From: a virus
Lineage: Duplodnaviria > Caudoviricetes
Direction: 5' to 3' (one strand)
Length of the DNA stretch: 64,000 bases
Virus record (IMG/VR): IMGVR_UViG_3300037067_016568
Span: 32,001-96,000 of that record
Positions 1 to 64,000 of the stretch are shown in pieces. A program made the position numbers and the translations under genes. Position 1 is the stretch's first letter; each line of letters begins with the position of its first letter. The notes under the pieces were generated by a model. That model did not search any database. It was not told the DNA's origin and saw nothing but the letters and a program-made list of their open reading frames with translations.

Positions 1-23
1 GCGGCGCGACCGGCGATGCCAAC

Positions 24-255
24 CCTGTAGTTACCTGGGAACGAACGCTATTCTCCATTCTATTCCGACCACTCCAGATGCAAGTTCTCCTGTAGTTACC
101 TGGGAACGAACGCTATTCTCCATTGATGCCGACCATTCGCTTTCGCAAGAGAACCTGTAGTTACCTGGGAACGAACGCTATTCTCCATTGCCGCTCATCA
201 GGGATGATGTTTTTGGGTACCTGTAGTTACCTGGGAACGAACGCTATTCTCCATT
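24..255 (-). CRISPR. CRISPR array 1: 4 identical 36-nt repeats, 3 full spacers of 29-30 nt; probably continues left of the window
   Basis: cctgtagttacctgggaacgaacgctattctccatt at 24-59, 89-124, 154-189, 220-255 with unique spacers. Minus orientation inferred from anti-repeat G-U wobbles, promoter motifs and gene direction. Confidence 0.95.
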
Positions 256-281
256 ACGCTATTAGGTGGTTCCCGGCACCT
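256..281 (-). promoter_or_regulatory. Conserved array-leader hairpin element (copy 1)
   Basis: taggtggttcccggcacct is identical at 263-281 and 1814-1832; stem AGGTG/CACCT; abuts the first repeat. Confidence 0.6.
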
Positions 282-807
282 TATCTTTCTGCACAGCCTC
301 GGTAGCGATGGCGTATTGCAGCTTAACATAACTCGAAGCTAATATCAGAAGCGTGTTGAGGTTAACGGTGATTTTCTCCTTGGGGCACTCTAAGTGCACC
401 AGTATCTCATCATTAACCTTTCGGCCTTTTATCTCAACCGCCCCAATTTCATTATTCAAAACCTTGCCGTTGATCCAAGCGGTGACACCATGACCGCTTG
501 GATCAGCCCAATCGTCCGACAGGCCAGCAGCCGCCATGAAAGCCAAAAGGCTTTTGCCCTCTGGCGATCGTGCCAAACTAGAAGACATTCCAGAGGTCTT
601 TGGAAGCCTTATTGTTATATCTCGCTCCACAGGCGTTTCGTCGTCTTCGAATTTGACAACCCACACTTCTGACGGCGGATTCGATGTATGACAAAGACGA
701 ACTAACGACACAAGTTGTGCCTTGCCTTCGAGTTCTAGATGTTCACTGGGAGTCTGTTGCTTCTTGTAGACGGAGCACCAATCTCCACGCCTCAAAACTG
801 ATTTCAC
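262..807 (-). CDS. Hypothetical protein (181 aa); stop codon lies in the array 1 leader
   Basis: ORF with GTG start, G-rich SD-like sequence and a promoter-like motif at 873-886. Confidence 0.7.
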   Translation of the reverse strand: MKSVLRRGDWCSVYKKQQTPSEHLELEGKAQLVSLVRLCHTSNPPSEVWVVKFEDDETPVERDITIRLPKTSGMSSSLARSPEGKSLLAFMAAAGLSDDWADPSGHGVTAWINGKVLNNEIGAVEIKGRKVNDEILVHLECPKEKITVNLNTLLILASSYVKLQYAIATEAVQKDKVPGTT

Positions 808-894
808 TTTACTAGTCCCCCCTGTAGTCCTGTCCCTGAATCTCGCAATTAAATCTCTGCGCTGTGATACCTTTTTATAGCTCGACGGATGTGG

Positions 895-1440
895 TTAATT
901 AGCTTCGAGTTCGGCAATCCGTGTTTGAAGTTCGGCAATCCGTGTTTGAAGTTCGGCAATTCGTGCTCGAAGCGCCTCATTCTCCGCTTCCAGGGTCTTA
1001 ATACGCGCCAAAAGCTGGTCCTGGACCGCCTGCATTGACGCCTTGATTTTGCGAGCTTCCTTATATGGATCAGCTGGCTTGGCCCGGCGACGACTACGTG
1101 GGGCGTCGGATTTCGTTTTGGCGAGCATGCCGTTATACATGTCGCGAAGCTTACCATTCTTCCATTGATATTCTTCCGGATAGTGCTTGAGCATCATCCG
1201 TAATTCGGAGAAGGTCAAGCAAAGGTCGATGACATACTCATCCAAGATGGCCAAGAGTTTGTTGTTGTCCAAGATCTCATTGTCGGCCCGAAAATCTGGA
1301 TCTTCATAGACGCTGTTCAGCAGAGTTGTCCGCCGATAGGCGTTGTGGCCGCTTGACTGCTGTAGCTTCCGGACTTGCTGTAAGAGCTTCTTGTACTGCT
1401 TTTCGCAGCGTGGCTGGGTTGGTGTGGTCGACCTCATCAA
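895..1440 (-). CDS. Hypothetical protein with C-terminal coiled coil
   Basis: AAGGAG RBS upstream; heptad repeat RIAELQT at the C-terminus. Confidence 0.8.
   Translation of the reverse strand: MMRSTTPTQPRCEKQYKKLLQQVRKLQQSSGHNAYRRTTLLNSVYEDPDFRADNEILDNNKLLAILDEYVIDLCLTFSELRMMLKHYPEEYQWKNGKLRDMYNGMLAKTKSDAPRSRRRAKPADPYKEARKIKASMQAVQDQLLARIKTLEAENEALRARIAELQTRIAELQTRIAELEAN
909..965. repeat. 21-nt tandem repeat (about 2.7 copies) encoding the heptad RIAELQT
   Basis: gttcggcaatccgtgtttgaa at 909-929 and 930-950, partial copy from 951. Confidence 0.9.
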
Positions 1441-1560
1441 TAGTTCTCCTTAGTCTTTTATGAAAAGCTGATAGTTGCGCACATTGACGACAACAAAATT
1501 TCTTGTTGCCGTTCAATGGCGTCTTACATATTGGACATTCCCCCTGTCCTGTAGTCCTGG

Positions 1561-1806
1561 CCTGTAGTCCTGTAGTTACCTGGGAACGAACGCTATTCTC
1601 CATTTTCGGCATCGGTGATCTCCCTGTAGTCCTGTAGTTACCTGGGAACGAACGCTATTCTCCATTTGCGGTTCTGTTCAGCGAGGAGGCTGTGGCCCTG
1701 TAGTCCTGTAGTTACCTGGGAACGAACGCTATTCTCTATTGCGACGTGCCATTACCGAATGCGATCTATGCCTGTAGTTACCTGGGAACAAACGTAATCC
1801 CACATT
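1561..1806 (-). CRISPR. CRISPR array 2: 4 repeats, 3 spacers; three repeats carry an extra 8-nt cctgtagt duplication
   Basis: Repeats at 1569-1604, 1631-1666, 1705-1740 (one mismatch) and 1771-1806 (degenerate); cctgtagt at 1561, 1623, 1697; unique spacers of 18, 30 and 30 nt. Confidence 0.93.
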
Positions 1807-1832
1807 TCGCTTTTAGGTGGTTCCCGGCACCT
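1807..1832 (-). promoter_or_regulatory. Conserved array-leader hairpin element (copy 2)
   Basis: Same 19-nt core as 263-281, at the same distance from the repeat. Confidence 0.6.
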
Positions 1833-1844
1833 AAATATGTCCCC

Positions 1845-2147
1845 TTAGTCCGGCAGCCTGAAAATATTAACCCATCTTCCATAGATTTTTGTTTTGCGCT
1901 TCACCAATTCGCCCGGCGTTCTGGCTAACGCCGCCATCACGCGATCTGATGTTTTCGTACATTCGTGCGGCCATCCTAGACGTTCAGCTATTAGATGTAA
2001 CAGCCCCTCATCACCAAACATGACAGCTGGGTTGTCTGTTTCTCTCAACACTTCAACGGCAGCATCGCATACTCGCATTATAGCTATGTATTCTGTAGTC
2101 GTATCCCAAATGGCGGTGTCAATTGATGAAAAAGAATATAAATGCAA
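1845..2147 (-). CDS. Hypothetical protein (start uncertain)
   Basis: ORF co-oriented with neighbours, ending just before the array 2 leader. Confidence 0.55.
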   Translation of the reverse strand: MHLYSFSSIDTAIWDTTTEYIAIMRVCDAAVEVLRETDNPAVMFGDEGLLHLIAERLGWPHECTKTSDRVMAALARTPGELVKRKTKIYGRWVNIFRLPD

Positions 2148-2171
2148 AATATTTCTGCTGCAAATGTCAAG

Positions 2172-2384
2172 CTAAATAATACAAGTGATAGAAACGTCGA
2201 ATGCGATTGATATAGTCAAGCAGATCCAAAAAGCCAGCATGCTACAAGCAATTGGCGTAAGGGGACATAACGTTTCAGCTAGTGCAAATGGCTTTATCTG
2301 GAATAGCACATACCAAATATTGCCGATAATCGGAGCAACAAATGGCGGAATAAGCAACCAGATTAATTTGTCTATCTTGCTCAT
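2172..2384 (-). CDS. Small membrane protein (2 predicted TM segments)
   Basis: Two hydrophobic stretches; TGTATAAT-like -10 box upstream (about 2394-2402). Confidence 0.55.
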   Translation of the reverse strand: MSKIDKLIWLLIPPFVAPIIGNIWYVLFQIKPFALAETLCPLTPIACSMLAFWICLTISIAFDVSITCII

Positions 2385-2457
2385 CTATATCACTATTATA
2401 CATCACTAAGAAGAAGCTGTCAAGCTCCCATCTGGCTACCCCGCATTCCGCCATGGA

Positions 2458-3600
2458 TTATCTGTTGATTGTTACGTCGATATCGATCTTATTACATGCC
2501 CGTTGGATCAACGATTGCATTTGTCGCCAATCCCATCGAGTCGTTTCAGTGTTGCCAATGCGTCCTGCATATTCTAAATAGTAATCCGCAGGAGGAGCAA
2601 AGATAACAAGATGACCGATGCCATTTGTTGCCAGTAATCTTGTCACATCATTGGCAAGGTGGGTGCTCCAGGTTTTGATGAAATCACGCCACCGCCGCTC
2701 ATATTTCGCCTTGTCTGCAGCCGAAATATATTTCCTGGTCTTCTTACTCTCTTGAATATCCAAGGTATTTCGCGTGTGTTCAACATCCTCGCCGCGACGA
2801 AGGCGGAATATGGTTTTACCATTGAATCGGAAGGAGAATGGGCGACGTTGCGCCGCTAACAGAAATGCCGTCTTATTCTTGTCAAGCGGTACTTTCACCT
2901 TGGGAATAGAATGGCAAGGATAAGCAATTAATCTACCGTCGCGTTCCTTCAAGTCGAGTCCCTTTAAATCCCATTCACCCGCTGCAATTTTCCACAGCAT
3001 ATCGCGGACAGAATGTAGCCTATAGCTTTTGGTCTTAATGATGAATGTCATCAAACCATAGCCGTCGACGTTGACCTCAAGCTTCCAATCTTCATTCTTG
3101 CTCTGCGGAACGATGATTCGGCAGTCACGTTTATGAAACGGAATGCTACTTCGTTGAGACGACTGTAGGAGACCTCCTCGGCCCAAAAGGACTGTTATCC
3201 AGCGAGGATAAGCCGACTTATACCCATGTTTCTGCAGTATTCTCAACGCTTTCTCGGTTGCTAGCTTACAGTGCTTGTTCATCGAGGGATATGTAGCAGA
3301 CATGATTTCGTCAAGCTGCTGAGCCATTTCGGTACTGCATGGATCGACAGGGCACCGCGTACGGGGGCCAACGCGAGTCTCAGGCTCGTAAAGCCAGCGG
3401 CGATCTTGTTCTGCCCATTCACGAACGAGAAGATGATTGCCAGCTTCAAAATGAATTCGCAACCATGCTGACATAAAATCGTTGACGATTCTCTGAATAT
3501 CAGAAGCAAGAGTGCCGATGTACTTTTTGTGTGACTTATAGTCATCGTCACCGCCAAGTAAACTGATTCGCTTGTTCTTAACAACTCGAAAGTCGGCCAT
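2458..3600 (-). CDS. Cas12f/TnpB-like protein B, predicted nuclease-dead and C-terminally truncated (380 aa)
   Basis: Paralog of 3735-5096. RuvC-I position reads TAFLLAA (no Asp), RuvC-II reads LVIFAPP (no Glu). W-D-W-x-x-MQ helix then IDVTINR-stop; no Zn finger or RuvC-III; adjacent to CRISPR arrays. Confidence 0.75.
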   Translation of the reverse strand: MADFRVVKNKRISLLGGDDDYKSHKKYIGTLASDIQRIVNDFMSAWLRIHFEAGNHLLVREWAEQDRRWLYEPETRVGPRTRCPVDPCSTEMAQQLDEIMSATYPSMNKHCKLATEKALRILQKHGYKSAYPRWITVLLGRGGLLQSSQRSSIPFHKRDCRIIVPQSKNEDWKLEVNVDGYGLMTFIIKTKSYRLHSVRDMLWKIAAGEWDLKGLDLKERDGRLIAYPCHSIPKVKVPLDKNKTAFLLAAQRRPFSFRFNGKTIFRLRRGEDVEHTRNTLDIQESKKTRKYISAADKAKYERRWRDFIKTWSTHLANDVTRLLATNGIGHLVIFAPPADYYLEYAGRIGNTETTRWDWRQMQSLIQRACNKIDIDVTINR

Positions 3601-3613
3601 ATCGTCCTCTGTA

Positions 3614-3710
3614 GGTTAAAAAAGGTAACTCTGGCGAGAGCTAACACGGTACGGAATGCCCGCAGCTATTCTCGCCTTCGAGACGTACAGGACGCCTCAA
3701 TTAGTGATTC
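3614..3710 (-). ncRNA. Putative tracr/scout-like RNA, copy 1
   Basis: 74 nt (3625-3698) identical to 5575-5648. Hairpin GAGGCGU-CCUGU-ACGUCUC, second stem GGCGAG/CUCGCC, 3' AGUUACCU then U-tract; complementary to repeat 3' end; TGCTATAA box at about 3718-3726. Confidence 0.75.
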
Positions 3711-3734
3711 TGCAAACTTATAGCACAAAAACAA

Positions 3735-5096
3735 TTATCGATTAACTTCTTTTTTACGGGGCTTACCTCCTTGCCTAGCGATTACTTTCATCCCGGCTGC
3801 TGCTCCAACCGCTTCCAACTGCTGCTGCATGTGGTACCAATCCCAGGCCGTCGATTCATTACGGCCAATTTTTCCGACATTAGAGAGATAACGAGTATCT
3901 CGCCATTTACCGGTTGGCTGATATGTTACCAGTTGACCAACGCCCGCTTTAACACAGCGACCTATAACCTCTGCGGCCCAAGTGTTGTTGAAGGTTTTGG
4001 TCTGATTACGCCAATTGCGTTCCGACTTTCGCCGCCAGTTATGGACTTTACGACCATGGTTTTTACGCGCACTAGATGCATATTTGTACGATTCGCTTTT
4101 ACCGAACCGTTGAAGCGTCAAAGAACGACGAGCATGTTTAATGTGCCTGCAGCTTCGCAGTTTCATATGTGTCTTACCATCAATGCGAAGCATCACGCCA
4201 TGATATCGACCACCTGATACGACAGCCGTTTTCTTGCTATCAGAGGGGGCAACCACACCGGGCATCAAATAGCAGATATCCGCATACCACTTGCCGGTGT
4301 TTTCACACTTAATGATCTGCGAAGTGCCGAAAATGTATTCGCCAGACGTAATTTTCCACAACACCTTGCGAATAGGTGCTAAATGACGCCCGCCAGTCCG
4401 AAGTTTGAAAACCATGGGGCGTAGAGTTCTTTGGCCATCTACTTTTTCGTAACGAACAATCAACTTCCAAGGGTCATTATTACTTTTAGGGACGACGAAG
4501 TTGCTGTTAGCGGTGTAGAATGGAACCGGTTGTGGTCTGGAAAATTGTGAATATTCTCCATATCCACATAGGATCATAAACCAGCGCTTATATTTAGACT
4601 TCGTGGCCGGTGTGGAGAGGAGCGTACTACTAAGCCGCCTAGAAACAATACCAATCGGTTTAGTCCCTAAATTGCAGTGTTGAGTAGTCAGGCGTTTATA
4701 GATCTCATTCGCCATCTTGTTAGAATATGGCTGAACGGGGCATTTTGCACGTGGAGGGATTTTCACGTCGAAAGAGGGGAGTAACTCCTTCTTTCCTTTT
4801 CGCTTCTGAGCTTTCTGAGCCTTGTCCAATTCGCCGTATTTCTGTGCCCATTCCTTATCTTCTTGTATCCATTTACGAAGAGCAGTGGGAGAGCCAGCTT
4901 CAAGATGCAAGCTAAACCACTGACTATGAAAATCATTTGCGATTTGCTGCATTTGAAGCGATATCTTGGCGAGACGTTCTTTTTCCTCTGCAAAGCCGTC
5001 GTCAATACCACATAGCTGGACGCGAATAATCTTCGTAAGTCCTTCTGGCTTCTTTTTACGTGGTTTCTTTTCTGCCGGTTTCTTCAATTTACTCAC
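3735..5096 (-). CDS. Cas12f/TnpB-like protein A, predicted nuclease-dead and C-terminally truncated (453 aa)
   Basis: Basic protein with TKIIRVQL WED-like start and KWYADICY strand. RuvC-I reads TAVVSGG (no Asp); Arg/Lys-rich bridge helix; RuvC-II reads LVTYQP (no Glu); WDWYHMQQQLE..GMKV then ends; AGGAG RBS. Confidence 0.8.
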   Translation of the reverse strand: MSKLKKPAEKKPRKKKPEGLTKIIRVQLCGIDDGFAEEKERLAKISLQMQQIANDFHSQWFSLHLEAGSPTALRKWIQEDKEWAQKYGELDKAQKAQKRKGKKELLPSFDVKIPPRAKCPVQPYSNKMANEIYKRLTTQHCNLGTKPIGIVSRRLSSTLLSTPATKSKYKRWFMILCGYGEYSQFSRPQPVPFYTANSNFVVPKSNNDPWKLIVRYEKVDGQRTLRPMVFKLRTGGRHLAPIRKVLWKITSGEYIFGTSQIIKCENTGKWYADICYLMPGVVAPSDSKKTAVVSGGRYHGVMLRIDGKTHMKLRSCRHIKHARRSLTLQRFGKSESYKYASSARKNHGRKVHNWRRKSERNWRNQTKTFNNTWAAEVIGRCVKAGVGQLVTYQPTGKWRDTRYLSNVGKIGRNESTAWDWYHMQQQLEAVGAAAGMKVIARQGGKPRKKEVNR

Positions 5097-5135
5097 TATA
5101 GTCTCCTACACAAAATAAGCGGCTTTATTCAGGGG

Positions 5136-5552
5136 CCTGTAGTCCTGTAGTCACCTGGGAACGAACGCTATTCAACATTCACATCGGGCTTGTAGTCAAG
5201 CCTGTAGTTACCTGGGAACGAACGCTATTCAACATTATTGAGACAACTTAATCAATGATGTCCTGTAGTCACCTGGGAACGAACGCTATTCAACATTTAA
5301 AACTGTCCCGTCCCGTTTTGATATAGCCTGTAGTCACCTGGGAACGAACGCTATTCAACATTTCAGAAGCTGTGAAAGCTTCATCTTGGCACGCCTGTAG
5401 TTACCTGGGAACGAACGCTATTCAACATTCCTCGGCGATTTCGTCGGCTGTAATTGGCACCTGTAGTCACCTGGGAACGAACGCTATTCAACATTTCCCT
5501 TCGTCGTGATAATCAGCCTGTAGTCACCTGGGAACGAACGCTATTCAACATT
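5136..5552 (-). CRISPR. CRISPR array 3: 7 repeats of a variant type (…tattcaacatt; gtcacc or gttacc), 6 spacers of 21-31 nt
   Basis: Repeats start at 5144, 5201, 5262, 5327, 5394, 5460, 5517; extra cctgtagt at 5136-5143. Confidence 0.96.
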
Positions 5553-5564
5553 ACGCTAACGGGT

Positions 5565-5660
5565 GGTTAAAAAAGTAACTCTGGCGAGAGCTAACACGGT
5601 ACGGAATGCCCGCAGCTATTCTCGCCTTCGAGACGTACAGGACGCCTCTATTTGGTGATC
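5565..5660 (-). ncRNA. Putative tracr/scout-like RNA, copy 2, directly upstream of array 3
   Basis: Duplicate of 3614-3698; 3' tail reads AGUUACUU (G-U wobble variant). Confidence 0.75.
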
Positions 5661-5727
5661 ATAGTTTATCTGGACTGTTTTAGCATCACATTAATAGGTA
5701 GTTAACTTCGATTAATCTCTTGTGAAG

Positions 5728-5914
5728 CCTGTAGTCCTGTAGTTACCTGGGAACGAACGCTATTCTCCATTTCGTCTCCATTTACATTTTGAACGAACGC
5801 TATTCTCCATTGACGCTAAGGGCCACGTTATCGGAGCACCTGTAGTTACCTGGGAACGAACGCTATTCTCCATTCGGCTGTTATGAAAAGATATTGCAGA
5901 TCCTCCTGTAGTTA
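5728..5914 (-). CRISPR. CRISPR array 4: 2 full and 2 partial repeats, 3 spacers
   Basis: Full repeats 5736-5771 and 5839-5874; partial repeats 5791-5811 and 5905-5914; extra cctgtagt at 5728-5735. Confidence 0.88.
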
Positions 5915-5995
5915 TTCACGAAGAAGTGTCATCTCGGATTTCTTTGATTTTTATTCATATGTGCTCTGATATAATCCTTTAGCACGCTGGTAGTT

Positions 5996-6054
5996 TTTTA
6001 TAGCACGACGCTGGTATTAATTAATTAAATAGCCATATTTGTCGTGCTATAAAA
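5996..6054. promoter_or_regulatory. 14-bp inverted repeat, probable divergent promoter boxes (GTCGTGCTATAAAA)
   Basis: ttttatagcacgac 5996-6009 and gtcgtgctataaaa 6041-6054 at the strand switch; resembles an extended -10; near copy at 873-886. Confidence 0.65.
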
Positions 6055-6070
6055 GGGTAGAGGTTTAAAA

Positions 6071-6781
6071 ATGAAGCTAAGCAAACGGTACATCTACCCA
6101 CCACGTCCAAAAGACGCAATCCCTTTTAGTCAGATTGGGATGTATAATCAATACGGGTGGAAAGCCCAAACGAAATTCAACGATAAACGCACCGAAATCG
6201 CAATCGATGCAAACACTGTCGAGATATTTAACCGCCACAAAGGACAACACAAGACATTCGTGTTGTCCGATTCTCTGCGAGATGAGATCATCGTTGTTTG
6301 TCGTGACATTTTCGGATTGGATGTATCACAATGGTCATACCTCGATGGGGGGTTGCTTGATGGAAAGAGCAAGCACATCGAAGGGATGGTCGTCATCTGG
6401 GACATCCTAGTCCGTGAGGGCGATTGGCTCGTCGGCAGCACTTATCAAGAGCGATATGAATGGCTACTAACCAAAGCGGAGGCCGCTGGCGGCGAACCGT
6501 TCATCGTCATCATAAATGGTCAAGAGTTTGACTTCGGCATCAGACTCAGCGAACACATTTTTATGCCGCGATTCTGGGAAGACTTCGAATCTTGCTGGCA
6601 ATTTACGCAAGAAGTCAACAAAGCTGCCGGATGGAGCATGGAGAATGGTGGTGAGCCCGTATTAGAAGGGATTGTTATGAAAGATCCTCAGGGAGTCTTA
6701 AAACCTGATAACGGGAAAGAAAAGAATAATACTGAATGGTCTGCTAGAAGCCGAGTTAGAACTGGCCGTCATCATTTCTGA
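6071..6781 (+). CDS. ATP-dependent ligase / capping-enzyme-type nucleotidyltransferase domain protein
   Basis: Motif I-like KFNDKR, III LDGGLL, IIIa WDIL, IV EGIVMK; no OB domain. Confidence 0.7.
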   Translation: MKLSKRYIYPPRPKDAIPFSQIGMYNQYGWKAQTKFNDKRTEIAIDANTVEIFNRHKGQHKTFVLSDSLRDEIIVVCRDIFGLDVSQWSYLDGGLLDGKSKHIEGMVVIWDILVREGDWLVGSTYQERYEWLLTKAEAAGGEPFIVIINGQEFDFGIRLSEHIFMPRFWEDFESCWQFTQEVNKAAGWSMENGGEPVLEGIVMKDPQGVLKPDNGKEKNNTEWSARSRVRTGRHHF

Positions 6782-6791
6782 GAGGTATGAT

Positions 6792-6971
6792 GTGACACAT
6801 AAAGAGATAAAGGTCGGGCAAGAGTATGATTTCATCGATCAGCCTGTGAGAATCGTCGAAATTCTCTACTTCACAGACAACGGAAAGAAGAATGCTGAAA
6901 CGGCTATAGCGGCTACCCGATTTGGCGGCACAGTAGAAGTGCCGATTGCAGCCCTGCAGAGACGGCAGTAA
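6792..6971 (+). CDS. Small hypothetical protein (59 aa, below the ORF-track cutoff)
   Basis: GAGG RBS, GTG start, open to TAA, fills the operon gap. Confidence 0.55.
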   Translation: MTHKEIKVGQEYDFIDQPVRIVEILYFTDNGKKNAETAIAATRFGGTVEVPIAALQRRQ

Positions 6972-7016
6972 GCAGAAATCTGAGAACTTTCGCTCTTTTA
7001 GATTTGGATCTTATTA

Positions 7017-7229
7017 ATGCCACAACCGACACTTGAAATAACGCCATTGGGAGCAGCCCTGGTTGAAGCCATGCCAGATCGAAAGAAGATGGCTCACGTC
7101 CGTAAGCTGTTCAAACAAAAGAAATGCCCAGATTCTGAATTGTTTTCGGTCGAAGAAGTAGAGCATTGGTATTTCGATCGCGGTCAGAAAATAAAGGGCA
7201 TTGAACGTAGAGGAAGCATCAATGGATAA
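7017..7229 (+). CDS. Hypothetical protein
   Basis: ORF co-oriented with neighbours, overlapping the next start. Confidence 0.5.
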   Translation: MPQPTLEITPLGAALVEAMPDRKKMAHVRKLFKQKKCPDSELFSVEEVEHWYFDRGQKIKGIERRGSING

Positions 7230-7413
7230 TGAAACACGCGAAACGCATGAAAGCTTCGGTATGATCGGCTTTTTCCGGGGAGCTCGTGGAGGATCGGGCA
7301 CCAATCTCTTTGGATCATCTATTCGGCATCCTCATACAATTACATGTCGTATCAAGCGGGCGATGAAAGAAAGGCGCTTAAATCGAGATACGTGCAACGC
7401 ACCAATGAACTAG
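7222..7413 (+). pseudogene. Possibly truncated conserved phage protein (HESFGMIGF..LFGSSIRH..RRLNRD)
   Basis: Resembles the N-terminus of a longer phage protein family as I recall it; ends abruptly. Confidence 0.35.
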
Positions 7414-7479
7414 GTATTAAATGTCTCCAAGGCGGCGAATCACTGGCTCCGCCACCGGCCATAGAAGTCGAGGGCTAAT

Positions 7480-8010
7480 ATGCGAATAATCTATCAGAAT
7501 AGCTACGAGAAATCGCATGCTGACGTTTTTGAGGCTAGGATTGCCGAGATCAACTTCGGGGGATATGACGCAGCAGATTTTGATGAATGGACCTCAACCG
7601 TTCTCAAAATGTTCAAACCCAGATCGCGTACAGCAAAACAAATCGCGGTGGAGATGGGTGATCTGTGCATCAAAGAATCACCCACGCATCCAGCGCCTCC
7701 CAGCCGGATTTTTAGGGTCCGCAATCCGGCTGGGTTATTTTGGTATGTTGATATCATTCCTGTGACAAAACAGTTCCTTTTTATTCTAGATAAAGAGCAC
7801 ACGGAAGCTATCTCACCAGATGAAGGTATAGCACGTCTTATCCACAAACAGACAGGTCATAAGACTAGGAGCGTCGTATCAGGCGATTTGTCGACTGTGA
7901 CAGTGGAAACAGGACATGGCACTTTCACTACCGTCGATACTCGCACACAAGAAGATCGTAAAAAAGAAGGCAACGAAACGCTAAAACGTTGGACTAATGA
8001 TACTAAATAA
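7480..8010 (+). CDS. Hypothetical protein
   Basis: ORF with GAGG RBS. Confidence 0.65.
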   Translation: MRIIYQNSYEKSHADVFEARIAEINFGGYDAADFDEWTSTVLKMFKPRSRTAKQIAVEMGDLCIKESPTHPAPPSRIFRVRNPAGLFWYVDIIPVTKQFLFILDKEHTEAISPDEGIARLIHKQTGHKTRSVVSGDLSTVTVETGHGTFTTVDTRTQEDRKKEGNETLKRWTNDTK

Positions 8011-8491
8011 CCAACGCCTTCAAGGGTGCAAATCCGAGCATGAAGCATTACTACAGGAACATATAGAGCGCATGGTGCAGCTACAACGCAGCATCATCGA
8101 TGGCAAAGTAAAGTTCTGTGGGATTGAAGAACTCATATTAGCGCTTGGTCAGTTTGATACCGTTCAAGCGCTCCCGGCAGGCATATCTCGTGGCAGAATG
8201 AAACGATGTTTTCAAAACGCTTATCATCTAATGTTAGAGGGCTACGTTTACGTTGAAGGCATCGCAATGACTGCTACATGTCTTTTCCCCACTTTTCATG
8301 CTTGGTGCGTTGACGAAAATGGTGGCGTTATCGATCCCACTTGGCCTGATGGTGTAGCTTATCTTGGCGTTCATCTTCGACGAGAATTTGTATTAGAGCG
8401 AGTAATGAAAAAGGGCAGATATGGCGTGTTTGGCAATATAGAAGCACGCGACTTATACGAATATGGTTTACCTAAGGGTGTATTGACATGA
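7997..8491 (+). CDS. Transglutaminase/papain-like fold protein
   Basis: CFQNA...YVEG...HAW...IDPTW gives a Cys-His-Asp arrangement. Confidence 0.55.
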   Translation: MILNNQRLQGCKSEHEALLQEHIERMVQLQRSIIDGKVKFCGIEELILALGQFDTVQALPAGISRGRMKRCFQNAYHLMLEGYVYVEGIAMTATCLFPTFHAWCVDENGGVIDPTWPDGVAYLGVHLRREFVLERVMKKGRYGVFGNIEARDLYEYGLPKGVLT

Positions 8492-9597
8492 AGACTCTCA
8501 TCGTTGTTGGTGATTTCAATGATCAGGGTGGTCACGAATCTAAGTTTGGCAAAGAATTCGCTGCCGAATATATAAATCAAGGAAGCATCAATGACGGCAT
8601 TAAAAGCTATGAATGCACTGTGCACAATGGCGGCTGTTTTAGTGATTTGGAAGCCATAGACTTCCGTGAATATAATACAATCGTTTGGTTTGCAAACGTT
8701 CCAAATGATAAACCAAAATTGGTAAGGAGTATAAAGGAGACCAATCCCAAGTGCATGCTCGTCACTTCCAAACGCAATGACCTCGGCAAATACAGTTTAA
8801 CTCAACTGCTAGGCAGAGCATTGCAGACCAAAAGCAACTTGTTCGTCGAATTCAAACTGGACTCTACATTCGGAAGTCTCAACATAACAACAATTGTAGC
8901 AACAGTGTACGATCCGCTCGGTAACTGTTTTGTCAAATTGGTATGGCATATCCCAACACTCGTTTCAACTCTACTTCGCAGACTACGCGAGTTGCGCAGC
9001 TTCACCAGAGTCGGCAGCCATCAACTGGGTGAGGCCATTCCATTCCCAACGGATGAATGTGGTGCAGAATTCTTTAATCCGGTACGCCGCTATGCCGATA
9101 CATTTCACACTCTCATAGATGCGCCTACTGAGCGATTCCTCGGCAACGTTTCATTCCGATGTACCCACGGTTTCCCATCATTTCGCAGCAAAGCAGCTAT
9201 TTTCGTTTCCAAAAGAAACATCGACAAACGTGGTATCGATGAGCATGGTTTTGTGGCGGTAAGAGAGACGCCACAAGGTGTCGGTTATTATGGCCTTAAC
9301 AAACCATCTGTAGATACGCCGATTCAACTGGCGCTTTATGCAACGTATCGTCGGATCAATTTTATGTTGCATAGCCATACTTACGTGAAAAATGCCCCCT
9401 TCACCGGAAAGATCATTCCATGCGGTGCAATAGAAGAAGTTGATGAAATTCGGTCGCTCATTCCTTCTGCCGAATGTAATTGGTTCTTCATCAATTTGCT
9501 TGGTCATGGGAGTATTTGTGCAGTCGAAGACCCTGCTATGTGGGCTAATATCCCATATATTGCACGTCCGATGCCGGAACTGTATAATAGGAAATGA
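8488..9597 (+). CDS. Class II aldolase/adducin-domain protein
   Basis: C-terminal GNVSFR, KPSVDTPIQ, HSHTY and GHG motifs; ATGA overlap with upstream gene. Confidence 0.7.
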   Translation: MKTLIVVGDFNDQGGHESKFGKEFAAEYINQGSINDGIKSYECTVHNGGCFSDLEAIDFREYNTIVWFANVPNDKPKLVRSIKETNPKCMLVTSKRNDLGKYSLTQLLGRALQTKSNLFVEFKLDSTFGSLNITTIVATVYDPLGNCFVKLVWHIPTLVSTLLRRLRELRSFTRVGSHQLGEAIPFPTDECGAEFFNPVRRYADTFHTLIDAPTERFLGNVSFRCTHGFPSFRSKAAIFVSKRNIDKRGIDEHGFVAVRETPQGVGYYGLNKPSVDTPIQLALYATYRRINFMLHSHTYVKNAPFTGKIIPCGAIEEVDEIRSLIPSAECNWFFINLLGHGSICAVEDPAMWANIPYIARPMPELYNRK

Positions 9598-9598
9598 T

Positions 9599-9862
9599 AT
9601 GATTATCGATTGGTCATTATGCCAGTGCTGCGGCAAGCAAGCTAAACAGCGACGGATACCTACTCGCAAATACGCGGGCGGCGTGTTACTTCCTGACTTG
9701 TGTGACAAATGCTACAACGAGATCACCGCACAATTCCCAGATGGCGATATGGCCTATGCAGAAGTCAAACGACGAGAAGAGGAATTTAAGAAGAACTTTG
9801 TAATAACTGGCTTTGGGCTCTCATCCACGAATATGCCAAGCGAAAGGCATCTGCCGAAATGA
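9599..9862 (+). CDS. Small zinc-ribbon protein
   Basis: CQCC...CDKC; ATG 9599 follows the upstream stop. Confidence 0.55.
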   Translation: MIIDWSLCQCCGKQAKQRRIPTRKYAGGVLLPDLCDKCYNEITAQFPDGDMAYAEVKRREEEFKKNFVITGFGLSSTNMPSERHLPK

Positions 9863-10110
9863 TGGTGGAAGTCCAAAAGATGGACAATGCCTTAGAACAA
9901 TTCATCAACGATCCCAGTATGCCAAAAGAAGTACAGCGATTTGCGAGAGCAATGACGGACCCAGGATGCAATGAGTGTTGGGTTTCAAGCAAAATCAGCT
10001 GTAATCATCCAGAGTGCAATCTAAAAATCAAAGAATGGTTTGATGCAAGAGAAGCACTGATAACTTTCGGTCTTCAGCTAGACCGCACCGTCTTATCTTC
10101 CGTACGTTAG
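9859..10110 (+). CDS. Hypothetical protein (Cys cluster)
   Basis: ATGA overlap; CNEC..CNHPEC. Confidence 0.55.
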   Translation: MMVEVQKMDNALEQFINDPSMPKEVQRFARAMTDPGCNECWVSSKISCNHPECNLKIKEWFDAREALITFGLQLDRTVLSSVR

Positions 10111-10137
10111 AGACGTATTTGAAGGATCGAGATAATA

Positions 10138-10377
10138 ATGATTCACGTAGTCGGTAAGGCGGGGTCAGAAGTGATGATAAGCTATAACACAACGAAAGCC
10201 ACAGTACATGCGGCTACTAACAATGAAGAGATGATGAAATTCATCGTCAATAATAGGCCAATTGTAGTCTATCAATTCTGGATCGACACCGGCAAAGACG
10301 GTGCGCCCGACATGTATAAAATGTTATATAGTAAAGCCATTCCTGCACCTGAAAATTTCCTTCCCTCAGACGTCTAG
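10138..10377 (+). CDS. Hypothetical protein
   Basis: Co-oriented ORF. Confidence 0.55.
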   Translation: MIHVVGKAGSEVMISYNTTKATVHAATNNEEMMKFIVNNRPIVVYQFWIDTGKDGAPDMYKMLYSKAIPAPENFLPSDV

Positions 10378-11144
10378 TGTTTTTCACCCGACTTTTCTGT
10401 GTCAGAATAATTCTTTTCATGCTCCTTGACTTCCTTGTCGATTAGTGCTAATAGGTAGTCTTTCAGAGCCGCCCAACATTCTTTTTCATTGGGTTCTTCT
10501 TCTGTCTTACTATTTGAATCGGGCGAGCCCCATGTATCTCCATGCTTAATTAAATGGCGATTCCCTTGATCACGATCAGGAATAAAACAGAAATATGGGT
10601 TTGTATGATAAGTATGACCAAAAGCATATCCATCCCATAGTTGACACCGAAAATAGATTGATGGTTGCTCCCAGTCCCCACCTCCTTTTCTCATCTGACA
10701 ATGGAAAACGCACTTTTCAGGCAGAGATAAACGCTGCGGAAGTGATATAACTCGATCAGATATATCGTCATCGTTTTCTAAGTTAAAGCGAACACCAAAT
10801 TCCTCTGTGGCTTCTTGAAACTTGTCTTGCCACATCGGCTTCGCAATAGCATCATACCCAAAGAATTCGTCTTCTTCAGTGAGCAATGTCTCAATAGTCT
10901 GATCAAGCTCGTCTAGTTTGGTAGGAACCCAACCATATTCGGACTCTGTGAATAAATAATTGCTATTGTTGGCTAGCATCTCCTCGAATATGTCTTCAGT
11001 AATGACTATCCGGTATGAGGCGCAATATCTATGAAATTCCTCGAATCGGATCATCCCAACTGATGCAACATAATTATTCAATAGCTGCTGCGGTTGCAAA
11101 CAAATCTCTTCGCATATTGTGCTAGATACATTTAAGATACTCAT
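10374..11144 (-). CDS. Hypothetical acidic protein
   Basis: 256-aa ORF with GGAGG RBS. Confidence 0.75.
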   Translation of the reverse strand: MSILNVSSTICEEICLQPQQLLNNYVASVGMIRFEEFHRYCASYRIVITEDIFEEMLANNSNYLFTESEYGWVPTKLDELDQTIETLLTEEDEFFGYDAIAKPMWQDKFQEATEEFGVRFNLENDDDISDRVISLPQRLSLPEKCVFHCQMRKGGGDWEQPSIYFRCQLWDGYAFGHTYHTNPYFCFIPDRDQGNRHLIKHGDTWGSPDSNSKTEEEPNEKECWAALKDYLLALIDKEVKEHEKNYSDTEKSGEKH

Positions 11145-11224
11145 TCGAGCCTCCTGGACCTCGTTATATGTTTGCCTATGAAAGATAATTAGTAGGTAGA
11201 TACGTTAAAGAAAGACTAGAAACT

Positions 11225-14200
11225 ATGCAGACAAACCCACACATTCCTGTCTTCTTGTTATTGCCAGTCAATAACAATCGCACCGCCTACCGCCCTTTTA
11301 ACCTCCCGATGGTTCTGATGGAAACAGATCGTCGGGACTTATCTGGTGCATCTATACCAAATTCTGGTGTTATTGTTCAGAACTGCGATTGTGGCGGCGA
11401 TGTCGAATGTGAGTGCATGGGCGTAAAGACGACTACTTGTAATGAATATTGTAATGGGGCAGCTATAAGAATCATCATTGAAGACGTCCCACATAAAGCA
11501 CTTGTAGCAGGGCAAATTCCAATTGGGTTAATGTCGCCAGACAGCGAGATATACGCTAAAAACGTCTCTATGTCTGAGATGATAGACCGAATGATACACC
11601 CAGAGCTCCAGACCTTTTTTAGAGTAACTGGGATTGACAGCGACGGAAAGCAGATATTAACGCAGATTGAATATACAGAAGCAGTCGGCGGCGATCTGAT
11701 GCAATACACGACTGCATCAGGCTCGGTTGGCAACCTGACATATTATCCTACGGCTAATTATTATGATCTTAGTGATATAGCTATTGAAACTGAACACTTG
11801 CCGCCTGATTGGTATAATTTGACATACCAAGCAGAATATTATGCCAGAGTAGAGAGTAAATCGACACCGGGGCAATTAAACTGCATAGATCCAACAAGGA
11901 AAGCGACGTCGATATATAGATTTAGATTAAATCATCCCGGTCAAGTCATGCAGGAAACAGTAAATCTCACTCCTGCACCATACATGACTAATGACCAAAA
12001 GAGCGTCGACACAACGATAGAATTTTATCGTCCTTTTACAGATGCTCTGCAAGATATTTTCGATGAGCAATACCTTCTAGGTAGCGTGAACTGGGTAGAT
12101 TTCATTACGCCGCAATTCGTCCCGTACCTCTCGTTCTTGCTTGGATTGGATTTACCTTATTTCCCGCAGAGCTTATATAGCTTGCGAAAGACGATGCTGC
12201 GTAATGTTGTGCGACTACAGCAGTTAAAGGGCTCACGTAATGCTATCTATGACTTATTTGAATTGTTCGGATATATCATTTACATCAATAAGCTCTATTG
12301 GTCTAGCGACGGCAAGCGACTGATTCGACCTGGAGAAAAACTACCGCCAGCTTATGCTGATCAAGAAATACAAATAGAAAAAGTATGTCAAATTGAACCG
12401 GTTCTCGCTGGATATAATAAGAGTGGATTCGGTGAGTTAACTGTCCCACTGTTGTATCGGCCAACTTACACAGAAGAACTGCAAGGTATCGTCAATGTTG
12501 TCGAGGGCGGCGATGTCATCATTAATGCATATCTGATACGAAAGAATGCATATGGTAGTGGCACAGTTTCTACAACTAAAACAACTGAACTTGTCGGTAC
12601 GAATACGACATTCCTTACCGATTTCTCCATCGGTGACACAATTACCGTGTCCGGAGAAACAGCGAGAGTAGTCGCCACTATTACTGACGATACTCATCTG
12701 ACAGTAACAACTGCATTTCAAAACACTACGACAGATATATCTTATACATATATTAGCAAGACTTATAAAAAGTTAGAAGAAATTTCTATCGCTAGTCAAG
12801 AATGTGAAATGCCAATTATTCCAACTGATGGTTTAGATAGTTGGTCACAAGTTGTAATCGATAAATCGGCTAGCTATGCTAATCCCGATGAAGATGTTTC
12901 AACTGGCGATCAACCACCATTCATTCATACGGGTGTCAGGATTGATAGAAAGGCCAACTTATTATATCTCACTTTTAATGGTGCAATCCAATTTGATGAT
13001 AAATATGGCTTACAAGGTGTAAATGCTCCAAACAGCGAAATGCTGCTCTATGCTTTTGCTATCTATAGTCACGAAGAACTTGCCGTCCCTGACCAAATCA
13101 AGAATTATTACAGCAACCGATTCGATATACAATTATTAACAAAGGACGGCGAGCAAATCGGGGGCGACGTTTTAGAATTCTTAATTGATTATTTATTTAA
13201 GATTAAAGCATTTCACTCACTGCTTCATACTCTCATCTATCATGCTAACCTCAATGAGACCTATCAAGTCACTCCTTTCTGTGTTGGAGGAGATCTTGAG
13301 CAACGATATGACATAGACGCCGGTAAATTACAAGTGCCTCCTGCTATTCTTCCACAGGTGCCTGTTGGAGAATGCTCGGTTGATCCAAGCGATTTAGGCT
13401 ATAAACCAGAAGATATAGCATTACGTGAAAAGATATTGACCAATCTGCCCGAAGAGTTCCAAGCATGGGTTGATGTAGATTGGTATATGAAAATCAAACC
13501 GGCAATAGGAGCTACGGGGCCAATTTATATCGAACGTGATGTAACACAAATTGGTGATGAACGATTAGCCCCTACGCCTGCGAAAGACAACACAGATTGC
13601 AAATTCACATACCGAGGGCAAGATAGGCTCGTTCCAGCTGATACAGAAGAGATAGATGATGTCGTATATGATCCAACGCCCTTCGCAAACGATCAGAGCG
13701 TTGCAAGCCAATCGAATATGCATCTGTCTCCTATAACAAATGGTGTTCATGGCGTTTTCTATCCAACCGGAGCTGAAGCTACCACAAACAGCGATAAAGC
13801 AGAGTATGGGCCTTATGAGATAGAATTATCTATTAATCCTAATACATTCTGTGAATTGGATGGAATATCAGACTATTGTTATAAAGGCCGTGTTGAAGAT
13901 GAAATATTGCATAAGATGACCTTGGTGAGCACTGAGCAATATCAAGCATCACTATGTCAATTGAGCTTCGGTCATGGCATCTATTACGCTTTTCCAGCTA
14001 CGTCTGAGCTGACCAATTCAATCCAGGGGGCAGCATTAAAACAATCGTACAACGCGAATCTGCCGCCTGATAATAATAGTTTCTTGGGCCGTTTGCTTAG
14101 AGCATTCGACACCGTTCAGGGCGAAAACATCCATTACACAGATCGGCCATATCTCACAGAAAGCGTATCAGGCGAACAAAATCTGTTAGCTCTGCAACGA

Positions 14201-15442
14201 CCAGGTTTAAATATCCAACTGCCGCTAATGCACTTTCCGGGGACACGATTTGCCACCATTAATAAGTTAGAATCAGATTTTACACATCCCAAGTGGGCCG
14301 CTAAACCATGGGATGACAAATATAGCACAAGTTGCGGGCCTTATAATCAATCTTGTAAAAAACCAACATATCTCGACGCCAGATTAGTAGAGGGCACAGA
14401 TGGAGACACTCATTTGGTGTTCGATGATGTTCCTTTTACAATTGCTGCCAACGGCCTGCATCCAGACATACCAAGTTTTGGATCTCATCTGATTGATACA
14501 CAAAGCATATTCCACTCCGATGATGTAGTGCACGCTATCTATAGCACGCAGCCAATTGGAAATCCGGCTATATCATTAGAAAATATGTATCCTCCATCAC
14601 GAACATACACAACAGGCAAGGCTGATTATACGGTAGGTGGCGTCGAATGGATGTTCGGATATGTTTTTGATAGCATTCCGACAATCACTATTGGCCTAGA
14701 ATTGAAAAACTTAGCAGACAATATTTATACATTGTCTGCTAAAATCATAAGCGTTTCTGCGACTGCTGTGGTCATTAAAGTCTATAAAGCAGTCTTAGAT
14801 CTACCCGCTGATATCGTTTTTAGTGAATGCGCAGCTGGCGATGTTGTAGTCCACATTATGGCATCAGTGGCCGACACCATTATTAATACTACTGATTCGC
14901 CATTGTTCTCAACAGCTGCGTTATGCCACGACACTGTGCCATACTATATTGATTATATAGACGGCTATCCTGCGTCTTTTGGATATCAGACATATGAAGA
15001 TGATGACTTTGATCGCGACGGGACCAGAACAGAATTATTTAATGAATTGGATATTGATAGGTCCGTCCCGACAGGGACAGAAGTATTATTCTATTTCATA
15101 AGTGGAATACAATATCAAAAGGGATATCGCGTAGATTGCAACTGCGCAGCCTTGACTTGCGATGGCGGTACATCACCAACAGTAGAAATAAATGTCTTAC
15201 AATGCTCTATCGACAATTATAGGACAGACGCTCTGCCTTTTGAATTTTCTGATGGCATTGTCCGATATGGTTATGATTATAACCCCGATCAGGTGATAAC
15301 TGATATAACCCTAGATGCGCAAGAAGAAATTGGAGTCCATGATTTGGCTTTTGACGGTCAAATCATATGGGACGACGAGCGACAAGAATATCGTCAAATA
15401 AACATGCTCGAACTCTGTACTGGATTCCCAACTTGCATATAA
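11225..15442 (+). CDS. Large baseplate wedge / tail-associated structural protein
   Basis: P2 gpI-like segment YLSFLLGLDLP..LRKTMLRNVVRLQQLKGSRNAIYDLFELFGY; beta-rich GTNTTF module. Confidence 0.65.
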   Translation: MQTNPHIPVFLLLPVNNNRTAYRPFNLPMVLMETDRRDLSGASIPNSGVIVQNCDCGGDVECECMGVKTTTCNEYCNGAAIRIIIEDVPHKALVAGQIPIGLMSPDSEIYAKNVSMSEMIDRMIHPELQTFFRVTGIDSDGKQILTQIEYTEAVGGDLMQYTTASGSVGNLTYYPTANYYDLSDIAIETEHLPPDWYNLTYQAEYYARVESKSTPGQLNCIDPTRKATSIYRFRLNHPGQVMQETVNLTPAPYMTNDQKSVDTTIEFYRPFTDALQDIFDEQYLLGSVNWVDFITPQFVPYLSFLLGLDLPYFPQSLYSLRKTMLRNVVRLQQLKGSRNAIYDLFELFGYIIYINKLYWSSDGKRLIRPGEKLPPAYADQEIQIEKVCQIEPVLAGYNKSGFGELTVPLLYRPTYTEELQGIVNVVEGGDVIINAYLIRKNAYGSGTVSTTKTTELVGTNTTFLTDFSIGDTITVSGETARVVATITDDTHLTVTTAFQNTTTDISYTYISKTYKKLEEISIASQECEMPIIPTDGLDSWSQVVIDKSASYANPDEDVSTGDQPPFIHTGVRIDRKANLLYLTFNGAIQFDDKYGLQGVNAPNSEMLLYAFAIYSHEELAVPDQIKNYYSNRFDIQLLTKDGEQIGGDVLEFLIDYLFKIKAFHSLLHTLIYHANLNETYQVTPFCVGGDLEQRYDIDAGKLQVPPAILPQVPVGECSVDPSDLGYKPEDIALREKILTNLPEEFQAWVDVDWYMKIKPAIGATGPIYIERDVTQIGDERLAPTPAKDNTDCKFTYRGQDRLVPADTEEIDDVVYDPTPFANDQSVASQSNMHLSPITNGVHGVFYPTGAEATTNSDKAEYGPYEIELSINPNTFCELDGISDYCYKGRVEDEILHKMTLVSTEQYQASLCQLSFGHGIYYAFPATSELTNSIQGAALKQSYNANLPPDNNSFLGRLLRAFDTVQGENIHYTDRPYLTESVSGEQNLLALQRPGLNIQLPLMHFPGTRFATINKLESDFTHPKWAAKPWDDKYSTSCGPYNQSCKKPTYLDARLVEGTDGDTHLVFDDVPFTIAANGLHPDIPSFGSHLIDTQSIFHSDDVVHAIYSTQPIGNPAISLENMYPPSRTYTTGKADYTVGGVEWMFGYVFDSIPTITIGLELKNLADNIYTLSAKIISVSATAVVIKVYKAVLDLPADIVFSECAAGDVVVHIMASVADTIINTTDSPLFSTAALCHDTVPYYIDYIDGYPASFGYQTYEDDDFDRDGTRTELFNELDIDRSVPTGTEVLFYFISGIQYQKGYRVDCNCAALTCDGGTSPTVEINVLQCSIDNYRTDALPFEFSDGIVRYGYDYNPDQVITDITLDAQEEIGVHDLAFDGQIIWDDERQEYRQINMLELCTGFPTCI

Positions 15443-15487
15443 TCAGGAATCCAGTACAGGCAAATTTACAGTATTGGAGGACATCAA

Positions 15488-15964
15488 ATGGCAGCTGCAA
15501 ATAGCGTAGTCGGTTTTCTTTCCGGTCTGGTTTCTTACACCAACGGCGATGTTGGCAGTTTCCACTGTCAAATTGAATCACCAGATCTCATCAGCACCCT
15601 TGTGTGGAGTGTTGATGAAGATGACAGCAAAATTGTCACCGGCGAGATGTACAATGTAGATTGGTACTACCCACTTGCCAATCTTATTGCCGGAATCGGG
15701 CTGTCAGACGATTTCTCCTGGACATCTGGTGTCCCCGCGAATCCTCGCACAATCAGTGATTTGGTCATCCACTTGAATATGATCTTCACGTTGGATGATG
15801 GCACGCAGCAACCGGTCTCGGCCACATACGAAAGAGGCACCAGGACTTATCATACTCCTGGTATGCCTCTGTCAACACTGCCGAGCAACATTGACACCTT
15901 GCTCACCGCACTCACTGCGATGATAGACAAGGCTGTCACAGCTTGCTCCTTCGAACCCACCTAA
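15488..15964 (+). CDS. Hypothetical (probable virion) protein
   Basis: GGAGG RBS. Confidence 0.7.
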   Translation: MAAANSVVGFLSGLVSYTNGDVGSFHCQIESPDLISTLVWSVDEDDSKIVTGEMYNVDWYYPLANLIAGIGLSDDFSWTSGVPANPRTISDLVIHLNMIFTLDDGTQQPVSATYERGTRTYHTPGMPLSTLPSNIDTLLTALTAMIDKAVTACSFEPT

Positions 15965-16353
15965 ACGCGGACTCGAATAACATTAACGTCGTGGCAGCCG
16001 TCCTTCAACACGATTTGGCCATCTTGCACTTCGCAAATCGATCGGACGAATTCTAAAGCTTCGCCTTCGAAGTCGAGATCGGTGTTCATCTTGCCGTTTC
16101 GAAGTGGAACGACGAAATGTGGATGACCAGGATGCAATGTCTGCAGCAGAGATGCAGTCACATCACGTACCTCTGCTGGTGGTAAGTTGCCAACTTCCAC
16201 ATACATAACTGTCCGAATTGGTGTGCTCATATCATCTTTCTCAGTTGATCGAGCGAAAGCTTCAGGCGATATTTGGGGTATGTCGGTCTTGGGTACTGTA
16301 TCCTTAACTGCTGGCGGCACTGCCTGACATCCCTTGCATCTGCATTTGTCCAT
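15961..16353 (-). CDS. Hypothetical protein
   Basis: GGAG RBS; YVEVGNLPP motif. Confidence 0.7.
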   Translation of the reverse strand: MDKCRCKGCQAVPPAVKDTVPKTDIPQISPEAFARSTEKDDMSTPIRTVMYVEVGNLPPAEVRDVTASLLQTLHPGHPHFVVPLRNGKMNTDLDFEGEALEFVRSICEVQDGQIVLKDGCHDVNVIRVRV

Positions 16354-16446
16354 TGTCGTTCTCCATTATTTTCAAAAGTTACCACTTACAATAAAATACG
16401 TATTTCAATACTGACAACCAACAGAGCAAACCATAGGAGGTGTGCC

Positions 16447-16797
16447 ATTAAATCCGCATCGCAATTCCCTGTAAATCTAATAATTCCCGTCACCACAACA
16501 GAAGAAGAACAAATAGTTGAAAAAATTCTGTCCGATGCTCTACCCAATTACGATTTCTTGTCCAAAATCTATTATGAAAACCCGGACGAGACTCAACGGG
16601 CACGTCTCTTGATAAATGGAGAAGAAGTCAAAAGAGGAACCGTTGAACAAATGAAAGAAGCTTTCACTTTACAATCGAGCATCAACTCTAAAGCTAATAT
16701 TATCGTTCAAGAGTGGCAAAAACAGCCTTTATCAAATAAATCAGCCGGATTCGTGACTGTTCAGTCTAGAATAGTCAAGGTATATTTTACAAACTAG
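16447..16797 (+). CDS. Hypothetical protein, possible ATT start
   Basis: AGGAGGT immediately upstream of in-frame ATT at 16447. Confidence 0.5.
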   Translation: MKSASQFPVNLIIPVTTTEEEQIVEKILSDALPNYDFLSKIYYENPDETQRARLLINGEEVKRGTVEQMKEAFTLQSSINSKANIIVQEWQKQPLSNKSAGFVTVQSRIVKVYFTN

Positions 16798-16808
16798 GTA
16801 ACTACAGG

Positions 16809-19562
16809 CTAAGTAATGATGAATGTCGAGCCTGCGTGTGCATAGGTAGGAGCACTACCGTTCCAGATGTAACCAGCAATGTAATATGTTCCCGGTGGTA
16901 CTCCAGTAGTATCCCACTCCCAGGAAGATGATCCATTTACTGCGGGAATCTCACCAACAGAAATCCATTGTGGTGTGCCACCCCAAGCAGGATCTGTAGT
17001 GTAGCATAAGTTGACTATGTATCCGGACTGACATCCAGAAGCATTCCAACTAACTGTGACAGGTGTACCAGTGGAATAGCTACCTGATAATGGAGCCGTC
17101 AAATTCCATGCGATAGGCGGCAGCGGATTGCCCACTACTTGTGAATGCCATACGCCTAAGATGCCACCTGATGGTGCAATTCCTTGATATCCATACCACG
17201 CACATGTCCATTTTCCATCACCAGATCTACGTGTAATGGCTGGGCTAAGCTGATCAAGAATGCCTCGATGCTCTAAGTTAGGATTATTGACCACATATTC
17301 ATTTGTAGTCGCAGTACCAGCAGCGTTGTACTGCCTAGCAATGATTCCATAATCGGAAGTTATTGGATCGTCAGGATTGTTATAACTCTGCCATACAACC
17401 GCAAAATTGCCATTTGCATCACATGCAACATCAGGTCTCCATTGCCAGTTGGTTTCGTGTTGATTTACTAAGAAATCATTCCCTTGGGCAACACCACTAG
17501 AATCGTAGCGACGTGCATAAATACCATATCCACTGGCATCCGTAAATCTCTGCCATGCTGCCACAAACGATCCATTACCAGCTACCGATACTCTGGGTTC
17601 TACACTCTCTGACAACGTATTTTGGCTTGTATTGACTTTAAATTCACTGCCTATCTTATTGCCAAAGGCGTCTAATCGCTGCGCCCACGCAGCATAATAA
17701 CCGTCCTGTGCACTGTTCCATATTACTACTGAGTTACCATTATCACCAACGTCAACATCACCATTTTGTTTCCACGAAGTATTGCTTGTGCAGATTCTGA
17801 AGTTAGATGCACCAACTTTAGTACCAGCAGCATTAAATCGCTGGCCATAAACGAAGCCATAAGATAAATGGACATCTTCATTGTATTCTGACCATATGAC
17901 AATAAAGCTCTTATCAGTAGAGCGCATTCCGATCGATGGTGTTATATAATAAGCATCTTTCAAAGCATTGACGCGGAACTGATCGCCGAGCGGAACACCA
18001 GCAGCACTAAACATCCGCGCTTGAATACCACTACTGTAATCTAAGTCGCCGCCACGCCATGCGATAACAAAGGTGCCATCCGGAGCCATAGCCACCGTTG
18101 GATCAAAACTCGTAGGATCGCCATATGACGGCACCACAAACTGGGCAGTCGTCGGGCTCCCATCAGCAGCAAAACACTGCGCCATTACTGTCGGATTAGT
18201 TGCTGATTCAGATGGATATCTAGCCCATGTAATTACAAACCGACCATCTGCTGCGTCGGCAACTCTTGGATATCGATCATATTGCGATGTTGGTTCAGGG
18301 GACGCTGATGGTGACGATGATGGTGACGGTGATATGCTTAACGATGGAGATAGCGAAGGCTGGACGCTCGTTGATGGTGATATGCTCGGTGAAGGCGACA
18401 ATGATGTAGAAGGCGACAATGATGTAGAAGGCGACAATGATAAACTGGGTGACGGCGATAGGCTTATAGAAGCTGACGGGCTTAATGATGTCGAAGGTGA
18501 TGTACTTGGAGATGGCGTCGGGGACAAGCTTATAGAAGCGGACGGGCTTAATGATGTCGAAGGTGATTGGCTGATAGATGGCGATGTTGATGGCGACAAT
18601 AGAGATGGCGAAGGTGAAATTGACAACCAAGAAGATACTGACGGCGACGGAGACTGCGAAATCGATGGTGAAGGCGATATGCTCTGCGAGGGCGATAATG
18701 ACGTCGATGGTGAAGGTGACAAACTAGTTGATGGTGAATGACTTGCAGACGGCGACAAGCTTGCTGACGGTGATAATGATGGTGATAATGATGGCGATAT
18801 ACTGCTTGAAGGCGACAAGCTAGCTGACGGCGACAGACTCATTGACGGTGATGGCGATAGTGATGGCGATAGGCACGGTGGCGGCGATAACAATACTAGC
18901 GTATCTGGCCCCCAAACATCAACAAACCAAAAAGATTCTTTGCCACAAACAGGGGCTATAGTCCCATCTTCTAGCACCCATTGAAAAGCCAGCGTATCGT
19001 CATCGGGAGTTGTAAAACGCGGACCATATGCAACAGGCATCTGGGCTACACCAGACACAGCGTTGTCCATATGATACTTGAAAGGATCGTTAGGGCCTAT
19101 ACCACAATTAAAACTCGTTTGAAAATAACAAATTGATTGGGAGCTATCTTCTGCAACTATATATCCTACATATCCTAGCGCGCTTGGCTCGATAATTTGT
19201 CGCTCTATTGTGCATATACCTCTTCTGAAGACGTTCTTAGTATCATTGTCGACATGTCCGTAATCAATATTTTGATCGACTTCTATGACAGAAATAATCG
19301 TGACTGGCAGCCTGCTAAATCGAAGTAAAATTACCTGTTCAGCCTCAGTAGAATTCTGAGCCTGTACTCGGACAGTACCACAAGTATCATTAACACAAAA
19401 TCTGACATCGTAGGTGCGCTTTTCACCCCATACGTTAGGTGCTTTTGTGATAGTTGTATAATCTATTACGCTTATACCATCAACCTCAATAGTCTCCCAT
19501 TGAGTCCAATATAACATACCATAATCGTCCCTGAAAAATATCGATCCTTTATCTGGCGTCAT
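16809..19562 (-). CDS. Multi-domain surface/virion protein with Ser-Pro linker, beta-repeat domain and Ig-like C-terminus
   Basis: About 200 aa of (SPSxS)n; repeated F-x-V-N...P-x-V-A...F-V-x-x-W units. Confidence 0.75.
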   Translation of the reverse strand: MTPDKGSIFFRDDYGMLYWTQWETIEVDGISVIDYTTITKAPNVWGEKRTYDVRFCVNDTCGTVRVQAQNSTEAEQVILLRFSRLPVTIISVIEVDQNIDYGHVDNDTKNVFRRGICTIERQIIEPSALGYVGYIVAEDSSQSICYFQTSFNCGIGPNDPFKYHMDNAVSGVAQMPVAYGPRFTTPDDDTLAFQWVLEDGTIAPVCGKESFWFVDVWGPDTLVLLSPPPCLSPSLSPSPSMSLSPSASLSPSSSISPSLSPSLSPSASLSPSASHSPSTSLSPSPSTSLSPSQSISPSPSISQSPSPSVSSWLSISPSPSLLSPSTSPSISQSPSTSLSPSASISLSPTPSPSTSPSTSLSPSASISLSPSPSLSLSPSTSLSPSTSLSPSPSISPSTSVQPSLSPSLSISPSPSSSPSASPEPTSQYDRYPRVADAADGRFVITWARYPSESATNPTVMAQCFAADGSPTTAQFVVPSYGDPTSFDPTVAMAPDGTFVIAWRGGDLDYSSGIQARMFSAAGVPLGDQFRVNALKDAYYITPSIGMRSTDKSFIVIWSEYNEDVHLSYGFVYGQRFNAAGTKVGASNFRICTSNTSWKQNGDVDVGDNGNSVVIWNSAQDGYYAAWAQRLDAFGNKIGSEFKVNTSQNTLSESVEPRVSVAGNGSFVAAWQRFTDASGYGIYARRYDSSGVAQGNDFLVNQHETNWQWRPDVACDANGNFAVVWQSYNNPDDPITSDYGIIARQYNAAGTATTNEYVVNNPNLEHRGILDQLSPAITRRSGDGKWTCAWYGYQGIAPSGGILGVWHSQVVGNPLPPIAWNLTAPLSGSYSTGTPVTVSWNASGCQSGYIVNLCYTTDPAWGGTPQWISVGEIPAVNGSSSWEWDTTGVPPGTYYIAGYIWNGSAPTYAHAGSTFIIT
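18295..18885 (-). repeat. Low-complexity Ser-Pro tandem repeat region
   Basis: Degenerate SPSLSPS repeats with diversified codons. Confidence 0.9.
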
Positions 19563-19628
19563 AGTCTCACTCGTTCGATTTCATTTAAAGGACCTCATCG
19601 GATGATATGATTATAAAGTATTTTTGGA

Positions 19629-19937
19629 TTATGGGCCGATAATCTTAACTCTTGGATCAAAATCCTTTAACTGAAGAATTCCGTTCAATCGCTTTCCCTC
19701 TTCTATAGCATTTATGAATTTATCAAATGCTATTCCGATAACTTCAGAAAAAGGAAGATCTATCGACACATCAGTAGAAGTGGTTACACCATTAGCAACC
19801 CCTTTTTCTACCGAATCCGGCCCTCCACCAGTTACATGGTCGTGGTAATCAGCCATTAATCTCAATGCGTCAGAAATGCCTCCGTCGAAATCATCTGGCA
19901 ATCTGAAGAATGTCATGTACAATACTAGAGTTTTCAT
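19629..19937 (-). CDS. Hypothetical protein
   Basis: ATG 19937 just after the upstream stop. Confidence 0.6.
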   Translation of the reverse strand: MKTLVLYMTFFRLPDDFDGGISDALRLMADYHDHVTGGGPDSVEKGVANGVTTSTDVSIDLPFSEVIGIAFDKFINAIEEGKRLNGILQLKDFDPRVKIIGP

Positions 19938-19944
19938 AAAATAA

Positions 19945-21036
19945 CTACCATAAGAAGAGGTAATTAGAATCTCGAAGTATAAGGGCCTCTTTATGATTGT
20001 CATACAATTTCAAAACATTAGTTGGGTGGTATTTGTCTATTAATCTTTGTCTCTCGCCTCTTGGAGCATAACACAACATTCGACGTGCTCGACTTAAGAT
20101 GTTTTCTTCAGGCATCGCAAACCCATTGAAATTGTTATCAGAGATAAGCAATTCAAGATTTTGGTCTTCTAACCAGCCGAATTCTGCTCTGGTAAAACTG
20201 GCAAATCCCAAATCAAGCGCACGTTGAAATCTATCATTTCTGACAGTGTAATATGGTAAATCAAGCATTGCACAGGCTAGTGCTTTAGAACCATAACCAG
20301 GATCTAAATCGCCAATAGGACCAGATATACCGAGAGCCTTAAATATAGCACAATATACTAGTGGATTTATAATTCTGCGGCGACTAAACCACCTAGCAAC
20401 TTTACGAACATTAGACGAATTGATACGAACAGTCTTTTTATAGCAGATGCATTGTAATGCTCTCCACAGATACTTACCTCTTTCATTAGCACCTGGGTTG
20501 AAGAAATGTTCCAATATTCTGAAGTGCGATAACCTCCGTCGCATAGGGAAGCACGTTATTGCGCCATTAACTACATATGGATCTATATCGGCAGACTGCA
20601 ACTGCTCCCAGTCTTCATCTAGGATGCGATCCGGGTAACAATCAGGAAGAGGTTTCGTGTTCAATATTTCGCGAAGCAACCGGTGCATCGCCATGCGGCG
20701 CTCTACTAACGTAGAGTCGTTGAACTGGGTACGATTGATACACCAGTGATAAGTGGGCGAGGTATCAAGCGGGTCGTCATGAAATTCTCTGAAGATTGGA
20801 ACTTCATGTCTTATAGCAGCAGATGCAGGACGAACAACGAAGCAATTATCACCACGTTGCTTATCGCGTCTTGTTAATCTGAAGTAATAGCGATCTCTTA
20901 TACCAGTTTTATAGACTGCATGAACCGATAGTCGCTCAATGAATGCATTCGCAATTATATCAGTCTGCTCCAACTGTGACGCAAGCAATTTCACCCACAG
21001 CGGAACTATTCTCGGTTTGGCGAATTTTCGGTGCAT
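19945..21036 (-). CDS. Putative (possibly degenerate) SAM-dependent DNA methyltransferase-like protein
   Basis: IGDLDPGYGSKALAC resembles a SAM-binding motif I; no clear catalytic (D/N/S)PP(Y/F). Confidence 0.4.
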   Translation of the reverse strand: MHRKFAKPRIVPLWVKLLASQLEQTDIIANAFIERLSVHAVYKTGIRDRYYFRLTRRDKQRGDNCFVVRPASAAIRHEVPIFREFHDDPLDTSPTYHWCINRTQFNDSTLVERRMAMHRLLREILNTKPLPDCYPDRILDEDWEQLQSADIDPYVVNGAITCFPMRRRLSHFRILEHFFNPGANERGKYLWRALQCICYKKTVRINSSNVRKVARWFSRRRIINPLVYCAIFKALGISGPIGDLDPGYGSKALACAMLDLPYYTVRNDRFQRALDLGFASFTRAEFGWLEDQNLELLISDNNFNGFAMPEENILSRARRMLCYAPRGERQRLIDKYHPTNVLKLYDNHKEALILRDSNYLFLW

Positions 21037-21580
21037 TTCTGGTTTTAACCTGAATCTTAAAGGTATTCAACCAGCTTGATATTGTATCTGGTGAAACTCC
21101 AGCGGCCTTTGCACATCCAAGTAAGTGTAAATCCATTTCTACATAATGCCTATAGAGCCATTCATAGTTGCAGCAGGAATGAGTCAATGGCGGTGCTTGT
21201 CTTGTTCTCGGTATATTGTATTTACGAATACGTTTCTTAACGGTCTTAACGCTTAAATGAGTTATCTTAGCTAATACTCTCGCACCATATAACTTGTAGT
21301 AATGTCTCCACCATTCAGCACAATCCCAACCGGGTTCTAACTCTACAATTGGCAGGATACGAATACCAGATTTAGGCTTGTTACGCTGGCGTGTGCGAAC
21401 AATATCATCGCCTGTTCGCGTTTTCAACATTCTGATATATCTAGAACTTAACGACAAAACTTGCGCTAGATCATTTGTGCTGAAGAATTTATAGCGCAGG
21501 AAGAAGTTGCTTAATTGTTTCGGATCTCGTTTATCAAGCAACTTAAATTCGTCACGGATTACCTGGCAATGATCCTGCAT
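20960..21580 (-). CDS. Multi-HTH DNA-binding protein
   Basis: Three HTH-like segments (STNDLAQVLSLS, ARVLAKITHLSVKTV, CAKAAGVSPDTISSWL). Confidence 0.6.
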   Translation of the reverse strand: MQDHCQVIRDEFKLLDKRDPKQLSNFFLRYKFFSTNDLAQVLSLSSRYIRMLKTRTGDDIVRTRQRNKPKSGIRILPIVELEPGWDCAEWWRHYYKLYGARVLAKITHLSVKTVKKRIRKYNIPRTRQAPPLTHSCCNYEWLYRHYVEMDLHLLGCAKAAGVSPDTISSWLNTFKIQVKTRNAPKIRQTENSSAVGEIACVTVGAD

Positions 21581-21582
21581 AG

Positions 21583-21801
21583 CTAACTGAAAAGGGCCGT
21601 CTCAAGCTTCTGCTCGAAAGATTCCTTCTTCACGTGCTTCGGCAGACCTTTAGTCTTAGTCTTGGCAAATTTGTCAAGATTCTTCCCGCTCATCTTAGCC
21701 ATTTCGGCGCTTGGAGTGCCCGGCTTCGCCTTTCTTTCGCCTTTTTGAATGGCTTTGGCGATACCTGCGGCTTGCTGTTGGGCTTTGCTGACTGATGGCA
21801 T
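21583..21801 (-). CDS. DUF3008-like small basic protein
   Basis: MPSVSKAQQQAAGIA...MS..LDKFAKTKTKGLP. Confidence 0.65.
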   Translation of the reverse strand: MPSVSKAQQQAAGIAKAIQKGERKAKPGTPSAEMAKMSGKNLDKFAKTKTKGLPKHVKKESFEQKLETALFS

Positions 21802-21820
21802 ATCGAGCTCCTATGTTATT

Positions 21821-22339
21821 CTATATTTGCGTAGGACTAAATACCATGTAATAAGAATCATGCCCCTCGCAATAATGATTGCGAGCTACGCTCTCAGCAA
21901 TAAATCCATTATCTTTATGGCTTAAGAATAATTGAGCAGACAAATTATATTCACTGACATGACACTCAATATATCCCTTTCCTTCCAAATGAAGCTTTAT
22001 CTTTAGCATATTGATAATTAGAGTTGCTATTTTTCGACGACGATAATCTTTATCAACTGCTATATTGCATAATTCTATGTGATCGTCATAATATCTAATA
22101 ATTGCATAAGCCGCTACAAAACCATTATGTTCTACAACATAGCATACTGAATTATCTTCACACAGTTCAGAGTAAAAATCCTCCTTTAACCATGGGTATT
22201 CGAAACTATTGTGTTCTATTGTGGCTATTTGTTTAAAATCGCGAGGAGTTATAAAGCGGATGTTGGCAGGAATTGAGTGAGTAAGATTTTGATATAATAG
22301 ACAATCCCTTTTAGGACTCCGTTTTATCTCTTTCCCCAT
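21821..22339 (-). CDS. RimI-like GNAT N-acetyltransferase
   Basis: IEHNSFEYPW, NIAVDKDYRRRKIA, VSEYNLSAQ; GGAGG before ATG 22339. Confidence 0.85.
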   Translation of the reverse strand: MGKEIKRSPKRDCLLYQNLTHSIPANIRFITPRDFKQIATIEHNSFEYPWLKEDFYSELCEDNSVCYVVEHNGFVAAYAIIRYYDDHIELCNIAVDKDYRRRKIATLIINMLKIKLHLEGKGYIECHVSEYNLSAQLFLSHKDNGFIAESVARNHYCEGHDSYYMVFSPTQI

Positions 22340-22449
22340 GAGATTCCTCCATGATTGAAAAAGTCGCCGCAAGATTCGCGACGGATATAAACGTATCAGA
22401 CAGCGCATATTAGAACACAGCTTATCCTCTTTTGTCAAGATCGAGTTTA

Positions 22450-24075
22450 TCAAGTTCGTCTGATGATGTAACACAATTTTTCACCGCCATATTTCTTATA
22501 ATATCCCTTCGCCTCTGCAAATTCCCGCTCAGTCATGCTCAAGCTCTTGGCTTTACCATATAAAGTCCGTTTGTGCATAACATAGCCTTGTTTATCGACA
22601 TACCAATAGTCTGCAGGAACGATGTGATGTAACTGAAAGTTGGCGGCTTTGTAAATCGTACCTTGATGCCCAACTGTTGTATCTGCGTAAGCTATAACTA
22701 GTTTACAATCAATTTGTTTAAGGGCTCTTTTAATAAACCAACTGGCGAGATTCTTTTTATGATAGGACGGATGAATACACAATCTAGATAGTTCGCGAAT
22801 TTCTCCATCACACAAACCAAACTGTGATGCTGTGTTCTGTCGTAGGGGTGGACTAAAGACAACGCAAGCTATTAATTGATTATCGAGATAAACACCAAAC
22901 GCTTTACCACCTCGATTTTTCCCAAGGTAATGATAAAGATCTAAAAATTCTCTCACCTCAGCGAAGCTTATTTCTTTGATGTATAATTTACTAAATTCAA
23001 ATTGTTTGGTTTCGATATTCAACCCTAGTTTCAACTTCAATCTATCTAATACTCGATCCTTACAATAGAATTCATGTTCCCAGATATACATTATTTCATA
23101 TTCTGGGAAGTATCGATTAATATATGTGAATTTAGACTGGTCATTTCGTTCAGCTTTGGAGAGCGAATGCCAATAATCTCCTTGACATTCAATCAACAAT
23201 TTCTTATTACCATTGATATGTGGAACAACACAATCAAAAACGTAATATCCAATTCTCGTTTCTTCTCCTTCCTTGAAATATTCTATATGCAGATCATCCA
23301 GGAATGCATATAACATTTTTTGAATAGATGAGATCTGGCACTTTTGAGAAGCACGAGCTGCAGCTATTTTCTCACGATATTTCGAATTTAGCCAATTAGC
23401 TTTGGATGCTATCGCCAATTTTTCATTGTAATGTAATGTGGTATAAGTTTTGTTTTTATATTCTGGTGATGTTTGAATTATAGCTATTTGTTCTTCATTA
23501 ATCTTTGGTGCCTTGATTTTGGCTATTTTCTTCGTACCTCTCAATTTATTTGATTTTTTTGCTGGTGTTTGTTGTCTTACTGATATTTGTTGCTTGCGCC
23601 GTTCAGAGATCAATCTTGATTGGATAGCCCTGAACTCCTTGTTATTCCATTTTGCGACAGATGCAGCCAAAGCCTTAGTGATATGCTTTTTACTGGCTTC
23701 TGCTTGAAATATAGCAGATCTATCTTTATCAAAAATTATACCATTCTCTCTACCCGCTTTAGAAACCAAATGAAAAGATATTCCAAGATCTGATGCAATT
23801 TGAACTCTTGAAATCTTATTAGCATTCGCTTTAATATATGCCACTTGTTCTGGCGTAGCTGGCTTCGACTTATAATTTCTTATAGTGTCTCGATGTTCTT
23901 TGGTTGGAGAATATTTGATCGGCGCAATCCCTAATTTTCTAGCACGCACACCAATAGCTCTAGCGCAGATGCTTGGTAAGCATTTCTCACTAAATTCCTT
24001 TATAGTAAGAAATGGCAGATAGGTAATTATTAAATGGTCATATTTTGACCAGTCTACAGGTTTTCCAGATGGCAT
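22450..24075 (-). CDS. Fusion of DNA-binding repeats, Vsr/DUF559-like endonuclease and Mom-like GNAT domain (homing-endonuclease-like)
   Basis: FD..IECQGDYWH..IWEHE; ELSRLC..YADTTVGHQGTIYKAANF; AT-richer than neighbours. Confidence 0.7.
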   Translation of the reverse strand: MPSGKPVDWSKYDHLIITYLPFLTIKEFSEKCLPSICARAIGVRARKLGIAPIKYSPTKEHRDTIRNYKSKPATPEQVAYIKANANKISRVQIASDLGISFHLVSKAGRENGIIFDKDRSAIFQAEASKKHITKALAASVAKWNNKEFRAIQSRLISERRKQQISVRQQTPAKKSNKLRGTKKIAKIKAPKINEEQIAIIQTSPEYKNKTYTTLHYNEKLAIASKANWLNSKYREKIAAARASQKCQISSIQKMLYAFLDDLHIEYFKEGEETRIGYYVFDCVVPHINGNKKLLIECQGDYWHSLSKAERNDQSKFTYINRYFPEYEIMYIWEHEFYCKDRVLDRLKLKLGLNIETKQFEFSKLYIKEISFAEVREFLDLYHYLGKNRGGKAFGVYLDNQLIACVVFSPPLRQNTASQFGLCDGEIRELSRLCIHPSYHKKNLASWFIKRALKQIDCKLVIAYADTTVGHQGTIYKAANFQLHHIVPADYWYVDKQGYVMHKRTLYGKAKSLSMTEREFAEAKGYYKKYGGEKLCYIIRRT

Positions 24076-24100
24076 AAAGGCTCCTTGCCTTTATATACCA

Positions 24101-25147
24101 TTAATTCAAAATTATAGACCATCGTACGACTATTGTGAAATCAGCACTCTTCTTGAATGGCGTCTTCAAAATGCGATGGGAGAACAACCGCAGTGAGTCC
24201 TTAAATATCCCAATCGGGCCGACGATGCTATCGCCGTTTGCATCAACTGGCGTGCGATCTAAACCTATATCACTACCGCCAACTAACTTGGACGTCACTA
24301 AGTAATGATCATTGATTTGAGGCAAATCGCCGTTAGCCGTATCACCTGCACCAACGATCTTGATTTGATCACCAACGCTGACGACATCGACGTAGGCGAT
24401 GTCTGCCGGGTCAATTGAGATCGTTGCCGTACCGGTGGCGTTTGCGGATATTGCAGTGCCATCAGACTTCCCTTCTAAGAAGATGGTTTTCGGATCGCAC
24501 TCACATTGCCCGACATCGCCGAGCTCTTTGCCCCCCGCAAGTGCGACTTCAGTAATGGTAAAGTAGTCAGTATCGGTCATACCAAAACCATTGTATTCGT
24601 CTTTTGTTAAAGTTGTCTCGAATACAACGATATTGTTCATAGCACGCACATCATCCTGCATTAGCGGCGTGCCTGCTGGTTGATAAGTTGGATTAAAAAA
24701 GATGGATTCTACTCTCTTTAGGGGCCTTCCAGGTTCTGAAATAGGTATTGCATTGATTAAACCCCCTTCATATTCAGCACCGACGCCTAACGTGATAGGA
24801 ATTGTCAATCCTGTTATTGGATCAGTGGTGTAATAGCGAGGGTCAGTGGTATCTAATGCAGCACCAGTAGCAGGATCAAAGGAAGCACCAAAAAGAACAT
24901 ATTTTGGGAAATAGTCTGCAACATTAAGCCCGCTAGATACCCAGTCCCCAGCGCCACTACTAGCGTTGGGGTCCCAAATTTTGCTATATGGCAAGCAATG
25001 TGCCAATATTTCCTTAGCACCAATTTTGATGATGTTATGTTGCCTGGTGTGCTCTAGAACACGACCATGAACGTCTTTAATAATGACTTCGATTATGCCA
25101 TCGCACGGATGTCGAAGGTTCTCATGTAGGTTAAGGGTGCGGTCCAT
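24101..25147 (-). CDS. Baseplate/tail-fiber attachment-type structural protein
   Basis: HNII..GAKEILA, ITEVAL, LFSHR..PFKKSADFTIVVRWSI. Confidence 0.6.
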   Translation of the reverse strand: MDRTLNLHENLRHPCDGIIEVIIKDVHGRVLEHTRQHNIIKIGAKEILAHCLPYSKIWDPNASSGAGDWVSSGLNVADYFPKYVLFGASFDPATGAALDTTDPRYYTTDPITGLTIPITLGVGAEYEGGLINAIPISEPGRPLKRVESIFFNPTYQPAGTPLMQDDVRAMNNIVVFETTLTKDEYNGFGMTDTDYFTITEVALAGGKELGDVGQCECDPKTIFLEGKSDGTAISANATGTATISIDPADIAYVDVVSVGDQIKIVGAGDTANGDLPQINDHYLVTSKLVGGSDIGLDRTPVDANGDSIVGPIGIFKDSLRLFSHRILKTPFKKSADFTIVVRWSIILN

Positions 25148-25155
25148 TTATCCCC

Positions 25156-25785
25156 TCATTGGTTGAAGTCTTTGAATGTCCAATTCGACATTGCCTGGCA
25201 AATTCGTTTCAATATTTCCAAACTAAGTAGCTCTTCGAAAATCCAAATAATTGGTTTTCTAACAATCACCCACAATAAATTCCAGGGCCAAACAACTCCC
25301 CATGTCGTAAGTCGGGCTTTATTATCATGATATTGTGGAGGCACCAGTTTACCATCGCTATTCAGCCTCATACCATTACCATGTCCGACAGTAGCAACAA
25401 TAGTCTGCCAATCTTTGAATCCATTAAAATCAGGAGTAATGGCGGTACTTACAGCCGCACTATGCGACTTCAAAAAATCCTCTTTTGCCCGCGATAATCG
25501 TTTTCGCAATCCGCGCAAATACATCGGCCAACGCAAAAACATGGAATAAACACAACCAACAACAAAATACCCAACAATATAGAGAACAGTCAGCCACGGA
25601 TGTTCCAGAACTGACTGCCCCGCATTTGTAAAAAGCATTAAAAATGCAATCGATACAGCCAACACAACACTCGATGCAGTCGGGTTGGGATCATCAATGG
25701 CTGATAAAGCAATGAAGATAATACTAGCTATAGCTAATAAGGACAAGAAAACAAATCCATCGACTGCTAATAGTACGTAAATCAT
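25156..25785 (-). CDS. Membrane protein
   Basis: 3-4 hydrophobic segments. Confidence 0.75.
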   Translation of the reverse strand: MIYVLLAVDGFVFLSLLAIASIIFIALSAIDDPNPTASSVVLAVSIAFLMLFTNAGQSVLEHPWLTVLYIVGYFVVGCVYSMFLRWPMYLRGLRKRLSRAKEDFLKSHSAAVSTAITPDFNGFKDWQTIVATVGHGNGMRLNSDGKLVPPQYHDNKARLTTWGVVWPWNLLWVIVRKPIIWIFEELLSLEILKRICQAMSNWTFKDFNQ

Positions 25786-25794
25786 AGTTCTATC

Positions 25795-26436
25795 CTAAAT
25801 TACAACATCTGGGATTGAGAAATTCGCTGGTAATATATTCTCTATGACGACAGTGAACCTATCTCCTTCGACAAGTTCTATACCGTTGACTAGCTTTATC
25901 GTCGCAGCAGTATAATACTCGCAGTTACGTGGGTCTGTCAGTAGGCCGTTAATATACACAAACGGCCTTGTCTTTATAAGGTCTATTTCCCCCTGGAGCG
26001 TAACTGGTACGGAAATCTCGGTTGCGGTTGCTGATACGACATGCCCACCAAATGTTATGTGAGGAGCAGCACCAGACAATTTATTGTTTGTAGAAGTATA
26101 CCATGCACTGAGAGTTATTGGTATAGTTGCTACTGTCTCTAATTCTATTGAACTAGCTAAACTCATCCACGAGCCAGTGACCTCTTCTAGGCTGCTACGC
26201 CAAACCTTTAAGGTCAAAGTGTTCAAATCGAACCATATAGTTCCATCGCGATATTGTGTCGGCTCTTCATATGATGATTGATTGGCTAATAAACTCATAT
26301 ACCAAATCAACATCCAATCCCATCGCGGCTGTGCATCTGGATAAGGGAATTTCTCATGATCCTGACCAGATAAACCAACATCATCAGCAAAATCGATGAG
26401 TGGAGCTGGAAATCTAAGCCTATTGTCTGGTAGCAT
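25795..26436 (-). CDS. Probable virion structural protein
   Basis: GTIWFD..LKVW and VYINGLL motifs typical of tail proteins. Confidence 0.6.
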   Translation of the reverse strand: MLPDNRLRFPAPLIDFADDVGLSGQDHEKFPYPDAQPRWDWMLIWYMSLLANQSSYEEPTQYRDGTIWFDLNTLTLKVWRSSLEEVTGSWMSLASSIELETVATIPITLSAWYTSTNNKLSGAAPHITFGGHVVSATATEISVPVTLQGEIDLIKTRPFVYINGLLTDPRNCEYYTAATIKLVNGIELVEGDRFTVVIENILPANFSIPDVVI

Positions 26437-26447
26437 CCTTATCTCCG

Positions 26448-27341
26448 CTATTTTGCGTCAGCAATCTGCTGGTTAGGGATGAATTTGCTAGTAATTTGGT
26501 CGACCAAGCCGCTGATCTCTTTTTGATGGTCGCCCAACTCTTTTGCTCTCTGCTTGGCAGCTTCGCGCTCCAATTCTTTAGCGTTGGGGGATTTCCCTAA
26601 AGCAACAGACCATAGAGACTCCATTGTCTGTTCAAATACTTTCTTATCAGAAAGTGTCATGGGCTCTACTCGCCATTTCTCGTCGCCGCTCTTTCCCTTA
26701 AAGACCACTACATGAGAGCCCGGTCCAGCGACATGCCATGTCACCCCAGCTTTCTTGAGAGCATCCTTTAGAGTTATACCAGATCGCGTTTTGGCGGAGA
26801 GGGCCTTCTCAAGCATTTCGACACCAATTTTCGGCTGCGCGGCTCCATCGGGAACTGCGATGCCGTCTAGTGCCTCATCAATACTTCTTTCCAGCATGGC
26901 CTGCCTGTCTTCGAAAAATCTGTCTTTCGCCCGTGGTGGTTCATCTTCATCAGGCTCCCACGCCTTCTTTCGATTTTCTTTTTTAGTCTCTTCATCGTCT
27001 TCCTCTTTACCGTCATTCTTCTTGCTGATAGGCTTATCAAGAGCCTCATTGAGATTATGATAGAACTCACCAAATTTATTGTTGGCCATACTGATAATGG
27101 AAGCTATATCGGCTTTGGGGTCAGATGAGATAACAACTATAGTTCCACTGGGAATCGCCTTTGTCTCCGCGACAACACCACCTACTGAGGCTATGTTTTT
27201 TAATCCTCGTGTTATGCCAGCCAACGGTTCATTAGCCAGTAATACCTTCAAGTTGTCTTCATTGACTAGTAATTCTAACTCAATATTAGAAGCAAAACAT
27301 GCTTCGTTGAGATATCTATGAGCAACATAAAGCTTATTCAC
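26448..27341 (-). CDS. Hypothetical protein (possible head-internal protein)
   Basis: AAGGAG RBS; several LxE motifs. Confidence 0.7.
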   Translation of the reverse strand: MNKLYVAHRYLNEACFASNIELELLVNEDNLKVLLANEPLAGITRGLKNIASVGGVVAETKAIPSGTIVVISSDPKADIASIISMANNKFGEFYHNLNEALDKPISKKNDGKEEDDEETKKENRKKAWEPDEDEPPRAKDRFFEDRQAMLERSIDEALDGIAVPDGAAQPKIGVEMLEKALSAKTRSGITLKDALKKAGVTWHVAGPGSHVVVFKGKSGDEKWRVEPMTLSDKKVFEQTMESLWSVALGKSPNAKELEREAAKQRAKELGDHQKEISGLVDQITSKFIPNQQIADAK

Positions 27342-27505
27342 AGCCGACTCCTTGACAGCATTAAAGGCACGATACTTAACCTCTTGAGTATCTTTGACAA
27401 TCTAAATACCAAAAATCTAAATCCGTGAACATCATTTCATCATTTCTGTAAAAGGCTGTATCGTAGATAATCAAAGATAGGATATTTAACACGCGGAGAG
27501 AACCT

Positions 27506-29230
27506 ATGCCGACCATCAACCCAAGTTTAGTTCCCACAGTCGCACCTGGGAATCTATTCCAAGCACTGACTGTCGATACAACGCTAAATGTCCGTTGGAT
27601 TACTCCAACAGATCCAGTCTATTATGAGGCAATGAATCGCCCAATGGCGGACATTACTCTCCGGCAACTTATCTTGGCCAAGACACTCGATTCTCTGAGC
27701 ATCAGCATCGGCCACGAAGCAATATTCCCATTCCTAATTCAAGCATATGCCATTGATGCGACCAGTAGTGCACAGCTGCCAAATGGATGGATATGGGACC
27801 TGCACATGTCCACCCCATCAAAATGGCAGGATGTTAGGTTGGCGAAAATCAAGAGGGAAAGTGGAACAAATCCAGGCTCCACTGGCACTTATACTGGCAC
27901 TCTGCGCCTTATCTTTACTGCGACTCAAATTGATTCTACAACAGAAACTGCAATATTCTATGCAGATTATGTGATGGATAGCTCTTTGACATACCAAAGA
28001 GCACGGCTGACCGTATGCACACCTGCTGAAGAACCAGTCGTGATAGATCCAAGCGAAAGCGAGACGATCAAAGGATTCATCACGTTCAGAACATTGCCCC
28101 AAGACGACGCTATAGTCCAGGCATTCTACAACCTGGTCGCACCATCTAGCGTCCTGCCGACAGTATATCAAATCCAAAACTCATCGCCAACAGACTTAAA
28201 CACATATTCAAGTTCTGCTGTTAGTCATGGAACGGGTATGCTGGTCGATAGCTGCAACAACGCCATCCCCAACATTGAGAGCGATGCGTCGTCTTGGTTA
28301 AATGCCTTCAATTATCCTTTTGGTGCAGATGCATCTCGCACATCCAGTGGCACATTTGTCGTCACTATTCCGTCTGGTATGTTTAGAGAATTCAATATTG
28401 TGGCACCTGCTGGAGATGAGCCAACGGGAGATACGAGCGGCACTTACTTTCCGGTGTGGATTAGTAGAATCCAGCCAGTAGGAACAACAAACAACCAGTT
28501 ACGATTCTTCTTTGCGACACACAACGTCACCAGATTAAGTCCATCTCCCGATCCTGTTGAATTCGCAAGGCTTGATCTCCAACGCACGATGGTAGCCGGA
28601 GATATCGTCGCCATTGAGCCGATCAGCGATTTGCTACTGCATGTTGGAACAGATGACGAACTATATTATCAAGATTTTGGGCGAGGACATGTAGTCTTAA
28701 GTTCCGAATGGGGGCCAACTACTACAATTATCGATGATTTCTTTGATGCTTTCAACATCTTGATAGAAGGGCAGAGTGCTGCATTCTTGCAGAGCACCAC
28801 AAGACTCAGTTCATTTGGCATCAGTCGCGTCCCGCGTTTTACTCCAACTGATGGCCAGTGTAGAGCGATGGCCGGAACGACTTCAACTCTTGCATCACCG
28901 ATACCGCCATCTGAAACAAACCGTTTCGTCTCTGAACAAGACCAGGGGCTCGGTGATACCATCGATCTTGAAGCACAAACAGGCATCGTGCCAGTAGATG
29001 GAATCAGCAGATACGGCAATACTGGCGGGCTTGTTCGACGAACAGTTAATCTTTGTATAGACTACACTAAACTACCAGAGGATACCGACACAGCGGCAAA
29101 TGCATTCTATGAAGAGAACGTTCTGCCACGTCTGACAATCTTGTTAGGCCGAAGCCCAATCTGGGGTGATGAATGGTACAACGGCACTACATTTCTTCGG
29201 TTTAACGGCGACACGTGGCAATCTATTTAG
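27506..29230 (+). CDS. Probable virion structural protein
   Basis: 574-aa Thr/Ser-rich ORF heading the tail-appendage operon. Confidence 0.7.
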   Translation: MPTINPSLVPTVAPGNLFQALTVDTTLNVRWITPTDPVYYEAMNRPMADITLRQLILAKTLDSLSISIGHEAIFPFLIQAYAIDATSSAQLPNGWIWDLHMSTPSKWQDVRLAKIKRESGTNPGSTGTYTGTLRLIFTATQIDSTTETAIFYADYVMDSSLTYQRARLTVCTPAEEPVVIDPSESETIKGFITFRTLPQDDAIVQAFYNLVAPSSVLPTVYQIQNSSPTDLNTYSSSAVSHGTGMLVDSCNNAIPNIESDASSWLNAFNYPFGADASRTSSGTFVVTIPSGMFREFNIVAPAGDEPTGDTSGTYFPVWISRIQPVGTTNNQLRFFFATHNVTRLSPSPDPVEFARLDLQRTMVAGDIVAIEPISDLLLHVGTDDELYYQDFGRGHVVLSSEWGPTTTIIDDFFDAFNILIEGQSAAFLQSTTRLSSFGISRVPRFTPTDGQCRAMAGTTSTLASPIPPSETNRFVSEQDQGLGDTIDLEAQTGIVPVDGISRYGNTGGLVRRTVNLCIDYTKLPEDTDTAANAFYEENVLPRLTILLGRSPIWGDEWYNGTTFLRFNGDTWQSI

Positions 29231-29281
29231 TAAGTAACAGTGTACGATAACTCAAATTTATCGTAAAGTCACACTGTTGCC

Positions 29282-29812
29282 ATGATTGATTTAACTGGTT
29301 TGTTTTTGGTCGAGCATCTATATAATGGCCGAATGCTACATTCGTGTCATCTTCATAATAATACCACCGATGAAGGGAAAAATAGATTCCTGAATATCGG
29401 TTTTCATAGGACGCCACAAATAGCAAATTGGTGGATTGGACTTATTGCATATAGTGGTTTTTCTTCGCTATCTGACACGGATACATATCCAGGTATAAAC
29501 GGAAGCAATGCTTGGGATGAATTCACTGATTATACTGATACAAATAATGGTGGAAGTTCCATTACAAGGCCATTGTGGATAACAAATGCTGCGTCAGGAC
29601 AATCAATCACAAATACGACGAAAGCAATATTTCATGCAACCGTAGACAACACAATCAAAGGCTTATTTGTAGTTGGTGGATCACCAAATGCACAAAACAA
29701 AGGAGACAATCTGCCTAGTAACAGCGTCTTATGGGCTACTGCTTTATTCAATACAGACTATCCAGTGTTTAATGGAAGCGTTCTTAGAGTATCATATGCA
29801 GTCAACACATAA
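29282..29812 (+). CDS. Tail-associated protein (short scaffold paralog of 34343-35923)
   Basis: Shares N- and C-terminal blocks with 34343-35923. Confidence 0.7.
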   Translation: MIDLTGLFLVEHLYNGRMLHSCHLHNNTTDEGKNRFLNIGFHRTPQIANWWIGLIAYSGFSSLSDTDTYPGINGSNAWDEFTDYTDTNNGGSSITRPLWITNAASGQSITNTTKAIFHATVDNTIKGLFVVGGSPNAQNKGDNLPSNSVLWATALFNTDYPVFNGSVLRVSYAVNT

Positions 29813-29821
29813 GGAATAATT

Positions 29822-30832
29822 ATGGCTTTACTTTGGATAGATGGATTTGAAGGATATGGCATAAGTGGAACACCATCTGGATTAAGTTCTAGATGGCCGG
29901 GTGCTGGTACAAGCAATCTATCAATTCAACCAGGGCGTGAGAAGGGATATTGTATTAAAGAAACTGCGTCGGTTTATAATATCACAACACCCGCTATCAC
30001 AACAAATCCGACAATTGTTGTTGGATGTGCATTACGATTTGATAGCTTAAACTATGTAAGCTCTATAAAACTATATGAGGGTAGTCTTGGAATCAATATT
30101 ACAATAGATCCATCTGCTTCGACTATTACTACCAAATTAAGCACGACTACAATCGATACATCACCCACACCGAACGAACTCGTCTCAGGTCAATGGTATT
30201 ATGTAGAACTCAAAGTATTTTGTGATTCGACAAATGGAACTGTAGAGGTAAGGATAGACGAAGAAACAGTAGTATCGTTATCAAATACGAACACACAAAT
30301 AGGTTCAAATCCGTACAATGATGTAGTTAGATTCACTATTCAATATGCATCATTGGATGATGTTTATATCTGCGATGGTTCAGGTTCGAGAATAAATGAT
30401 TTTCTGGGAGCGTGTAGAGTGCTTCCTATTTTCCCATCTGATGACACAACAACACTTGATTGGACACCGTATCCGTCCGGATCACACTATATTCGCATAG
30501 ACGAGAATCCACGATCCACCACAGATTACGTTTATAGTAGTACTTCTACCCAAACTGATTTATACAAATATCCACAAATGTTTACAGATGGTGATGGTTA
30601 TACCATATACGGAATACAGGTTGCCACAGTGGCGCAGCTAAATTCTGGAGCGGCTACAGATCTTCAGTCACCGATTGTTTATAATGGTATAACTGATTTA
30701 GGAAATAGCACTACACTTACATCTACCACATACATAGAAACCTTGCATGTAAGTGAAATAGATCCAGACGCAGGATTGCCGTGGACGATTGACAAACTTG
30801 CTGCAGCACAAATTGGAGTGAGGATAGCATAA
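29822..30832 (+). CDS. Tail appendage protein, GFEG family paralog 1 (concanavalin-like beta sandwich)
   Basis: MALLWIDGFEGYG..WYYVELKV..LDDVYICDG..FLG. Confidence 0.7.
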   Translation: MALLWIDGFEGYGISGTPSGLSSRWPGAGTSNLSIQPGREKGYCIKETASVYNITTPAITTNPTIVVGCALRFDSLNYVSSIKLYEGSLGINITIDPSASTITTKLSTTTIDTSPTPNELVSGQWYYVELKVFCDSTNGTVEVRIDEETVVSLSNTNTQIGSNPYNDVVRFTIQYASLDDVYICDGSGSRINDFLGACRVLPIFPSDDTTTLDWTPYPSGSHYIRIDENPRSTTDYVYSSTSTQTDLYKYPQMFTDGDGYTIYGIQVATVAQLNSGAATDLQSPIVYNGITDLGNSTTLTSTTYIETLHVSEIDPDAGLPWTIDKLAAAQIGVRIA

Positions 30833-31839
30833 TGGCTTTACTTTGGATAGACGGATTTGACGGCTATGGAATCGGCACCGGCATCATTGGTCCTGGATAT
30901 AGATATGCTTCTGCTTCCACGTCCAATGATTCTATCGAAGCAGGCTATATGACAGCATATAGCCTTAGACAGTCATCTAGCAGTTTCGCATTCAGAACGC
31001 CCAATTTGACGCAAGATCCAACATTAATAGCCGGTTGTGCGTTTTATGTGACAACCTCAGCTTCGTCTAGATGGATTAACTTTTACGACAATGGCACACT
31101 TGGCATAGGAGTAGAATTTTATACTGTAGACCCTCCGCTTGTAAGAGTACGATTGGGCAGTACTATAATCAATGACACTAACCTTGACTTCACTATTGTG
31201 GCCAATACGTGGTACTATTATGAGGTAAAAGTATTCTGTCATCCCACCAGTGGTTCAGTTGAAGTACGAATAGATGGCAACACAGTTGTATCTCTAACTG
31301 GCATCAATACCAAAGCCGGAACAGATAGCTTTCATAATAATGTGCTGATCTCGCTGCAATATTGTAATATAGATAATTATTACATCTGTGACGGCTCTGG
31401 CGATACTTTAAACAATTTTCTAGGGCCATGCAGAGTAATCGGCCTTTTCCCAAATGAAGATTCAACTCCATTGGATTGGGCACCATCAACTGGAACATCT
31501 CACTACACACTCATAGATGAGCAGTATATAACCTCTTCAGATTATCTATTATCTAGCACGCAAGGAGCAGTGGATTACTATAAATATCCACAAATAGTCG
31601 GCGATGCTACGGTTTTAGGATTTCAAATATCCACTACATGTTGTAATTCATCTGGAACTTCGGTGGTTTTGCAGGCTCCAGTTGAATACAATGGACAAAC
31701 TGAACTGGGGCCACGTACACAAGTCATAGGAACAGCCTATACAGACATAAGGCACATATGTGTAACTGATCCTGACACTGGAGAGCCATGGACGATTGAC
31801 AAACTAGCAAACATGAAAGTCGGTATTAGGATAATATAA
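30832..31839 (+). CDS. Tail appendage protein, GFEG family paralog 2
   Basis: Colinear with paralog 1; TAATG coupling. Confidence 0.7.
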   Translation: MALLWIDGFDGYGIGTGIIGPGYRYASASTSNDSIEAGYMTAYSLRQSSSSFAFRTPNLTQDPTLIAGCAFYVTTSASSRWINFYDNGTLGIGVEFYTVDPPLVRVRLGSTIINDTNLDFTIVANTWYYYEVKVFCHPTSGSVEVRIDGNTVVSLTGINTKAGTDSFHNNVLISLQYCNIDNYYICDGSGDTLNNFLGPCRVIGLFPNEDSTPLDWAPSTGTSHYTLIDEQYITSSDYLLSSTQGAVDYYKYPQIVGDATVLGFQISTTCCNSSGTSVVLQAPVEYNGQTELGPRTQVIGTAYTDIRHICVTDPDTGEPWTIDKLANMKVGIRII

Positions 31840-32849
31840 TGGCGTTGCTTTTTATAGATGGATTCGAATGCTATGGTACGTCTTCTAATATATCGTCAGA
31901 TATAATTCTAAGATATCCCGGTACTTCGACTATCAATATGTATGTTGCTGAAGGCCGAACAGGAGGATATTGTGCAAGACAAAGTGTTGGAAAGACTTTG
32001 ACAACACCCATATTAACAACAAAACACCCGACTCTTATAGTCGGACACGCCATAAGTTTTCAAAACAATTCAGGCAGTTATGCTTCAATAATATTCAGAG
32101 ATAATGGCGTCACAGGAGTTCGAGTCACATTTAATTATCTCGCATCGAATATCGAAGTATATGTTGGAAGTGAGTTGGTAGATACTGTTACTCTTACCAA
32201 TTCATTTGAGCACGATGTATGGTATTATTTCGAAGCTAAAGTTTATTGCCATGATACTAACGGAACAATAGAAGTTCGAATCAATGAAACAACAATCATA
32301 TCGTTGACAGATATCAACACTAAGGTAGGGACTGACTCCTATTACAATGTAATCCGCTTCGACTTCTATTATATCTATATCGATGATATGTATATATGCG
32401 ACGGCTCTGGAACAGCGGTCAATGATTTTCAAGGTGTGTGTCGCATAATAGGTCTGTTTCCGGACGCTGACACTGATACTGTAGAATGGACACCAAATTC
32501 AGGATCAATCCACTATAATCGTATAAATGAAAACCCGGATACTACAACTACTTATTTATCAAGTGCTAGCCAAAATTTAACAGATTTATTTTCGTATCCA
32601 AGTTTAACTGGTATCAATAATATAGCCGGGATACAGATAGCGACCAAAGGAAACAACGATGCCGGCACATGTGCTATTCTGCAAATGCCGATAATATCAA
32701 ACGAAATAACGGATGTAGGTGTAAATCAACAAATAATAGGCACTTCATATATAGAAGTGCAACGTATAAGCATGACAGATCCAAACACAGATCTGCCTTG
32801 GACAATTGATGGTTTAGCAGCAGCATACTTGGGTATAAGGATGATGTAA
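31839..32849 (+). CDS. Tail appendage protein, GFEG family paralog 3
   Basis: Colinear with paralogs 1-2; TAATG coupling. Confidence 0.7.
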   Translation: MALLFIDGFECYGTSSNISSDIILRYPGTSTINMYVAEGRTGGYCARQSVGKTLTTPILTTKHPTLIVGHAISFQNNSGSYASIIFRDNGVTGVRVTFNYLASNIEVYVGSELVDTVTLTNSFEHDVWYYFEAKVYCHDTNGTIEVRINETTIISLTDINTKVGTDSYYNVIRFDFYYIYIDDMYICDGSGTAVNDFQGVCRIIGLFPDADTDTVEWTPNSGSIHYNRINENPDTTTTYLSSASQNLTDLFSYPSLTGINNIAGIQIATKGNNDAGTCAILQMPIISNEITDVGVNQQIIGTSYIEVQRISMTDPNTDLPWTIDGLAAAYLGIRMM

Positions 32850-32877
32850 AATCGGAACCATAAGAGTAGTAAGGCAG

Positions 32878-34341
32878 ATGGTGGAAGTCCTGACAAAAGG
32901 GGACATTCTATCGCCATACACCTACGGACAAGGCAAAGTCACTAGACAAATGATTGACGTACTTGTGTCTGGCGAAGACGCATTGCCTCCATATTTGTAC
33001 GGACAAGGCAAAGTCACTAGACAAATGATTGACGTACTTGTGTCTGGCGGAGATGCATTGCCTCCATATATATATGGAACGTTAAAAATGTCACGGCAAG
33101 TTGTGGAAGTGTTATGTCCACAAGCTTATTATGACTTGGGTGCATATAATGATATTGAATTTGGTCAAGTAGTCAGCCCTCTTGTCGCATCTTCAGCAGT
33201 CCAGTTAATTAAACCGTTAGTGTCTAAAACTGATACTGTCCAAACTATACCTAACGTGGACGTAGTAAACCATGGCGACTTTCCAACGTGGTCAAACAAC
33301 GGCTCATACTGGCAGCAAACAAGACGTGCCATCAATATAAGAGCAGAGTCGAACGCAGCTTGTTTCAACCAAGTGACAACTCAATTCGGCGATACAGGTG
33401 CAGGCACGGCCAAATGGGTCGGAGGTGTAATTGCACCAAACGGCTGCATCTATGGCATACCTCACAGCAGTAATACAATTCTGAAAATCGACCCGACAAC
33501 AGATACAGTCACAACATTCGGAGATGTAGGATCTGATACTTACAAATGGTATGGCGGCGTTCTGGCTCCAAATGGTTACATCTATGGAATACCGTTTAAT
33601 GTTGGAACAATTCTAAAAATCGATCCGACAACAGATACATTCACAACATTTGCGAGTTCTGCATATGGATATGCCGGAGGAGCAGTTGCCGAAAATGGAG
33701 CAATTTATTGTGTCCCATGGAAAACAAATACAACAATTCTGAAGATTGATCCAGAAACAGACATAACCACTGAATTTGGCAGCTTAGCAGCAGATTCATC
33801 AAAATGGAGAAGCGGCATTTTGGCTCCTAACGGCTGCATTTATGGAATACCGGATACTAGCACTAGCGTTTTAAAAATCGACCCATCCACAGATACAGTC
33901 ACAACCTTTGGCAGTCTTTCAGGTAGCTTCAAATGGTTCAGCGGAGTCATCGCTTCTAACGGTATTATATATGGATTACCGGCAAGCAGCACATCTGCTC
34001 TAAGAATTGACCCAACTACAGACACAGTAGCCACCTTCAATGGGTTATCAAGTTCTTCAGGAAGATGCGGCTGTGGCTCTATATCTCCGAACGGGATGAT
34101 TTATTGTCCTCCATGGGACACATCTGCACAGACAGTGTTGAAGATTGATCCCACAACTGACATTATGACACAGTTCGATTCTCTGGGATCAGATGACAAC
34201 AAATGGCTTGGTGCAGTTCTTGCTCCAAACGGTGCTATTTATTGTATCCCTTATTCAGTCAGTGCGGTGCTAAAGATAGGTACTGAGTTAGATGACGTGC
34301 CGTTGGACTTTTGCTTATCACGCTATTTTAACAATTACTAA
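32878..34341 (+). CDS. Beta-propeller repeat protein 1 (putative receptor binding)
   Basis: About 7 x 43-aa W.GGVLAPNG.IYGIP..LKIDP.TDT.TTFG repeats; N-terminal VTRQ repeats. Confidence 0.75.
   Translation: MVEVLTKGDILSPYTYGQGKVTRQMIDVLVSGEDALPPYLYGQGKVTRQMIDVLVSGGDALPPYIYGTLKMSRQVVEVLCPQAYYDLGAYNDIEFGQVVSPLVASSAVQLIKPLVSKTDTVQTIPNVDVVNHGDFPTWSNNGSYWQQTRRAINIRAESNAACFNQVTTQFGDTGAGTAKWVGGVIAPNGCIYGIPHSSNTILKIDPTTDTVTTFGDVGSDTYKWYGGVLAPNGYIYGIPFNVGTILKIDPTTDTFTTFASSAYGYAGGAVAENGAIYCVPWKTNTTILKIDPETDITTEFGSLAADSSKWRSGILAPNGCIYGIPDTSTSVLKIDPSTDTVTTFGSLSGSFKWFSGVIASNGIIYGLPASSTSALRIDPTTDTVATFNGLSSSSGRCGCGSISPNGMIYCPPWDTSAQTVLKIDPTTDIMTQFDSLGSDDNKWLGAVLAPNGAIYCIPYSVSAVLKIGTELDDVPLDFCLSRYFNNY
32923..33069 (+). 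repeat. 75-nt near-identical tandem duplication within the CDS
   Basis: tacggacaaggcaaagtcactagacaaatgattgacgtacttgtgtctggcg occurs twice, 75 nt apart. Confidence 0.9.
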
Positions 34342-34342
34342 C

Positions 34343-35923
34343 ATGAAACCAATACTATCAAATTCAATCAGTCCAGAAGGCGTGTTCTTTGTTGAACATC
34401 TGCGCAGAGGTAGTGTGATAGGCCAGTACCGCATTCCAAATGGTGTTGTAAATCAGGGGAAAAATGACATTTTGAATAGTGTCTTTCATAATAGCACTCA
34501 ACGGCTATACTGGTGGATGGGTTTAATCGATTCTGTTGGATTTCAATCTATATCAGAGCTTGACACTTATTATGGAATCAATCTATACACAGAAGGATTA
34601 ACACTGCCATACTGGCGATTTTATTGGCAATATCGGAAACAAATTACGATATCGAATACAAACGTCGGGGCTAGCGATCTTACCAACTTTCCGCTGTGTG
34701 TCAGAATCATCAATGACGCAGATTTGAGAGCAGCAACAGCTACCGGATATGACATCAGATTTACGGCATCTGATGGCGTGACATTATTAAATTTCGAACG
34801 TGAATATTGGTCCGGTGGTTATGGTACAAACGCGAACGCTGTGTTCTGGGTGCAAGTTCCTCTTATAAGCCACTCTACTACAACGACAATTTATATGTAT
34901 TATGGTAATACTAATGCAACAGATGGGACTAGCATCAACGATACATGGACTTCTGATTACAAGGGCGTATGGCATTTTCCAGAAGTAAAGACAGGAACAG
35001 CTGGCGATTATAAAGACTCGACCTCTAATGCTAATGACAGTACTAGCACATCTAATCAACCCGCTAGAGTAACAGGTGAAATTGGATATGGCCAGTTTTT
35101 TGACGGCACTAAAAACATCTTTATACCGAATGATTCATCATTGACTGTTGCAGACATTACATTATCGATGTGGATCTATCCAAAAAACACTGCAAGTGGT
35201 GCTGATTTATGTGGCTTTGATAGTGGCTATGTTCTAGAAGTTGGGCGACAAGCAAGTGATAAGGTAGGCGCATATTTGTACTTGAATGCCGACTGGCGGG
35301 GTTTTAATTTTCAATGTCCTATCAATTTACTTGAATGGACATATCTTGTATTGGTTTATGATAGTTCTTCTGGTGATCTCAAATTATATGCAAATGGATC
35401 TTTGTATGATACTATCAATTATGCTGGCTCTTATCCTATTACGCATTCCCCATGGACATATAATGTTATAGGAGCATATACTACTTCACGTTATTTTACA
35501 GGCATCATCGATGAAGTTCGCATCTCGTCTGACGTCAAAACAGCCGATCAGATCAACTTCGAATGGTATAACACAACATCCGCCACGCATGAGATAACTT
35601 GGGGTGCAGAAGAACCACTGACAGCATTACCAGGCAACAACTGGCTCGAATTTACTGGTTATACTGATTGTGGTAATACAAATACCCGGCCCTTTTGGGA
35701 TAATATCGAGTCAACTGAGAAATTAGTTACCAATTCTTCTCCGGTGCTATTCGATCTGACTGAAGACTGCACTATAAGCGGCATATTCTTAGTGGGCGGT
35801 ATGAATTCCCAAATAAAGGGCGACAGCACCGTTGGAGTTTTATGGGCGACTGCTATCCCTACAAATAATATAATAGGCGAAGTGTCAGATCAGATCAGAG
35901 TCAGATATTTGGTGAATGTTTAG
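34343..35923 (+). CDS. Tail-associated protein with inserted DUF2341-like and LamG-like domains
   Basis: WQYRKQITI..FPL..DIRFT..FWVQVP..IYMYYGN; FTGIIDEVRIS; flanks paralogous to 29282-29812. Confidence 0.75.
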   Translation: MKPILSNSISPEGVFFVEHLRRGSVIGQYRIPNGVVNQGKNDILNSVFHNSTQRLYWWMGLIDSVGFQSISELDTYYGINLYTEGLTLPYWRFYWQYRKQITISNTNVGASDLTNFPLCVRIINDADLRAATATGYDIRFTASDGVTLLNFEREYWSGGYGTNANAVFWVQVPLISHSTTTTIYMYYGNTNATDGTSINDTWTSDYKGVWHFPEVKTGTAGDYKDSTSNANDSTSTSNQPARVTGEIGYGQFFDGTKNIFIPNDSSLTVADITLSMWIYPKNTASGADLCGFDSGYVLEVGRQASDKVGAYLYLNADWRGFNFQCPINLLEWTYLVLVYDSSSGDLKLYANGSLYDTINYAGSYPITHSPWTYNVIGAYTTSRYFTGIIDEVRISSDVKTADQINFEWYNTTSATHEITWGAEEPLTALPGNNWLEFTGYTDCGNTNTRPFWDNIESTEKLVTNSSPVLFDLTEDCTISGIFLVGGMNSQIKGDSTVGVLWATAIPTNNIIGEVSDQIRVRYLVNV

Positions 35924-35931
35924 GAGATCAG

Positions 35932-37065
35932 ATGTCTTTCTATAAGCCTTTAGTAGTCAAATCAAAAACGATTGAATCTCTAGCAGGCGGCGATATGCTA
36001 GGGCACGGTGACTTCCCACTGTGGGATAAAAATACTTTATCGTGGCCTCTATTACGAGATGCAATATGCAGCAGAGTTGGATTAAATAGAGCCGGTTCTC
36101 AAAGGACGATATCAACGTTCGGAAGCGTTTCGGCATCTGGCGATAAATGGCTTGGTGGTGTTCTAGCACCGAATGGCTACATTTATGGGATACCGAGAAG
36201 TGTCACAGAAGTACTAAAGATCGACCCAACTACCGATACAGTGACAACATTCGGAAATGTAGGAGCCGGGTCTGCTGAGTGGGCAGGCGGTGTTCTAGCA
36301 CCAAATGGCTATATTTACGGGATACCATTGGAAAATACAGCGATATTGAAAATTGATCCGAACACTGATACTGTTACGACGTTTGGTAATATCTCTGGCA
36401 GCACCAAATACCACGGTGCAGTTGTAGCAACAAACGGCATGATCTATGGTATTCCATGGGGAGCGACAGAGGTGCTAAAGATTGATCCTACTACTGATAC
36501 AGTGACAACATTCGGCAGTCTATCAGGGACAAACAAATGGCAAGGCGGTGTTCTTGCACCGAATGGTATGATTTATTGCATACCTGGTGGAGCGACAGAG
36601 GTGCTAAAGATTGATCCTACTACTGATACAGTGACAACATTCGGCAGTCTATCAGGATCTTATAAATGGTTTGGTGGTGCTCTAGCTTTAAATGGTATGA
36701 TTTACAGTGCGCCTCAAGATGCGTACTATGCACTAAAGATAGACCCAACAACAGACACAGCGACGACAATTGGCACTTATTTGAGCGGAGCATATAAATT
36801 TATTGGGTGTGCTTTAGCACCTGATGGACTGATCTACGGCATACCGTGCAATGATACCACAGGATATGTAATCGATCCAGTTACGGACACAACGGCAACA
36901 TATGGCAGCCCAGGAAGTGGCGATAAATGGAATGGCGGTGTCCTAGCACCAAATGGTTGCATATATGGAATGCCATATGATGCAACAACCGTTCTTAAGT
37001 TGGGCGGTCCTATGGATGATGTGCCAGAAGGTTTTTGTTTGTCTCGGCACTACAACAAAGTTTAG
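35932..37065 (+). CDS. Beta-propeller repeat protein 2
   Basis: Same 43-aa repeats; about 67-nt exact duplication 36461-36527 / 36590-36656. Confidence 0.75.
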   Translation: MSFYKPLVVKSKTIESLAGGDMLGHGDFPLWDKNTLSWPLLRDAICSRVGLNRAGSQRTISTFGSVSASGDKWLGGVLAPNGYIYGIPRSVTEVLKIDPTTDTVTTFGNVGAGSAEWAGGVLAPNGYIYGIPLENTAILKIDPNTDTVTTFGNISGSTKYHGAVVATNGMIYGIPWGATEVLKIDPTTDTVTTFGSLSGTNKWQGGVLAPNGMIYCIPGGATEVLKIDPTTDTVTTFGSLSGSYKWFGGALALNGMIYSAPQDAYYALKIDPTTDTATTIGTYLSGAYKFIGCALAPDGLIYGIPCNDTTGYVIDPVTDTTATYGSPGSGDKWNGGVLAPNGCIYGMPYDATTVLKLGGPMDDVPEGFCLSRHYNKV

Positions 37066-37080
37066 CAAAGGAGGTGTGTA

Positions 37081-38103
37081 ATGCTATTACTTGTTGAAGG
37101 TTTTGAAGGTTTTGGAACAGCCACTGGTGTCAATGTTAGCTCCTATATCCGTGAGAAATACAATGGAGACCCCGGAGCGTTCTATCTAGACGATGGAGCA
37201 TATGGTGGTTACAGCATATATAGCGACACTACCGGCATAACACGATGGATGGGCCTTGGATTTGATACATCGTCGCCTACCATTTATTTCGGCTTTGCAA
37301 TGAAAGGCGTTGCAAATACTACAGTTAATATGCTTTATTTCTGGACTGGGCCAACTACTAGACAGGCAGTTTATTTTACATGGACTTATAACACAGGCGA
37401 AATCACCGCCAGAACATATGGTGGCTCTACACTTGGCACTACAAGTGGTGCTGGTATAACAGTAGGTAGTGGATGGCATTATGTCGAGATTAAAGCCTAT
37501 TGTCATACAACTAACGGCACAATTCAAATTGTGGTTGATGGGGCTTCTAGGCTGGAGTGCAGTGGAAACACAAGCAGCTTATATGGAGAAGCCTATTACA
37601 ATAATATTAATGTAGACGTAACATCTCAGCTTCGTCTTGATGATATGTATATTCTTGACGATACCGGAACAATAAACAACACTTTTCTTGGCCGCCAATG
37701 CGTCGTTGGAATACTACCAGCAAGCGATACGTCGACAGAAGAATGGTCGCCTAGTTCTGGAACGTCTCACTATGATTTAATAGATGAAAATCCAACCGAT
37801 GGTGATACGACCTATGTAGCAGATGATACTACAGGCCATAGAGATTTATATGGTTATAGTCAGTTTACCCAAAGGTCGATTACAGGTATCCAAATTAATA
37901 CCGTTTGTAAAACGCCAGATTCTGCTACTGGTATCAAAATCAATACAATGTCTGGCGGGACGGTTTATAGCGGGCCAAGCCAGTCTATATCTAGCGCATC
38001 TTATGGTACTGTCAAAAGAATTGAAGAAATAGACCCAGATACATCGGATTTTTGGACGACGGAAGGATTAAATGCAGCTAAATTTGGATTTGAAGTGGGA
38101 TAA
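37081..38103 (+). CDS. Tail appendage protein, GFEG family paralog 4
   Basis: MLLLVEGFEGFG; colinear with paralogs 1-3; GGAGG RBS. Confidence 0.7.
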   Translation: MLLLVEGFEGFGTATGVNVSSYIREKYNGDPGAFYLDDGAYGGYSIYSDTTGITRWMGLGFDTSSPTIYFGFAMKGVANTTVNMLYFWTGPTTRQAVYFTWTYNTGEITARTYGGSTLGTTSGAGITVGSGWHYVEIKAYCHTTNGTIQIVVDGASRLECSGNTSSLYGEAYYNNINVDVTSQLRLDDMYILDDTGTINNTFLGRQCVVGILPASDTSTEEWSPSSGTSHYDLIDENPTDGDTTYVADDTTGHRDLYGYSQFTQRSITGIQINTVCKTPDSATGIKINTMSGGTVYSGPSQSISSASYGTVKRIEEIDPDTSDFWTTEGLNAAKFGFEVG

Positions 38104-38105
38104 CA

Positions 38106-40154
38106 ATGTTGCTAGCAATCGAAGGATTTGAAGGTTTCGGAACAACAACAGCCTCAGATATTACTACATATTTAGCGGAAAAATTCAGTGATGTGAGTGC
38201 GGGGCCTTTCTACCTAGATGCAGGGCGATATTTCGGGTTTAGTATCTATTCATCAGATACAGATCAATCGCAAACGATACCTTTCTATACTAATACTGAA
38301 GACCCAACGATTGTCATGGGCTTCAATTTCTTTTGTAATGCTGTGACACCCGTAGCGCTTATAATCTTTTATGCTGGTACTACACCAACTCTCGCATGCA
38401 CTATCAAGTGGAGTACAGTTACAGCTGGAGAGCTATCAATTTATGATTATAATGATACTCTTCTAGGGACTACAAGCGGTGCGGGGCTTGCATTGGGAAC
38501 AAAATGGCACTATGTCGAAGCCAAGGTCATTTGCAATGCTTCTACAGGCAATGTAATTATAAAAGTCGATGAAAAAGTCAAACTGGAATTAGACAATATA
38601 AACACAAGCAATTCATCAAGTGACACAGCTTATTCTAAAGTTAGTGTAGTTGTTGCCAACCAATACAGAATGGACGATTTCTATATTGCTGACGGAACTG
38701 GATTTAATAATGATTTCTTAGGTGAAAAAGCAGTAGTCGGTTGTTTGCCAATAGGCGATACAGACACGATAGAATGGACCCCAAGCACTGGAACAACTCA
38801 CTATGACTTGGTAAATGAGAATCCAGCCGATGGCGACACAACTTATGTGTCTGATTATGGCATAGGATACACCGATCTTTATCAATATTCAATAGACCCA
38901 AACGTAACAGTGATCTCTGGAATACAAATAAACACAATAAGCAAGCAAATTAGTGGGTCAACTGTAGGAGGTATAAAAGGTGTTGTTGGGTTTGAAGGCT
39001 ACGCCGATGACGAAGTAGCACAAATTGTTTCATCATCTTACAGTACTAAAATCAGGATAATAGAGGAAAAATATTTAGCTATACCTTATTGTAAAAAGAT
39101 CACGATCTCACACACGAATGTTGCTGATACTTTAATTGATTTCCCATTATGTGTGAAAATTGAGGGTGATACAGATATTGGTGCGATATGCTTATCATCA
39201 GGTGATGATATTTTCTTCACTGATGCAGATTTCAATGTACTGTATGCAGAATTAAATAGCCCTTTTACAGTCAGCAGTGGTGCAGCCTCAGGTATATTCT
39301 GGGTCAAAATACCTAAAATTCTTTCTACAGCTGATACTATGATTTATTGCTTCTATGGCAACAAGGCGGCGGCGGCTAGAACGGGCATGACATCAGTTTG
39401 GAATGCTGATTTTCAAAATGTGTATCATTTTGGAACGAGCTCATCGCTGATTTTAACAGATTCAACCATCAATGCAAATACAGCTACTTCGACGAGCGTC
39501 ACTGCTACTGATGGCAAATTCGATGGTGGTGCTAATTTTAACGGATCTGCTTATCTCACTATACCAACTGCTTCTTTAATCGGTACGCCTCAATTTACCA
39601 TTTCATATTGGGTGAATATTACAACGCTTGGAGATGGTGGTATATTTTCCAAGGGCAATTGGAATGCCTGGGAAAATGATATGTTGTTTGTTATGGATGG
39701 CAGTTATAATCAGTGGTATCAAATTGACTATGGCGCAGATGGCGGTCCCAACATAGGCACTAACCCATATTCTACGAACACTTGGTATCGCTATTCCGTC
39801 GTATATGATGGCACACAAACAGATGCCGATCCTACTATACAAAACAATAAGCGTGTGAAAATATGGAGGAATGGAATACAACAGACATTAGACTTCGCTG
39901 CTTATAACGCTCCAGCAACAACATCTCCAAGTATGCCGGTTAACGGAAACCTTGGACAGTATATGTGCAATAATGGCTTCAGGCTTCGCGGCAAGTTGGA
40001 TGAAGTGCATATTTCAAATACTGCATATTCTTCTGCATGGGTGGTTTTCGAGTATTGCAATCAAAGTTCTGGCGAAATAACATGGGGCGAACAAACTACT
40101 CCTAAATGGTCCGCAACCTTATTTAATCGAGTCGGCATTGGTATAAAGATATAA
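38106..40154 (+). CDS. GFEG family paralog 5 with inserted DUF2341-like and LamG-like domains
   Basis: GFEG scaffold, then YCKKITI..FWVKIP..YCFYGN..GKLDEVHIS, then scaffold end W....IGIKI. Confidence 0.75.
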   Translation: MLLAIEGFEGFGTTTASDITTYLAEKFSDVSAGPFYLDAGRYFGFSIYSSDTDQSQTIPFYTNTEDPTIVMGFNFFCNAVTPVALIIFYAGTTPTLACTIKWSTVTAGELSIYDYNDTLLGTTSGAGLALGTKWHYVEAKVICNASTGNVIIKVDEKVKLELDNINTSNSSSDTAYSKVSVVVANQYRMDDFYIADGTGFNNDFLGEKAVVGCLPIGDTDTIEWTPSTGTTHYDLVNENPADGDTTYVSDYGIGYTDLYQYSIDPNVTVISGIQINTISKQISGSTVGGIKGVVGFEGYADDEVAQIVSSSYSTKIRIIEEKYLAIPYCKKITISHTNVADTLIDFPLCVKIEGDTDIGAICLSSGDDIFFTDADFNVLYAELNSPFTVSSGAASGIFWVKIPKILSTADTMIYCFYGNKAAAARTGMTSVWNADFQNVYHFGTSSSLILTDSTINANTATSTSVTATDGKFDGGANFNGSAYLTIPTASLIGTPQFTISYWVNITTLGDGGIFSKGNWNAWENDMLFVMDGSYNQWYQIDYGADGGPNIGTNPYSTNTWYRYSVVYDGTQTDADPTIQNNKRVKIWRNGIQQTLDFAAYNAPATTSPSMPVNGNLGQYMCNNGFRLRGKLDEVHISNTAYSSAWVVFEYCNQSSGEITWGEQTTPKWSATLFNRVGIGIKI

Positions 40155-40155
40155 T

Positions 40156-41451
40156 ATGTCACTTAGAGTAACTAGACAACAAATTGAGGTTCTCATCTCG
40201 CCGGGCCTGCGAGTAACAAGGCAGCAAATTGAAGCCCTCGTATCTATGCCGCCAATTGCGACAACGCGGCAGCAGGTTGAAGTATTAACTGCGCCACCAA
40301 CACAGATTTACCGAAACCCATTAATAATAACAGAAGATGATACTATTCAATCGCTACCATTAAATTACATCTTAAACCATGGCGATCCTCCCCCGTGGGA
40401 AGATAATTCTATAAATTGGCCACAAACCAGATCATCATGGGCCGCACGCGCTTGCATTAATGCAGCATGTTGGTATCAAAGAACTGAAATAATAATTAAC
40501 CCTAATATAACGTCAGACGAAAGAAAGTGGTCTGGGAGCGTTCTGGCACCGAACGGTTGCATCTATGGAATACCAAAAGACGCCACAAGCATATTGAAAG
40601 TCGATCCTTCCGACAACATAGCCATGGTATTTGGAAGCCTTTCTTCTGATCAGTACAAATGGCAAGGCGGCGTATTGGCTCCAAATGGTTGTATTTATGG
40701 TTTTCCACAAGATTCAACATCAATACTGAAGATAGATACATCAACAGATACGGTAACAACATTCGGCAACATAGCTGGGACTGATAAATGCCAGAGTGGA
40801 GTCCTAGCCGCCAATGGCATGATTTATAGCGTCCCATATTCGCAAACAGCCATTATAAAGATCGACCCGTCAACTGATACAGTTACGACATTCGGCGACT
40901 TATCAGGGACCGAGAAATGGATGGGCGGTGTCCTGGCTCCGAATGGTTACATTTATGGGATACCATATGATTCTACAGAAGTTCTGAAAATCGATCCAAC
41001 GACAGATACGGTAACAACATTCGGTAGTCTGTCTGGCGGCGATAAATGGCAGGGTGGAGTCCTAGCACTTAATGGCATGATTTATGGAATTCCTTTTACT
41101 GGCAGATATGTTCTTAAAATAGATCCTACAACTGATACAGCTACAACTCTATCAACAGATCTTACTACAGATGGCGGCAAATGGACCGGAGGAGTACTAG
41201 CACCAAACGGCATGATTTATGGAATACCATTTTTAAGTACATCTGTTTTACAAATAGATCCAACAACCGACAGGGCGACTACGTTTGGCAGCGTTGGATC
41301 TGGTTCAAACAAATGGGTTGGTGGCGTTGTCGCGCCAAACGGCCAAATTTATTGCCTGCCAGCATTTAGCGACAGCATACTAATCATAGGCGCTCAAGCT
41401 GTTGATATCCCAATTGATTTGTTGTTATCAAGGCACTTCAACAAATATTAA
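40156..41451 (+). CDS. Beta-propeller repeat protein 3
   Basis: VTRQQ repeats then 43-aa propeller repeats; ends LSRHFNKY like its paralogs. Confidence 0.75.
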   Translation: MSLRVTRQQIEVLISPGLRVTRQQIEALVSMPPIATTRQQVEVLTAPPTQIYRNPLIITEDDTIQSLPLNYILNHGDPPPWEDNSINWPQTRSSWAARACINAACWYQRTEIIINPNITSDERKWSGSVLAPNGCIYGIPKDATSILKVDPSDNIAMVFGSLSSDQYKWQGGVLAPNGCIYGFPQDSTSILKIDTSTDTVTTFGNIAGTDKCQSGVLAANGMIYSVPYSQTAIIKIDPSTDTVTTFGDLSGTEKWMGGVLAPNGYIYGIPYDSTEVLKIDPTTDTVTTFGSLSGGDKWQGGVLALNGMIYGIPFTGRYVLKIDPTTDTATTLSTDLTTDGGKWTGGVLAPNGMIYGIPFLSTSVLQIDPTTDRATTFGSVGSGSNKWVGGVVAPNGQIYCLPAFSDSILIIGAQAVDIPIDLLLSRHFNKY

Positions 41452-41480
41452 ATAGAGATACATTTGAAGGTAGGACTAGG

Positions 41481-41714
41481 ATGATACCACTAGACGTTTT
41501 ACAAAACAATCTGATACTGATATCCCATCACGCTGGTGACGCTCTCCAAGCATTGGAAGACGGAGATGATACTGTCGTCGAAGCAAGCCTAACAGACATA
41601 CAAGAGACAGTTGATGAGCTAAAGGCTTACCTGCCAAAAGATTTATCAAGAGAAATAGAGGCTAAGGAGATGGGCATGGATTCTCTGGTAGAAGAAATCG
41701 CCAGAGATATGTAA
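41481..41714 (+). CDS. Small acidic hypothetical protein
   Basis: Co-oriented ORF with AGGA upstream. Confidence 0.6.
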   Translation: MIPLDVLQNNLILISHHAGDALQALEDGDDTVVEASLTDIQETVDELKAYLPKDLSREIEAKEMGMDSLVEEIARDM

Positions 41715-41741
41715 ATACACATGGATGTATTTGAGTAGGTA

Positions 41742-41801
41742 CCATTCTCAGTTGTCCTGAGAATGGAGAGTAGTAGTAGTCGTAGTAGTCGTAGTAGTAG
41801 G
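41742..41801 (+). promoter_or_regulatory. 10-bp hairpin followed by (GTA/GTC)n microsatellite upstream of an RBS
   Basis: ccattctcag-ttgtc-ctgagaatgg, then gtagtagtagtcgtagtagtcgtagtagtag, then GGAGGT. Confidence 0.5.
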
Positions 41802-41810
41802 AGGTGACTC

Positions 41811-42689
41811 ATGTCACTAGATTCAAAGCTCACAGGTGCTCGTGCCATTCTAGAGGCACACAATTCTCAAAGCACCAAACCCGTGGACATCGATGAGTTC
41901 TTGAAGAATCTCACCGATATGGGCGGCTCCAGTGAAGAAGCACTGGAGGAAGCAACTTGGGAAGACTTAGAGAACTGCGGTGCTCCAAGGATTCTAGCAC
42001 GAAAAATCGCCACTTTATTCCGTGGTGGTAATCAGCCTGCCGCTGGACCAGTCCAGAAGGTAATTGTGGAAGAAACCGATCCAGAGAAGCTGGCGAAAGC
42101 CATGACATTGGCACAGCTGATCGATGCCTACAATCCCAAACAACCGAAATCAGCTGTTGCTGAAAGGTTGGCATTCTTCTCAGAAGGGAAGAAGTTCATC
42201 ATTTTCAACGATGATGGAACAGTCAATAAAGAAATCACGCTCAAGCTATTGGAAGAGCTTGATGATCATGGCGAAATGCCAACTTACGTAGCTCCGGATG
42301 GTAGCGTCAAGCCGACATACTCTGTTGGTGAAAAGCCAAGCCAAGCCGCTCACGAGCATCCTCTTTATCCAGATACTCCGTTGCGTGGCGGGGCATCAAG
42401 TGCAGGGTGCGAGTGGGGCACAATCGATTTACAGATTCAGCAAACTCTCTATTTAGCAGTCACTGAAACCAATGAAATCGATATGAGAGCGGTAAGTGAG
42501 TGGGATATATTCGACATAGCTGTTGGCGGCATCGCCAAAGTCAATCGCCGATTTATTCAAGCCGCTAAGCTCTACAATGAGCGCAAAGCACTTGGTAACT
42601 TACCGAGTTTGCGTGTAAAACTCGGCAAATCAAAAACCGGGAGTAAAGGAAACAATCCCTTTAATCTCGGCCAGAATCGTTCCACTTAA
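41811..42689 (+). CDS. Hypothetical protein
   Basis: GGAGGT RBS; 292 aa. Confidence 0.8.
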   Translation: MSLDSKLTGARAILEAHNSQSTKPVDIDEFLKNLTDMGGSSEEALEEATWEDLENCGAPRILARKIATLFRGGNQPAAGPVQKVIVEETDPEKLAKAMTLAQLIDAYNPKQPKSAVAERLAFFSEGKKFIIFNDDGTVNKEITLKLLEELDDHGEMPTYVAPDGSVKPTYSVGEKPSQAAHEHPLYPDTPLRGGASSAGCEWGTIDLQIQQTLYLAVTETNEIDMRAVSEWDIFDIAVGGIAKVNRRFIQAAKLYNERKALGNLPSLRVKLGKSKTGSKGNNPFNLGQNRST

Positions 42690-42700
42690 CCCGTCAACCG

Positions 42701-42739
42701 GCACAGCATGCCCTAATATGGGCATGCTGTGCTCTTATT
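42701..42739 (+). terminator. 13-bp perfect hairpin (terminator or processing site)
   Basis: gcacagcatgccc-taatat-gggcatgctgtgc followed by tcttatt. Confidence 0.55.
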
Positions 42740-42749
42740 GGAGATCATC

Positions 42750-43868
42750 ATGAGTCACACGATGGAAGTTAATGGCTTATATGCCAGAATAAACACACCA
42801 GAGGCATTGAGCGGGGACTGCCTTCATAAGTTGCCACCGCATTGCCTACGCCCAACCTATGCTGTTGATGAATACCCAGCTTGCCCAGCTAACTGGATGC
42901 ACGGCTCCAGCAAAGCGAGCAGCTACTTTGTGCCAGTTCAAGTTGGCCGTGGTATGTGGTTCGATTTTACAATGAATGCCGGAAACAGATATGATATTGC
43001 TGTTGTCATATCTGTTCAAGGAGTTAATCCCGTCACTGGTAAAAAAGTAACTGAATTAAATCTCGAACAATATCGAGATAACTGCCCGATTCACAACAAG
43101 CCCTTTCAACAAGACCGTTATTGCGAAGAATGTGGTTATAAGTGGCCTGGGCAGAATTACCTAGCCACAACAACCGGCTATACATTGTGGATTGATGGCT
43201 TCCGGAACGAAAAAGGCGAAGTCCGCCAATATATCATCACTGAAGATATTGCGCGTGGCATTGCCGCCCAAGTGGTAGGAAAAGACCGCGTTTGGGCTAT
43301 TGGCTTTGCGTTCTATCTGAGCAAAGAGCCCAGACCCAAAATCGTTCATACATCTGAAATCCACACATCTGGATTTAGCTCTGTGATGGATTTCGGCGGC
43401 TATGAGTCTTTGAAGGCTGATAGTTCTTTTGATGATGAATATGGTGCCAGCGCTGATATGTTGATGGACGATGGTCTTCATGGAGCACAAGGGCCATGTG
43501 GACCAGTAGGGCCATGCGGGGCAGAAGACAAAGGGACATATGCTTCTCTTATGAATATGTCTACTGTTAAATGCTCTACAAGCATGTCTTCGTCACGATC
43601 TATGAGTAAGGTTTTAAGGTCGGCTCCTGTCAGCGGGCAAAAAGTTAAACCTGCTGTTCAGAAAAAAGTTCTTGAAATAGGAGCAGGCTCCAGAATAGAT
43701 CAAGAAATCGGTGCAGACCCAAATCCAATCGATTATTGGCAGGCAGAACCGGCTGGAATGATCTACGTGAATTACGTTGATGAACAAACGGCGAATGACA
43801 TCATCAACGCCGGACGCAGAGAAGACAAAGAAGATGGTGCTCTACACGGGCTAAAAGTCGGCAATTAG
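42750..43868 (+). CDS. Conserved hypothetical protein
   Basis: MWFDF..GVNPVTG..QNY..WIDGF..VRQY..GAGSRIDQEI..DP pattern; GGAG RBS. Confidence 0.75.
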   Translation: MSHTMEVNGLYARINTPEALSGDCLHKLPPHCLRPTYAVDEYPACPANWMHGSSKASSYFVPVQVGRGMWFDFTMNAGNRYDIAVVISVQGVNPVTGKKVTELNLEQYRDNCPIHNKPFQQDRYCEECGYKWPGQNYLATTTGYTLWIDGFRNEKGEVRQYIITEDIARGIAAQVVGKDRVWAIGFAFYLSKEPRPKIVHTSEIHTSGFSSVMDFGGYESLKADSSFDDEYGASADMLMDDGLHGAQGPCGPVGPCGAEDKGTYASLMNMSTVKCSTSMSSSRSMSKVLRSAPVSGQKVKPAVQKKVLEIGAGSRIDQEIGADPNPIDYWQAEPAGMIYVNYVDEQTANDIINAGRREDKEDGALHGLKVGN

Positions 43869-46312
43869 CCGTAAATAGCCCTGCCGGGTAATACATCTTC
43901 TATAATCATTCGGCACAACATTCGGTCGAATTCCATGAATATCTTGGATTCGACCGAATCACTACCACAACTCTCTGTTACCTGCTCCCACAATCGATGG
44001 GCTGCGGCTTTGAATTTGAGGGTGGCTTCTTTGCGTTGTTTGCAGATGTAGGCATTCGAGACGGACGGTATAGGATTTCCTTCATCATCCGTTGTTTCAA
44101 ATATGTCATTCCACAAATAAACATTCGATTGTCTGCCTGCCTTTGCGTCAGCTAAAGGCGGATATCCAGCCTCGGCCCAACGTGATTTACCACCTTGCGC
44201 ATCGATCTCCGGATCGTCGGGCGTACCTCGTTCTGGATAATCACTGATACCATAGAGTCGCAGTAGCATTCGATACTGATGCATTGGCACTGAGTTAGAT
44301 GATGGCTTAAGCTTGATGTCCTGCTTGGCGATCTTTTGCAACATTCTGATTTCTTTGCGAATGTCGCCGAACTTGCCATCTGTCTGTATGGTACCAGCAA
44401 TCGCTTCAAGAAGTTCATTAATTTCTTCTCGCCACTCACCTAAGCTAGAATCAACGTCTCTCTCAATATCGGCAAAGTCTCTTCTAGCCTTTGTAGTGTC
44501 TAAACCTTGCGATTCAGCAGAGACATAATCATCAACTGCCGTAGCAAGTGCATCAAGAAGTTTGCTGGCCTCTGCTGCATTCTCTCTCTTTTCCTTGGAC
44601 GGATCGAAGTTCGGTGAAACTTGCTCGATTGCCATTCTCAGCACTTCACGAACTTCAGGCGACTGCAATTTTGCGATATCGTCATCTGGTCGCGTAATTC
44701 CTTGACGCTCATACTCCTTACCTGTCTTTTTGCTGCGTACAGTCAGGCCAGTCTTAGATGTTCCTCTCACATTTACCTCTTCTCTGATTCTCAATACCTC
44801 TTGTTGTGCGTAGCTCATCAAGATAAACTGCAATAAAGCATAAGGATCGGCTGATTCCAACGCTTTCTCAAGTCTGGCCCTCATTTCTTTGAGGCCGACA
44901 AACCCAGGCGACTCTGGTAGGTCTTCTTGTGGTTGCTCATAGGCAACATTGTGCATCTTTCCACTTAGTTTGCCGGTATGCTCTTTCCACAATGTTTGAG
45001 CTTCATCAATATATTTCTTGGCATTAATAGCCAAATGAGGGTCACTCTTCGCCTTCTCGGCTAATGTTCGTTGATTTCTAAGGAACTTTTCAGCATCCTT
45101 AAACGCCTTCAAAGTACCATACTCCCTGGGTTTCTTTCCGACCGCCCCTTGTGTAGTCAAACCAGGACTCAGGCGATCCTTTTCTTCTTGCCCTATCCTA
45201 TCGAATATCTTATCCGCATTAACTTGTTCTTGTCGTATTTCTCCCACGTCCCCTGTTTTTATAGCACGAATGATATTGTCCCTTAGTTCGAACAACTCAG
45301 GAGGAAAATCGCCAAATGGATGTAATGGTCCCGGTGGCGCTTTGACACGCCCGTCACCAGCTACACGAAGAAGATCCTTAATATCGTCGTCACTAGTTCC
45401 ATAAGGAATCTTACCACACTTACTACATCTCTCCTTAATCTTTACCGGCTCTCCGTTCTTGTCCCTTACTATTTTGTCTTTTTCATCTCTGACTACCACA
45501 TCAACAAATCCAGTACCCTTACAACGAGGACATATGTTAATGACGTCGAATGCTTTTTCGACAGCTTTGGCGTCATCGTCTAATGGCCTGCCACTTCCAG
45601 CATCTCTTAATGCCTTGTTTATGACAGATTGGACACTTCTTTTGAGTCCTCTGACTCTACGATATTCGTCACCATAGCCAGCTGGTGCTCCTGCCTTCAT
45701 AGCCTGCTCTATGGCATGTCCTACGAACCCGGTAAATCTAACATTAGGTCTTGCCTCATCCTTTGGAAGCATCTGTAGTATAGCTATGGCTCCCTGCTGG
45801 ATAGAATTATCGACATCAGATTCGTCATACTTACCATGAGTTGCCTTGGCAGCTCTCACCACTGGCTGTTTGGTGGCTATGCGATGAAGCCCGCCGCGCT
45901 CATCTTTATCTATGCTCTTGTGCATCATCGCCAACAATACTTCGCCGGGTGCCCATGGTCTGATGCCATCATGCTCCTTGCTATAAGGATTTACTCCGTT
46001 GAATGATATCTCATCAGCTTCTTTTGTTGAAGAAGTAATACCTTTTTTACCTGTGTCTTTTGGGCCATACGGAACATTATTCTTGTAGTACATCGGCGGT
46101 ATATAATCATTCCCTTTTACATATTCCTCCCATCCAACACAAGGACCCCTACAGTTCCTCAGAGCCGACATTTTGTCGGCTTGATTGGACATATCAACAA
46201 CTGTAGGATCGTAGACATATTTCGGATCATTAGGGTATGATATCCGTGTTCTTCTCTTCTTTTTCTTTTTAGCCTCGTTGAGGGCTATATTTATTCGTTT
46301 TAAGATATCCAT
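43865..46312 (-). CDS. Divergent sigma-70-like protein with large insertions and a CxxCxGxG zinc finger
   Basis: Region 2-like DVDNSIQQGAIAILQML..VRFTGFVGHAIEQAM; region 4-like QYRMLLRLYGI..VSNAYICKQRKEATLKFK; CPRCKGTG/CSKCG. Confidence 0.5.
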   Translation of the reverse strand: MDILKRINIALNEAKKKKKRRTRISYPNDPKYVYDPTVVDMSNQADKMSALRNCRGPCVGWEEYVKGNDYIPPMYYKNNVPYGPKDTGKKGITSSTKEADEISFNGVNPYSKEHDGIRPWAPGEVLLAMMHKSIDKDERGGLHRIATKQPVVRAAKATHGKYDESDVDNSIQQGAIAILQMLPKDEARPNVRFTGFVGHAIEQAMKAGAPAGYGDEYRRVRGLKRSVQSVINKALRDAGSGRPLDDDAKAVEKAFDVINICPRCKGTGFVDVVVRDEKDKIVRDKNGEPVKIKERCSKCGKIPYGTSDDDIKDLLRVAGDGRVKAPPGPLHPFGDFPPELFELRDNIIRAIKTGDVGEIRQEQVNADKIFDRIGQEEKDRLSPGLTTQGAVGKKPREYGTLKAFKDAEKFLRNQRTLAEKAKSDPHLAINAKKYIDEAQTLWKEHTGKLSGKMHNVAYEQPQEDLPESPGFVGLKEMRARLEKALESADPYALLQFILMSYAQQEVLRIREEVNVRGTSKTGLTVRSKKTGKEYERQGITRPDDDIAKLQSPEVREVLRMAIEQVSPNFDPSKEKRENAAEASKLLDALATAVDDYVSAESQGLDTTKARRDFADIERDVDSSLGEWREEINELLEAIAGTIQTDGKFGDIRKEIRMLQKIAKQDIKLKPSSNSVPMHQYRMLLRLYGISDYPERGTPDDPEIDAQGGKSRWAEAGYPPLADAKAGRQSNVYLWNDIFETTDDEGNPIPSVSNAYICKQRKEATLKFKAAAHRLWEQVTESCGSDSVESKIFMEFDRMLCRMIIEDVLPGRAIYG

Positions 46313-46426
46313 AGGTTACTCCCACAGTCTGCGAAGTGTTACCTTAATATATTTGGCTACTGCCTGGGTGAAATTACTACAAGTATCTTATAGTACATCA
46401 GCACTCAACCACGATGAAATACTATA

Positions 46427-47338
46427 ATGTTTGTAGAATCGCACCGCCATCTGTCTGGCTCTATCTTACCTACCACAGTCTGGAAAATCATCCAGAAGTT
46501 CGAATTATTTGATATCGCTACTTCTATAGATGATGTATATGAGCAGCTATGCATCTTGCCTGAAAATGCTGACTTTCAGGATTTCTGCAGCAAACTCGAC
46601 ATCTTAAAGAAATTGCCTTGGGATGATTGGGTATTAGAATTAGTTGCTAGCCAAGTATGCACAGACTTAAATATGACAAATATAAGACATTCTACACTTA
46701 GTTTATCATTAAACAAATTCGCGGAAAACGGAGATTTGGTCACTGCTGGCGAACGAGTCTTTGATATTATAGATAAGGCCGCCGAGAACGCTGGAGTAAC
46801 AGTCAATTATTTAGTGTCCATAAGTTATAGCTGGCCGCTTGAGTTACAAATAGAAACTCTCAAACTGATTGAACCTCTAGGGCATCGAGCAGTCGGTATC
46901 GATTTTGTCAACGATGAAACTGTAGCACAATGGGCTATTTACCCAAAACTGATCAAGCCATGGCTGGAACGTGGCAAAGTAGTACGTGCTCATGTTGGAG
47001 AGAGACTTGGGACCAGTGCGAATATCGATGCTGCTATCGATATGGGCGTTTCAAGAATAGCTCATGGAATTTATGCAACTCCAGAACAGCAAGATAAGGC
47101 TATTGAATATGGCATTGTCTTTGATATGTCGCTACACAGTAATATTTATACAAATGCAATACCAAAAGAGCAACACCCAATTAAGGACATGCAATCTAGA
47201 GGATGTCTAATAACGCTCGGCACAGACGATCCAACACAGTTTAGATGCACGATGCAAGATGAATATAATATGGCTGGTATGTTGGGTGCCGATGCAGTAG
47301 CACTACAACAAACGGCCAATACGCTAAAGATAACATGA
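46427..47338 (+). CDS. add: Adenosine/AMP deaminase family protein
   Basis: HRHLSGS, HVGE, RIAHG, SN, GTDDP. Confidence 0.85.
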   Translation: MFVESHRHLSGSILPTTVWKIIQKFELFDIATSIDDVYEQLCILPENADFQDFCSKLDILKKLPWDDWVLELVASQVCTDLNMTNIRHSTLSLSLNKFAENGDLVTAGERVFDIIDKAAENAGVTVNYLVSISYSWPLELQIETLKLIEPLGHRAVGIDFVNDETVAQWAIYPKLIKPWLERGKVVRAHVGERLGTSANIDAAIDMGVSRIAHGIYATPEQQDKAIEYGIVFDMSLHSNIYTNAIPKEQHPIKDMQSRGCLITLGTDDPTQFRCTMQDEYNMAGMLGADAVALQQTANTLKIT

Positions 47339-47350
47339 AAGGAGTTTGTC

Positions 47351-47542
47351 ATGAAGCTCAGAGATCTAGTGCAACAACTGGGTTTATATAACCAAGACGC
47401 TGATATAGCTGTTGTCGTTCATAATAGACGCGAAGATTTCTCCATTTCATTCGGAGATAGCGAAGGCGTCACAAAAGAGACATGTAAAACAGTTGGTTTC
47501 TATGTCGATGCGCTGAATGGGCAGGAGTTTAAGAAAGGGTAA
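47351..47542 (+). CDS. Small hypothetical protein
   Basis: AAGGAG RBS. Confidence 0.65.
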   Translation: MKLRDLVQQLGLYNQDADIAVVVHNRREDFSISFGDSEGVTKETCKTVGFYVDALNGQEFKKG

Positions 47543-47545
47543 TAA

Positions 47546-47812
47546 ATGCTGGTAGTCCATTGCAAAAAATCACCATATACAGTGTATTGCGGACGCCCGT
47601 CACCACTAGGAAACCCTTTTCCTATAGGACCAGGTTGCACAAGAGAAGAATCAATCGCTAAGTTTGAAGAATATGCAAGAAACAATCCAGAAGTCTTGGA
47701 ATGGATAAAAGTGCTCCCAGAAGATGCAGTTTTGGCGTGTTGGTGTGCACCAAAACCATGTCACTGTGATGTCATCATTAAATTATGGAAAGAGCTTAAT
47801 GACGTCGCTTAG
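47546..47812 (+). CDS. DUF4326-family protein
   Basis: VYCGRPSPLGNPF..LACWCAPKPCHCDV. Confidence 0.85.
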   Translation: MLVVHCKKSPYTVYCGRPSPLGNPFPIGPGCTREESIAKFEEYARNNPEVLEWIKVLPEDAVLACWCAPKPCHCDVIIKLWKELNDVA

Positions 47813-48209
47813 TGCGCTCAATCAAATCGAGTACGTTTGGATATAATTTTAGGGATTTCATCTCTTTCACAGTAAAGAAACCCAACGAAGCAAATTCGTG
47901 GTTTGGCTTTAGTGTCTTAAGGTCAGTAGAATTTGTTCTACACGGAACAAAAGCCACGAACCCCTTTCTTTTGTCTTTGATTGGGCCTGATACAGCTTTA
48001 CATTTCACGCCAGTTTCTTCTCTGGCTTCCCTGGCAGCAGCCTTCTCTGGTGTCTCACCGGGTTTGATACCACCACCCGGAAAACACCATTTGCCGGACC
48101 TATCGTCTTCCGATTTAGATAGCCCCAACAGCCATTTATCACGACATCTTACAATGCCGACAGCAGCAGTGAAGTCGTTGCCCTCTACCAATAACTGTAA
48201 TCGCATCAC
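47796..48209 (-). CDS. NUDIX hydrolase
   Basis: Nudix box GGGIKPGETPEKAAAREAREETG. Confidence 0.92.
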   Translation of the reverse strand: MMRLQLLVEGNDFTAAVGIVRCRDKWLLGLSKSEDDRSGKWCFPGGGIKPGETPEKAAAREAREETGVKCKAVSGPIKDKRKGFVAFVPCRTNSTDLKTLKPNHEFASLGFFTVKEMKSLKLYPNVLDLIERTKRRH

Positions 48210-48514
48210 TCTCCTCGTTTCAAAATGATGATGTTAAATATGTCAGATTGTGGGTTTGGCAAACCGTCGACTATAATAAATTCATGCACAAAAGGTGCAT
48301 CCATAGCACCAGAAGAATGAATGCCACGCAATTCCAAAGTTATAGTAGTACTATCTATGACTGGCACTTTCTTAACCAAGCAGCGGCCTGTTTCTGAAAC
48401 AGTGTCGGTGACCAGTAATTTGCCGTCAACCAAAACCTGCAATTCACGGGTGGCAACATTTGGGCTCTTTAAATCGTCAGGAATATTCATAACGATGTCA
48501 ATTGTTCCAACCAT
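48206..48514 (-). CDS. Hypothetical protein (start probably MVGTID)
   Basis: AGGAG before ATG 48514; overlaps the NUDIX start. Confidence 0.55.
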   Translation of the reverse strand: MVGTIDIVMNIPDDLKSPNVATRELQVLVDGKLLVTDTVSETGRCLVKKVPVIDSTTITLELRGIHSSGAMDAPFVHEFIIVDGLPNPQSDIFNIIILKRGE

Positions 48515-48615
48515 GATTCTCTCCTGAAATGCAAAAATTACAAACCAAACACTATCATATATTTGTTGTTTAGTTTTAACCAATAATCAAAATTATATAC
48601 AGAAGCGGTGACTAT

Positions 48616-49548
48616 ATGGCCAATGCTAAAAAAAGAGGTCGTCGAGGACGCAGACAGTGGCAGCCGGAATATCGTGCTTCCGAGGAAAATCCGGCTCGCT
48701 TAATTGATGTGAATGAGCCTGGCCTTCCTGGAATACATAGTGTCAAGAAAACATCACCACTCCCAAAGGAATTTTGCTGGGGGCATATGCCAGAAGGAAA
48801 AACAATGTTGTCACAAACATTAGAGAACAAGCTAAATTGTGCATTAAAACCATTGATGTCACAGCTTGAGCTTGATAATGATAATACTAGACTGGCATTG
48901 GAAGAGATGATGGATATTGCCATTTCACCATGCCGCTTCGATAACAAAAAGCAATTCGCACGTTTCTTAACAGAAGGTGTTATACTAAACGTCAACAGAT
49001 TAGTCTCTCAAGGAATAGGGATTCCACAAGGCGAATATGTCTTATATAGCATAACTCCTGAAAAGGCAATGCTAGTTCCTACTTCTGAAGTTTCAGTTCA
49101 AGAAACTGACTTCAGTAAGTCTCCACAATCATTCGAAATCCACACTAGCAGATTATTGGGGTGCTGGAATAAAATCGAGGGTACTATAGTAGAAGACAAT
49201 GTTCCACCACGACGATTCGGACGTAAAGAAATAGAACAAACATCTACATCGAAATATAAAAGCGTGCCAGAGGTCGTATCTGCTCTAGAACGTGCTGGCA
49301 AAACACAAGAGGAAGTTGCGGATGAAATTGGTGTTCATCCATCTACAGTTAGCCGATACAAACGCGCTACCAGCCACAAAGGAGGGCGGGTACCGAGTTT
49401 AGGCGCAGCATTAAAGTTAGCAGACGCTACAGGCTCAAATATTGAAGCTATGTTCGGCAACGTTGAACCACCACAAAAACATAGACGAACTAGTGGAAGC
49501 GGTGGTGGCAGAAACCCTGCATATAGGCAGGGCAATAATTCTAACTAG
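48616..49548 (+). CDS. XRE-family HTH domain protein
   Basis: GKTQEEVADEIGVHPSTVSRY..PSLGAALKLADA. Confidence 0.8.
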   Translation: MANAKKRGRRGRRQWQPEYRASEENPARLIDVNEPGLPGIHSVKKTSPLPKEFCWGHMPEGKTMLSQTLENKLNCALKPLMSQLELDNDNTRLALEEMMDIAISPCRFDNKKQFARFLTEGVILNVNRLVSQGIGIPQGEYVLYSITPEKAMLVPTSEVSVQETDFSKSPQSFEIHTSRLLGCWNKIEGTIVEDNVPPRRFGRKEIEQTSTSKYKSVPEVVSALERAGKTQEEVADEIGVHPSTVSRYKRATSHKGGRVPSLGAALKLADATGSNIEAMFGNVEPPQKHRRTSGSGGGRNPAYRQGNNSN

Positions 49549-49608
49549 ATTTAAACAGTAAATAGTTTCATTGGTCTGATATTGCACAGCACCAGAGATA
49601 TATAAATA

Positions 49609-50034
49609 ATGTATATAGAGCCAGTGCCGATTGGAGAAGACTACAATCAGTCATGTACCGTCTTCGAAATCAGGATATATGATCATCTCAACCATATTGA
49701 GCCATCTCAATTCGGCTTATGTGATGTGCCAAGTATCGATCCAGAAACATATTATGTAACTAGCGGTGACGCCATATGCAAAACAGAACAGCTACATAAA
49801 GATCTATGGGTATTAGTAGGGAAAATACAAAAGTTGGTCAATCAGAAACCAACAAAGGAAATGACAGCATATTTGAAAGCGTTATATGGATGCGCTGTCA
49901 GGTCGAAAAATTTGATCAATAAATTAAAAGTCGCCAAAGGTGAAGCCGTATTTCTCGAAACAGAATGGCGTGATAGAAAAGTCATAGCAGTAGCTAAAAA
50001 CCCCAGGCCAAAAACAAAAAACATAGAGGTCTAG
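49609..50034 (+). CDS. Hypothetical protein
   Basis: 141-aa ORF. Confidence 0.6.
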   Translation: MYIEPVPIGEDYNQSCTVFEIRIYDHLNHIEPSQFGLCDVPSIDPETYYVTSGDAICKTEQLHKDLWVLVGKIQKLVNQKPTKEMTAYLKALYGCAVRSKNLINKLKVAKGEAVFLETEWRDRKVIAVAKNPRPKTKNIEV

Positions 50035-50047
50035 GGTCACTATCAAG

Positions 50048-50662
50048 TCATTTGGAATCCAAGGGTCCAAATCCTAAATCTTCACGACTAAATGGTTTCC
50101 CGCGTGCGAATGCTAATACATCCATAAGCGCAGAATGCCACTTACGCTCCGCAGAACCGCCGCCAGATTGCAGTTTTGACTCTATCACAAGTATTATTTG
50201 TGCCGCGTCTGCAATAGCTATAATATCCCACTTCAGAGGCTCGTTATAATCGCCGAAACCATAGTGGTTCTCACGTTTCAAGACTTTAAGTCCAATTGTT
50301 GTCAAAATAGTTCTTATCAGCTTCTTTGCCATAAGACCATTTGCACCACTTGTTTTCGTCGGCCTACCACTGTTACCGTGATGCAAGCCCTTAATTTCAT
50401 CGAATAGCGATTGATCGATCTGCTTGTGGCCCTCCGGCACCAATCCATGATGACAACAGAACTTATTGAGATCGAATATTGGTGTAGTAAATTCTGGATA
50501 TTCTTGTAGTTTCGCAATCAACATCGGCGTAACCAAATCATTGATATTAGCGTAAACAATCAATGGTATGACTCTATAGCCAGACTTGATTTTGTTTTCT
50601 ACTTCTTGGAGCTCGCGTTGTGCTTGTGATAGTCGTTTCTTCATCTCAAATTCTCCATGCAA
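50048..50662 (-). CDS. PD-(D/E)xK nuclease, putative restriction endonuclease
   Basis: WDII..VIESKLQSGGGSAERK; overlaps the end of the methyltransferase gene. Confidence 0.55.
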   Translation of the reverse strand: MHGEFEMKKRLSQAQRELQEVENKIKSGYRVIPLIVYANINDLVTPMLIAKLQEYPEFTTPIFDLNKFCCHHGLVPEGHKQIDQSLFDEIKGLHHGNSGRPTKTSGANGLMAKKLIRTILTTIGLKVLKRENHYGFGDYNEPLKWDIIAIADAAQIILVIESKLQSGGGSAERKWHSALMDVLAFARGKPFSREDLGFGPLDSK

Positions 50663-51467
50663 TAAGTTCTTGTTCTATTATACCAGTTGTGTACTTAGGT
50701 TGAACACTGTGCCTCAATGGCACTGTTTTCAAAATGGCATCGGTTCCAGTAAACTGATCCAAGATGAATTGGTGTGCTCTGTTTGTGTAAACAAATGGTT
50801 GCTTACTATCTAAAATACATCGGATCAGTTCGACCTGATGTATGGCAGAAAATTCACCGCTATAATCAGTAAATTTCTTATCACCAAAATATGGTGGATC
50901 AACGAATAATAGGAATTTGTCATTACCAATATGATTGATGGTATCGATCGCCTTGCTATGACGAATTAACGTTCCTTGCAGAGCTTGTGAATCGCATCGT
51001 ATCAGTTCTGCATTACAAATTTCTGGATTTCGATAACTACCGGGCGGGACATTGAAGCGGCCTTGTTTATTAACACGCATCAATCCATTAAAGCATGTTC
51101 GCAGCAAGAACATTATCCTCGCTGCCTTCTTAACTGGATCATCTGGACTTGATGCTCGTATTCTTCGATATGTCGTTAATGATTGCTCTTCTGATTTATG
51201 GATGTATCTATATTCCGGTCTTGATAATTCAGATATTAACTCTTCTGGCATGTCTCTTATCACGCAATATAAAACAATCAATTCATCGTTAACATCAGCA
51301 ATGATTCTCTTTTTGAATTTGTCGAAGATGGTCCAATAAAGAGCACCGCCACCAACCATTGGTTCACAATAACCGATATCATCAGGAAAATGTTTCAGAA
51401 TTTCATGCAACTCTGACAATAAATACGCCTTACCACCAGCCCACTTTACAAACGGTTTCGGATTCAT
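50646..51467 (-). CDS. dam: Dam-family (D12 class) N6-adenine DNA methyltransferase
   Basis: KPFVKWAGGK, EPMVGGGA, CFNGLMRVNKQGRFNVP, DPPY. Confidence 0.9.
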   Translation of the reverse strand: MNPKPFVKWAGGKAYLLSELHEILKHFPDDIGYCEPMVGGGALYWTIFDKFKKRIIADVNDELIVLYCVIRDMPEELISELSRPEYRYIHKSEEQSLTTYRRIRASSPDDPVKKAARIMFLLRTCFNGLMRVNKQGRFNVPPGSYRNPEICNAELIRCDSQALQGTLIRHSKAIDTINHIGNDKFLLFVDPPYFGDKKFTDYSGEFSAIHQVELIRCILDSKQPFVYTNRAHQFILDQFTGTDAILKTVPLRHSVQPKYTTGIIEQELIAWRI

Positions 51468-51525
51468 ATTGTATGCCTCATTGTGCGTATTTAATAGAAT
51501 ACCAAATAACATTATAGGAGAAGTG

Positions 51526-52230
51526 ATGCATCAAGGTCTATATATTGTGTTCGAGGGCAGTGATTTCTCTGGTAAATCGACACTTGCTCATTTAGTTATG
51601 GAGGAATTGCGCGATACAGATTTAAATTGCATTTTGACCCATCATCCTGGATCTACACCACTTGGTAAGCACTTACGAAAGCTTGTTAAAACGCCGGAAG
51701 TTTTTCAAAGCGACGAGCCAATCGAAATTGATAACATGTCGGTCCAAATGATGATGATGATCGACCACAGTTGTTTTGTGAATACGAAGTTAATTCCATA
51801 TCTGGAAGACGGCGGTGTCGTTCTAGCAGATAGATCGAATTATATAGGATGCATTGTCTATGGTGTTGCAGAAGGACTAAAATTAACAACAATCAATAAA
51901 TTGTTGGGGCTCGTTCAGTCGCCCGCACCAGATAGGGTATTTATCATTTCAAATCGGTGGGAGACGATTGTTGAACGAATGAAAAAATCTGATCGAGCTA
52001 AATCTGATAGATATGACAGCAACGTTGATTTGCTGCATCGTGTCGGCGAACTCTATGATAATCTTCTCAAGCTAAGCCCAGAAGCACTCATGATGTTGTC
52101 CAGATATGCTCCGCTTGAGCATATCAAGTACCTTAATGGAGACACACCAGCCATAGAATTAGCAAAATCAATAGCACAACAAATAAAGCGACTTGCCAGT
52201 GAGAAAATGGCGAATATTGCTTCCCCCTAA
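51526..52230 (+). CDS. tmk: Thymidylate kinase
   Basis: IVFEGSDFSGKST P-loop, HPG, ADR, PD; AGGAG RBS. Confidence 0.9.
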   Translation: MHQGLYIVFEGSDFSGKSTLAHLVMEELRDTDLNCILTHHPGSTPLGKHLRKLVKTPEVFQSDEPIEIDNMSVQMMMMIDHSCFVNTKLIPYLEDGGVVLADRSNYIGCIVYGVAEGLKLTTINKLLGLVQSPAPDRVFIISNRWETIVERMKKSDRAKSDRYDSNVDLLHRVGELYDNLLKLSPEALMMLSRYAPLEHIKYLNGDTPAIELAKSIAQQIKRLASEKMANIASP

Positions 52231-52489
52231 GACCTTGCGCATATTCTTGTTTGCGTTTCTTGAGTCTCGATAGCTTTTTCGCTGCCAATATCTCTTCAGC
52301 AGAAATCGGCTTAGCCTCTACAAACTGCAGGTTTTTGCTGCGTAGATCGCGTCTTATTTTATTAAAATCTCCATAGACGTTGCCAGGATTGACTTCTATA
52401 GTGAAAGTCTGTATTTTATTGTTAGAATCGACAGCAACGCATCTCCACCACCGCAGTTGAGAAACATCAAAATCATTTGTGTCTTCCAT
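52133..52489 (-). CDS. Hypothetical protein with C-terminal TM helix
   Basis: Hydrophobic C-terminus; overlaps the tmk 3' end by about 100 nt. Confidence 0.5.
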   Translation of the reverse strand: MEDTNDFDVSQLRWWRCVAVDSNNKIQTFTIEVNPGNVYGDFNKIRRDLRSKNLQFVEAKPISAEEILAAKKLSRLKKRKQEYAQGLRGKQYSPFSHWQVALFVVLLILLILWLVCLH

Positions 52490-52504
52490 AAAGAGTGAAA
52501 TACA

Positions 52505-52996
52505 ATGAATGCAACATTAGTGTTCCCGTTGTCAGAGAAAAAACAAATTGTTCAATATCCAGAAGATTTTGTTCGCTTGGAATTCAAGCTTATCGATCCA
52601 GAAGCACGCGTTCCTTATCGCAAGCGTGATACAGATTCTGGTTATGACGTCTATTCAATTGAAGACGTCACAATAAAACCGCACAGCACAGAGAATATCC
52701 GCACAGGAATCATTGTTGCGTGTCCAGCCGGATGGTACTACACTGTTGAAGGTAGATCGTCGATGTGGATAGCTGGAGTGGCACCATTCCATGGTATCAT
52801 CGATGCGACCTATACAGGACCTCTTTTCGTTCGATTGTTCAATATGTCAGATGCTGAATATTGCATTAAGAAACACGACAGAGTAGCTCAAATCATTCTA
52901 CACAAAGCATATAATGCAGCATTTGTCGAGGTGGAGGAATTCAGCACGACACACAATCAAAGAGGAGCAGCTGGCTTCGGTTCCAGTGGGCGATAA
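52505..52996 (+). CDS. dut: Trimeric dUTPase
   Basis: SGYDV, GRSS, GIIDATYTG, RVAQII, RGAAGFGSSG. Confidence 0.95.
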   Translation: MNATLVFPLSEKKQIVQYPEDFVRLEFKLIDPEARVPYRKRDTDSGYDVYSIEDVTIKPHSTENIRTGIIVACPAGWYYTVEGRSSMWIAGVAPFHGIIDATYTGPLFVRLFNMSDAEYCIKKHDRVAQIILHKAYNAAFVEVEEFSTTHNQRGAAGFGSSGR

Positions 52997-53030
52997 ATCC
53001 CGCTAATATTGTTTGGATAAGGAGATCGGA

Positions 53031-53339
53031 ATGTTGGTGGTGGTCTACGGTAAAGCCGTCGATGATAAAGAATTAGGGATTTATATAGAAGGTGTGTTTT
53101 TTGGTGGTATTGCCACGACTCAAGAGGAAGCTGACCATCTTGCAAAAACATGTGTTAACTGCACGATAGGCGGTGTCGCAATCCCTAGAATTATTCCTGT
53201 TGGTGACAAAAACCTACATCAAATATTCAAGGAAGCTAAAGTTCGTTTCGATAAAATCGAAAGAGAGATGATGGAAACTGAAGATATCCTTCTCGCAAAT
53301 CAGCAGAGAAATAAAAGTAAGAGTAAAACCAAAAAATAG
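53031..53339 (+). CDS. Hypothetical protein
   Basis: AAGGAG before ATG 53031. Confidence 0.65.
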   Translation: MLVVVYGKAVDDKELGIYIEGVFFGGIATTQEEADHLAKTCVNCTIGGVAIPRIIPVGDKNLHQIFKEAKVRFDKIEREMMETEDILLANQQRNKSKSKTKK

Positions 53340-53348
53340 CTTCTACGA

Positions 53349-53446
53349 CTTTTTCTTTTGGCTTTCTTTGGCCGTGTAGAGCTTTCAGCCCATTCAAAGC
53401 CGCCTCGCACAAAAGCCAAAAGAAAAAGCCAGAAGAGGCTCTTCTG
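53349..53446. terminator. Inverted repeats between convergent genes
   Basis: 17-bp IR 53349-53365 / 53412-53428 plus palindrome cagaagag-g-ctcttctg. Confidence 0.55.
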
Positions 53447-53456
53447 AAACGGTCTT

Positions 53457-55886
53457 CTAAGCTAACTCTAGCTGCCCATGGACATATTCTGAGAACGCCC
53501 TGTCGTAGTCTCTGACAACTATACGACGCATTTTGCACCCTGGGAACATTCGCATACCAAATTTACCCATCGGTGTTTCTCTGATAATTGGGAAATATGG
53601 TGTAGAAATTGCAACTGGCGTTGGAAGTATCCCGCTTGCATCAGTGCTTGGTGGTATTAATAATCCATTCCACCATATCCACACTTGGCCACCACGTTGC
53701 ATGATTTCCAACTCATTCCAATATTCAACATTACCTGTCGTATCTGGCGACAAGCCATAGCCGCCATCATAAACAATAAATCCTGGCTGGTTAACTGCAG
53801 GAACCTCGCCACTACCATTATACGGTGCATCCTGAATATATGTTCCACTGACCGCATATCCGGGTGCCATGCCGCGAACAAAATCATCATCAATATCGAT
53901 GGTGTCTCCCTCGTAATTGAGACCAACATCGAGTGTTCCCACTTTAAAAAATAGCTCGACTTTGTTATCGGATGTCAAGGTGAAGTTTAACCTCACGCAT
54001 GGACAGCTATATTCTTGGTGTAGTACTTGTGCAATTTCTGCAACAACACCAACAAATGGTGTAGCACCGATCAAAGCGACAACATCCTCCGCATGCAAGG
54101 AACACATTGCTTTATAATCATACTTCCATGTTATACCAGCATTCAATCCAGTCAAGAGCCGTAATGAACCATGCTGAGGGAGGTCTTGGAAGCTAGCACC
54201 ACGAAGCAGTGCATAGTACCCTGTGTCGTGTGCAAGCGGACCAGTTTCAACAACGTTCAAGAAATATTCTTCGGTACTGTCAATCGGTGCATTCAATAAT
54301 ATATCATATGGCGGATAGACACCGCTTTCTGAAGGTCTGCCTAGCTCTATATTAACCAAACAAGAAGAAGCTCTGTGTCTATTCCATAAACAGACAGGCC
54401 GTTGTCGATACGAATCAGTAGACGATTGTCTTTCGACACGCAGACCCGGTAGATTGACGTCGATATTCGCAATATATTGATCATTGACGTCAAAAATCAT
54501 GATCTCTGATCCAGCGGTACCGCCAGACTGTGTGCCAGCGACCTCAGTAAGCAAGTAAGGCGGATCGATACCAGTCATACCCCATATACGGTGCTCGAAA
54601 TTTCTGAGATCAGAAACCAACTCGTAATCAAACGCCCCAGTTGGAGATGTTGGTTCTGTTCTCGCGGTCAATTGCGTGCCAAATTCGACACCTCCTACTT
54701 CAGACCAAATGTTTTGAGCGTCTAAGGTTGGTTTACAATTGAAGACATACTGGCGGATTGGCACATCATTTACCGAGCCTACCTGGAAGAACCACATATC
54801 AACTATGGTCCCAATAGGCAATATGCTGATTGTCTTATCCAATACTAGTGCTTTGCTATTCACACCACCTTCTGGATAGCTATATTGCCACACATTGGTC
54901 GCTATAAATGAAGTATTGTCAGCAACCATAGCGCCATGAACATCCCACCATTTACAGACGTACTGATTTGTTGATAAAATCTGAGTAGTATAATCTGTGA
55001 TGACAGCAGACCGCTTTGTTAATAAATTACCGTTGTATAACAACCCGCCAAGAATACCAGGAGCGGATTCCATGTTGAGGTCGAATCGAACCTGGTCCCC
55101 GTTACTGTCGCTGCCCATGAACCATACGCACTCTGGCGTAGCGCCAGCACCAGGCGTCATCGCCCAACCAACATCAGTCTGAGTGTTGTTTGTGGCGACT
55201 CTTTTAAGAACTAGTTCAAATTCACCGACACCAGGAGCGACTGAATCATCATATCTCTTAAATATCAACGACGGATAAGAAGTCTTGGTATTGAGCGATG
55301 TCGCCGGATCGGCTGGATTAACTATCATCGACTCAGGCAATAGATAGACCTTCAACTCGCCATATGAGCTAGTACCAGGCATTTTGCCAGCACAAGATGG
55401 CGGTCTAATTGACGATACTTCAGTCTCATCTTGAACCCAAAAAATCGATGCACATGTCTCAACATTACAGTTCAGTGGAATAGGTGAATCGACCGTCCAT
55501 CTGATTACATTACCGAAACGCTCTATAGACACAAACTCGCTTCCAGCGGCGAGAATAATATCACCCTGCATCCAGCCACCGTCGTCTGGGAAACCACCAC
55601 CTTGAAAGCCGACGATACCTAACCTCATTTGCGTAAGTGCATCAAGCTTGCACTTATCGTCAGCCGCCATTAGACCCATAGTGTCGCAGGTAGCAACTGG
55701 GACTGGATCAGATGAGATATGGCTGGTGCCGTGAATGCCTATTTGGCTTATTTGGCTGTCACGCCCCCATAGCGACCGCGTTTCAGCATCATATGCAAAT
55801 CCGCTAATTATGTCATCAGGCCCACTGACCTGAATCCACTGTTTGTCAACTAAAGAGGAATGTAATGGTATTTTGGTCAATGGCAT
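53457..55886 (-). CDS. Probable virion structural protein (809 aa)
   Basis: PVATCDTMGLMAADDKCKLD fiber-type motif; beta-rich. Confidence 0.65.
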   Translation of the reverse strand: MPLTKIPLHSSLVDKQWIQVSGPDDIISGFAYDAETRSLWGRDSQISQIGIHGTSHISSDPVPVATCDTMGLMAADDKCKLDALTQMRLGIVGFQGGGFPDDGGWMQGDIILAAGSEFVSIERFGNVIRWTVDSPIPLNCNVETCASIFWVQDETEVSSIRPPSCAGKMPGTSSYGELKVYLLPESMIVNPADPATSLNTKTSYPSLIFKRYDDSVAPGVGEFELVLKRVATNNTQTDVGWAMTPGAGATPECVWFMGSDSNGDQVRFDLNMESAPGILGGLLYNGNLLTKRSAVITDYTTQILSTNQYVCKWWDVHGAMVADNTSFIATNVWQYSYPEGGVNSKALVLDKTISILPIGTIVDMWFFQVGSVNDVPIRQYVFNCKPTLDAQNIWSEVGGVEFGTQLTARTEPTSPTGAFDYELVSDLRNFEHRIWGMTGIDPPYLLTEVAGTQSGGTAGSEIMIFDVNDQYIANIDVNLPGLRVERQSSTDSYRQRPVCLWNRHRASSCLVNIELGRPSESGVYPPYDILLNAPIDSTEEYFLNVVETGPLAHDTGYYALLRGASFQDLPQHGSLRLLTGLNAGITWKYDYKAMCSLHAEDVVALIGATPFVGVVAEIAQVLHQEYSCPCVRLNFTLTSDNKVELFFKVGTLDVGLNYEGDTIDIDDDFVRGMAPGYAVSGTYIQDAPYNGSGEVPAVNQPGFIVYDGGYGLSPDTTGNVEYWNELEIMQRGGQVWIWWNGLLIPPSTDASGILPTPVAISTPYFPIIRETPMGKFGMRMFPGCKMRRIVVRDYDRAFSEYVHGQLELA

Positions 55887-55929
55887 GCTTGTTTCTCCAC
55901 AATGTCATTTGTATCTTTGGGTGGTGATA

Positions 55930-57234
55930 CTACTCTTCAGGCCATGGCTTGCCACAACGATTGCAATTCCCATTATCACCACGTTCAAGCCGAGCGCCGC
56001 AATGAGGGCAGCATTCTTCGGGATGCTCAGGATCGTAACTAGGATCTTTCTTCCGTGATTCTAGTAGCATTCGTTTGACAGGACTACCCCTAAATTTTTG
56101 AACTGCTTCATTTATAGATGCATCAGAGCAGTCCGACTTAACAATCAGTTCATTCTCAATTATCTCAAATAGCACCGTATGATCATAATCCCATCCAGCA
56201 TCGTATAATATTTCTGCATGGCTAGTCGAATCTATGATAAATTGATCTGATAAAATGTCATATATAGCTAATTTATTAGCTGCTTCTGTCAGTAGTTTGC
56301 TGCCTGGTTTGTGATGTCTTATGTATGAATCTGTCGAATCCCAAATGAACCCAATATCCGGTGAATAAGTAAACCCCTCATACCCAAGGTCATCCAAATG
56401 ATATCCTGGATCATATCCCAAATCTTCTTCTGGCTCTGGTTCCGGCTCTTTCGGTCGGAGTGGCCTCCTAATCTCTCCTAAATCATCATAGTTATCCTCA
56501 TAACCAAGATCATCCAAATGATATTCCGGGCCGTAATCGTCAGGCTCCAGCTCGTCCATCTTCCGAAGTTCTTTGGCTATCTCAACCTGACGCTCTAATT
56601 CCCTTAGTTTCTTTCTATCTCTGACATATCTTGCATTTTTTGCTTTTCTTGCGTCTTCTGCCCCGTCGATGCCCATTCTTTCAGGAGACGTTCTACGCCT
56701 TTGTTTCTTTGGATCATATAACCTACGTTTAAGCTGCCATGCACCCCTGCCCAAATCATCAATACGATCTGCGTCTTTCTCAGGCTCTGAAATATGCTTC
56801 GCCTTATCTATGTCAGTAGCCGTCTTAACCTTCATATCTCTAGACGATGGTTTAGACTTTATATATGAGTCAAATTCTCCTCGCTCAACTTGTCTGATAT
56901 ATTTTGTATCATATGTTCTGTAGAACATGGCCACATCAGGCAGTTGCGATTTAAGAAAGCGATATCTGGACCGCAAAGAACCACGTTTGAAAAGCCTGTC
57001 GGCCAATTTGCGAAGCTTAATCAATTGACCGCTTGATAGATAATTAAGATTCACGCCACCTACTAAATTATTCTTAGTAGATGGATGCTTCCAATCGCCG
57101 AGCACCAAAACTGAAGGCTTTGGGTCAGTATCATAATTCAAATAGCCAAATGATGATTGAGGATATGTGTGTTTAGCTAAACGGCGACTCGCAGTTTTTC
57201 GAAGGCTTCGCTCAGATATTAAGCGTAGTGGCAT
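55930..57234 (-). CDS. Protein with T4 gp2 (DNA end protector)-like N-terminal motif and C-terminal Zn ribbon
   Basis: GGVNLNYLS..YRTY; YHLDDLGYE repeat; CPHCG..CNRCG. Confidence 0.45.
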   Translation of the reverse strand: MPLRLISERSLRKTASRRLAKHTYPQSSFGYLNYDTDPKPSVLVLGDWKHPSTKNNLVGGVNLNYLSSGQLIKLRKLADRLFKRGSLRSRYRFLKSQLPDVAMFYRTYDTKYIRQVERGEFDSYIKSKPSSRDMKVKTATDIDKAKHISEPEKDADRIDDLGRGAWQLKRRLYDPKKQRRRTSPERMGIDGAEDARKAKNARYVRDRKKLRELERQVEIAKELRKMDELEPDDYGPEYHLDDLGYEDNYDDLGEIRRPLRPKEPEPEPEEDLGYDPGYHLDDLGYEGFTYSPDIGFIWDSTDSYIRHHKPGSKLLTEAANKLAIYDILSDQFIIDSTSHAEILYDAGWDYDHTVLFEIIENELIVKSDCSDASINEAVQKFRGSPVKRMLLESRKKDPSYDPEHPEECCPHCGARLERGDNGNCNRCGKPWPEE

Positions 57235-57248
57235 GTCGCTCTCACAGT

Positions 57249-57542
57249 TTATAACACTGACTGCATCAATATTCTATTACCCACAAAATTGATCTCTGCC
57301 CCAATAACTTTAACTTCGCCAAATCCTCGTGATTCTAGCGTGTATAGTAATTGCTCTATTTCAGGTGTCGTCCCAAATATATTAAGATTCCTAATGTCGT
57401 CTAACGATACACTGTCGTTGCCATTCTGGGACATCCTAGCTATTACTACAAATAGCTTTTTGGCTTGAAAAGGCAGCTTTTCAAATAATCTGGACTGCGT
57501 GCTCTGTTTCGACTCAACAATGGGTATCCTGATAATCTTCAT
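57249..57542 (-). CDS. Small winged-helix-like protein
   Basis: VSLDDI..EIEQLLYTLESRGF. Confidence 0.5.
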   Translation of the reverse strand: MKIIRIPIVESKQSTQSRLFEKLPFQAKKLFVVIARMSQNGNDSVSLDDIRNLNIFGTTPEIEQLLYTLESRGFGEVKVIGAEINFVGNRILMQSVL

Positions 57543-57615
57543 AAAATTATCTACCTAAATACGACAAAGGCGACAGATAACGGACATACCGTTTGACTGT
57601 CGCCTTTGTGGTGTG

Positions 57616-60111
57616 TTAGAATCCTTGACGTCGCAATCGCCGTCTTGGCCCGATGTCGATATCGACTTCTTCCTCTGGGGCTGCACCAAATTCCATACCA
57701 GGTGTCGCAGTTCTGCGCTGGCCACAGCCATAACAGACACCATGCTCATCGGGCGATTCTGACGATCCGCAATTTGGACACATCCGACCCTCTGGATCAA
57801 AGAAGCCAGGTGCTTCAGGATTGTGGGCTTGCTCATATTCAGGCTCATCGTCATCGATAATATCGTCTTCGAATTCGCCCTCAACATTGTCCATATCGTC
57901 AGAATCGAAGCCACGATAAAATGCTTCGCGTTCCGGCGTATGGATTTGGGAACCCCACGCCTCAGAAACCGTTTGGAAAGCACGCTTTGCAATTGGCCAT
58001 GCGAACGGCCCGACAACAGCTGCACCCCAATTGTGATTCTTAACTCTGCAGGCGATTCCTTCTGCTACAACGCGATCGGCAAAAGCATTGGCGACCATAC
58101 CTGTCTTGAACAGAATCTTGCCCTCGCAGAAAATCGGATCACGCTTCCTTGTCTCGGCCAGCGGCAATCTGTGGCGATGAATGATGGCCTTTTGGTGAGG
58201 AATGGAGTACAACGCCTCCAAAACGATATTCTTACCACTCATTACCTGCAGCAGCTCTTCAATTACTGTCAAGGCATCGGTGAGTGATGTATAAACGCCA
58301 GATGCATCCTCTGTCTTGACACCAAATCGTATCGTGTATTTTCCAGCACGACCAATTTTCTTAGCACCATGACTGATCGCTTCTTTGGCTACGCGCGATA
58401 GCCGCATAATATTCTCTTTCATGGTACCGCTGCCACCGCCAAAGGCAGCTTGACCGCCAGTATTCTTCATCTTCGGCTTCAACGGCGTTTGCTTTCCGGG
58501 AACTTCTGTAGTAATGCCATCCGAAGCAGTTCCGGATGTGCTTTCACATGTCTCTTGGGGAGGTATTTTGGTCCCCAATTCTCCCTGTCCCTTCTTTGTT
58601 TTATCGCTTGTGAAGTGCCCATGTGAATCAGCGCTAGCACCTTCAGCATTGACGCTACCCCATCCATTGCTTTCATGCAACAGATCACACAACATACAGC
58701 CGCTTTCATCAAGAATAGTGCCACACCGAGCACATCGAGATTCCGATCTCACTATCTTTTGAGATGGGGCCTCGGCACTTTTTTCGTCTGCCTCTCTCTC
58801 CTTCTCATCTGCGGCACCGGTAGATATGTCTTTGCCACGGCCTTTCATAGCAGTAGCAGTGGCATTCCCCTTAACACCCGATGCTATTTTCTGCATCAGA
58901 TTGCCGCTCTCCGGCGACGTGACCTCTTCGCCGGGGATTTCCTCTGTACATTCCATGCACTCGTCTTCCTCTTCCTGAGCACCATCATCTTCAGGGCCGA
59001 TATCGATATCGCCTTCGGCTGCTTCATCTTCTGGCGTTTCAAGCTGTTCGTTGTGGCCAGCAATTAAATTGGCAGCTCTTTCAAAGTCATCGCCGATAGC
59101 TTGAAAGACGTCGGCCAGGTCATCTGGTGTGCCGCCCTCAATATCAACGATTTCAGCCCCGATATCATCTTCAGGAGCTTCGATTTCACCGCCTTCGATT
59201 TCACCGCCTTCGATTTCACCGCCTTCGATTTCAGGAGGGATCTCATCATCCTCGCTGACCGGAATATCTGCGACGGCTCCAGAGCTAACCATCTCGGTTA
59301 TAGGGCGTGGTTGCCAGAATTTACCACTTGCATCGTTGCCCTCATAGAACATGAACTTTCGACTTGCAGCCATTAAATTCTGCAAATGTTGTTCTGACAA
59401 CATCGTTTGCACACCATGAGCCTGGCATAACTGCTGGAAATCCTCCAGGCAGACATAAGACGAATTCGTGCTATAATTTTCGAACAGACCCAGGAGATCG
59501 ACACTATCACCTTCCATTATGCTGGCAATATTGTCGAGAGACCATTCTTCAGCCATCCGATTTTGGCTGCCCTTGACGGTCTCGAATTGACCACCTTTGT
59601 TCTTCTGCATGGAGTTCTGGCCGAGTTCAGACCCCATCGTACCGATTGGGGTCGTGATGCCATCACTGGCCATTCCGGCAGCAATATTCATAGTCTCAAA
59701 TGTACCACCAGTATTCTTCTGTCTGGTCTTGAGATTCATGTCCTTGATCTGGGTAGTAATGCCGTCAGTGGCTTCTCCAGACTTGCTGTCGCCAAACTCA
59801 TCAAAGCCGCCGGTATTCTTCTGCTTGCCGCCGAGCTTATCAGTTTTACCACCCATTTTAGTCATGAAGTCGCCCTTGACTCCCTTAGCATCTTGGACTT
59901 CTTCTGAAATGCGTGATGTTGCCATTGCGAACTCCTGTAGTTTAATGGGTGCCTGGATATCTTGGCACTCTGGATCAAGCTCGTTTAATACCCTTTTGTC
60001 TTGCTGTCCGGACTTCTTAACAGTCCGCTCAGGATGACCCATTGGGTTTATCTCATCCTTCTCATTTTTGTCCGCATCAGCAGCATTAGGGACGTTTCGC
60101 GGTTTGTTCAT
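57616..60111 (-). CDS. Large acidic, low-complexity protein (head scaffold/internal-protein-like)
   Basis: Repeats DGITT..KNTGG and (EIEGG)3; many xxE sites; two Zn ribbons. Confidence 0.65.
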   Translation of the reverse strand: MNKPRNVPNAADADKNEKDEINPMGHPERTVKKSGQQDKRVLNELDPECQDIQAPIKLQEFAMATSRISEEVQDAKGVKGDFMTKMGGKTDKLGGKQKNTGGFDEFGDSKSGEATDGITTQIKDMNLKTRQKNTGGTFETMNIAAGMASDGITTPIGTMGSELGQNSMQKNKGGQFETVKGSQNRMAEEWSLDNIASIMEGDSVDLLGLFENYSTNSSYVCLEDFQQLCQAHGVQTMLSEQHLQNLMAASRKFMFYEGNDASGKFWQPRPITEMVSSGAVADIPVSEDDEIPPEIEGGEIEGGEIEGGEIEAPEDDIGAEIVDIEGGTPDDLADVFQAIGDDFERAANLIAGHNEQLETPEDEAAEGDIDIGPEDDGAQEEEDECMECTEEIPGEEVTSPESGNLMQKIASGVKGNATATAMKGRGKDISTGAADEKEREADEKSAEAPSQKIVRSESRCARCGTILDESGCMLCDLLHESNGWGSVNAEGASADSHGHFTSDKTKKGQGELGTKIPPQETCESTSGTASDGITTEVPGKQTPLKPKMKNTGGQAAFGGGSGTMKENIMRLSRVAKEAISHGAKKIGRAGKYTIRFGVKTEDASGVYTSLTDALTVIEELLQVMSGKNIVLEALYSIPHQKAIIHRHRLPLAETRKRDPIFCEGKILFKTGMVANAFADRVVAEGIACRVKNHNWGAAVVGPFAWPIAKRAFQTVSEAWGSQIHTPEREAFYRGFDSDDMDNVEGEFEDDIIDDDEPEYEQAHNPEAPGFFDPEGRMCPNCGSSESPDEHGVCYGCGQRRTATPGMEFGAAPEEEVDIDIGPRRRLRRQGF
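59178..59233. repeat. 15-nt tandem repeat encoding EIEGG
   Basis: cttcgatttcaccgc, about 3.5 copies. Confidence 0.9.
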
Positions 60112-60127
60112 ATTATATCTTTGAGCG

Positions 60128-60673
60128 TCATATATTAGATTTCTTTTTAAAGGCCCTAATTTGCCAATTCTTATCTGGTATATTTTCTTTATGTGCCGCT
60201 GCATCAGGCGCAACATATTCTATATAGGCTCTGTCTTCTATAATAACCCACTCGCAGTAGAATTGTCTGGAGCAGAAATCATTAACCTGCTTATGTAGGT
60301 CCCCGCCAGAAAAAATTATTCTGCGTGGAAAAGTTGCCAATGAAGAATCATAATATGTAAAGACTTTATGTTTATTATCAACTTCTTTCGACATTATCCT
60401 TCTCGATGATGATGTACTATTTTTAGTATCATCAATAATCATGGCTGGAAAATGCTGTACAAGAAATGATTCTAGAGCGATAGCCCATTGCCTATTTTTA
60501 GTAATAATACGTAGCAACTCATACATCTTTACTCTGTTCTCAGAACAACCATGGCCTCCCATCAGAAAATTCATAAGATCTTGATGCAGATCAGTATCAA
60601 GATTTTTTAGCCATGTTAGAAATAATTCTGATTTGGCTAAGTAGCAGAATTCAGCAGAGTTGATTTTCTTCAT
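60128..60673 (-). CDS. Hypothetical protein
   Basis: TGATG coupling to the upstream gene. Confidence 0.65.
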   Translation of the reverse strand: MKKINSAEFCYLAKSELFLTWLKNLDTDLHQDLMNFLMGGHGCSENRVKMYELLRIITKNRQWAIALESFLVQHFPAMIIDDTKNSTSSSRRIMSKEVDNKHKVFTYYDSSLATFPRRIIFSGGDLHKQVNDFCSRQFYCEWVIIEDRAYIEYVAPDAAAHKENIPDKNWQIRAFKKKSNI

Positions 60674-63600
60674 CAGGATATAACTGGGAACAGAATTATG
60701 TCGACATCATCAGGATTGCCCATTGCTTCCTTTGCGATCTGCTCAAGCTGTGATATGCGCTTATACAACACAACGCCACTCTCTGGGATTCCTGCAAAAT
60801 GTGAGCCATCCAATGTTGGCCAAGCGAATACGGGCCTGTTGTACTTCTCGATGCAAAGCTGCATACCATCTATATACTGCCGCGTTATTATATAATCTTG
60901 GCCAGCGATATCCACAACAATGCCTGGTGTCTGTGTCAAGTGCCAGCCTTCCATCATCCTCACCTGCGCGTAACTGATTGCGCAGCTATCATCAAATGAT
61001 TGAAACTCGAAGTCGTTTTTAACAAATAGGTCTTTCGTCGTAAAACGAACACTGATTTTACCTGATCCATCAAGGAGAACAGGAGATACTAACTTAGCTA
61101 TTACCTCTCCTCCTTGATGATCTATCTCTATTGTTAAACCACGATAGTTCGACCTAGCAACATCTTGCTCCGTAAAAGCACCTAAGTTGGGAAATCTTTT
61201 AGTGGCTTTTCCATTGTTTGACTGATATTCAATCTCTATGTGACCAGTATATTGATCACCAGATCTGAAACAACAATCTGTTATATCGACAACATATTCC
61301 CCCTTAGGGAGCTCTCCAGTAGCGGCCTTAAAGAATCCTTGATTTCCCTCGTCAACATCTAATATCAATTCGATACTATCGTCATGTAAAAGATTTTCAA
61401 CAGCATATGCTTTGAACTTTACCTCTGTTCCAGCCATAGACCATAAACCGTCAATAGACCATTTTGAGCAATTTGCATTGACTATCACCGATCCGAAGTT
61501 AGACACATCACCAAGACAATCTTGTGAATTCCAACCCAGAATTGTACATCTATAATCACTGCCGCCTACTCTATCCGTGAACTGTCCAGGTTCAACACTA
61601 ACAGGATCAACTTGCTCAACAATTATTTGTACGCTCTTTTTGTTAGGTGCATCGAAATTGAAACCGCCAGAATAAGCGTTATGGGCCACACGACATAATA
61701 TTAGATTATCAACAGCAAAAGGGGAACCTATCGTCATAGTGATAGCATCAGGAACCAACTCTTTCTCACATCGACTAGTAAACCAAGTTGCTAAAGATCC
61801 ATCACTGATGACAAAATCACGCGTCAATATGTTTCCGGTTCCATTCGGTAGCTCCCTACAGAACCGCTTATCTGTTTTTGATATCCTTGGCCCAACAGAA
61901 CCGCAGCTAGCAGAATAAGGTGGTTGTAACGGCAATGGATGCTCAACACGTATCTGCAGCCACCATGCCTCTAGCGGCCCTTGCGCCGCAACTATCCTGC
62001 GGTTTGTTTGAATGAAGGCATTGGACCATCCGTCCCCTGCGCCTTGTAAAAATCTTACATTTTTTGTAATTGCTTCTAAATTGAAACTGGATATATCGCC
62101 AGCTTGTCTGACAATGCAGATATTATAAACACCGTTAAATAGCTTATCAAAAAAATTGCCGTCACGAAACGTTATTTCCCCTAAGTTATCTCTGTAATCT
62201 GCACCAAATCCCTTTGTATAATAAATCTTGAATTCTGCATCAGATTCAATTTTTAACACTACTGGTTCATTTACATCAAATGCCGAAAGTGCCTCTGATA
62301 GCGACATGCTAGCATTTGGATCAGCTAGGATTTGTTGCCGAACAAGCGCCTCAAAACGAGAGTCACCAGGAGATACTAATTCGGCTGGGATACTAGACTC
62401 TAAGACCCAACTTGAGGCCGGTTTGGCATATGTCAAAACGTTAAATGTCATTCTGGCTAAATTCTGTCCACCATCAGTTCTGTGAGCGAATTGCACAGTT
62501 TTACAGCTTCGCAACTCATAAGCTTGCTGAGATACAGGATTTGCAACAGGATTACATGGTTGATCGACTACATAATAATTCGGATCTGTTTCTGATGTAT
62601 CGTCTGTCCCGGCATAGATTATCCACAAACCATCGGGAATGCCTGTAAAAACAATCTCGCCCTGGTTCGTCGTCGATGTTCCAGCATAAGCACTACAAAG
62701 TGGATAGCCAGTCGTATAATATCGCACGGAAACCCACGTGCTATTGATTGCCTCCGCGTCACCTGAAACAGTAACGACTAGGACGTTGGAACCTGAAGAA
62801 CATTTAACTATCTGTTGCACTGGTGTAGTTGTCACACCTGTCGTAGCTGTTGATGTAAGTTGTGTTATCTGTAACGTATTTGGCTGGACTAGAGACCATC
62901 CATCAGGAGCAAATAAACATCCATCTTTTTCAAGAGTGATATTATATTGCTCTAAGCTTGACAGATTCTTAAAATAAATATCACCATCACTGTTGGTTTG
63001 ACCGTAAGCCAAAGTAGTTCCGTTGGTTGACTTAACTGATACGACGACAGATTTGCATAACGATAACGGACTACCAGTTATTGTAACCCTAAGCTCAGAA
63101 CTTGTAACTGGATTGTTTGAGCGAAATGCATTAACTGCTAACTTGCGTGCCAATGAAACACCGGGCGGCAAATAAAGATTAACGCCTGGAGTAATCTTGC
63201 CGTATATAGCCCCTTGATATACTGTCGATGAGCCACTGCCCGTCTCTGGTATATCTAAAGCAGTATTATAGTCTGCTGGATATTCTGTATCTGGAACTTC
63301 AGCGGCTGAAGAAGTCAAAACGGCATCACGAGCAACATAACGAGGAATAAACCCAGGCGGGCATTCATCATATTTTAATGCTTTACCGTCTGAAGATAAT
63401 ATTATGCCTGGTATACATGCACTTCCACCAACTGGATCTAAATTATTAGGAAGATTATGGATGTTGTTTGCACCATATCCTTCACCACAAGATTGATCCA
63501 TAATAGTCGTATTGACTATCGACCTACCGCTCTGCCTCGGTTGGCCGTCAATTACTATACTCTGTGCTGTCGAATCAATAGACTCATTAGTAATGGTAGT

Positions 63601-63789
63601 CAAATGGCCGGTAGATGGATCGGTAAATGTAGTGGCTACAGCTGTTGTACTTTTCAGAGTCACAGCCTGTGATGCTTGAATTCTTTGCTCTTCAATATAA
63701 CGCCTTGTCTCAGCATTTCGCGATTGAGATTGACAATATTCTAACGCACAACATAGAGCTGCCTTTTGTTCGTCAAAAAGTCCAGCCAT
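60673..63789 (-). CDS. Large probable virion structural protein (1038 aa) with Ig/prealbumin-like domains
   Basis: GQTNSDGDIYFKNL and GEIVFTGIPDGLW beta-sandwich repeats. Confidence 0.65.
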   Translation of the reverse strand: MAGLFDEQKAALCCALEYCQSQSRNAETRRYIEEQRIQASQAVTLKSTTAVATTFTDPSTGHLTTITNESIDSTAQSIVIDGQPRQSGRSIVNTTIMDQSCGEGYGANNIHNLPNNLDPVGGSACIPGIILSSDGKALKYDECPPGFIPRYVARDAVLTSSAAEVPDTEYPADYNTALDIPETGSGSSTVYQGAIYGKITPGVNLYLPPGVSLARKLAVNAFRSNNPVTSSELRVTITGSPLSLCKSVVVSVKSTNGTTLAYGQTNSDGDIYFKNLSSLEQYNITLEKDGCLFAPDGWSLVQPNTLQITQLTSTATTGVTTTPVQQIVKCSSGSNVLVVTVSGDAEAINSTWVSVRYYTTGYPLCSAYAGTSTTNQGEIVFTGIPDGLWIIYAGTDDTSETDPNYYVVDQPCNPVANPVSQQAYELRSCKTVQFAHRTDGGQNLARMTFNVLTYAKPASSWVLESSIPAELVSPGDSRFEALVRQQILADPNASMSLSEALSAFDVNEPVVLKIESDAEFKIYYTKGFGADYRDNLGEITFRDGNFFDKLFNGVYNICIVRQAGDISSFNLEAITKNVRFLQGAGDGWSNAFIQTNRRIVAAQGPLEAWWLQIRVEHPLPLQPPYSASCGSVGPRISKTDKRFCRELPNGTGNILTRDFVISDGSLATWFTSRCEKELVPDAITMTIGSPFAVDNLILCRVAHNAYSGGFNFDAPNKKSVQIIVEQVDPVSVEPGQFTDRVGGSDYRCTILGWNSQDCLGDVSNFGSVIVNANCSKWSIDGLWSMAGTEVKFKAYAVENLLHDDSIELILDVDEGNQGFFKAATGELPKGEYVVDITDCCFRSGDQYTGHIEIEYQSNNGKATKRFPNLGAFTEQDVARSNYRGLTIEIDHQGGEVIAKLVSPVLLDGSGKISVRFTTKDLFVKNDFEFQSFDDSCAISYAQVRMMEGWHLTQTPGIVVDIAGQDYIITRQYIDGMQLCIEKYNRPVFAWPTLDGSHFAGIPESGVVLYKRISQLEQIAKEAMGNPDDVDIILFPVIS

Positions 63790-64000
63790 TACTGAAAGCC
63801 AAAACTGAACAATATTCTCACAATCACTTTTAATAGCAGCTACTTCGCGATTGAATTCAGTCTCAATCGATTCTAAAATGCCTGAAACATCTAAATAATA
63901 AACTTCCTGTGAATTGCTATAACAAGTATCAGGGAGCCATGTGATAACAGCCTGTGATGCAGTTGTTGGGAGTGCTACTAGCCATGTACTGTTAGACGTA
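63789..64000 (-). CDS. 3' end of a gene entering from the right edge (partial)
   Basis: TAATG overlap with the 1038-aa gene start. Confidence 0.45.

Follow-up and report, generated by a model that had tools for sequence, protein, structure and literature searches.

Natural RNA-guided proteins that are dead as nucleases, such as TldR, dCas12f-sigma-E, Cas12m and Cas12k, have each brought a new use of RNA guidance to light. TldR is a dead RuvC protein, sometimes carried by prophages, that silences host genes under RNA guidance, but it derives directly from TnpB and has one omega-RNA-like guide, without arrays or tracrRNA (bioRxiv 10.1101/2023.11.30.569447). Cas12m (type V-M) is an array-associated, mobile-element-borne type V effector that silences by binding without cutting; it differs from the system reported here by its size (~600 aa), a partly kept RuvC site and the absence of tracrRNA. 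Within Cas12f, inactivated branches were noted earlier (PMC10691335), and dCas12f-sigma-E systems are naturally dead through the same kind of C-terminal truncation as found here, with a fused single guide RNA, neither CRISPR arrays nor tracrRNA, and a position beside rpoE (Hoffmann et al., Nature 2026, PMC13472631; PDB 9n9c). The same study mentions in passing a bacterial cluster of dead, truncated Cas12f (Extended Data Fig. 1a,b) that neighbours CRISPR arrays, upstream of which a structured RNA shows covariation; the authors suggested repression as its role. This cluster, which we compare by its description and which resembles the present locus in these features, is bioinformatic only and bacterial (a Chitinophagaceae MAG), and phage carriage, paired effectors and partner genes are not mentioned for it.

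The locus analyzed here comes from a 185-kb phage record of IMG/VR, of which 64,000 nucleotides (IMGVR_UViG_3300037067_016568:32001-96000, hereafter the window) were examined as one stretch; CheckV estimates the record at 51%, so that half of the genome is missing. Two sibling phages, G001 and G002, the latter 364 kb long and 100% complete according to CheckV, and a strain variant, L043, served for comparison. We consider it probable that the locus (Table 1) is a self-contained, phage-encoded derivative of type V-F (Cas12f) that binds DNA under RNA guidance without cutting it. Like V-F Cas12f, a miniature protein that is a dimer in solved structures, it combines a 36-nt repeat, a guide located 3' of the handle and a separate tracrRNA pairing with the 3' end of the repeat. 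On the contrary, it lacks the RuvC acidic residues, the zinc ribbon and cas1, cas2 and cas4, and it presents two diverged paralogues in place of a single gene, two additional conserved partners and carriage by a huge phage. Compared to dCas12f-sigma-E, it has five arrays and a separate tracrRNA, and no Sigma70_r2 was found in the 185-kb record.

Table 1. Features of the locus, with positions counted from the first letter of the window.
Feature	Position	Strand	Remarks
CRISPR array 1, with 4 of its 10 repeats inside the window	24..255	-	Repeat search; continues to genome position 31641
Leader-like conserved motif GGTGCCGGGAACCACCTAATAGCGT	256..280	-	Abuts first repeat of array 1
181-aa ORF	262..807	-	55% conserved in G001; identical in L043
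181-aa accessory protein	895..1440	-	N-terminal domain, basic region, then leucine-zipper-like C-terminal coiled coil
Small zinc-ribbon ORF (CPIC...CCRQC)	1304..1543	-	Overlaps start of coiled-coil gene; open frame enters last repeat of array 2
CRISPR array 2, 4 repeats	1569..1806	-	Leader-proximal repeat degenerate; 3 units with extra ACTACAGG after repeat
Leader-like motif of array 2	1807..1831	-	Motif comparison
Perfect sigma-70 consensus match, TTGACA-17-TATAAT	2395..2423	-	Consensus match only; points to array 2, zinc-ribbon ORF and coiled-coil gene
dCas12f-B, 380 aa, diverged paralogue	2458..3600	-	Without RuvC acidic residues and without the basic N-terminal tail of A; same end point as A
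tracrRNA copy 1	3612..3706	-	Between effector genes; two hairpins, tail AGAGUUACCU, U-run
dCas12f-A, 453 aa	3735..5096	-	Cas12f fold; Ser294 for RuvC-I Asp; VTYQP at RuvC-II strand; without zinc ribbon and RuvC-III
CRISPR array 3, 7 repeats of variant AATGTTGAAT...	5144..5552	-	Spacers of 21-31 nt
tracrRNA copy 2	5562..5656	-	Directly upstream of array 3; sequence duplication
CRISPR array 4	5736..5913	-	Truncated handle (5905-5913) and spacer, 2 full repeats, half repeat (5791-5811)

The two effector genes had been annotated from sequence as tandem paralogues encoding truncated, nuclease-dead Cas12f/TnpB-like proteins, and all parts of this description are borne out. A and B share 30% identity (E 2e-61). 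The AF2 model, built on a 148-sequence alignment, reaches a pLDDT of 93 and supersedes an initial run on 9 sequences that was poor (pLDDT 58). Foldseek placed the model of dCas12f-A with AsCas12f (E 1e-20), far ahead of TnpB structures (E ~1e-7), and VIA matched it with the naturally dead dCas12f 9n9c, end to end (Z 22.1), and with AsCas12f (Z 20.8), Cas12m being a much weaker structural match (Z 12-13). By sequence, the closest group is that of AsCas12f, OsCas12f and SpCas12f1 (PDB 7wju, 8dzj, 8j12, 9nzq and 9i8y; family profile E 3e-42, for AsCas12f, to 1e-31), which shares the fold, whereas 9n9c, although the best structural match, is more distant (E 5e-18). PADLOC assigned Cas12u3 (2e-13) and Cas12f (2e-11), and the match stops short of the final ~60 positions of the profile.

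Neither A nor B, nor any of the 158 family members aligned, has any of the three RuvC acidic residues or the C-terminal zinc ribbon; a library of representative proteins contains 409 relatives at E<=1e-3. Across these 158 sequences, the RuvC-I and RuvC-II columns show no conserved Asp or Glu: the former is devoid of Asp, 'QP' occupies the RuvC-II strand, the protein stops before RuvC-III and none of the C-terminal tails carries a CxxC. The position of D225 in AsCas12f (mutated there) aligns with Ser294 of dCas12f-A. The TNB domain (PF07282) is absent from the 185-kb record. In the tree, the clades of A and B form sister groups (support 99) that go back to one duplication, both copies are kept intact in three related phages, and the complete genome of G002 encodes exactly two dCas12f genes. 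From gene order and the tree, we infer that A may pair with B as a heterodimer.

As initially annotated, four arrays of one repeat family lie on the minus strand of the window. The locus contains 23 copies of the 36-nt repeat (AATGGAGAATAGCGTTCGTTCCCAGGTAACTACAGG in minus-strand sense) and the whole record 27, all of them on that strand. Array 1 extends past the start of the window by six further repeats (genome 31641-32255; 10 in total), and a fifth array is found outside the window, ~86 kb away in the same record (genome 123672-124054). Motifs resembling the leader-like motif of array 1 also precede arrays 2, 3 and 5. The estimate of at least 15 complete guides was about right, since 18 between-repeat spacers were scored in the record in a three-genome tally, with lengths of 18-31 nt, mostly 29-30 nt. 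An extra ACTACAGG follows the repeat in eight units; together with the irregular spacer lengths, this duplication means that some units could be decaying. Spacer turnover is directly visible in strain variant L043, where array 1 is identical except for the missing leader-proximal spacer, and this sole difference shows that acquisition is recent and polarised. In GTDB (one genome for each of 185,579 species) the repeat handle does not occur; in metagenomes, it is found only in relatives of the phage, besides a single 19-mer within a coding region (L041/L042) that is probably due to chance.

The duplicated structured RNA recognized at the outset is real and present in two ~85-nt copies, at 3619-3702 and 5569-5652, that are 98% identical. 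In a structure test, 98% of cells were paired and 10 of 23 pairs showed compensatory changes, a result equalled by none of 500 shuffles. The tail of the RNA and the repeat change together, with GTTACC-GGTAAC here, GTCACC-GGTGAC in G001 and G002, and GCCACCC-GGGTGGC in L009. This RNA is the tracrRNA of the system, with a split anti-repeat that changes along with the repeat among distant relatives. Neither the repeats nor the tracrRNA were matched in Rfam. One relative, L003, carries a single fusion of tracrRNA, handle and spacer.

Two further genes accompany the effectors. The zinc-ribbon and coiled-coil genes lie beside dCas12f in six loci (G000, G001, G002, L009, L014 and L008), L008 holding the zinc-ribbon gene and only the start of the coiled-coil gene, at the end of the contig. 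Homologues of the coiled-coil protein adjoin dCas12f in L003, L004, L009 and L014, and those of the zinc-ribbon ORF were found in these four and in L008; most contigs around distant dCas12f relatives are too short for a reading of gene context. The other 181-aa ORF (262-807) was not seen beside distant dCas12f genes. Searches of Pfam, PHROGs and the ESM Atlas gave no informative family for the coiled-coil protein, its only Pfam matches being to coiled-coil entries. A zinc-ribbon ORF representing the detached TNB domain of Cas12f was ruled out, as it has no match to PF07282 and no RuvC-III motif follows it. No Pfam match to tnsB, tnsC or tniQ of the Cas12k/CAST type was obtained among the ORFs of the locus adjoining the effector.

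No cas1, cas2 or cas4 was found in the window, in agreement with the initial annotation, or in the whole 185-kb record, and the complete 364-kb relative has no Cas1, Cas2, Cas4 or TNB-bearing nuclease. Spacers continue to enter at the leader end and, as the phage is devoid of these genes, do so presumably through adaptation enzymes supplied in trans.

Spacer targets, by which the role of the system was to be checked, were sought in phages, plasmids, IMG/VR and GTDB, and no protospacer was obtained for any spacer. In INPHARED phages and PLSDB plasmids, the best matches (E 4e-4 to 10) partly overlapped the repeat or were GC-rich, and were judged to be chance; IMG/VR searched with four spacers and GTDB species genomes searched with one yielded nothing. 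In the 185-kb record itself, seed matches were no commoner than for shuffled spacers, and the longest matches of the 64 spacers of the three phages to all three genomes were at chance level (13-15 nt). Regulation of the phage's own genes through long spacer matches was thus rejected for G002, where matches reach 13-15 nt at most.

The arrays would be transcribed from the minus strand, and the split anti-repeat of the ~85-nt tracrRNA would pair with the last 13 nt of each repeat, the hairpin loop CCUGUA with UACAGG and the 3' tail AGUUACCU with AGGUAACU. A dCas12f dimer, probably an A/B heterodimer replacing the asymmetric Cas12f homodimer, would then take up the tracrRNA:crRNA duplex. Held on complementary DNA, probably with the zinc-ribbon and coiled-coil partners, the complex may act as a roadblock or a platform, and would thereby silence, or otherwise control, genes belonging to the host or to competing mobile elements. 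Binding without cutting is the most likely activity because the cutting site is lost while the helper RNA, growing arrays and two conserved partner genes are kept; as no spacer target was found, silencing is something that we infer. More tentatively, and rather doubtful as a whole, A and B might form an obligate heterodimer, each adapted to one of the two unequal positions in the dimer, and constitute, with the zinc-ribbon/coiled-coil module, a multiplexed programmable gene controller, updated by stolen host adaptation enzymes, that switches off genes of host defence or rival elements during infection.

It is unlikely that dCas12f instead brings the zinc-ribbon and coiled-coil proteins to its target sites so that they switch on transcription, or remodel or tether DNA, by analogy with the recruitment of sigma-E by dCas12f. 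Such a role would fit the persistence of both partner genes across loci whose effectors are ~28-36% identical to protein A, the sigma-E-recruiting dCas12f as closest solved structure (Z 22.1) and an ECF sigma gene ~750 bp upstream in the bacterial relative L014; however, the sigma70_r2 domain is absent from the phage record, and the partners show no recognisable domain except the coiled coil. The unassigned role of these partners, and the half of the phage genome that is missing (CheckV 51%), also leave room for a nuclease of the phage or host, recruited in trans to the bound site as Cas3 is in type I, that would destroy the target. We hold this to be very improbable, as the partners have no nuclease motif and the complete relative is without a TNB-bearing type V nuclease.

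An anti-CRISPR decoy role has been suggested for a dead Cas9 that a phage encodes together with a tracrRNA of its own (PMC11656645). By the same logic, the dead effectors and tracrRNA might soak up crRNAs of a host Cas12f, or the phage arrays might flood a host effector with harmless guides, and the missing cas1, cas2 and cas4 imply that the host may have a compatible adaptation system. This is nevertheless improbable, given that the repeat handle occurs in none of the 185,579 GTDB species (one genome each), that many distinct spacers are not needed for such a role and that the same gene set is present in a 4.2-Mb bacterial contig. Finally, irregular spacer lengths and the half repeats, truncated handles and degenerate terminal repeats of the arrays might betray what is left of a captured V-F system that is decaying and no longer works, a view to which we give hardly any credence: the library contains 409 relatives at E<=1e-3, the same truncated form is seen in 158 of 158 aligned sequences, A and B both remain intact in three phages, the tracrRNA exhibits compensatory changes and a spacer was gained recently.

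The initial annotation considered the configuration to be undescribed. Dead Cas12f (PMC10691335) and a bacterial dCas12f adjacent to arrays (PMC13472631) are in fact known, but we came across no account of the phage-borne version, the tandem pair or the two partner genes in the literature. The sister clades A and B, the linkage of the partner genes, the recent and polarised spacer acquisition and the absence of adaptation genes and nuclease even in the complete relative are likewise new. The system being made of small parts (380 and 453 aa, and an 85-nt RNA), it may interest tool builders. To the known dead RNA-guided proteins, it adds a virus-borne case with true arrays that are still growing, an effector split into two diverged subunits and two uncharacterised partner proteins whose conservation extends from phages to a bacterial chromosome. 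It also prompts the question of how spacers are acquired in the absence of cas1, cas2 and cas4, and the A/B pair could show the transition from an asymmetric homodimer to a heterodimer. With this system, the use that phages make of programmable DNA binding against their hosts or rivals can be addressed directly.

The tandem proteins dCas12f-A and dCas12f-B, nuclease-dead Cas12f proteins, are paralogs (30% identity, E = 2e-61), as the initial annotation held, and neither matched any Pfam or PHROGs profile. In PADLOC, dCas12f-A was recognized as Cas12u3 (E = 2e-13) and Cas12f (E = 2e-11), with the final ~60 profile positions unmatched. Searched with a family profile, 1.84 billion representative proteins yielded 409 relatives, including 187 at E ≤ 1e-30, nearly all 400–480 aa long. 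The AlphaFold2 model of dCas12f-A, built on an alignment of 148 relatives, reached a pLDDT of 93; Foldseek ranked AsCas12f first (E = 1e-20), and VIA-align matched the model with a naturally dead dCas12f over the full length (9n9c; Z = 22.1) and with AsCas12f at Z about 20–21, the final 30–40 residues of AsCas12f staying unaligned. The Cas12f/TnpB-like fold proposed earlier is thus upheld. The family profile matched AsCas12f at E = 3e-42, compared to only 5e-18 for sigma-E-type dCas12f.

Among 158 aligned family members, none carries Asp in the RuvC-I column, the RuvC-II strand reads VYxQP without a conserved acid, and no C-terminal tail holds a CxxC (0/158). RuvC-I, RuvC-II, RuvC-III and the zinc ribbon are therefore missing family-wide, A and B included. 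In dCas12f-A, HMMER aligned Ser294 with the mutated Asp225 position of AsCas12f, which agrees with the proposal of truncated, nuclease-dead proteins.

The structured RNA comprises a 7-bp hairpin with loop UCCUGUA, a long second hairpin, the tail AGAGUUACCU and a U-run. A covariance model found two copies in this phage, three and four in the related IMG/VR phages G001 and G002, which encode the same pair, and, in the distant loci L008, L009 and L014, a single copy immediately 5′ of the dCas12f gene. In the alignment, 98% of cells pair and compensatory changes occur at 10 of the 23 pairs, a level reached by 0 of 500 shuffles, with the caveat that the alignment was fitted to the model. Loop CCUGUA plus tail AGUUACCU is the reverse complement of the repeat's last 13 nt, and tail and repeat change together, the tail/repeat pairs being GTTACC/GGTAAC (this phage), GTCACC/GGTGAC (G001, G002) and GCCACCC/GGGTGGC (L009). 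The claim of a duplicated tracr-like RNA is sustained by these observations, and the RNA is a tracrRNA with a split anti-repeat. Rfam returned no match for tracrRNA or repeats. As in type V systems, the guide is on the 3′ side of the 13-nt crRNA handle. One tracrRNA copy of G001 (L003:11480-11600) has no U-run and is fused straight to the handle TGACTACAGG and a 28-nt spacer; it is a natural single-guide-like form, and such fusions were proposed as an evolutionary intermediate (PMC10691335).

Features of the locus and of related sites (window positions unless stated)
Feature	Position	Strand	Remark
Array 4	5913-5736	minus	first in minus-strand order of the locus
Structured RNA copy 2	5656-5562	minus	between arrays 4 and 3
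Array 3	5552-5144	minus	seven copies of a repeat variant
dCas12f-A gene	5096-3735	minus	453 aa
Structured RNA copy 1	3706-3612	minus	between A and B genes
dCas12f-B gene	3600-2458	minus	380 aa
Two small ORFs	between B gene and array 2		unconserved
Array 2	1806-1569	minus	
Zinc-ribbon ORF	about 1543-1304	minus	
Coiled-coil gene	1440-895	minus	181 aa
Second 181-aa ORF	807-262	minus	
Array 1	255-24	minus	six more repeats past window start
Array 5	genome 123672-124054		outside window
Units with duplicated ACTACAGG	1569-1740, 5144-5179, 5736-5771; genome 123672-123852		
27-nt motif	genome 182-208, 3405-3431, 12782-12808(-), 14304-14330, 48782-48808		last copy = window 16782-16808
L014 cluster	L014:7042-10510		ECF sigma gene, tracr-like RNA, 453-aa dCas12f (29% identical), zinc-ribbon ORF, coiled-coil gene

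The window covers bases 32001-96000 of an IMG/VR virus record. That record (184,768 bp, ~51% complete according to CheckV) contains 27 copies of the 36-nt repeat in a single orientation, and the four minus-strand arrays of one repeat family described initially were all recovered. The same 25-nt leader-like motif precedes arrays 1, 2, and 5, and a shorter form is found at array 3. In eight units, the 8-nt repeat end ACTACAGG is duplicated directly after the repeat; these units include the final one in each of arrays 2–5, and array 1 ends with ATTACAGG; after subtraction of these 8 nt, the array-2 spacers measure 30 and 18 nt. In a metagenomic strain variant (L043, 93–99% identical), spacer content and order of array 1 are unchanged except that the leader-adjacent spacer is missing, which indicates recent, polarized acquisition and fixes the orientation. 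One spacer common to both strains is 21 nt long in L043 and 18 nt here. The spacers are wholly different in L046, a relative of the array-5 region. The reported lack of cas1, cas2 and cas4 in the window extends to the whole record and to the complete G002: Cas1, Cas2, Cas4 and TNB (PF07282, the C-terminal zinc-ribbon domain of Cas12f) are absent from both. The simplest explanation is spacer adaptation by enzymes acting in trans; the repeat handle, however, had no match among 185,579 species, each represented by a single genome.

The gene order array - A - B - arrays is common to this phage, G001 (122 kb) and G002 (364 kb, with a completeness rating of 100%). A quick maximum-likelihood tree placed the A and B clades as sisters (support 99), with the longer branch for B and with single-gene relatives outside the two clades, so a single duplication took place at the base of the phage lineage and both copies were retained. 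In solved structures, Cas12f forms an asymmetric homodimer bound to a single guide RNA; a heterodimer is thus the natural reading of the pair, and by this analogy we infer that A and B would assemble into one.

A zinc-ribbon ORF and a coiled-coil gene lie 3′ of the dCas12f gene in this phage, G001, G002, L009, and L014, and in L008 the ORF is present and the contig breaks off within the coiled-coil gene, leaving its start. Effector identity to A is only about 28–36% in L008, L009 and L014. At every locus having both, the ORF overlaps the coiled-coil gene start, by 137 nt here and equally in L008 and L009, possibly reflecting a frameshift fusion or translational coupling. The zinc-ribbon frame (window 1304-1612) reaches back into the final repeat of the array upstream, both in L009 and here, where that array is array 2 and the repeat itself supplies an in-frame ATG (AATGGAG). 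Both genes look like parts of the dCas12f system.

No convincing protospacer was found in the record itself, G001/G002, INPHARED, PLSDB, IMG/VR (four spacers) or GTDB genomes (one spacer). Mean G+C is 0.50 in spacers vs. 0.44 in the phage, which fits external targets and proves nothing. Gene boundaries carry five copies of a 27-nt motif composed of GTATTTTACAAACT and then the 13-nt crRNA handle AGGTAAYTACAGG, one of them 24 nt ahead of a ribosome-binding site and ATG; the 14-nt stretches that follow the copies had no second genome match above chance. The motif may represent either a solo guide or a phage promoter with leader. Outside the window, an isolated degenerate repeat with ACTACAAG after it (genome 18570-18606) immediately precedes a 125-aa zinc-finger ORF unrelated to the zinc-ribbon ORF of the locus. 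Elsewhere, window 11225-63789 encodes ten large ORFs (487–1405 aa), seven without Pfam or PHROG match and three with domains of the kind usual in tail fibers (lectin-like or DUF). The window harbors no tRNA genes.

Inactivated Cas12f branches are listed in a TnpB/Cas12 survey (PMC10691335), and sigma-E-linked dCas12f was characterized by Hoffmann et al. (PMC13472631), whose paper also touches briefly on a separate cluster of dCas12f located close to CRISPR arrays; these arrays have a structured RNA upstream, and an efflux promoter is a possible target. That cluster is bacterial, whereas the present one is phage-borne. The initial view of an unrecognized configuration is thus retained in part: array-near dCas12f was known in bacteria, and a full-text literature search found no description of a phage-borne array dCas12f, tandem pair or partner genes. 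L014, a 4.2-Mb bacterial contig, has an ECF sigma gene ~750 bp upstream of dCas12f and lacks CRISPR arrays in the roughly 2 kb flanking the cluster at each end; it may link the present family to sigma-associated dCas12f systems. Since a phage dead Cas9, according to a review (PMC11656645), was proposed to sequester crRNAs, a crRNA decoy is a rival reading of the dCas12f system. The system most likely performs RNA-guided DNA binding without cleavage.

What the first reader, a model, noticed from the sequence alone, without database searches (positions are those of the whole stretch)
2458..5096. Both effectors lost the same parts and end at nearly the same point: possible heterodimer
Seen: both are intact ORFs with RBSs. 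They share blocks (QxIxNDFxSxWxxxHxEAG, RxxCPVxPxS, YxRW, IR/VRxxLWKI, WDWxxMQ) yet are highly diverged. Both lack acidic residues at the RuvC-I and RuvC-II positions and stop shortly after the post-RuvC-II helix and strand. Parallel loss with maintained ORFs argues for selected function rather than decay. Known: several Cas12f enzymes act as asymmetric homodimers on one guide. Inference: the paralogs may have specialised into the two protomers, or have different PAM/array preferences.
Basis: partly seen in the sequence, partly recalled or inferred. Interest (0 to 1): 0.8.

Follow-up and report, generated by a model that had tools for sequence, protein, structure and literature searches.

The report
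Paired nuclease-dead Cas12f genes in phage
A giant phage carries two diverged, intact copies of a nuclease-dead miniature Cas12f next to one shared guide-RNA scaffold and small CRISPR arrays; several indirect lines suggest, but do not prove, that the two copies became the two unlike halves of one RNA-guided DNA-binding dimer.

Summary
Window 2458-3600(-) (A, 380 aa) and 3735-5096(-) (B, 453 aa) are intact paralogs (30% identity, E 2e-61) with a Cas12f fold. Both lack acidic RuvC-I/II residues, the Zn ribbon and RuvC-III.

"Parallel loss" is wrong. The top 163 of 400 representative relatives all show the same truncation and dead RuvC. This is the published dCas12f family, and A and B inherited the state.

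A and B are sister clades from one duplication. Single-gene phage relatives are the next outgroup. All seven loci with context carry B then A, and a complete 364-kb phage has exactly two copies. dN/dS is 0.07-0.12 for both.

Both share one ~85-nt tracrRNA whose anti-repeat covaries with the repeat.

Evidence for a heterodimer is indirect:
- The complex model scores 0.72 against a best control of 0.00, at the canonical REC-REC interface. This cannot separate hetero- from homodimers.
- Each paralog has lost different family-invariant residues. A misses 7-9 of 23; no single-copy relative misses more than 5.
- One symmetric contact shows complementary changes.
- The B model matches protomer .1 and the A model protomer .2.

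I put the heterodimer at about 0.5. Targets are unknown. First-stage notes on this same stretch proposed the same idea; none had been followed up.

The parts
3735..5096 (-). Paralog B (453 aa): nuclease-dead, C-terminally truncated Cas12f (dCas12f). It keeps most ancestral family motifs and has a B-clade-specific Lys/Arg-rich N-terminal tail (KKPRKKKP). Proposed protomer .1.
   Evidence: AsCas12f phmmer E 4e-9. PADLOC Cas12u3/Cas12f E 2e-13/2e-11. AF2 pLDDT 93; Foldseek 8j12_A E 1e-20. VIA 9n9c_A Z 22.7, rmsd 5.5, 333 aligned, and chain A is the best chain in every Cas12f entry.
2458..3600 (-). Paralog A (380 aa): the more derived dCas12f copy. It lacks the family-invariant YRYAsSArKGHGR loop and the basic N-tail, has a shortened WED hairpin, QP changed to AP, and a 4-residue lid deletion. 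Proposed protomer .2.
   Evidence: BLASTP to B E 2e-61. AF2 pLDDT 93.7; Foldseek 8j3r_B E 9e-15. VIA 8j12_B Z 21.2, rmsd 7.6, against chain A rmsd about 10. Misses 7-9 of 23 near-invariant family columns.
3614..3698 (-). tracrRNA copy 1, between B and A and directly 5' of A's RBS. It has a P1 hairpin with loop CCUGU, nested P2/P3 stems, a 3' anti-repeat AGUUACCU and a U6 tract.
   Evidence: 84-95% conserved in every related locus although the proteins are 40-55% identical. Consensus fold has 4 pairs with compensatory changes. The anti-repeat covaries with the repeat: GTTACC/GGTAAC, GTCACC/GGTGAC, CTTGCC/GGCAAG.
5565..5648 (-). tracrRNA copy 2, immediately 5' of array 3, which is followed by gene B.
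   Evidence: 98% identical to copy 1.
5144..5552 (-). CRISPR array 3: 7 repeats of 36 nt, the variant whose gene-sense 5' end is AATGTTGAA. Transcribed in gene sense toward B.
5736..5914 (-). CRISPR array 4 (irregular, 2-4 repeat units), upstream of tracr copy 2.
1569..1832 (-). CRISPR array 2 (4 repeats) with a conserved leader-proximal motif.
1..281 (-). CRISPR array 1: 4 repeats inside the window, and 10 in all because it continues upstream of the window.
3718..3727 (-). TGTGCTATAA, a candidate phage promoter motif ahead of tracr copy 1 and gene A.
   Evidence: 14 hits with up to 1 mismatch in the window against 5.9 expected; 0 of 100 shuffles reach 14. Its function is inferred only.

Best explanation
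A and B are two subunits of a phage-encoded, CRISPR-array-fed, nuclease-dead Cas12f (dCas12f) system. One duplication of an ancestral single dCas12f gene took place in the ancestor of a group of jumbo phages. By analogy with every solved Cas12f and dCas12f, the ancestral product worked as an asymmetric homodimer on one guide RNA. After the duplication the two copies most likely divided the two unlike protomer roles. B kept the ancestral motifs and gained a basic N-terminal tail, and would be protomer .1, which binds the TAM, the guide and the target. A shed motifs that only protomer .1 needs, and would be protomer .2, which binds the scaffold. The B:A heterodimer would assemble through the REC alpha1 helix and the loop after alpha5, on one tracrRNA:crRNA duplex. 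That duplex is made from the shared 85-nt tracrRNA and the 13-nt 3' handle of the repeat. The complex binds complementary DNA without cutting it, acting as a roadblock or repressor on still unidentified non-self targets. Shown: homology, fold, dead RuvC, the single duplication, conserved synteny, purifying selection, and tracr:repeat covariation. Inferred: heterodimer formation, the role assignment, and repression as the output.
For: Family and fold.
Single duplication: the A clade (support 100) and B clade (99) are sisters (99), with single-gene phage forms as the next outgroup.
Synteny: B then A in the window, L003, L004, L007 and L008, and on contigs of 167,790, 68,068 and 41,105 bp judged by shared contig lengths. 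A CheckV-complete 363,885-bp phage has exactly two copies.
Selection: dN/dS is 0.07-0.12 for A, for B and for the single-gene forms, in both the REC/WED and RuvC halves.
One RNA type for both proteins.
Solved Cas12f and dCas12f are asymmetric dimers on one gRNA with a REC-REC interface (PMC12259091; bioRxiv 10.1101/2023.07.03.547593).
Complex model of B+A: ipSAE 0.72, best of 3 controls 0.00. This mark was reached by 58 of 80 solved complexes and 2 of 110 mismatched pairs. The runs agree in at least 74% of contacts, and partner pLDDT is at least 80. The interface lies on homologous elements of both chains (B50-71 and 164-186; A36-60 and 127-148), the same elements as in AsCas12f.
Reciprocal degeneration: of 108 family-conserved columns, 19 are lost only in A and 8 only in B. 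In the 23 columns that are at least 90% conserved, A members miss 7-9, B members 1-4, the single-gene forms 0-2, and 58 other members a median of 1 and at most 5. In the 45 columns at least 80% conserved, B misses 10-16 against a median of 4 and a maximum of 10.
Complementary change at a symmetric contact: ancestral His59/Tyr65 survives as His59(B)-Tyr/Phe65(A), a predicted contact. The mirror pair became Ala59(A)/Gln65(B).
Conformer match: the B model fits chain A and the A model fits chain B of solved dimers.
Against: No direct evidence of binding. The complex pass may come from memory of solved Cas12f homodimers. The interface is quasi-symmetric (24 of about 27 positions are homologous on both chains), so A:A and B:B would probably score as well; I could not run them because the cap is one job. 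Interface identity between A and B (39%) is not significantly above the rest of the protein (29%, p 0.18). The conformer match rests on single-chain AF2 domain orientations, and Z differences of about 1 count as ties. B's losses at the strictest threshold lie within the family range. No fused B-A protein was found (weak evidence). A's changes in WED/REC would equally fit a new TAM specificity. Targets and output are unknown.
Confidence: 0.5

Rival explanations
1. A and B are two independent homodimeric effectors. They draw on the same tracrRNA and crRNA pool but differ in TAM/PAM preference, expression timing or downstream effect. B's basic tail is one candidate difference.
For: A and B are strongly diverged in the REC/WED segments that recognise the PAM in AsCas12f. 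Each gene has its own upstream tracr copy. Single-gene relatives show that one protein can suffice. Both keep the dimer-interface core Q50, N54, D55, W60, H64, G178, G180.
Against: A has lost 7-9 of 23 near-invariant family residues, including the whole loop around the 100%-conserved Gly. No single-copy member misses more than 5. That is hard to reconcile with A filling both protomer roles alone. Since the interface core is conserved in both and the genes are co-located, mixed dimers would be hard to avoid. No second tracr or repeat-handle type has co-evolved.
Confidence: 0.25
2. B is the working effector, as a homodimer. A is a derived regulator: it caps B, competes for tracr:crRNA, or helps process or load guide RNA, without being part of the DNA-bound complex.
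For: Divergence is asymmetric: the A stem branch is 0.50 against 0.29 for B, and A alone loses the KGHGR loop, the QP motif and part of the lid. B is within the family range at the strictest conservation threshold.
Against: A's RuvC half is as constrained as B's (omega 0.116 in both), and its whole fold is retained with pLDDT 93.7. B also shows excess loss at the 80% threshold. There is a complementary change at the shared contact.
Confidence: 0.2
3. One or both genes are decaying remnants of a Cas12f nuclease system.
For: The catalytic residues and the C-terminal third are missing.
Against: All orthologs are intact, dN/dS is 0.07-0.12, the truncated form is conserved in at least 400 representative proteins, and solved members of the family are functional.
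Confidence: 0.02

Closest known systems
dCas12f (exapted nuclease-dead Cas12f homologs; Hoffmann et al., Nature 2026, PMC13472631; structures 9n9c/9n9m, PMC12259091)
   Same: Same protein family: profile hits and fold match, 9n9c_A Z 22.7 for B. Same C-terminal truncation removing part of RuvC, loss of the RuvC acids, and a conserved scaffold RNA next to the gene. The solved member is an asymmetric dimer on one gRNA with a REC-REC interface. The paper also mentions a cluster near CRISPR arrays that is not linked to rpoE.
   Different: This system is phage-encoded, in jumbo phages. It has two diverged paralogs in tandem instead of one gene. It uses a separate tracrRNA plus multi-spacer arrays rather than a chimeric single gRNA. 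No ECF sigma factor was found in the held 51% of the genome. By sequence it is closer to AsCas12f (E 3e-37) than to the solved Fta dCas12f (E 4e-17).
Cas12f / type V-F nucleases (AsCas12f 8j12, Un1Cas12f 7c7l)
   Same: REC-WED-RuvC fold. tracrRNA:crRNA dual guide with the anti-repeat at the tracr 3' end. Asymmetric dimer architecture through REC alpha1 and the loop after alpha5. CRISPR arrays of 36-nt repeats.
   Different: No RuvC-I/II acids, no Zn ribbon/TNB, no RuvC-III, so it cannot be a nuclease. Cas12f uses two copies of one protein, whereas here there are two genes. No cas1/cas2 was found.
TldR (TnpB-like nuclease-dead repressors; bioRxiv 10.1101/2023.11.30.569447)
   Same: Miniature RuvC-dead, C-terminally truncated RNA-guided DNA binders. 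Some are phage-encoded and act as repressors. This is the closest functional analogy for the presumed output.
   Different: TldRs derive from TnpB and use a fixed omega-RNA-like guide. TnpB itself is generally described as working as a monomer (my own knowledge, not checked here). The proteins here are nested within Cas12f relatives and use tracrRNA plus CRISPR arrays.

Membership tests
Cas12f (type V-F nuclease) | Intact RuvC catalytic triad (D-E-D) | tested here: not met
   B has Ser294 and Tyr392-Gln393. A has Leu and Phe-Ala. The RuvC-III segment is absent.
Cas12f (type V-F nuclease) | C-terminal Zn ribbon / TNB domain | tested here: not met
   Both proteins end 1-10 residues after the last RuvC strand. 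No CxxC...CxxC in any of 163 family members.
Cas12f (type V-F nuclease) | REC-WED-RuvC fold of the Cas12f type | tested here: met
   Foldseek 8j12_A E 1e-20 (B) and 8j3r_B E 9e-15 (A). VIA Z 21-22 over 310-360 residues.
Cas12f (type V-F nuclease) | tracrRNA pairing with the CRISPR repeat | tested here: met
   The 3' anti-repeat covaries with the repeat handle in three states across loci. The structured scaffold has 4 compensatory pairs. Expression was not tested.
Cas12f (type V-F nuclease) | Dimer on one guide RNA | tested here: inconclusive
   The B+A model scores 0.72 against a best control of 0.00, at the canonical interface. This may reflect likeness to solved homodimers. There was no RNA in the model, and A:A and B:B were not run.
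dCas12f (Hoffmann et al. 2026) | Cas12f-related protein with a C-terminal truncation removing part of RuvC and with mutated catalytic residues | tested here: met
   description of the family.
dCas12f (Hoffmann et al. 2026) | Sequence and structure relatedness to solved Fta dCas12f | tested here: met
   The family profile hits 9n9c_A at E 3.6e-17. The B model against 9n9c_A gives Z 22.7, rmsd 5.5. A family member, P0020, lies 3 kb from an ECF sigma gene.
dCas12f-sigmaE subtype | Operonic ECF sigma factor (rpoE) with a CTD extension | tested here: not met
   No Sigma70_r2 hit, and only a sub-threshold r4_2 hit, in the held 184,768 bp. The record is about 51% complete, so a distal copy is not excluded.
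dCas12f-sigmaE subtype | Chimeric single gRNA with no tracrRNA | tested here: not met
   Here a separate tracr works with multi-spacer arrays. One fused tracr-handle-guide unit exists in L003.
TldR | TnpB-derived, with an omega-RNA-type fixed guide and no CRISPR array | tested here: not met
   The best relatives are Cas12f, not TnpB (8h1j Z 13-15 against Cas12f Z 21-23). Arrays and a tracr are present.

The most novel reading that the evidence does not exclude
This would be the first natural heterodimeric type V effector. A homodimeric miniature Cas12f-type protein duplicated in jumbo phages, and the copies became obligate, non-interchangeable protomers: B reads the TAM, guide and target, and A holds the scaffold. 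They form a nuclease-free RNA-guided DNA binder that the phage programs from many mini-arrays against its host or competing elements.
Probability: 0.45. Interest if true: 0.75.

Novelty: new variant of a known kind. Interest (0 to 1): 0.62.

Why it matters
Cas12f and dCas12f are the only class 2 effectors that need two copies of the protein doing two different jobs on one guide. A natural system in which those two jobs sit in separate genes would show which residues each protomer role really needs. It would be a clean case of a homomer evolving into a heteromer in an RNA-guided machine. It would also give engineers a way to modify or fuse cargo to only one protomer of a very small (380 + 453 aa) DNA-binding complex. 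Separately, it extends the recently described dCas12f family to jumbo phages, and to a form that still uses a tracrRNA and real spacer arrays. That form is the missing intermediate between Cas12f immunity systems and the single-guide dCas12f transcription factors.

Tried and rejected
- Pfam, PHROGs and Rfam gave nothing for the proteins or the RNA.
- phmmer of A alone against the PDB found nothing. Only the family profile links it to solved structures.
- tblastn of B against the INPHARED phage records gave no match.
- The look-up of encoding contigs failed for the JGI-only homologs, or returned contigs without DNA. Co-occurrence on the 167,790, 68,068 and 41,105 bp contigs therefore rests on matching contig lengths only.
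- A sliding duplex-energy scan for an anti-repeat was uninformative. The anti-repeat came from conservation and covariation instead.
- Spacer targets were not found. There was no protospacer in the phage's own 184,768 bp, in the related loci, or in the phage database. Two 22-nt seeds gave 0 hits in viral contigs. In genome contigs one seed gave 0 hits and one gave two hits, in a Pseudomonas MAG and a Stellaceae MAG. Those two stop matching after the seed (24 of 30 identical), so I treat them as chance.
- No fused B-A protein of 794 aa or more was found (weak evidence).
- 'Parallel loss' was rejected in favour of shared ancestry.
- Decay was rejected.
Full report
WHAT IS THERE. The window is bases 32,001-96,000 of a 184,768-bp IMG/VR virus record that CheckV rates about 51% complete, which makes it a jumbo phage. 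On the minus strand lie two intact ORFs: B at 3735-5096 (453 aa, GTG start preceded by AGGAG) and A at 2458-3600 (380 aa, ATG start preceded by AGAGGA).

B hits AsCas12f directly (E 4e-9) and the PADLOC Cas12u3/Cas12f models. A profile of the family hits AsCas12f at E 3e-37 and the solved "nuclease-deactivated Cas12f" 9n9c at 4e-17. AF2 models of both proteins are confident (pLDDT 93.0 and 93.7), and their best structural matches are Cas12f and dCas12f chains, with Foldseek E 1e-20 and 9e-15 and VIA Z 21-23.

In the alignments the RuvC-I Asp is Ser in B and Leu in A. The RuvC-II Glu region is Tyr-Gln in B and Phe-Ala in A. Both chains stop just after the strand that follows the post-RuvC-II helix, so they have no Zn ribbon and no RuvC-III.

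THE LOSSES ARE INHERITED, NOT PARALLEL. A profile search of 1.84 billion representative proteins finds 400 relatives (185 at E below 1e-30), almost all 400-490 aa long. I examined the best 163:
- None has a CxxC...CxxC ribbon.
- One has an acidic residue at the RuvC-I column.
- Gln occupies the RuvC-II-adjacent column in 121, as part of a conserved "QP" motif.
- All end a median of 17 residues after the last strand.

This is the dCas12f family of Hoffmann et al. (Nature 2026, PMC13472631). That paper describes C-terminally truncated, RuvC-dead Cas12f homologs. Most are linked to an ECF sigma factor, and a separate cluster lies near CRISPR arrays. One family member here, P0020, does lie 3 kb from an ECF sigma gene. 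The shared truncation therefore carries no information about A and B specifically.

ONE DUPLICATION, KEPT EVERYWHERE.
- In a maximum-likelihood tree the A clade (support 100) and the B clade (99) are sisters (99). Two single-gene phage forms (L005, L006) are the next outgroup, followed by P0016, P0018 and P0017. The A stem (0.50) is longer than the B stem (0.29).
- B followed by A, in that order, is found in the window, L003, L004, L007 and L008. By matching contig lengths it is also present on three more JGI contigs.
- A CheckV-complete 363,885-bp phage has exactly two copies. The single-gene forms sit on fragments of much smaller phages, in the order tracr, gene, array, one of them with 13 regular repeats.
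- All orthologs are intact. dN/dS is 0.07-0.12 for A, B and the single-gene forms, with no relaxation in either the REC/WED or the RuvC half. Decay is excluded.

ONE GUIDE-RNA SYSTEM FOR BOTH PROTEINS. The phage carries 29 copies of a 36-nt repeat in five small arrays, four of them around the two genes. An element of about 85 nt occurs twice in the window (3614-3698 and 5565-5648, 98% identical). It is 84-95% conserved in every related locus, although the proteins there are only 40-55% identical. It is always in gene sense and always sits just upstream of an effector gene or an array.

The element folds into a hairpin plus two nested stems, with four compensatory pairs. Its 3' end is complementary to the repeat and changes together with it: GTTACC with GGTAAC in the window, GTCACC with GGTGAC in L003, L004, L006 and L008, and CTTGCC with GGCAAG in L005. 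The hairpin loop CCUGU(A) complements the invariant repeat end (U)ACAGG.

This is a tracrRNA, and the arrays are read in gene sense. There is no second tracr type and no second repeat handle, so A and B must use the same RNA. No Cas1 and no sigma factor were found in the held half of the genome.

HETERODIMER OR NOT. Solved Cas12f and dCas12f are asymmetric dimers on one guide. They are held together by REC alpha1 and the loop after alpha5. Protomer .1 binds the TAM and most of the RNA, and protomer .2 plays a lesser role that differs from it. Four indirect lines point to a B:A heterodimer.

1. Complex model. It supports binding: ipSAE 0.72 with the best of 3 controls at 0.00. That mark was reached by 58 of 80 solved complexes and 2 of 110 mismatched pairs. 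The runs agree in at least 74% of contacts, and the partner's pLDDT is at least 80. The contacts are exactly the canonical elements, B50-71 and 164-186 against A36-60 and 127-148. However, 24 of about 27 interface positions are homologous on both chains. The model therefore shows that the Cas12f interface is kept, not that A prefers B, and the pass may come from memory of solved homodimers.

2. Reciprocal loss of conserved residues. Of 108 family-conserved columns, 19 are lost only in A and 8 only in B. In the 23 columns that are at least 90% conserved, A members miss 7-9, B members 1-4 and the single-gene forms 0-2; 58 other members miss a median of 1 and at most 5. At the 80% level B misses 10-16 against a family maximum of 10. 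A has deleted the whole loop around a 100%-conserved Gly (the KGHGR motif). It has also shortened a WED hairpin and changed the TGGR, FCGS, CY and QP motifs. B has changed the 97%-conserved Gly of FCGS and a conserved Pro. Each clade then conserves its own version. This is what division of the two protomer roles predicts. It is hard to reconcile with A filling both roles alone.

3. Complementary change at one symmetric contact. The ancestral pair His59/Tyr65 (B numbering) survives as His59 in most B members against Tyr or Phe in A, which is a predicted contact. The mirror pair has changed on both sides, to Ala in A and Gln, Leu or Arg in B.

4. Conformer match. The single-chain model of B fits chain A (protomer .1) best in every Cas12f entry (for example 9n9c_A, Z 22.7, rmsd 5.5). 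The model of A fits chain B (protomer .2) best wherever chain B is complete (8j12_B, Z 21.2, rmsd 7.6, against about 10 Å for the chain A matches). The Z gaps are about 1, so this is only a hint.

Against the heterodimer: none of this is a binding measurement. A's REC/WED changes would also fit a new TAM specificity. No fused B-A protein exists in the searched collection. I put the specialised heterodimer at about 0.5, two independent effectors at 0.25, and A as a regulator of B at 0.2.

FUNCTION. Without RuvC acids the complex can only bind DNA. By analogy with TldR and with the array-linked dCas12f cluster, the likely output is repression or a roadblock. The spacers (18-38 nt, mean GC 0.52 against 0.44 for the genome) match nothing in the phage itself, in the related loci or in the databases I could scan. 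The targets are therefore presumably host DNA or competing elements, and they remain unknown.

NOVELTY. The protein family, its truncation and its dimeric nature are published. Three things are new here: the jumbo-phage setting, the retention of a true tracrRNA with multi-spacer arrays, and above all the conserved tandem pair of diverged paralogs. I found no paper describing phage dCas12f or paired or heterodimeric Cas12f. Unchecked first-stage notes on this same stretch proposed the same heterodimer idea and the same tracr pairing. I had reached the tracr reading independently and tested it here.

Noticed in passing
L003:11488-11600: In one tracr copy the 3' anti-repeat runs straight into the last 10 nt of a repeat and then into a guide-like sequence (..AGAGTCACC / TGACTACAGG / AGCGGCATCG..). 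This is a natural single-guide-like fusion, and it resembles the proposed route from dual RNA to the chimeric gRNAs of dCas12f-sigmaE systems.
   Followed up: partly
L006:8438-10673 and L005:589-2204: Single-gene relatives have the order tracr, dCas12f, array, with 13 and about 4 repeats. They sit on fragments CheckV rates 34% and 18% complete (23.4 and 8.3 kb), so they come from phages far smaller than the jumbo phages that carry the pair.
   Followed up: partly
outside the window: G000:C1:123672-124054: A fifth array of the same repeat (about 6 units, irregular spacing) lies 86 kb from the effector genes.
   Followed up: no
window 1540-1580, 1621-1640, 5131-5152, 5726-5745: The repeat's 8-nt end (plus-strand CCTGTAGT, gene-sense ACTACAGG) is duplicated next to several repeats, and spacer lengths are irregular (18-38 nt). 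No Cas1 was found in the held genome. This suggests the arrays are built or reshuffled by recombination rather than by canonical adaptation.
   Followed up: partly
window 3718-3727(-), 5998-6007(-), 6043-6052(+), 45259-45268(-), 59467-59476(+) and others: A TGTGCTATAA-like motif is enriched: 14 hits against 5.9 expected, and 0 of 100 shuffles reach 14. One copy lies just upstream of tracr copy 1, and a divergent pair flanks 6000-6050. It is a candidate phage promoter.
   Followed up: partly
window 5144-5552 versus 24-255, 1569-1740, 5736-5874: There are two repeat variants that differ only in the gene-sense 5' part (AATGTTGAA versus AATGGAGAA). The first is confined to the array directly upstream of B, and L003 shows the same arrangement. 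The tracr-paired 3' handle is the same in both, so the meaning is unclear.
   Followed up: partly
window 22450-24075(-): A 541-aa protein has a Mom-family domain (E 7e-24) plus weak GNAT and REase_MTES_1575 hits. It is probably a DNA-modification (anti-restriction) enzyme.
   Followed up: no
window 908-970 within ORF 895-1440(-): Three tandem 21-nt repeats encode a repeated heptad (RIAELQT) in a coiled-coil protein that lies between arrays 1 and 2. The genes interleaved with the arrays have no family hits.
   Followed up: no
protein P0008 (B-type homolog): It carries a 32-residue Cys- and Pro-rich insertion right after the dead RuvC-I strand, which no other B-type member has.
   Followed up: no

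Follow-up and report, generated by a model that had tools for sequence, protein, structure and literature searches.

A putative, compact and duplicated Cas12f-type tracrRNA beside truncated, probably nuclease-dead Cas12f homologues in a phage genome

The analysis of a 64,000-nucleotide stretch of viral DNA (the window) suggests that a short element, present in two copies on the minus strand, encodes a tracrRNA of the Cas12f type, about 80 nt in length, the tail and loop of which clamp a 13-nt handle of the CRISPR repeat and load crRNAs into DNA-binding, non-cutting proteins; a probability of roughly 85% is assigned to this reading. According to the proposed mechanism, the tracrRNA would pair in trans with the spacer-abutting 3' end of each repeat transcript, its 3' tail forming a long repeat/anti-repeat duplex of 8 bp and the loop of hairpin 1 a short duplex of 5 bp on the adjoining five repeat bases. 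With both duplexes on 13 contiguous bases, a pseudoknot, presumably also in three dimensions, would lie beside the guide. Hairpin 1 and stem 2 would serve as the protein-binding scaffold, by analogy with solved Cas12f complexes, and the ribonucleoprotein would be built on both neighbouring Cas12f homologues. Such a complex would most likely bind its target DNA without cutting, serving the phage as a roadblock or a repressor. The analysis demonstrates the anatomy of the sequence, its strand asymmetry and conservation, its covariation both in cis and in trans, and the truncation and Cas12f descent of the proteins; expression of the RNA, its ends and processing, its binding by protein and the outcome at the target are what we infer here.

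The two copies form a direct repeat of 84 nt with 98% identity (3619-3702 versus 5569-5652), in which the longest unbroken identical run is 74 nt. The first-pass annotation had described an RNA of about 85 nt on the minus strand with two copies identical over 74 nt; the duplication agrees with this extent, while the functional element itself is shorter, about 80 nt (3698-3618), positions 3614-3617 lying beyond the U-run. Copy 1 (3618..3698, minus strand) is delimited by its anatomy, the direct repeat, the predicted fold and a covariance-model score of 100.9 bits. Its hairpin 1 (3698-3680) has a 7-bp stem with arms at 3698-3692 and 3686-3680, enclosing the loop CCUGU (3691-3687), which constitutes the short anti-repeat. 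Stem 2, also of 7 bp, pairs 3676-3670 with 3639-3633 and contains an inner stem. The tail AGUUACCU (3630-3623), the long anti-repeat, runs into a U-run at 3623-3618, and the ATG of a 380-aa gene follows 17 nt after the end of the copy. A resemblance to the repeat end just after this U-run was rejected, being unconserved in the relatives and overlapping a ribosome-binding site. Copy 2 (5569..5648, minus strand; 98.7 bits) displays the same architecture, with the tail AGUUACUU at 5580-5573, and is followed after 16 nt by the first repeat of the array 5552-5144. The earlier description of a 7-bp hairpin, with a CCUGU loop complementary to the terminal ACAGG of the repeat, holds for both copies, as does that of a 3' tail complementing the 8 nt that precede ACAGG and followed by a U-run; its placement of one copy before an effector gene (that of 380 aa) and the other before array 3 is likewise correct. 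The whole virus record (184,768 bp, about 51% complete) carries exactly two copies. A search of the window against Rfam returned no family at the gathering score, and only chance-level matches for the element itself.

Of the 28 repeats of the genome, read on the minus strand, 20 end in AGGUAACU-ACAGG, and five of the seven in the array 5552-5144 end in AGGUGACU-ACAGG. As the tail complements 8 nt and the loop complements the last 5, 13 contiguous repeat bases are covered. Extension of the pairing is stopped at either flank by C-U and G-A mismatches, which bears out the earlier statement that exactly the last 13 nt of the repeat are engaged. Full pairing of the 5-nt loop would need its closing U-A pair to be opened; the loops of the relatives are 6-7 nt long. 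The two element copies are the sole minus-strand occurrences of the split pattern, against a chance expectation of 0.07 for the whole window and both strands, and the remaining five matches are the plus strand of the arrays themselves. A 9-nt motif is common to the repeat and the scaffold, hinting at common descent of the two.

The orientation of the element is evident from its predicted folding. The minus-strand fold has a free energy of −32 kcal/mol with a z-score of −3.2 relative to shuffled sequences, as compared to −21.9 kcal/mol and a z-score of +0.1 for the plus strand, which thus folds no better than shuffles. A G-U pair in hairpin 1 is present in 9 of 13 aligned sequences. The natural variants that had been cited for this orientation, in the repeats of array 3, the tail of copy 2 and the stems, are indeed G-U pairs on the minus strand and become C-A mismatches on the plus strand. 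Given its intergenic site adjoining the arrays, the element might instead act at the DNA level, as a promoter, recombination site or array leader, or be transcribed from the plus strand; this is hardly credible, the compensatory changes and G-U pairs being specific to RNA and to one strand, the plus-strand fold being unremarkable, and the terminators and promoter-like boxes being oriented with the minus strand.

These promoter-like boxes comprise, for copy 1, a −35-like box at 3745-3740 and a −10-like box at 3722-3717 (3717..3745, minus strand) with a 17-nt spacer, overlapping the 3' end of a 453-aa gene. For copy 2, they are located at 5705-5700 and 5682-5677 (5677..5705, minus strand) and are proposed on the basis of conservation. 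Copies in the window and in three relatives (L001, L002 and L008) are preceded by the same arrangement, a TTAAC-type box followed after 16-17 nt by a TGCTAyAAT-type box; in a consensus promoter scan, the boxes of the window score under the threshold. The RNA is probably transcribed on the minus strand from its own sigma-70-like promoter. Its transcript would end at the U-run, and termination there may be leaky: the U-run starts 9 nt beyond stem 2 and is not a canonical intrinsic terminator, so that read-through into the following gene or array is likely. In two distant loci, L012 and L024, canonical terminator hairpins with U-runs are positioned directly behind the tail.

The element was compared with those of related loci. 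The close relatives are L001 (122 kb) and L002 (364 kb, 100% complete), both IMG/VR contigs, and L008, an ENA contig; the more distant loci are L010, L011, L012, L014, L021 and L024. The element of L001, L002 and L008 is 90-96% identical to that of the window, and the effector proteins there are only about 50% identical. In all loci examined, it lies on the strand of the effector. The cis structure derived from 13 aligned elements consists of hairpin 1, stem 2 and the inner stem, with 19 consensus pairs in total, 6 of which remain paired despite substitutions of both partners. The covariance model separates true copies (84-102 bits) from chance loci (15 bits or less), and recovers known copies only, namely the pair in the window and, across four viral records, 2, 3, 4 and 1 copies, where all matches fall inside the effector locus. 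Nine further loci retrieved with a 19-nt core pattern (L013, L015-L020, L022 and L023) were rejected by the covariance model as chance matches. A search with a variant pattern of the element found no locus.

The tail and the repeat vary together among these lineages. The window combination AGUUACCU / AGGUAACU is replaced by AGUCACCU / AGGUGACU in L001, L002, L008 and L010, and by ACUUGCCU / AGGCAAGU in L014; L012 and L024 have pairs of 11 bp and 10 bp, respectively, each of unrelated sequence, and L021 has 7 bp with one bulge. Cognate duplexes have energies of −10 to −19.7 kcal/mol, as compared to mostly −2 to −10 kcal/mol for non-cognate ones, and for every tail the best partner is the repeat of its own lineage. 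For the tails of the window, G-U pairing makes the two window-type repeats nearly equivalent partners. In L012, the loop reads CCUAC and the repeat ends in GUAGG, instead of CCUGU and ACAGG elsewhere, which amounts to two double compensatory changes; as the loop-repeat pairing is invariant outside L012, the covariation of the loop comes from this single locus. The 5' two-thirds of the repeat are unconserved between lineages, and the handle tracks the tracrRNA. The first-pass annotation had proposed a covariance model of related loci as a check on its pairing scheme, and the co-variation of tail and repeat in six lineages, that of loop and repeat in L012 and the compensated internal stems support it.

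The position of the copies raises the question of a regulatory role in cis. A copy is located directly 5' of an effector gene in all nine loci examined in this respect (the window, L001, L002, L008, L010, L011, L012, L014 and L024), with a U-run or terminator between the two, an arrangement also expected of a leader or attenuator of effector genes, for example an autoregulation site, in which case the complementarity to the repeat would reflect common descent, as the shared 9-nt motif might indicate. Such a leader is very unlikely to be the whole explanation. Copies that precede an array, with no gene behind them, occur in the window (copy 2), in L002 (at 7208 and 10910) and in L008 (at 7598), and common descent leaves both the tail-repeat compensation in six lineages and the loop changes of L012 unexplained. 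The RNA may nevertheless have a dual role, as tracrRNA and as cis-regulatory leader.

Four arrays with a 36-nt repeat and spacers of 21-31 nt, all in minus orientation, are present in the first 5950 nt of the window. Array 3 (5144..5552) consists of seven 36-nt repeats with spacers of 21-31 nt between them, and the G-variant handle is present in five of these repeats; a small array upstream of copy 2 (5736..5874) has two full repeats and a truncated one; a further array (1569..1806) has four repeats; and the last (1..255) has four repeats in the window and six more past the window start. In the whole record, the repeats number 28 and belong to five arrays, which share one strand; one of these arrays is 86 kb away with no copy of the element nearby. 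The spacers gave no match above chance to the 185-kb record of the phage itself or to the related loci that were fetched; no targets were found when the locus, including all four window arrays, was compared with GenBank phages, and a search of IMG/VR with two of the spacers found no match. No adaptation genes are seen in the locus.

This arrangement of arrays bears on whether the scaffold acts mainly in cis, either as the 5' part of a tracr-array or tracr-mRNA transcript that pairs with the first downstream repeat, or as a fused, omega-RNA-like guide. Copy 2 stands only 16 nt before an array of the same strand with a U-run that is not a canonical terminator, three copies in L002 lack promoter-like boxes and lie directly behind ORFs, and the sigma-E dCas12f relatives employ single guides (PMC13472631). 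A natural fusion also occurs at 9485-9575 of L001, where the tail passes without interruption into the 9 terminal nt of a repeat, with a 29-nt spacer behind them. RNAfold predicts that a tetraloop closes the four inner base pairs of the long duplex in this fusion, which retains the 5-nt pseudoknot partner. By its sequence, it is a natural single guide standing beside dual-RNA units; it agrees with the proposal that dCas12f guides went through a split-then-refuse history (PMC13472631), provides a natural precedent for the sgRNA design that the first-pass annotation had suggested, and marks where nature joined both RNAs. Even so, a scaffold working mainly in cis is considered unlikely. Two copies for 28 repeats in five arrays, the distant one without a copy, imply that trans action is needed for most guides; strong terminators are placed directly behind the tail in L012 and L024, and a gene rather than an array follows copy 1. 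A separate tracrRNA acting in trans is accordingly the preferred description of the element.

The proteins encoded beside the element are most likely truncated, nuclease-dead Cas12f homologues, as judged from sequence profiles and a structure model. They are P0002, the 453-aa homologue with a dead RuvC domain (3735..5096, minus strand), and its 380-aa paralogue P0001 (2458..3600, minus strand), which is truncated in the same manner and shares 30% identity with it. Taken singly, neither protein has a match in Pfam, PHROGs or NCBIfam. The family profile matches AsCas12f with an E-value of 1.4e-42, over residues of about 87-372 of the 432-residue chain of 8J12, and more weakly the natural dCas12f (9n9c; E 4.5e-18). 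A first structure model from 9 sequences was poor (pLDDT 60) and was superseded by a model from 142 sequences with a pLDDT of 93, for which Foldseek gives AsCas12f at E 1e-20 and also matches the TnpB proteins of ISDra2 and ISFba1. The WED, REC and RuvC core of Cas12f is present by sequence and by fold. The position of the RuvC-I aspartate is occupied by S, A or G in the alignments; across the 142 family members, no conserved acid was found at the RuvC-I or RuvC-II positions and no CxxC motif, and the C-terminus is reached a median of 41 residues after a conserved tryptophan. Neither P0001 nor P0002 retains the acidic residues of RuvC, and the zinc finger and RuvC-III are likewise missing from both. 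With the D-E-D triad of RuvC and the zinc-finger/target-nucleic-acid-binding domain missing, these are to be regarded as nuclease-dead homologues and not as an active Cas12f. A word-indexed search recovered only eight clusters of 45-71% identity; a profile search of 1.84 billion representatives yielded 409 clusters (at 50% identity), 187 of them below E 1e-30, all of about 400-500 aa. Both whole records of close relatives are viral, one being the complete 364-kb phage, which suggests wide use of such dead-Cas12f binders by phages.

A combination of a long and a short repeat/anti-repeat has already been published for Cas12f1, so that the present RNA is a compact variant and not a new principle. 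It provides a comparatively well-supported tracrRNA and crRNA design for a naturally nuclease-dead Cas12f, the published sigma-E branch being reportedly without a tracrRNA; no paper on phage-borne dCas12f forms was found in the literature. At about 80 nt of scaffold and 380-453 aa of effector, the system would be one of the smallest candidates for an RNA-guided DNA binder, which is of practical value where compact tools for repression or recruitment are wanted. A broader and rather doubtful proposal is that one tracrRNA serves three guide formats, namely the crRNAs of arrays, tracr-guide fusions, and solo 13-nt handles that are preceded by a conserved AT-rich 14-mer and sit at gene boundaries, in some cases at the start of an mRNA leader; together with a heterodimer of the dead-Cas12f paralogues, these would constitute a programmable transcription regulator of the phage, and the locus would represent a still-living stage in the split-then-refuse history proposed for Cas12f guide RNAs (PMC13472631).

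Among known systems, the closest counterpart is Cas12f1. A long repeat/anti-repeat stem with a short one of 5-7 bp that forms a guide-adjacent pseudoknot is documented for Cas12b, Cas12f1, Cas12g and Cas12l, and AsCas12f1 strictly requires the short duplex (PMC11246509). The element shares with Cas12f1 (AsCas12f1; PDB 8J12, 8DZJ, 7WJU) an effector of homologous sequence and fold, a guide 3' of the repeat, and an anti-repeat split into a long duplex and a short guide-adjacent pseudoknot duplex. It differs in size, the scaffold here being about 80 nt, as compared to a figure of about 200 nt that one paper gives for the RNA of each Cas12f1 dimer (PMC12255294), and the long duplex of 8 bp being far shorter than in characterised Cas12f guides. 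The effectors also differ from Cas12f1 in ending before the zinc finger and RuvC-III and in lacking the catalytic acids, and the system is phage-borne, with two paralogues in place of one gene and several RNA copies.

The dCas12f-sigmaE systems of Bacteroidota (PDB 9N9C, 9N9M) resemble the present effectors in being C-terminally truncated, RuvC-inactive Cas12f homologues, which there perform RNA-guided DNA binding. They use chimeric single guides with a guide part of 14-16 nt, and their authors found no tracrRNA-like species (PMC13472631), whereas here the putative tracrRNA stands apart from the arrays, the spacers of which measure 21-31 nt. The same work mentions in passing a separate dCas12f cluster beside CRISPR arrays, those arrays being preceded by putative guide scaffolds (PMC13472631). 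The combination of an operonic ECF sigma factor (rpoE) and a chimeric guide was not found in the viral record, which has no match to Sigma70_r2 in its 185 kb (about 51% complete). An ECF-type sigma gene lies 3 kb upstream in the distant locus L012.

The omega/reRNA of TnpB and the guides of TldR are comparable in the common fold of their effectors, and the L001 fusion resembles such a single guide. In the solved TnpB RNAs, a pseudoknot lies beside the 3' guide. Unlike in TnpB and TldR, the scaffold is located neither in or after the 3' end of the effector gene nor at a transposon end, and arrays supply the guides. With the scoutRNA of Cas12c and Cas12d, the element has in common a short helper RNA of very limited complementarity to the repeat. 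ScoutRNAs belong to other Cas12 clades and pair over only about 3-5 nt, in contrast to the 13 nt paired here in a Cas12f geometry. The earlier designation of an unusually compact tracr/scout RNA can thus be narrowed: covariation supports a tracrRNA, its unusual character is confined to size, and scoutRNA is the less fitting term, since a pairing design of the published Cas12f1 type together with a Cas12f-homologous effector makes tracrRNA the better name.

A natural fusion of the tracrRNA with its guide is found at 9485-9575 of L001, a 122-kb IMG/VR contig with a related locus, in which the tracr tail leads into the final 9 nt of a repeat, then into a 29-nt spacer, and then into more repeats. 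The predicted fold of this fusion has a 4-bp tetraloop hairpin in place of the long repeat/anti-repeat duplex. A 9-nt motif, GAGAAUAGC, is also common to the 5' part of the window's repeats (for example 5552-5517) and to stem 2 of the putative Cas12f-type tracrRNA (3674-3666); this shared motif hints at derivation of repeat and scaffold from a single ancestral guide RNA.

Some repeats are directly trailed by an additional 8-nt copy of the repeat end, as seen in three lineages: the window (5143-5136, 5735-5728, 1704-1697, 1630-1623 and 1568-1561), L001 (7714-7721) and L002, a 364-kb contig (14063-14070). Such a copy would either displace the guide by 8 nt or offer a second docking site for the tracr loop.

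The handle, the last 13 nt of the repeat, is also present outside the arrays. Five copies of a solo 27-nt motif occur in the record; in each, a conserved AT-rich 14-mer precedes exactly the 13-nt handle, and the 5' part of the repeat is absent. Only one lies inside the window (16783-16808, plus strand), while the others are at genome positions 196, 3419 and 14318 on the plus strand and 12794 on the minus strand. The copies sit at the junctions between genes; behind one of them come a ribosome-binding site and a start codon. They may represent solo crRNAs, mRNA leaders to which the tracrRNA docks, or a phage promoter. For one of the solo guides there is a 14-nt match to the interior of the gene for the 380-aa truncated Cas12f homologue (3036-3049; E 0.008), probably due to chance.

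A fifth CRISPR array, sharing the window's repeat and handle, is located at genome 123672-124054, about 27.7 kb past the window end and 86 kb from the effector locus; no tracr copy was found near it. The simpler reading of this array is that it belongs, at a distance, to the dead-Cas12f system of the window.

Among ten large ORFs scanned, seven lacked a PHROG match. A 541-aa ORF (22450-24075, minus strand) matches PHROGs for Mom-like DNA modification and HNH/homing endonuclease (E 1e-27).

A Sigma70_r2 search of the window's own record (185 kb, about 51% complete) revealed no ECF-type sigma factor gene. Such a gene (Sigma70_r2, r4_2) is present at 1513-2097 of L012, the locus of a more distant family member, where it precedes the dead-Cas12f gene by 3 kb on the upstream side, an arrangement resembling that of the dCas12f-sigmaE systems, the published natural nuclease-dead Cas12f systems of Bacteroidota with a sigma factor gene.
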